A DNA stretch of 20,000 nucleotides from Acidimicrobiia bacterium (GTDB taxonomy: Bacteria; Actinomycetota; Acidimicrobiia; Spongiisociales; UBA11373), in the NCBI GenBank assembly GCA_040878325.1, contig JBBDMM010000009.1, forward strand, positions 54,131 through 74,130, written 5' to 3'. The translations under genes and the position numbers were made by a program. Below, in pieces: positions 1-20,000 of this stretch. The notes below the pieces were generated by a model. That model did no database searches. It had not been told where the DNA came from and was given only the letters and a program-made list of their open reading frames with translations. The stretch's first letter is position 1. Each line of letters opens with the position of its first letter.

Positions 1-719
1 GGATCAGCCTGCCGATCCTCCCGCAGCAGGCACAGGACTGGGCGCCGATCATCGCGGTACTGGCGGTGATCGCCATCATCTACGGGGCGTTGGCCTGTCT
101 GGCCCAGACCGACCTGAAACGGCTCATCGCGTTCTCGTCGGTGGGGCACATGGGCTTCGTTATGCTCGGCATCTCGACCCTGACGGATGTGGGCATCAAT
201 GCCGCCGTCATCGGGATGGTCGCCCACGGAATCATCACGGGGATGCTGTTCTTCCTCGCCGGATCGATGCAGCATCGGTACCACACGCGTGACATGGCCC
301 GCCTCGGCGGGAACATGAAGACGCTGCCGATCATCGGTGGCTTGTTGGCGTTCACCGCGATGGCCTCACTCGGCCTCCCCGGCCTCGCCGGCTTCTGGGG
401 CGAGTTCATGGCGCTGCTGGCGTCGTTCAACCCGCTCGACGGGCTCAGCCTTGCGCTGTTCCGGATGGCGATGGTGGTCGGCGCGGTCGGCACCGTGCTC
501 ACCGCCGGCTACATGCTGTGGATGCTCCAGAAGGTCAACCTCGGGGAGCCCTCCGAGGAATGGGCCGGCAAGGACCTCCACGACGCCGACAAGTTCGAAT
601 TGGCGGCGTGGGTGCCGCTGGTGCTCGGCATCGTGGCCATCGGCGTGTACCCCAAGATCGTCTTCGGCGCCACCAACGACGCGGTCTCCGAGCTGGTTCG
701 CCGGGCGTTCGGGGGCTGA
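1..719 (+). CDS. nuoM: NADH-quinone oxidoreductase subunit M, 5'-truncated by the window edge
   Basis: Frame is open from position 3. Motifs DLKRLIAFSSVGHMGF, MVAHGIITGMLF and LGLPGLAGFWGEF are typical of NuoM. Abuts nuoN. Confidence 0.95.
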   Translation, partial: ISLPILPQQAQDWAPIIAVLAVIAIIYGALACLAQTDLKRLIAFSSVGHMGFVMLGISTLTDVGINAAVIGMVAHGIITGMLFFLAGSMQHRYHTRDMARLGGNMKTLPIIGGLLAFTAMASLGLPGLAGFWGEFMALLASFNPLDGLSLALFRMAMVVGAVGTVLTAGYMLWMLQKVNLGEPSEEWAGKDLHDADKFELAAWVPLVLGIVAIGVYPKIVFGATNDAVSELVRRAFGG

Positions 720-2237
720 GTGTTCGATTACCACGCCCTCGCCCCTGAACTGATCATCGGCATCGCCCTGCTGGCGACGATCGTCGCCGACCTGGTGTTG
801 CCCGATCGGCTCAAGTACCTGGTGGGGGTGACCGCGCTGCTGGGGCTGGTGGCTGCGGCCGTTCCCCTGCTCACCCTGGCGCTCTGTGGCGATATCAGCG
901 GATGCACCGACACCGGCACCAGGACGTTCTTCGGGGGGTCGTATGTGGTCGACGACTTCGCCCTCGTCCTCAAGGGGCTATTCATCGTCTCGGGCGTGCT
1001 GTCGCTGCTGCTGTCGGTGGGGTACCTCGAGAGCGACGACTACTACCAGGGCGAGTTCTACTTCCTCCTGCTCGCCTCGGTCACCGGCGCGCTGATCATG
1101 GCCTCCTCCCGTGACCTCCTGACGATGTTCGTTGGCCTCGAGCTGGTGTCGGCGCCGGCGTTCCTGCTGGCCGGCTGGAGGAAGGGCGATCTGCGGAGCA
1201 ATGAGGCCTCGCTGAAGTTCTTCCTGACAGGGGTGCTCTCGGTGGCGGTGATGCTGATGGGGATGTCCCTGATCTATGGGCTGACCGGCCAGTTGACCTT
1301 CGGGGGCATCGCCTCGGCTGCATCGGTGAGCGGTGTGGGTGACTCGCCGGCGTTCGTCCTCGGGGTCGTGTTCGTGCTCGTGGGCTTTGCGTTCAAGGTG
1401 TCGGCGGTGCCGTTCCACTTCTGGGCGCCGGACACCTATCAGGGCGCTCCGACCCCGGTGGCGGCCTATCTCTCGGTTGGCTCGAAGGCCGCGGGAGTGG
1501 TGGGGCTGCTGGCGCTCTGCTACCAGGCGTTCTCGACGGTCCCCGAGATCTGGGGTCCCCTCCTGTGGGTGCTGGCGGTTGCCTCGATGACGGTGGGGAA
1601 TCTCATCGCCCTCAAGCAGACCAACATCGTTCGCCTGCTCGGCTACTCGTCGATCGCCCAGGGCGGTTTCATCCTGGTGCCGTTCGCGATGGCGGCCTCG
1701 TACGACACCGTGGGCCTGTCGGATGCATTCTTCGCCTCGGTGACGTACGTGCTGGTCTATGCCTTCATGAACCTGGGGGCGTTTGCGGTGGTGATCGCAG
1801 TGGCCGCCAAGACCGAGAGCGGCGAGATCGAGGATTGGGGAGGGCTGAACCGGTACGCGCCGGGACTGGCGGCACTACTAGGGCTCTTCTTCTTCTCTTT
1901 GGCCGGTATCCCGCCGCTGGCCGGATGGTTCGCCAAGTTCGTGATGTTCCGGGCGGTCATCGGCGTGTTCGAGTCTCCCTGGGCGGTGGCGCTGGCGGTG
2001 ATCGCCGCGGTGAACGCGGTGATCGCACTCGTCTACTACGCCAAGGTGGTCAAGACGGTGTACATGGACGCGGTGCCTGTCACGGTCCCGGTCGACCGGG
2101 CCACCCAGACGCCGGTGGCTCGCCCGCTCGCCCTGGCGATCGGCGTCACCGCGGCGATGGTCATCGCCGTCGGTTTCTTCCCCCAGATCCTCGCCTTCTT
2201 CGGAGAAATCACGGAGCGGCTGGTAGCGGGGCCGTAG
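720..2237 (+). CDS. nuoN: NADH-quinone oxidoreductase subunit N
   Basis: 505-aa hydrophobic ORF with EASLKFF, FKVSAVPFHFWAPDTYQGAPTP, RLLGYSSIAQ and SLAGIPPLAGWFAKF motifs. Confidence 0.95.
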   Translation: MFDYHALAPELIIGIALLATIVADLVLPDRLKYLVGVTALLGLVAAAVPLLTLALCGDISGCTDTGTRTFFGGSYVVDDFALVLKGLFIVSGVLSLLLSVGYLESDDYYQGEFYFLLLASVTGALIMASSRDLLTMFVGLELVSAPAFLLAGWRKGDLRSNEASLKFFLTGVLSVAVMLMGMSLIYGLTGQLTFGGIASAASVSGVGDSPAFVLGVVFVLVGFAFKVSAVPFHFWAPDTYQGAPTPVAAYLSVGSKAAGVVGLLALCYQAFSTVPEIWGPLLWVLAVASMTVGNLIALKQTNIVRLLGYSSIAQGGFILVPFAMAASYDTVGLSDAFFASVTYVLVYAFMNLGAFAVVIAVAAKTESGEIEDWGGLNRYAPGLAALLGLFFFSLAGIPPLAGWFAKFVMFRAVIGVFESPWAVALAVIAAVNAVIALVYYAKVVKTVYMDAVPVTVPVDRATQTPVARPLALAIGVTAAMVIAVGFFPQILAFFGEITERLVAGP

Positions 2238-2240
2238 GGA

Positions 2241-2354
2241 AGCCACCAGCCTCCAGCCTCCAGCCTCCAGCCAGAAGGGCCTTCACTTCCGCAAGAACTA
2301 GGCCCGCCACTGTTCTTGACTCTTGACTCTTGCTGGCGGCTGGAGGCTGGGGGC
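2241..2354. repeat. Inverted pair of heptamer tandem arrays
   Basis: AGCCACC(AGCCTCC)3AGCC at 2241-2272, reverse-complement units GCTGGCG GCTGGAG GCTGGGG at 2332-2354, and TCTTGAC repeats at about 2313-2333. Confidence 0.8.
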
Positions 2355-2364
2355 GAGGCGCCGG

Positions 2365-2390
2365 GGAACCTGGCGGCCTACTTCTCCGTC
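2365..2390 (+). promoter_or_regulatory. Putative ECF sigma promoter GGAACC-N16-CGTC
   Basis: GGAACC at 2365-2370 and CGTC at 2387-2390, 9 nt before ATG 2400, with no SD sequence. Confidence 0.5.
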
Positions 2391-2399
2391 TCACCCGTC

Positions 2400-2861
2400 A
2401 TGAAGAAACTGATATCTCTCATTGCACTTCTCGCCGTGGTCGCTGTTGCTTGTGGTGACGACGATGCCGGCGAATCCACCACCACCACTCCCACCACTAC
2501 GAGTCCCACCACCACGCCCACCACCCTTCCCGATGGGTCGGTGATCGCCGAGTTCCAGACTCCTGACGGCGAGACCTATCGGATCCTTCTCACCGGCGAT
2601 GCCGCGGTCGCCGCCCGGGCGGCATTTGCTTCCGGGACCAACCCCGGGATTCCCAATGGGAAGATCCTTGCGGGCGATGGTGGCGTGAACATCGGCCACG
2701 AGTGGCACATCGTCGAGGTCGAGTTCGCCGACTTCGCCATCGAGGTGTGCGACGGCACCGTCTCATACATCGATGACCTTGGTTTTGACGAGTACGTCAA
2801 CCAGCACGGCGATCGCTACTGCCCCTGGTCTGCAGAGTTGATCGGCCTGATCGACGGCTGA
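2400..2861 (+). CDS. Secreted lipoprotein with Thr/Pro linker and BP74-like domain
   Basis: MKKLISLIALLAVVAVAC signal peptide with lipobox, TTTTPTTT linker, and a C-terminal domain with W.WH, EVCDG and CPW motifs that I recall from BP74-related proteins. Confidence 0.75.
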   Translation: MKKLISLIALLAVVAVACGDDDAGESTTTTPTTTSPTTTPTTLPDGSVIAEFQTPDGETYRILLTGDAAVAARAAFASGTNPGIPNGKILAGDGGVNIGHEWHIVEVEFADFAIEVCDGTVSYIDDLGFDEYVNQHGDRYCPWSAELIGLIDG

Positions 2862-2884
2862 CTTTTCCCTCGCCCAGCAAGCGC

Positions 2885-4897
2885 CTACACCTCGGACGGG
2901 GCCAGAGTCGTCCAGTAGAGGATTGTCGTGCCATCTGGTGTCCACGATGGGAGGCCGTCGAAGTTGGGGTCATCGGTGAGTTGGACACGGTCGGTCCCAT
3001 TTGCGGCCATGCTGAATATGTCGCTGCCGCCGGCTTCATCGAGGGCTGCAAAGGCGATGCGGGTTCCGTCCGGTGACCAGCGCGGGAAAAAGCCCAGACC
3101 GAGGTCGGAGACCGTGCCAGTGTCCAGATCGAGCAACCCGATGCGGCCGGCGGCGGTAATGCTGTCAAAGACGATCTGGCGACCGTCGGGGGACCAGATC
3201 GGGTTGGTAGTGGGTGCCTCGCGCAACTGGCGGAGGTTCGACCCGTCCCGATCGATCACCCACAGCTCCCCGGGGTGACCCCAACCTCTGATGTCGCCGT
3301 GTCCCCAGATGAACGCGATCCTGGTCCCATCGGTTGACCAGGCGGGGGCGTGCGCGTATCCGTCGAGGTCGGTTAGCTGGGTCAGTGCGGATCCATCGGC
3401 GTTGATCAGGTACAGGTCGCTTTGTCCAGGTTCGCCTCGAACGAACGCCAGCATCGTCCCGTCAGGAGACCACGACGGCATCGCATCGGGCACCGCGTCG
3501 CGGGTGACTCGACGAATATCGGTTCCGTTGCGACTGATGGTGTACAGGTCCCAGTAGTCCAGATAGAGCTCGGTGTACGCCAGTCGCTCGGCGCCCGGTG
3601 AGAACGGCCCGGCAGTGTTGGCGGGCCAGCCGGGAACCGGCGACGGCGGCGTGGAACCGTCGGCGGCAACGGTTGCCAACGTGAACACCGACGACTGACA
3701 TTCGGTGGGTTCTGTAGGCGGGGCTTGACCGTGGACGGCTTGGAGCAGTAACTCGTAGAACAGTGCACGCATCGGGACCCTCGCACCACCGATCTCGGTC
3801 GTGTCATGGGTGATGACGGCCACCAGATCGAGATCGTCGACGATCATCATGTCCTGTCCCCCGTACCCGGAGGCAATCCAGACCTCATGCCCCCCGATGT
3901 CATAACCCCACCAGAGGTACCCGTAGCGCATGGGGATGGGCGGATACTGCACGCAGCCCAAATCCCACCGTGGCGACAGGGATTGGTCGAGCCACGATGA
4001 CGAGACGATTTGATCGCCGCCGAGAGCGCCCTCATCGAGGACGAGCTGACCGAACCGGGCGATCTCCCGGGGGGTCATGAACATGTCGAAGCCTCCCGAG
4101 AGGTAGCCGCCGGGCTCGACATGCCACCCCTCGACGTCGATTCCCAAGGGTCCTAGCAACCGGTCGGCCGCGTACTGGCATAGGGACATCCCGGTCGCCT
4201 CGGTGAGCATCGCAGCCAGTACCTGAGTCAACCCGGTGTTGTAAGCGAACTCTGTGCCCGGTGCGACGACACGTGGGCTTGCCAACACTGCCCGCACCAA
4301 GGAGGGTTCCCCGGGCACCGTGCTGGGCTGCCACTCGTAGTTGGTGTCCGGTTCCGGTACCTCCAACCCGCCTGCCATCGTCAAGAGATCGCGAACGGTC
4401 AGTTCTCCGTGGTTCACGACCAGGTTCGGCGGCAGGACGTCGCCGACCTGCGCATCTAGGGTGAGATGACCTTCGTCGATCGCGATACCAGTGACCACCG
4501 ACAGGATGGACTTCGAGAGCGAATGGACGTTGTTGGCGTCCGTGGCATCGAAGCCGTTGAAGTAGCGCTCGAATACCAGCTTGCCGTTGCGTACGACCAG
4601 CAGGCTGGCGGTCATCGGTGACAACGCCACCTCTTCTGCCGCCTGCTCGAGCACGGCCGAGTCCAGACCGACCGTACCCGGATCGGCGGTCGGCCAATCG
4701 AGCGGGCTGGGGTCGGTGAGCGTCCGGTTGACCGCGTGGAAGGGATCGTCGAGGTTGGGTTGGAATGAGTCGCACTCCTCGCCGAATGCGGACTTGGCCC
4801 CGCTGCACGCCGCCATCAACGCGGCAACTAGGAGGACGGACGAGACGGCGAGGGGCCAGGGAAGCTGGGGCGCTCGGACATTGCGGAGAGCACTCAT
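2885..4897 (-). CDS. Lipoprotein: beta-lactamase-fold serine hydrolase (NylB/AmpC-like) fused to a C-terminal TolB-like PD40 propeller
   Basis: Lipobox LMAAC; SxxK (SLSK), LLTM, AYNTG and SGYGGQ motifs; repeated PSWSPDG/WSTDG/WTPDG units. An alternative GTG start lies at 4942. Confidence 0.85.
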   Translation of the reverse strand: MSALRNVRAPQLPWPLAVSSVLLVAALMAACSGAKSAFGEECDSFQPNLDDPFHAVNRTLTDPSPLDWPTADPGTVGLDSAVLEQAAEEVALSPMTASLLVVRNGKLVFERYFNGFDATDANNVHSLSKSILSVVTGIAIDEGHLTLDAQVGDVLPPNLVVNHGELTVRDLLTMAGGLEVPEPDTNYEWQPSTVPGEPSLVRAVLASPRVVAPGTEFAYNTGLTQVLAAMLTEATGMSLCQYAADRLLGPLGIDVEGWHVEPGGYLSGGFDMFMTPREIARFGQLVLDEGALGGDQIVSSSWLDQSLSPRWDLGCVQYPPIPMRYGYLWWGYDIGGHEVWIASGYGGQDMMIVDDLDLVAVITHDTTEIGGARVPMRALFYELLLQAVHGQAPPTEPTECQSSVFTLATVAADGSTPPSPVPGWPANTAGPFSPGAERLAYTELYLDYWDLYTISRNGTDIRRVTRDAVPDAMPSWSPDGTMLAFVRGEPGQSDLYLINADGSALTQLTDLDGYAHAPAWSTDGTRIAFIWGHGDIRGWGHPGELWVIDRDGSNLRQLREAPTTNPIWSPDGRQIVFDSITAAGRIGLLDLDTGTVSDLGLGFFPRWSPDGTRIAFAALDEAGGSDIFSMAANGTDRVQLTDDPNFDGLPSWTPDGTTILYWTTLAPSEV

Positions 4898-4980
4898 TCG
4901 GGATCGGGCGAATGGTACGTGGTTGCGTTCGTCCGACCTCACCCGATCGACGGCTGAGGTCTCTCAACCGGGCGTGGTGA

Positions 4981-5361
4981 TCACCCAGGGTTGGCGACGG
5001 CCATCGACGCGAGCATTCCTTGCTCGTAGTGGTCGACGATCGTGCCGTCGAGGAGTTGAACCACGATCCGGCACGACACTTCGTAACCGCCGGGTTCGAG
5101 GTCGAGAGGCAACTCGACCGCGCTCCCCGGAGCGATCGTCTCGGTGGCGGCGACTGCGCTCCCATCGGCGCGGGCGACGACCAGAGTGTGCGAGAACTCG
5201 CCGGCGTTTTCGACGGTCAAGACGATCGGTCCGGTCTGGACCACTGGAGCGGACACCTCGATCGAATACTCGTCGAGCACGATCACCGCGGAGTCCACCG
5301 GCGTCGATCCGCACCCTGCGAGGATCATCGTGGTGAACGCCAGGGCCGGGATTCTCCTCAT
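4981..5361 (-). CDS. Cupredoxin-domain lipoprotein
   Basis: Lipobox LAGC; N.GEFSH, L.PG.Y..SC and HYEQGM give His/Cys/His/Met type-1 copper ligands. ATGA overlap with the kinase stop. Confidence 0.8.
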   Translation of the reverse strand: MRRIPALAFTTMILAGCGSTPVDSAVIVLDEYSIEVSAPVVQTGPIVLTVENAGEFSHTLVVARADGSAVAATETIAPGSAVELPLDLEPGGYEVSCRIVVQLLDGTIVDHYEQGMLASMAVANPG

Positions 5362-6779
5362 GCGGCTGCCGCCTCGCGGGCGAGTGCCACTCCGACGGCC
5401 ATCGTCGTGCCATCAGGCCCGGACTTGACGGCGATCGACGCGCCGATCGCCTCCGCGATCAACCGGGCGAGGTACAGCCCCAGGCCGGTCCCCGGGCTGT
5501 CGCTGCGCTTCTCGAACTTCTCGAAGATGCGGGGGAGGAACTCCTGGTCGATGCCGGGGCCGTCATCTCGAACCGCAACCCACATGGCGGCGTTCGAAGG
5601 GGTGCCGACGATCAGATCCGGCTCGAATGGCAGCGCCTCGAGGAAGTCGACCGCCACAGTCTTGGCTCCGTGGGTGCGGGCGTTCTCGGTGAGCGATGCG
5701 ACCAGTGCGACCAGGCCCTCGGGGTCGGTCATGACATCGGCGGCCGCCGGCGCCACCAGCGTTCCGGTCTGGGTGGCCGGGCGGAGGAGTTCGACCAGAG
5801 TCGCTGCCTCGATTCGGCGGAGGCTGTAGCCGAGCCCCTGGTTCTCGATTCGGGCGACGGTCAGCATGCGGTCGATGAGACCGCGGAGCTTGTCACCCTC
5901 GCGCACCATGTCGGCCAGGAGTTCGCCCCGATCGGCGGCAGGCATCTCGGGATGTGTGGCCAGCAGCTCGGCGCTGGTCACCACCCCTGTCAACGGTGTA
6001 TTCAATTCGTGGTTGATCATCAGCACGAACTCGGAACGAATTCGGTTCTTTTCCTCGGCCAGCGCCAGGGCGCGTTCGGCCGCCGACCGGGCCTCGTCGA
6101 GTTCCTTGTTGTGCGTGGCCAGTTCACGGGCACGAGCCTGGAGGCCGAAAGACTCCTCGATCGACCGCCGAACGCGGCGATGGGCGCCGGCCCTACCGGC
6201 CGCGAGCACCAGGGTCATCACCCCGAAGAACACGGCGACTCCGGCGAGTTGCAGGGTCTCCGGGTGGATTCCACGCGGAATTGCCCTGCGCTCGACCAGC
6301 CTCTGGAGGTCGTAGAACAGCACGGCGATTCGCCCGTCATCGAGGGGTCGCATCACCTGGTACAGCACGGCGTCCGCCGGCCACTCCTCGATGCCGTCGA
6401 TCATCACCGGCAGGCCGATCGGGGCGGCGAGGGCCCGCAATGGCATCGGACTGCCCGCAAAGAAGGGCGATTCGAGGTGCGATCCGACGAGGTTGCGCGA
6501 GCTCGAAGCGATGAACGTCAGGTTGTCGTCGAGCAGCGACACCGCCTCGATCCGCAGGGTGTTCCGAGCCTCCCGCACTGCCTGCGACGGGTCGAGGGCC
6601 CCGGTGAGGAAATCGGCCGCCATCGCGGCGTCATGGGTGAACAGCTCGCCCTCGCCGACGGGGCGGGTGAGGTCTGCCTGATGGCGGACGGCGACGATCG
6701 CCGCAGTGGCGGCAATCAATGCCGTCAGGGCCGCGCTGGCCAGCCAGAGACGGCTGACGCGTTGGTGGCGGTCGAAGAT
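5358..6779 (-). CDS. Membrane sensor histidine kinase (HisKA + HATPase)
   Basis: H-box NHELNTPL, N-box LTENARTH, G1 DDGPGI, F-box RIFEKF and G2 GTGLGL; two TM segments. The first canonical start (TTG 6719) lies inside TM1, so the start is probably ATC 6779 or CTG 6782 behind AGGAG. Confidence 0.9.
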   Translation of the reverse strand: MFDRHQRVSRLWLASAALTALIAATAAIVAVRHQADLTRPVGEGELFTHDAAMAADFLTGALDPSQAVREARNTLRIEAVSLLDDNLTFIASSSRNLVGSHLESPFFAGSPMPLRALAAPIGLPVMIDGIEEWPADAVLYQVMRPLDDGRIAVLFYDLQRLVERRAIPRGIHPETLQLAGVAVFFGVMTLVLAAGRAGAHRRVRRSIEESFGLQARARELATHNKELDEARSAAERALALAEEKNRIRSEFVLMINHELNTPLTGVVTSAELLATHPEMPAADRGELLADMVREGDKLRGLIDRMLTVARIENQGLGYSLRRIEAATLVELLRPATQTGTLVAPAAADVMTDPEGLVALVASLTENARTHGAKTVAVDFLEALPFEPDLIVGTPSNAAMWVAVRDDGPGIDQEFLPRIFEKFEKRSDSPGTGLGLYLARLIAEAIGASIAVKSGPDGTTMAVGVALAREAAAA

Positions 6780-6850
6780 CAGAGAACTCCTGGGGTCGTC
6801 TGATCAATTTCGACCGAAAACGCCGCTCCCTTGAGGATTCCGGCCCCTGG

Positions 6851-7507
6851 CTATTGGTTGACGGTGTATCTCCGCCCACAGCTGCCGCAGGTGACCGGCT
6901 TTCCTGCCGTCCCCTCGATGGCGGCCCCACAGAAGGGGCAGTTCTTAAACTGATCGCCTGGCCGCCCCCCGCCCCCCCGATACAGCACCGGCACCGCCAG
7001 TACCGACGCCGACAGCAGCACCACCACGATGGCGAACATTCTCCAATATCCGCCGTCCCCGCCGACCTCGGTCCAAATGGGAAGCAGGATCATTGCCGCC
7101 ACCGCGGCGATCAAGAGGTTTGCGGCCATCCCGACCCAGGCGGAACCGCCCTGCAGCCTCCAACCCGACAGCAAGCAGGCAAGGGCAGCGGCGCCGGCAA
7201 CCACGTAGGCGCTCCCGGCGACCTTCCCGAGAGTGAGCGAGTCGAGATCGGCCCAGATGAAGATGGTGACCGCGACGAATCCCACGGCGGCGGCAGCCAT
7301 TCCCAGGTGAGGGACGAATCCCAGTCGTCCCTTCGAAAGGGCGGGGGCGCACGCCATCGCCAGGATCGCCGAGGCCGTAGCGATCAGCGAGGTGCCGAGA
7401 ATGCGGCCTTCGACGTCCCCGATGTCGCCACCCAGCAGGACGAAGATGGCGAATGCGGCGTTGGCGACGATCAGCCCGATGACAATGCGAGTGAAGAGCG
7501 ATTTCAT
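6851..7507 (-). CDS. Multi-pass membrane protein with a C-terminal zinc-ribbon-like motif
   Basis: About 6 hydrophobic segments followed by CPFC..CGSC. Start at MKSLF chosen over the ORF-track start at 7537. Confidence 0.75.
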   Translation of the reverse strand: MKSLFTRIVIGLIVANAAFAIFVLLGGDIGDVEGRILGTSLIATASAILAMACAPALSKGRLGFVPHLGMAAAAVGFVAVTIFIWADLDSLTLGKVAGSAYVVAGAAALACLLSGWRLQGGSAWVGMAANLLIAAVAAMILLPIWTEVGGDGGYWRMFAIVVVLLSASVLAVPVLYRGGGGRPGDQFKNCPFCGAAIEGTAGKPVTCGSCGRRYTVNQ

Positions 7508-7599
7508 GTGCACATCTTCGCATGAGTACCGCGGCATCGTTCCCGGGCCCTCGCGGGTGGGTCGGACCTAAGATGCCACCGGCGTACGAGGAATATGAC

Positions 7600-8004
7600 T
7601 TGACCGATCCAGTGGTCGTCGCGCTGGCGCGCGGCGGCATCGTCGGCATTACCACTACTGGTCGGACGTCGGGCCGTCCCCACACCGTCGACGTGACGCT
7701 TCACAACGTCGATCGGAATTTGGTAATCGCCGGGCGCCCGGGCACGCGGGACTGGTACGCCAATGTCCAGGCCGATCCGCACTTCACGATTCAGTTGAGG
7801 GGTGCAGTGGAGGCCGACATCGAGGCGACCGCCGTGCCGGTCACCGATTGGTCGGCGCGTCGCTCCTTGATGGAGCGCGTGATGATCAAGGGATTCGGCT
7901 TCTCGCCCCAGCGCACCCAACGCGAACTCCACTTCTGGGTCACTCGCTCACCGCTCGTCCTGGTCAATGCCGACTGGCCGGGGTGGGTGAACAACCCGAA
8001 CTAG
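7600..8004 (+). CDS. Deazaflavin (F420)-dependent nitroreductase-family (DDN-like) oxidoreductase
   Basis: ITTTGRTSG and DWYANVQADP motifs. TTG 7600 has GAGGA 7 nt upstream; ATG 7573 is an alternative start. Confidence 0.75.
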   Translation: MTDPVVVALARGGIVGITTTGRTSGRPHTVDVTLHNVDRNLVIAGRPGTRDWYANVQADPHFTIQLRGAVEADIEATAVPVTDWSARRSLMERVMIKGFGFSPQRTQRELHFWVTRSPLVLVNADWPGWVNNPN

Positions 8005-8049
8005 CGGGTCGCGACGGAACCGACAGAGCCGTCGGTACGCTCCAACCGC

Positions 8050-8799
8050 ATGATCGGATTCTTCGACTCCGGCGTTGGCGGTCTCGCAGTTCTCCGCGAG
8101 GTGACGATGCTGCTGCCCTCCGCCGACATCGTGTATCTGGCCGACCAAGGCAACGCCCCGTACGGCCAGCGGTCCATCGCCCAGGTACGGGAGTTCTCCG
8201 AGCAGGCCACCGAACGGCTCGTCGACCGGGGTGCCGACACCGTGGTGATCGCCTGCAACACCGCTTCGGCGGCGGCGCTCCAGCACCTACGGGATCAGCA
8301 CTCCGAGATTCCCTTCGTCGGCATGGAGCCAGCGGTGAAGCCCGCGGTGGCCGCAACTCGATCGGGTGTGGTGGGGGTGCTCGCGACCCCGACCACCTTC
8401 GCCGCCTCGGTCTTGGGGGACTTGGTGGGCCGGTTCTCTGAGGGGATCAAAGTGATCGCCCACCCGTGCCCCGGGTGGGCGGAAGCGGTGGAGGACGGCT
8501 GGGACGGCTCGGGCCCTGAGATCGCGGCCCACCTCGCCCCGTTGATCGACCAGGGAGTCGACACGCTGGTGATCGCTTGCACCCACTACTCCTTCCTCGC
8601 CGGCGCCATATCAGCGGCTGCTCCTGGCGTCACGGTGATCGATCCCGCCGGCGCGGTCGCCCGGCAGGTGGTTCGTGTCGCCGGCGACTCCCCCGGTTCT
8701 GGCGACGCCACCTACCTCACCACCGGTGATCCAGCCCGCTTCGCCTCCCAGGTGGAACGCCTGCTGGGCGCGACGATCGACGTGACCGCGGTCGCCTGA
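8050..8799 (+). CDS. murI: Glutamate racemase
   Basis: IGFFDSGVGG, PYG, IACNTAS, EPAVKPA and ACTHY; both catalytic Cys are present. Confidence 0.96.
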   Translation: MIGFFDSGVGGLAVLREVTMLLPSADIVYLADQGNAPYGQRSIAQVREFSEQATERLVDRGADTVVIACNTASAAALQHLRDQHSEIPFVGMEPAVKPAVAATRSGVVGVLATPTTFAASVLGDLVGRFSEGIKVIAHPCPGWAEAVEDGWDGSGPEIAAHLAPLIDQGVDTLVIACTHYSFLAGAISAAAPGVTVIDPAGAVARQVVRVAGDSPGSGDATYLTTGDPARFASQVERLLGATIDVTAVA

Positions 8800-8821
8800 C
8801 AGCCCGGGGCACAATGCTCCG

Positions 8822-9874
8822 GTGCTGGAACGCATCCGATCCGAGATCGCCGCGCACGGACCGCTGCCATTCGACCACTTCATGACGCTTGCCCTTTACG
8901 ACCCCGACGGGGGTTACTTCGCCGCGTCGACGACCCTGCGGTCCTCCGAGGAGGGCGACTTCCTCACCAGCCCGGAGGTGAGCCCCTTGTTCGGAGGCAC
9001 CGTCGCTCACTTTGTGGCATCCGAGGTGGAGCGGGTCGGGCCGCTCACTCTGGTCGAGGCCGGGGCGGGTTCGGGCGCCCTGCTCCGCGCCGTGCTCGAG
9101 GAGTTGGCCGAGGCGCCTGCGGCCGTGTTTGCCGTGGAGGTGTCGGCGGCCGCCACCGAACGCCTCGGTGGCTCGGTGCCGGAGGCCATTGTCGTCGCCG
9201 ACCTGGCCCAGGTCCCTCGAGGGGGCGCGGCCGTGGTCATCGCCAACGAGTTGATCGACAATCTGCCCGCAGCGGTGGCAGTGCGACGGGGAGCAGGTTG
9301 GACCGAGCAAGTCATCGACCTCGAAGACGCCGGTCTGATGACGAAGGAGGTGCCGGCGCGCCGCGAGGTCGCTTCCTGGGCCGACGCGTTCGCGGGACCG
9401 GTGGTCGAGGGTGACCTGGTGGAGGTGCAAGTCGTCGCCGGCGAATGGATTACGACCGCATTGGGGCGGTTCGATGTCGGTTCGGTGGTGGTGTTCGACT
9501 ACGGCGAGACGGCAGACGGGTTGAGCCACCGGCGAGCCCAGGGCACCGTGAGGACCTACCGGTCACATCATCTCGGCCCGGATCCGTTGCTCACACCCGG
9601 TGAGACGGACATCACCATGGACGTGAACTTCACCGCCCTGGCGGCGGCGGCCGAATCCGCCGGAGCCACGGTCACCGTCGAGCGGCAAGACGACTTCCTG
9701 ACTCGGTGGGGCCTGCGCGACACACTGCGAGGGCTGCGCGAAGCCGAGCTGGATGCCGCCCGCACAGGCCGAACCATGGAGCGGCTGACCCTGCGCAGCC
9801 AGCTCACCGGAGCAGAAGCACTGCTGCATCCGAGGGGTCTCGGTGATTTCAGAGTGCTGGTAGCGAGTAAATGA
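8822..9874 (+). CDS. SAM-dependent methyltransferase, MidA/NDUFAF7 (DUF185) family
   Basis: FMTLALYDP.GGY, GDFLTSPEVSPLFG, EAGAGSG, ANELIDNLP, DYG and PGETDIT.DVNF motifs. Confidence 0.9.
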   Translation: MLERIRSEIAAHGPLPFDHFMTLALYDPDGGYFAASTTLRSSEEGDFLTSPEVSPLFGGTVAHFVASEVERVGPLTLVEAGAGSGALLRAVLEELAEAPAAVFAVEVSAAATERLGGSVPEAIVVADLAQVPRGGAAVVIANELIDNLPAAVAVRRGAGWTEQVIDLEDAGLMTKEVPARREVASWADAFAGPVVEGDLVEVQVVAGEWITTALGRFDVGSVVVFDYGETADGLSHRRAQGTVRTYRSHHLGPDPLLTPGETDITMDVNFTALAAAAESAGATVTVERQDDFLTRWGLRDTLRGLREAELDAARTGRTMERLTLRSQLTGAEALLHPRGLGDFRVLVASK

Positions 9875-9877
9875 ATC

Positions 9878-9920
9878 GCTACCCGCTACCGGCTACCGGC
9901 AAGAATCAGAAATCAAGAAC
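9878..9920 (+). repeat. Heptamer-repeat element (GCTACC[C/G])3-GC-AAGAATC-AGAAATC-AAGAAC
   Basis: Read directly; same 43-nt architecture as the reverse complement of 2312-2354. Confidence 0.7.
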
Positions 9921-9934
9921 GCGTCGGGCCTCCC

Positions 9935-9960
9935 GGAATCTCTCCGAACCCCCCGCCGTT
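9935..9960 (+). promoter_or_regulatory. SigR/SigH-type promoter GGAAT-N18-GTT upstream of htpX
   Basis: GGAAT at 9935-9939 and GTT at 9958-9960 match the Streptomyces SigR consensus spacing. Confidence 0.65.
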
Positions 9961-9972
9961 ACTCTTCTCACG

Positions 9973-10842
9973 ATGCGTAACAACTTCAAGACGATGGTTC
10001 TGATGGCGGGGCTCGGGGCTCTCTTTGTCCTGGTCGGTCAGTTGCTCGGGGGTACCAGTGGCGCGATCACGGCTCTGGTGATCGCCGGGCTCATCAACTT
10101 CGGGATGTACTTTTTCTCGCACAAGATCGCCCTCGCTTCGGCGAAGGCCAAGCCGGCGGAGGAGAAGGATCTACCCAACGTCTACTCGATCGTGCGTTCG
10201 CTGGCTCAGCGCGAGAACATGCCGATGCCCAAGATCTATCTGATCGACTCACCGCAGCCCAATGCATTCGCCACGGGCCGCAACCCGAAGAACGCTGCGG
10301 TCGCGGTCACCTCGGGGATCTTGACCCTGATGGACCACTCCGAGCTCGAAGGCGTGCTGGCCCACGAGCTGTCGCACGTCAAGAACCGCGACATCCTCAT
10401 CTCGACGATCGCCGCGACCGTGGCCGTCGCCTTATCGTTCCTGACGAGGATCGCTTTTTGGACCGGCGGCGATCGTCGTCGCAACGACCCCATCTCCGGG
10501 GTGATCATGATCGCGTCGCTCATCCTTGCTCCGCTGGCGGCCATGGTCATCCAGATGGCGATCAGCCGGTCGCGCGAGTACCAGGCCGATCGGAGCGGGG
10601 CGGAGATCACCGGGTCTCCACTCAATCTGGCGCGTGCCCTGGAGAAGCTCGAGGCCGGTACGGCCAAGATCCCCATGCAGGTGAACCCTTCCACCGCCCA
10701 GCTGTTTATCGCCGATCCGTTGAAGGCCTTCGGGCGGAGCGGCTCGACCGGCGGCCTGGCCCGGATGTTCTCGACTCACCCCCCGATTACCGAGCGCGTT
10801 CGGCGGCTCACCGACATGGCCCAAAGCGGGATCATTCGGTAA
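9973..10842 (+). CDS. htpX: Zinc metalloprotease HtpX (M48 family)
   Basis: PNAFATGRNP, HELSH (HExxH), SRSREYQAD and FSTHPP motifs. True start is probably MRNNFKT at 9973. Confidence 0.95.
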   Translation: MRNNFKTMVLMAGLGALFVLVGQLLGGTSGAITALVIAGLINFGMYFFSHKIALASAKAKPAEEKDLPNVYSIVRSLAQRENMPMPKIYLIDSPQPNAFATGRNPKNAAVAVTSGILTLMDHSELEGVLAHELSHVKNRDILISTIAATVAVALSFLTRIAFWTGGDRRRNDPISGVIMIASLILAPLAAMVIQMAISRSREYQADRSGAEITGSPLNLARALEKLEAGTAKIPMQVNPSTAQLFIADPLKAFGRSGSTGGLARMFSTHPPITERVRRLTDMAQSGIIR

Positions 10843-10865
10843 CTGCCGAGCAAACGAGATAAGTG

Positions 10866-10896
10866 AGAGGGGGCCGGGTGAATCCCGGCCCCCTCT
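10866..10896. terminator. GC-rich hairpin, probable bidirectional terminator
   Basis: Perfect 13-bp stem AGAGGGGGCCGGG / CCCGGCCCCCTCT with a 5-nt loop, between convergent genes. Confidence 0.75.
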
Positions 10897-10922
10897 TCTA
10901 CCCCACGGTTCACTCCTCGCAG

Positions 10923-11972
10923 CTACTCGCCTCCCGCCTGACTGGCCGGAGCCGGAGCCGGAGCAGGGGCCGGCAAGGGCGACCCCGAGTCACCCTTGCC
11001 ATTCAGCATCCAGAACGCCCCGGTCGTCACTGCGCCGGCTACTCCGAACCAGAGCAGCACTTCGTTGGCACCGATCCCGTCGTGGACGAGTGTGATCAAC
11101 TGGAAGATCACCACGATCATCCCGACTGACCCGACCGCGGCCAACACCGAGGTACCCCACTGCCGGGCACCCCAGAGGTAGGCGAGAACGAGACCGAGTG
11201 AGAGGACGAGCCATCCATCCGCGGTCGAGAACAGCGCGATCGAGAACAGCATCGCGTACACCGCGCCGATGAAGAACGCCGCATTTCGCGGGCCTACTCC
11301 GCCGGTGCGGGCGAGCCAGATCCATGTCAGCCCGAGGCCGACACTTGCCAGGAACGAGATCCAACTGCCGAGGTCGGGCGATGCCCCGAGTGCGGCCGTC
11401 AGCACCAGGTCGCTCACCTCGGTGGGTTCCTCCACCTGGACGAGCACGAGGATCGCGGAGAGGACCCTCGTCGCCACTGCGAACAGCGCAAGCAACGTCG
11501 GCACCGATCGCAGCCTGCCGTATCCGATCAGGGCCACGACCGCTGAAGGGATCACCACCACGAGCGGGGTGAAGTCACCGATGTCCAGGTCGAGCATGAG
11601 CAGTCCCGTCGCGACGGTTGCCAGCGACCAACCCAGAAGCATCAGGAACCCCGAGCTGCGGCGGACGGCGCCGGCCCGGTCGGCGAATCGGTAACCGGTA
11701 CCGAACACGATCGCGGCGCCGAGCAGGGCGACCCCACCGCCTTGCAGGTGGTCGTAGTCGCCGGTGAGGAGCGCGAACGTCGGGTCGTCGGGAAACATCA
11801 CCTTGACGACTGCCGCGAATGTGGCGATGAAGAGGGCGATGGCTCCGATGTAACCGAGCATTTCGGCGGTCCTCGGCCCACCCGGCTTGTCGGGAGGCGC
11901 ATCGCCGTGAAGGCGCTCCGCCTGCTCGAAAGAGATGACCCCCCGGTCGACCAAGCGGTCCCTGTCAGTCAT
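10923..11972 (-). CDS. Multi-pass membrane protein, possibly DUF2157-like
   Basis: About 10 TM segments; N-terminal RLVDRGVISFEQAERL; SD AGGGGAG just before ATG 11972. Confidence 0.7.
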   Translation of the reverse strand: MTDRDRLVDRGVISFEQAERLHGDAPPDKPGGPRTAEMLGYIGAIALFIATFAAVVKVMFPDDPTFALLTGDYDHLQGGGVALLGAAIVFGTGYRFADRAGAVRRSSGFLMLLGWSLATVATGLLMLDLDIGDFTPLVVVIPSAVVALIGYGRLRSVPTLLALFAVATRVLSAILVLVQVEEPTEVSDLVLTAALGASPDLGSWISFLASVGLGLTWIWLARTGGVGPRNAAFFIGAVYAMLFSIALFSTADGWLVLSLGLVLAYLWGARQWGTSVLAAVGSVGMIVVIFQLITLVHDGIGANEVLLWFGVAGAVTTGAFWMLNGKGDSGSPLPAPAPAPAPASQAGGE

Positions 11973-12134
11973 GATCTCCCCTGGTAGGTGGCGGGGCACA
12001 GCCTATCGGCCGCGCCCCCAGACCTTCGACGCTGGCCGTTCAGGTGAGGCCGCCTCGGGAAGGTTCGGATCGATCGACGTGTTGCGACACCGGGCAGGAG
12101 GTGCTCGAGCCTGGCACTATCCTCCGCGCCTTCC

Positions 12135-12217
12135 GGGGGGCTGCCCGAGCGGCCAAAGGGAGCAGACTGTAAATCTGCCGGCTAACGCCTACGGAGGTTC
12201 AAATCCTTCGCCCCCCA
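12135..12217 (+). tRNA. tRNA-Tyr (GTA)
   Basis: GGGGGGC/GCCCCCC acceptor stem, GCAGA-CTGTAAA-TCTGC anticodon arm, long variable arm, GGTTCAAATCC. No encoded CCA. Confidence 0.97.
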
Positions 12218-12316
12218 CGGCGGCCTTCGTTCGCCGCCTTACCGGCGGCGAACTTGCCCCCTGCTGCTCAGCGGCCGCTGGGCGCTGAGCATTGACTATC
12301 CTGCCGACGCCTACGC

Positions 12317-12388
<72 letters not shown>

Positions 12389-12418
12389 CAGGCGGCGACG
12401 GTATTGTGCTGTCGCCGA

Positions 12419-12490
12419 GGCGGCGTAGCTCAGAGGTAGAGCACCCGGCTCATAATCGGGTAGTCGGTGGTTCGAGTCCACCCGCCGCTA
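12419..12490 (+). tRNA. tRNA-Met (CAT), elongator type
   Basis: GGCGGCG/CGCCGCT acceptor stem and CCCGG-CTCATAA-TCGGG anticodon arm. It lacks the initiator C1:A72 mismatch. Confidence 0.93.
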
Positions 12491-12535
12491 CGCACCCGGC
12501 AACGTCGGATCGACACAACGAGGAGATCGGAACCC

Positions 12536-13729
12536 ATGGGTAAGGAGAAGTTTGAGCGGTCGAAGCCGCATGTGAATGTGGGGACGATGGGTCATATTGA
12601 TCATGGGAAGACGACGTTGACTGCTGCGATCACGAAGGTGTTGGCGGAGTCGGGGGTGGGTGGGTCGAATCGGTTTACGGCGTTTGATGAGATTGATAAG
12701 GCGCCGGAGGAGCGTGAGCGGGGTATCACGATTGCGATTGCGCATGTGGAGTATGAGACGGCGAATCGTCATTATGCGCATGTGGATATGCCGGGTCATG
12801 CGGATTATGTGAAGAACATGATTACGGGTGCGGCGCAGGTGGATGGTGCGATTCTGGTGGTGTCGGCGGCGGATGGTCCGATGCCGCAGACTCGGGAGCA
12901 TGTGTTGTTGGCTCGGCAGGTGGGGGTGCCGTTCATTGTGGTGTTCTTGAACAAGGTGGACATGGTCGATGATCCCGAGCTTCTTGATCTGGTGGAGTTG
13001 GAGGTGCGGGATTTGTTGACGGAGTATGAGTATCCGGGTGATGAGGTGCCGGTGGTGCGGGGTTCGGCGTTGAAGGCGTTGGAGGGTGATGGGGAGGCTG
13101 CGGGTCAGGTGATGGAGTTGATGGCGGCGGTGGATTCGTATATCCCGGAGCCGGAGCGGGATGTGGATAAGCCGTTCCAGATGCCGATCGAGGACGTGTT
13201 TTCGATTACGGGTCGGGGGACGGTGGTGACTGGTCGGGTGGAGCAGGGGATTTTGCGGGTGGGGGCGGAGGCGGAGATTGTGGGGATCCGGGCGACGCAG
13301 AAGACGACGGTGACTGGGGTTGAGATGTTCCGCAAGTTGTTGGATGAGGCGCGGGCTGGCGACAACGTGGGGCTTCTCCTGCGGGGGATTGGTAAGGAGG
13401 ATGTGGAGCGGGGTCAGGTGGTGTGTGCGCCTGGGTCGATTACTCCTCATACCGATTTCTCGGCGCAGGTGTATGTGTTGACGAAGGAGGAGGGGGGGCG
13501 TCATAACCCGTTCTTCTCGGGGTATCGGCCGCAGTTCTATTTCCGGACGACGGATATCACTGGTTCGATCACGTTGCCGGAGGGGACGCAGATGGTGATG
13601 CCGGGTGACAACACGGAGATGACGGTGGAGTTGATCCACGCGATCGCGATGGAAGATGGTTTGCGGTTCGCGATCCGTGAGGGTGGCCGCACCGTCGGCG
13701 CCGGCCGCGTCGTCAAGATCATCAAGTAA
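12536..13729 (+). CDS. tuf: Elongation factor Tu
   Basis: [19 protein letters not shown] and NKVD motifs, C-terminal [17 protein letters not shown] at 12521-12525. Confidence 0.99.
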
Positions 13730-13730
13730 C

Positions 13731-13770
13731 CCAGCCACAGCCACAGCCCCAGCAAGACAAGAACAGAGAA
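13731..13770 (+). repeat. Hexamer array (CAGCCA)n ending GCAAGACAAGAAC
   Basis: Read directly, immediately after the tuf stop codon. Confidence 0.6.
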
Positions 13771-13781
13771 GAGTTTTCTAG

Positions 13782-13943
13782 ATGCCTAGTGACAAGCGGC
13801 CTCCGATCACGCTCGCGTGCGAGTCGTGCAAACGCCGCAACTACGTGACGAACAAGAACAAGACGAATACGCGCGATCGGCTCGAGCTGAAGAAGTTCTG
13901 CCGCTGGTGCCGCGAGCACACGGCTCACAAAGAGACCCGGTAG
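13782..13943 (+). CDS. rpmG: 50S ribosomal protein L33, Zn-binding (C+) form
   Basis: Not in the ORF track. Manual translation: [53 protein letters not shown], with two CxxC motifs. Confidence 0.97.
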
Positions 13944-14018
13944 TGGGCCGGGCGACCTGATGGTCGGCGCCCTCCCGCCACCCGGTACTCGCCATTCGTC
14001 GCCAGCCGAGGTCCGCCG

Positions 14019-14879
14019 ATGAGCCACCTCGCCGGCCTGGTCGGCCATTCCTACGGGCCGTTCACGGTTGAGGTGACCGCCGATCGGGTGGCCGAGTTCG
14101 CCGACGCCACCGGTGACGACGCCGCCAGGTGGGTGGAGCATGCGCCTCCGCTGTTCGCCAATGTCGCCCTGTTCGCGGCGGCTCCAGCGTTTCTCGAAGA
14201 CCCGGCGGTGGTGCCGTTCACTACGTCGTTGATTCACTCCGAGCAGTCGTTCGAGTGGCATCGCAGCCTGCAGGTTGGTGAGCGGCTTCGAATAGTGGGC
14301 AAGGTCGAGGGGGCCAAGGCCCGGTCGGGGCTGAACCTCGTCACGTTCGGCCTGCAAGCCGAATCGGATGCCGGCGAGTGGCTCGACGGGAGGGCAGTGT
14401 TCGTGATGGCCGACGCGGCCGCGGGCGCCCTCCCCGAGCAACCCGAGCCCGCGGTCGGGGAACGACCGGCGACCGACCCGCCCGCACCGTCGAGGCCACT
14501 GCCGATTGAAGGGGAGCCGATCGTCCCGCTGAACGCGGGCGCATCCCGCCTCGACCTGGTGCACTATGCCGCAGCCACCCGCGACTGGAATCCGATTCAT
14601 TGGGATCACGATTCGGCCCGCGCCGCCGGTTTGTCAGGGACGATCGTCCATGGCCTGCTCATGGCGGCATGGATGGGCCGGGCCGCGGCTCGTTACTCGC
14701 CGAACGCCCACTCGCTGGCGGCGATGAGCGTGCGGTTTCGTAAGCCGTTGCGACCGGCCGAGCCGGCGACGGTCACCGGCACCGTCGGCGCAATCGCTGC
14801 TGACGGAGCCGATATCGATCTGGTCCTCGAATCCGGGGGAGACCGGCTGGTGACGGGCCGCGCCCGGGTAACGCGATGA
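14019..14879 (+). CDS. Double hotdog MaoC-type (3R)-hydroxyacyl dehydratase, HadA/HadB-like fusion
   Basis: N-terminal VAEFADATGD and LIHSEQSFEWHRSL (HadA-like); C-terminal YAAATRDWNPIHWD..A and HG (hydratase-2 motif, HadB-like). Sits after rpmG as hadAB does. Confidence 0.85.
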   Translation: MSHLAGLVGHSYGPFTVEVTADRVAEFADATGDDAARWVEHAPPLFANVALFAAAPAFLEDPAVVPFTTSLIHSEQSFEWHRSLQVGERLRIVGKVEGAKARSGLNLVTFGLQAESDAGEWLDGRAVFVMADAAAGALPEQPEPAVGERPATDPPAPSRPLPIEGEPIVPLNAGASRLDLVHYAAATRDWNPIHWDHDSARAAGLSGTIVHGLLMAAWMGRAAARYSPNAHSLAAMSVRFRKPLRPAEPATVTGTVGAIAADGADIDLVLESGGDRLVTGRARVTR

Positions 14880-15424
14880 CCGGGGGCGGGGTCCAACGCG
14901 ACGAGGCCGAGCTCATCGAGGCCGCCCGGGGTGGTGACTCGGATGCATTCGGAGAACTCGTCTGGAGGTATCGAAACAGCGTGTACACGCTTGCCGTCAG
15001 GCTCGTCGGTCCCGACCTCGCCCCCGATGTGACCCAGGAGGCGCTGATTCGCGCCTGGCGTGCCATGCCGCGGTTTCGGGGCGACGCCGCACTGGGAACC
15101 TGGCTGCATCGGATCACAGTCAATACGGCGTGGACCCTTCGCAAACGAGCCAACCGGCACGAGGTGCAGCAGCTCGACGAGATGCTGATCGACCCTGCCA
15201 CCGGCCCGGAGCGAGCGGGGGAGCTGGCGGAGGTGAGAGCGGAACTCGGTTCGGCGATCAACCAGTTGAGCCCCGGTCAGCGAGCGGTGCTCGTGTTGCG
15301 GGACGTCTATGGGTGGAGCCACGCCGAGGTCGGGCGCGAGCTCGGCATCACCCAGACCACTGCGAAGGTGAGGTTGCATCGGGCGCGCAAGCGGGTTCGG
15401 TCGATCCTCGAGGGGTCGGAATGA
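14876..15424 (+). CDS. ECF-family RNA polymerase sigma factor
   Basis: Region 2 (DVTQEALIRAW, FRGDAALGTWLHRITVN) and region 4 (LSPGQRAVLVLRD..G.SHAEVG, KVRLHRAR). Confidence 0.93.
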   Translation: MTGGGVQRDEAELIEAARGGDSDAFGELVWRYRNSVYTLAVRLVGPDLAPDVTQEALIRAWRAMPRFRGDAALGTWLHRITVNTAWTLRKRANRHEVQQLDEMLIDPATGPERAGELAEVRAELGSAINQLSPGQRAVLVLRDVYGWSHAEVGRELGITQTTAKVRLHRARKRVRSILEGSE

Positions 15425-15759
15425 GCGCTCTCATCTGTCGACTGGTTTCGACGGTCCCGCCTGACACGCCTCTGAATCGAGTATTGGAAGCCCACCGCGA
15501 ACAGTGCCTCCGATGCCAGGCCGATGTCGCCCGTTCGACCGGCATGTCCCGCGACCTCTCCTCGATCGGGCATGAGACCCTCGTTGCCCCCGAGGGGCTG
15601 GCCACGACCGTGATGTCGCGGCTTCCCTTCCAGGATGGCTCGGATCCACGACGACCCCTGGTGGTCCGCCTCGCAGTCCGCTACTCGGTCGCCGCAGCGA
15701 TAGCCGTAGCAACGGCAGCAGCCCTGATTGCCCACGCCCTCGCAAAGCGAGAGCACTGA
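15421..15759 (+). CDS. Putative zinc-binding (ZAS) membrane-anchored anti-sigma factor
   Basis: ATGA overlap with the sigma gene; HREQCLRC matches Hx3Cx2C; C-terminal hydrophobic helix; 112 aa. Confidence 0.75.
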   Translation: MSALICRLVSTVPPDTPLNRVLEAHREQCLRCQADVARSTGMSRDLSSIGHETLVAPEGLATTVMSRLPFQDGSDPRRPLVVRLAVRYSVAAAIAVATAAALIAHALAKREH

Positions 15760-15767
15760 GTTCTCTC

Positions 15768-15848
15768 GGCTCCGGCTACAGCCACAGCCACAGCCAGACC
15801 GAGCCCCCCCACCAATCTGCTTCTGACTCTGGCCGTGGCTGTGGCCGG
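15768..15848. repeat. Inverted pair of hexamer arrays (AGCCAC)n ... (GTGGC[C/T])n
   Basis: GGCTCC GGCTAC AGCCAC AGCCAC AGCCAG, then TTCTGACTCTGGCCGTGGCTGTGGCCGG. Confidence 0.65.
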
Positions 15849-15959
15849 TTGGCTCACGGCCATGGTTGGAGGCCCTCCCAAAGTGTGCAGTGAGGGTTTC
15901 CCGGCCTACAATGCCCGCCGTTCGCCTCCTAGGCTCGCGCGCGGGATCGAACACCCCAA

Positions 15960-16033
15960 AGGGGCGTAGCTCAATTTGGCAGAGCACTGGTCTCCAAAAC
16001 CAGCGGTTGGGGGTTCGAGTCCCTCCGCCCCTG
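15960..16033 (+). tRNA. tRNA-Trp (CCA)
   Basis: AGGGGCG/CGCCCCT acceptor stem and CTGGT-CTCCAAA-ACCAG anticodon arm; lies just before secE. Confidence 0.97.
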
Positions 16034-16105
16034 CTGGATGCCCCAACAACAAGAGGACGGACCACCGGTGGCTGCGGCCTGTGATCCGGACCGAGAGGTA
16101 ACGAC

Positions 16106-16387
16106 ATGAACCGCGAGTTGCGGCGGCTACAGGAGATGGAAGAGAAGCGGGCGAAGGATCGTCGCGCTCAGGCGATGACGCAACGGCGTCGTAAGGAGCG
16201 CGTCGGCTTCCGCCAGTTCGTATCCGAGGTCCGTACCGAACTTCGTCGGGTGGCCTGGCCGGGAAGGCGCGAGACCATCACCTTCACCGTGGTCACTCTC
16301 ATCACTGCAGGGTTCGTCACCCTCTACACCCTCGGGCTCGACCTCACGCTCAAGCGCGGCATCCTGGCGCTTCTGGAGTTGCGGTGA
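16106..16387 (+). CDS. secE: Preprotein translocase subunit SecE
   Basis: FVSEVRTELRRVAWPGRRE motif plus a single TM segment, between tRNA-Trp and nusG. Confidence 0.93.
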   Translation: MNRELRRLQEMEEKRAKDRRAQAMTQRRRKERVGFRQFVSEVRTELRRVAWPGRRETITFTVVTLITAGFVTLYTLGLDLTLKRGILALLELR

Positions 16388-17160
16388 ACGACGAAACCCT
16401 TGACGACCTGACTGCAACACCGGACCCGGCCGACGATGCCGCCGATTCCCCGGGGGACGCGCTCGACCGCGCCCGTGAGCTCTTGGGTACGTCGATCGCC
16501 ACCGAGGAGCGCCCCGAGGAGCCCGAGGCCGAGGTGTCGGCGGAGGAGGAGCCGGTTGGTTCCGCCCCCGGCGAGGGGGCCGAAGGCGGGGCCGAACCGG
16601 TGCGTCCGCCCTCGAGCCCGTTCGACCTGCCGGGATCGTGGTTCGTGATCCACTCGTACAGCGGCTACGAGAACAAGGTCAAGGCCAACCTCACCACCCG
16701 CATCACCTCGATGCACATGGAGGACGCCATCTTCGACGTCGTCATTCCGATGGAGGATGTCGTCGAGATCAAGAGTGGGCGGAAGGTGACCGTGGCCCGC
16801 AAGCAGTTCCCGGGTTATTTGCTGGTGCGCATGTACCTCGACGACGACTCATGGGGCGTGGTCCGCAACACTCCCGGCGTCACCGGATTCGTCGGATCGG
16901 GTACCAAGCCGACTCCGCTGTCGCGGCGCGAGGTCGAACGGATCCTCGGCGTCCGCAAGGACGAGGAGAAGAAGGCACCCAGGTTCAAGCCGGATTGGGA
17001 AGTGGGCGAGACGGTTCGGGTCACCGAAGGCCCGTTCGCCGATTTCAACGGCGTCATCGAAGACATCAACCTCGACCAGTCGAAGGTCAGGGTTCTCGTC
17101 GACATCTTCGGCCGGGAGACCCCGGTCGAGCTCAACTTCGAGCAGATTCAGAAGTTCTAG
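16384..17160 (+). CDS. nusG: Transcription termination/antitermination factor NusG
   Basis: WFVIHSYSGYENKVK, FPGYLLVRM, VRNTPGVTGFVG and a KOW domain ending IFGRETPVEL; acidic N-terminal extension. Confidence 0.98.
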   Translation: MNDETLDDLTATPDPADDAADSPGDALDRARELLGTSIATEERPEEPEAEVSAEEEPVGSAPGEGAEGGAEPVRPPSSPFDLPGSWFVIHSYSGYENKVKANLTTRITSMHMEDAIFDVVIPMEDVVEIKSGRKVTVARKQFPGYLLVRMYLDDDSWGVVRNTPGVTGFVGSGTKPTPLSRREVERILGVRKDEEKKAPRFKPDWEVGETVRVTEGPFADFNGVIEDINLDQSKVRVLVDIFGRETPVELNFEQIQKF

Positions 17161-17174
17161 GAAGGAACTGACCA

Positions 17175-17603
17175 ATGGGCCGCAAGAAAGTCGCCGCGAT
17201 GCTCAAGCTGCAGATTCCCGCCGGGCAGGCAACCCCTGCACCTCCGGTGGGTCCGGCGCTGGGCCAGCACGGCGTGAACATCATGGACTTCGTCAAGGCT
17301 TACAACGCGGCCACCGAGAGTCAGTCCGGGACGATCGTCCCGGTCGAGATCACTATCTACGACGACCGGTCATTCACCTTCGTGACGAAGACGCCACCGG
17401 CATCGGTGATGCTCCGCCAGGCAGCGCGCATCGAGAAGGGTTCGGCGGTACCGCACACCGAGAAGGTGGGCACGGTCACTCGTGCCCAGGTGAAGCAGAT
17501 CGCCGAGACCAAGATGGTCGACCTCAACGCCAACGACGTCGAGGCCGCGATGAAGATCATCGAGGGAACCGCACGATCGATGGGTTTGAAGGTCGAAGGC
17601 TGA
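17175..17603 (+). CDS. rplK: 50S ribosomal protein L11
   Basis: [23 protein letters not shown] and GTARSMG motifs. Confidence 0.99.
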
Positions 17604-17652
17604 GCGCCCCTAGGCGCCTGGCTACCGACCAAGTGACTACCGACTGACAGAT

Positions 17653-17689
17653 GTGGGAGGCGCGTGAGCGCCGTTTGCACCGCAAGGAG
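17653..17689 (+). promoter_or_regulatory. Probable L1-binding autoregulatory mRNA element before rplA
   Basis: GTGGGAGG-hairpin(GGCGC..GCGCC)-GTTTGCACCGC next to SD AAGGAG; resembles the rplK-rplA intergenic L1 sites of Gram-positive bacteria. Confidence 0.6.
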
Positions 17690-17698
17690 ATGATCGAC

Positions 17699-18400
17699 AT
17701 GGGCAAGAAGCGCGACGACGCCATCAAGCGGCTCGATCGAGAGAAGCTGCACTCCCCCGTAGAGGCCCTGGATTTAGTGAAGGCGACGGCCACCGCCGGC
17801 TTCGACGAGACCGTCGAAGCCGCTTTCAACCTCGGCATCGACGCCCGGCAGGCCGATCAGGCCGTTCGCGGCACGATCTCACTCCCTCATGGCACCGGCA
17901 AGTCGGTGCGGGTGCTCGTCTTTGCAGAAGGTGACCAAGCGCGTGCCGCGCAAGAGGCCGGGGCCTATGTCGTGGGAGGTAACGAGCTCGCCGCCGCGGT
18001 CGAGTCGGGCGCCCAGCCCGCCGATTGGGACGTGACCATCGCCGCGCCGTCGATGATGGCGGCGGTGGGGAAGCTGGGCCGGGTGCTGGGCCCGCGCGGC
18101 CTGATGCCGAACCCGAAGGCGGGGACCGTCACCGAGGACATTGGTAAGGCGGTCAACGAGTTCCGCACTGGTCGGGTCGAGTATCGCAATGACAAATTTG
18201 GCAATGTCCATGTGCCCATCGGGAAGGTGTCGTTCGACGCAGACCAGCTGCGGGCGAACCTCGCCGCGGCCATCGACGAGTTGATGAGGGTGAAGCCGGC
18301 TTCGGCGAAGGGCCGTTACATCCGCAAGCTCGCCGTCGCCTCGACGATGGGCCCCGGCGTCAAGGTGGACGTCGGAGCATTGGACACCCTGGACGAGTAG
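17699..18400 (+). CDS. rplA: 50S ribosomal protein L1
   Basis: [33 protein letters not shown] and STMGPG motifs. Start MGKK follows the SD. Confidence 0.99.
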
Positions 18401-18724
18401 CCCGCAGCCGGCGCTTCTCCCGCCGAGGCGGGAAGAAATGCGGGAGCACCGGGGCCTTCGTCGGCACTGGGACCTGCGGCCGGCCAGGGTTGCCGCATTC
18501 CCCCTCTTCTCAGACGGGCCGGGGTAGGGATCCAAGCCTGCGTCTCCGAGTTGCCGGTGCGGGGCGGTGGTGGTCGGCCCCGCCAGCGCCGGTGCTCCCG
18601 CTGCCTAAGTGTCTCCCCCCTCGGCGGCGGTGTCCAATGACGTTTTTCGCGGACTGGCGTCGGGCGAGCTCTCTTTTGTTCAACCCCGCCGGTGTCGCTA
18701 CGCTCCCGCTCGACAATCAAGAGC

Positions 18725-18790
18725 CGACCCGAGACCGTTGGTCCCCGCTGGGGATAAGGCCATGAGGCCGCCAACGTAGGTGGGCGAGAG
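18725..18790 (+). ncRNA. L10 leader (rplJ-rplL autoregulatory RNA)
   Basis: GAGACC-GTTGG...CCAAC-GTAGG layout matches L10 leaders; candidate -10 TACGCT at 18699-18704; upstream of rplJ. Confidence 0.65.
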
Positions 18791-18873
18791 AGGTTTCTGC
18801 CGCTCCCGCGCATGTCTCGCGTCGGGAGTTTTTCCGTTTCAGGGGAGCGATCCCCATAACAAGGAGAACGGCC

Positions 18874-19557
18874 ATGCCACGACCAGAAAAGGTCCAGGCG
18901 GTTGCCGACATCAAAGAGCGTCTCGAGGGTTCGTCGGCCGTCTTCATGGCGGAATTCGCCGGCCTCTCGGTGAAGGAGCAGCGGGCTCTGCGTCGTGCCC
19001 TGAGCGACGCCGATGGTGACTTCAAGGTCTACAAGATGACCCTCGCCCGAATTGCCGCCACCGAGATGGGACGCGACGAGATACTCGAGATGCTCGTCGG
19101 TCCGACGGGTCTGACTTTTGCCAGGGGCGACGCGGCGGCGACCGCGAAGGTGCTGCGCGACTTCTCCAAGGACCATGCCAGGCTGATCATCAAGGGCGCT
19201 CTGCTGGGCACCGAGGTCCTCACGCCGGAGCGGGTTGCCGCTCTCGCCGATCTCGAACCGCGCGATGTGCTGCTGGCGAAGATCGCCGGCGCATTGCAGG
19301 CGCCGATGGCGGCGATGGCCGGCCTGATGGCGGCGATGCCGCGCAACCTCGCCTCGATGATCAAGCAGTTGATCGACAAGTCCCCGGCTCCAACAGCCGA
19401 ACCGGCTGCTTCGGCAGGCGAAGAGGAGTCTGCAGCCGAGGCTGTCGTCACCGGCGACGACGCCCCCGCTGAGGCAACCACCACTGACGACGATGCGGCC
19501 GCCGCGGCCGAGGTAATCACCGAAGATGAAACGGCCATAAAGGCCGAGGAGGAATAG
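18874..19557 (+). CDS. rplJ: 50S ribosomal protein L10
   Basis: [30 protein letters not shown] and L.GPT motifs; SD AAGGAG; acidic C-terminal tail. Confidence 0.97.
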
Positions 19558-19561
19558 ACCA

Positions 19562-19948
19562 ATGGCAACCAAGCTCAGCCACGACGACCTGCTCGAGGTC
19601 TTCGCGAACATGTCCGTGCTCGAGCTCTCCGAGTTCCTCAAGGAGTTCGAGGAGAAGTTCGATGTGACGGCCGCCGCCCCGATGGCGATGGCGATGGCGG
19701 GAGGCGGCGGTGGCGCTGCCGCGGTCGTCGAGGAGCAGGACGAGTTCGACGTCATCCTCACCGGTGCCGGCGACAAGAAGATCCAGGTGATCAAGGAAGT
19801 CCGCAGCCTCACCAGCCTCGGGCTCAAGGAGGCGAAGGCTCTCGTCGACGAGGCGCCCAAGCCCGTTCTCGAGCACGTCTCCAAGGAAGACGCCGAGAAG
19901 GCGAAGGCCATCCTGGAAGGCGCCGGAGCCACCGTCGAGATCAAGTAG
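19562..19948 (+). CDS. rplL: 50S ribosomal protein L7/L12
   Basis: [23 protein letters not shown] and [17 protein letters not shown] motifs. Confidence 0.99.
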
Positions 19949-19956
19949 AAGAGGTC

Positions 19957-19975
19957 GGCCGCCCTTCGGGCGGCC
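19957..19975 (+). terminator. GC-rich hairpin after rplL
   Basis: GGCCGCCC-TTC-GGGCGGCC 8-bp stem with no U-tract. Confidence 0.45.
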
Positions 19976-20000
19976 TCCCGCGATGGTTCGGCCGGCCAAA

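Follow-up and report, generated by a model that had tools for sequence, protein, structure and literature searches.

The tuf gene in a 20,000-nucleotide stretch of an Acidimicrobiia genome, referred to here as the window, is written in G- and T-ending codons almost to its end and then turns abruptly to C-ending ones. The question is what could recode a housekeeping gene on one strand in this way and spare its last codons. Strand-polar gene conversion between two tuf copies, filtered by mismatch repair, is the best explanation found, with a probability of about 0.65.

Composition of tuf in the window

The gene (12536-13729, plus strand) begins with ATG at 12536, ends with TAA at 13729 and encodes 397 amino acids, in which all three EF-Tu Pfam domains were found. 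It is a tRNA-linked copy in a tufB-like position, preceded by genes for tRNA-Tyr (12135-12218), tRNA-Thr (12317-12389) and tRNA-Met (12419-12491), a plus-strand cluster (12135-12491) that is unskewed, and followed by rpmG (L33; 13782-13943, plus strand), secE, nusG and rplKAJL. A fused double hot-dog dehydratase (FAS1-like DH and MaoC) and an ECF sigma factor are encoded at 14019-15424 (plus strand), between rpmG and tRNA-Trp/secE; we take the position of the dehydratase between rpmG and secE to recall that of hadABC in mycobacteria. The NusG open reading frame (16384-17160, plus strand) has about 80 acidic, low-complexity residues ahead of the NusG domain. A 99-base tRNA-Cys called by ARAGORN at 19236-19334 (minus strand) is antisense within rplJ and probably false.

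Four-fold sites of the window tuf were G 0.73, T 0.19, C 0.08 and A 0.00, and T made up 0.65 of two-fold C/T sites and G 0.98 of two-fold A/G sites. The fusA gene of the same genome had four-fold G 0.30, T 0.09, C 0.56 and A 0.04, with T at 0.14 of two-fold C/T sites. The keto score was defined as the fraction of synonymous third positions occupied by G or T. Among 1481 called genes of at least 150 amino acids (mean 0.44, standard deviation 0.049), the two tuf copies of this genome ranked first and second (0.86 and 0.84); the ranking used our own ORF caller, which gave the window tuf a 23-codon upstream extension, and from the true start its score was 0.87. The preliminary description, made from the sequence alone, had noted T- and G-ending codons almost throughout the gene, a claim borne out by the top keto rank and the four-fold composition. 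Its hand counts were exact (32 G and 6 C at 13081-13140; 27 and 10 at 12601-12660; 19 of each in rplL at 19621-19680), and the sliding-window GC skew that it had proposed as a check placed the genome maxima for 500-bp windows at the two tuf tracts (0.47; genome standard deviation 0.066), G standing to C at about 9:1 on one strand in tuf.

The recoding occupies codons 2-383 (12539-13684, plus strand), peaks at the 5' end and is weaker toward the 3' end. The best changepoint was codon 384 (nucleotide 13685), in agreement with the abrupt reversion about 14 codons before the stop that had been described: 254 of 290 informative synonymous sites were G or T before it and 0 of 12 after it, all 12 sites of the tail (codons 384-397, 13685-13729, plus strand) being C. 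The composition of the tail was close to that of single-copy tuf tails. Codons 2-383 retained 36 C-ending codons, 30 of them ATC, TTC, AAC, GAC or CAC. Two small patches of normal appearance, seen by eye at the outset, are real: one at 12944-12976 (TTC, AAC, GAC, GTC, CCC) and one at 13328-13378 (TTC, CGC, GGC, GAC, AAC, CTC), both on the plus strand, with five of the six four-fold C's of codons 2-383 lying within 12965-12976 and 13331-13378.

A second copy of tuf

A near-identical second tuf (C17:44944-46137, minus strand) was found 3' of fusA; the preliminary description had presumed one at the rpsL-rpsG-fusA locus. As assembled, the copies are 1194 bases long and differ at just two of them, 13726 and 13729, which fall in the last two codons; they are identical over 12532-13725 (plus strand). 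Their proteins are 100% identical to each other and at most 92% identical to those of relatives. Beyond the gene only four bases are shared upstream and none directly downstream, so the tRNA genes and rpmG lie outside the repeat. Both copies are G/T-skewed and co-oriented with replication, on the leading strand as assigned from contig-wide GC skew.

This is the tufA/tufB arrangement, one copy after fusA and the other in a tRNA-rpmG-secE cluster. Concerted evolution of such pairs by gene conversion has been described in a Salmonella model (PMC5485169) and in six phyla including Actinobacteria (PMC6053082). The window pair resembles them in its two contexts, in identity confined to the coding sequence and in paralogues that are closer to each other than to orthologues. 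In the available text of these papers, conversion starts uniformly, runs both ways and has no effect on base composition (PMC5485169; PMC6053082), whereas here the pattern is strand-polar and graded; the word skew does not occur in the available text of one of them (PMC6053082).

A short A/G-rich motif (13753-13773, plus strand) recurs 3' of the C17 copy, where its spacing from the stop differs slightly, and is a relic of a longer shared sequence. Short tandem repeats of 6-7 bases directly follow both stops (13730-13773 in the window and the C17 counterpart), and after them comes a shared 20-base purine-rich motif that is present after tuf in another genome (G009) too. The gene after the second tuf (C17:44164-44880, minus strand), rpsJ by sequence and position, encodes about 135 additional N-terminal residues, in which Ala, Lys and Pro abound.

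Homogenisation of the window copy with a second tuf, as first suggested, is upheld in that two copies exist and do not diverge across the skewed tract. The skewed tract and the identity tract do not coincide, as had been supposed they might: the C-ending last 14 codons are common to both copies, so the end of the skew is not the end of identity. A skew that stops where identity stops was rejected on this ground, identity running through the tail.

Horizontal replacement and a collapsed assembly consensus had been listed as alternatives, and the tract could in principle be foreign DNA or the consensus of another organism, since one assembly path could yield 1194 identical bases in two contigs of a draft genome. 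Twenty-three sequence runs were listed, and one sediment run contained 0.81 of the words. Against such an origin, the closest proteins to the window tuf (91-92%) come from the same family and their genes are skewed too, the skew is present from the start codon onward, and the encoded protein is intact. Moreover, each of five single-contig genomes (G008, G167, G123, G357 and G102) carries two near-identical, skewed tuf genes in this same pair of contexts. Since relatives at the level of family and order, single-contig genomes included, show the same skew, both horizontal replacement and a collapsed consensus are unlikely, and an origin of the tract in another organism is given very little probability indeed.

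Copy state and skew among relatives

The search for tuf covered 40 relatives and 400 genomes of the phylum, the latter picked without prior knowledge of composition or repair status. Both copies were taken for 68 of the 88 phylum genomes with multiple matches and for 3 relatives, together with 51 single-match genomes; the comparison totalled 123 actinobacterial genomes. In genomes of this phylum, tuf matched named Streptomyces, Leifsonia, Collinsella and Solirubrobacterales sequences at 93-96%, which places the window in Actinomycetota. The 20 multi-match genomes left out comprised 7 of one genus (in which the second match, where checked, was a distant paralogue), 1 unpublished genome, 1 with a broken copy and 11 others. 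Pairs were called near-identical at 97% identity or more, a cut-off fixed after the first composition comparison had been seen. Group figures rest on neighbour-gene controls, a fusA control having been discarded for its roughly 70 junk N-terminal residues. NucS and MutS_I were searched for in all compared genomes (G243 for NucS only). The window genome encodes a NucS with NucS_N and NucS_C domains (C10:155755-156420; E 1e-35 and 1e-22), and a family search of this genome, which is 98.9% complete, gave no match to MutS_I.

Among genomes with NucS, 26 of 27 near-identical pairs had keto scores of 0.61-0.94. Less similar pairs scored 0.55 (96.5% identity) and 0.63 (92.6%), pairs that had diverged to about 86% scored 0.42 and 0.45, and 23 of 26 genomes with a single match scored 0.35-0.49. 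In the three skewed single-match genomes, tuf lies at or near a contig end (G021 and G243) or the assembly is 69% complete (G022); a second copy is likely hidden in each because these assemblies are fragmented. One genome with NucS (G104) scored 0.40 despite a tuf pair of 99.1% identity (L097, L098). Its copies are 626 kb apart, in a family that is otherwise single-copy, and perhaps arose by recent duplication.

Copy state gave eight independent contrasts on the tuf tree after omission of six genomes of unsure copy number; six to seven were as predicted and none against (p about 0.03). Within one genus, a near-identical pair scored 0.84 (G038) and a diverged pair 0.45 (G421), and duplicates that are no longer converting (G421 and G333) had normal composition. 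The comparison of one-copy with two-copy relatives proposed at the outset shows that skew tracks near-identical duplicates. Judged from these sequence comparisons, the skew requires such duplicates, and we are highly confident that it depends on gene conversion. Third tuf copies were seen in two genomes: a C-rich one of 71% identity alone on a 1.2-kb contig (L006, G025:C1), probably contamination, and one that looks frameshifted, with three stops in the match (L458, G756:C13).

Ordinary leading-strand mutation bias, exposed by relaxed codon selection on two copies, could also be invoked. Both tuf copies are on the leading strand, where transitions to G and T outnumber the reverse in the data available for C. 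glutamicum (PMC6159521) and for Streptomyces nucS mutants (PMC11109965). Leading and lagging genes of the window genome differ in keto score by just 0.048, however (0.460 and 0.412; 875 and 530 genes), against an excess of about 0.4 in tuf. The normal composition of duplicates that ceased converting also speaks against it, as does the report that C. glutamicum has no transversion strand bias (PMC6159521, in the part available), and homogenised copies do not escape selection independently. This explanation is therefore considered improbable.

Mismatch repair and skew

Homogenisation alone is insufficient, because all 24 near-identical pairs from genomes with neither NucS nor MutS were unskewed (keto 0.34-0.53). 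A keto excess over neighbour genes greater than +0.15 was found in 23 of 24 NucS pairs and in 0 of 23 no-repair pairs. All 23 no-repair pairs with controls were below their neighbours, that is, more C/A-ending (median -0.09, compared with -0.01 in singles; e.g., L020, L064 and L065), possibly through an opposite bias arising from the greater stability of G/T-type mismatches when repair is absent. NucS pairs gained both G over C and T over C (23 of 24).

In other phyla, a pattern scan gave at least 80 named loci, of which 31 were chosen after their composition had been seen, hence not blindly, and 16 pairs were taken. Among the matches listed, MutS pairs of at least 97% identity with controls gained G over C in 10 of 11 cases and T over C in 2 of 11; one of the 11 (G436) also had a weak NucS-family match. 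The 13 MutS pairs inside the phylum, all from one family (f35; L066-L078), scored 0.36-0.66, kept or raised A, and gained G over C in 4 cases and T in 6, so that no simple rule fits them. Four-fold A was up in the f35 pairs (to at most 0.32) and in that of G440 (L304; 0.61), and G+C was down.

The presence of NucS among pairs is clumped on the tree, giving one independent contrast on well-supported branches and three on all branches before genomes of genus g300 were added. A class-wide search of 400 class genomes found NucS in 340 of 401; of the 61 genomes lacking it, 12 had their tuf inspected, in addition to four from the earlier comparison. Families f16 (24 genomes), f17 (3) and f83 (3) yielded no NucS in any genome, nor MutS where tested (G178 and G222), and it seems that several lineages of actinobacteria carry neither of the two systems. 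Two nested contrasts emerged. In G031, nucS is missing from its syntenic place between sufB and a sigma gene, and the tuf skew is limited to the first 40 codons. Within g300, a pair with NucS scored 0.70 (G728) and a genome in which no NucS was found scored 0.39 (G714), whose duplicate is deduced from a pair of 3' fragments that have the same score and lie on different contigs. Five further genomes without NucS had a single, unskewed tuf; two had only unskewed 3' fragments, which say little (G762 and G700), and one had no usable tuf locus (G703).

Three genomes run the other way. G756 has a strongly skewed pair (0.84) and no nucS by family or protein search (96% complete). G009 scored 0.91 without nucS, the whole nucS-sigma region being missing from its assembly (91% complete), and G657 has a skewed 5' tuf fragment and no nucS that could be found. 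Recent loss of nucS or assembly gaps could lie behind these cases. Apart from the exceptions noted, the NucS, MutS and no-repair groups appear, at the level of sequence, to behave as a repair filter on conversion predicts.

Conversion might instead create the skew directly, by way of damaged single-stranded DNA or of faulty synthesis during repair (deamination, tautomers), and the link to NucS would be a by-product, the enzyme having been inherited together with another trait of recombination or of the polymerase. The few independent events in the NucS contrast and the skew of G756 and G009 without detectable nucS favour this, and a paper on skewed repeats (GRINS), in the portion available, puts forward tautomer errors of the polymerase and reports that the repeats are associated with RuvA (PMC8256042). 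It leaves unexplained why 24 no-repair pairs are unskewed and all 23 with controls shift in the opposite direction, and deamination does not produce the G-over-C transversions, which form a large component. Repair specificity is followed instead by the G-only pattern of the MutS phyla, among the matches listed, and by the nested contrasts of G031 and g300. We regard direct damage or faulty synthesis as unlikely, though as the strongest of the competing accounts.

Gradient along tuf and codon constraints

In 25 of 26 NucS pairs the skew was stronger in the first half of tuf than in the second; NucS singles had a smaller first-half excess (18 of 23; median 0.034 vs. 0.088 in pairs). Over the last 14 codons the score dropped in 26 of 26 pairs, to 0.26, much as in single copies (0.25). 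These values do not support, as a general rule, reading the tail as a reversed C/A block, and the 12 of 12 C in the window tail is only somewhat above the general level. Tail skew was not correlated with how much downstream sequence the two copies share (rho 0.24, p 0.23); in a genome with 83 shared downstream bases (G029) the skew continues to the stop.

The ratio G/(G+T) in tuf tracked the GC content of neighbouring genes (rho 0.75, n 23), and T was avoided before A (0.25, compared with 0.43-0.58). No clear amino-acid shifts were seen in EF-Tu; the sole mover was the choice of Leu codons, from CTN to TTR (373 of 713 vs. 26 of 610). A toy equilibrium model with tuned parameters reproduced the window composition, as an illustration and not a test.

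Selection seems to oppose the G/T shift, because the resistant codons are TTC, ATC and AAC. The converse proposal, that selection favours G/T-ending tuf codons for translation speed, mRNA structure or control of two-copy dosage, can point to a pattern inherited over many lineages and to the avoidance of T before A, which implies that some constraint acts. Against this, C is preferred in single-copy tuf, as it is in other highly expressed genes, the resistant codons suggest selection in the opposite direction, and the non-coding spacers of duplicated rRNA operons shift likewise in two of three cases. Codon selection as the cause is accordingly thought very improbable.

Other repeats and strand context

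The preliminary description had asked whether other multicopy sequences share the skew. The spacer sample consisted of 30 loci from 37 genomes and the window genome. In NucS genomes, G+T of the 16S-23S spacer was 0.47-0.55 in 16 single-operon genomes and 0.67, 0.62 and 0.54 in three two-operon genomes, two of which are shifted; without NucS it was 0.43-0.54 in 11 single-operon genomes and 0.44 in one two-operon genome (108 bases only). The 16S rRNA itself was uninformative (0.50-0.52 everywhere). DUF222 genes showed only a wider spread in NucS genomes (standard deviation 0.11, 26 of 30 loci scored) than in others (0.06, 30 loci), which weakly supports the link to NucS; copies on the leading and lagging strands of two closed genomes (13 and 8 copies) did not differ.

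The other strongly skewed tracts in the window genome are presumably for the most part mobile genes: two Rep genes of the rolling-circle type, two DUF222-type genes, one serine recombinase gene and two IS481-type elements. No near-identical copy of the skewed mobile genes was found in the assembly, which speaks against conversion filtered by repair. In favour of its proposed direction, the strand rich in G and T coincides with the leading strand, as inferred, in the Rep, DUF222 and recombinase tracts, including two tracts coded on the lagging strand. In all, 38 of 42 keto tracts genome-wide match their flanks in sign, although many of the 42 are ordinary genes. On the plus strand, both IS481-type elements (C6:273854-274861 and C4:103480-104484) have a G/T-rich left half and a C/A-rich right half. 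Polarity of replication and of transcription cannot be separated at tuf because the two directions coincide there.

Proposed mechanism

The two tuf copies would homogenise by gene conversion, which mismatch repair would filter in a strand-polar way. By analogy with its C. glutamicum and M. smegmatis homologues, the NucS of the window genome is taken to cut G:G, G:T and T:T and not C:C, A:C or A:A. In the presumed intermediate, the leading-sense strand of the recipient would usually be paired with the lagging-sense strand of the donor. Where the recipient has C or A, the mismatch would be invisible and the base would be overwritten by the G or T of the donor; where it has G or T, the mismatch would be visible and the base kept; in the long term, C and A on the coding strand would become G or T. 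The choice between G and T would be unfiltered and set by GC pressure, with which the observed G/(G+T) trend agrees, and selection would retain only some TTC, ATC, AAC and GAC codons. With MutS, only C to G would escape, and without repair no such bias would arise. More tentatively, heteroduplex coverage may fall toward the fork-distal end, which would account both for the weakening of the skew from 5' to 3' and for its absence from the last 14 codons; a leading-strand bias that fades fork-distally would give both the tuf gradient and the two-part profile of the insertion sequences, with copies in both orientations. A lagging-strand gap, a template switch or a broken fork is a candidate for the intermediate that sets the polarity.

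The published specificities, so far as the available text of each source goes, are largely in line with this scheme. EndoMS of C. glutamicum cleaves G/T, G/G and T/T (PMC6159521), and NucS specificity divides G/T from A/C, the same division as the tuf skew (PMC6159521; PMC11551744). When oligonucleotides were placed on the lagging-strand template of M. smegmatis, C:C, A:A, C:A, A:C, G:A and A:G changes were kept and G:T and G:G changes lost (PMC11551744), which is the polarity that the mechanism requires; repair in that system is short-patch (PMC11551744). MutS corrects C:C very poorly and G:G best (PMC3167615). NucS restrains recombination between non-identical sequences (PMC8228993). A preprint counts against the mechanism: it suggests that, while conversion takes place in mycobacteria, repair by NucS is lowered rather than active (PMC13061034).

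The preliminary description had envisaged a conversion tract carrying a strand-specific mutation bias. The homogenised pair and its connection with the skew are retained, whereas a mutation bias carried by the tract fits less well than repair acting on conversion, and the bias looks like such a filter.

Relation to known systems

GRINS are skewed repeats for which the available text gives no established cause (Nivina 2021; PMC8256042). They are defined there as duplicated tracts longer than 500 bp with more than 80% DNA identity and with mean absolute GC skew and TA skew each above 0.15, GC being taken in 150-nt windows with a step of 30. The tuf tract shares 1194 bp with C17 at two differences, its mean absolute GC skew is 0.41 over 35 windows (0.04-0.10 in rplA, rplJ and nusG), and its mean absolute TA skew, 0.162, is narrowly above the limit. 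As in GRINS, which are commonest in actinobacteria, the recoding is at third positions (PMC8256042, as available). GRINS also occur in transposases and endonucleases (same source), as skew does here in IS481-type, Rep and DUF222 genes. The tuf tract differs in its GC-TA skew correlation (r 0.21, compared with 0.70 in that paper, a typical trait outside the formal definition). It is also a single long G/T block with a gradient, an abrupt end and a neutral tail, with no long opposite block, where the GRINS described there alternate in blocks with abrupt changes of sign; and it lies in a housekeeping gene rather than a polyketide synthase, the gene class whose diversification GRINS are thought to speed (PMC8256042). 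The tuf pair is a real, inherited GRINS-type tract in a housekeeping duplicate. No mention of tuf or NucS was met in the text of the GRINS paper available to us, whose figure data and further datasets might list tuf (PMC8256042).

NucS/EndoMS, which the window genome has in two-domain form without MutS, is described in the available text for replication errors, oligonucleotide recombination and homeologous recombination (PMC6159521; PMC11551744; PMC8228993). A preprint, in the part available, proposes that conversion-linked asymmetry of NucS repair may reshape M. tuberculosis paralogues, without strand polarity (PMC13061034). A literature search that covered few subscription journals found no description of a skewed tuf and no paper linking NucS to GRINS or tuf.

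GC-biased gene conversion is a fixation bias from mismatch repair in heteroduplex DNA; it is strand-symmetric and raises G+C. On the proposed mechanism, the tuf pattern would be like it in being a fixation bias through repair of heteroduplex, but four-fold G+C in tuf is unchanged or lower (0.81 vs. 0.83 genome-wide), and the bias sets G/T against A/C on one strand.

Biological significance

Across phyla, the tuf pair varies both in copy state and in repair system, which makes it a natural experiment, and it points to a single gene, nucS. More broadly, each bacterial mismatch-repair system may mark repeats by strand-polar conversion (NucS with G/T on the leading strand, MutS with only G over C, and no repair with slight C/A), a general, non-selective force that would explain GRINS in polyketide synthases, insertion sequences and rRNA spacers; we offer this extension tentatively, at odds slightly below even. 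If true, such a force would be a counterpart to GC-biased conversion, and the gradient in tuf would be a record of the site and direction of ectopic heteroduplex at replication forks. If the NucS filter itself holds, repair chemistry would set the codon usage of a very highly expressed gene against translational selection, and a tuf of this kind would mislead codon-adaptation indices, detectors of horizontal transfer, composition-based binning and DNA-level phylogenies. In uncultured genomes, tuf skew could reveal hidden duplicates and past repair systems.
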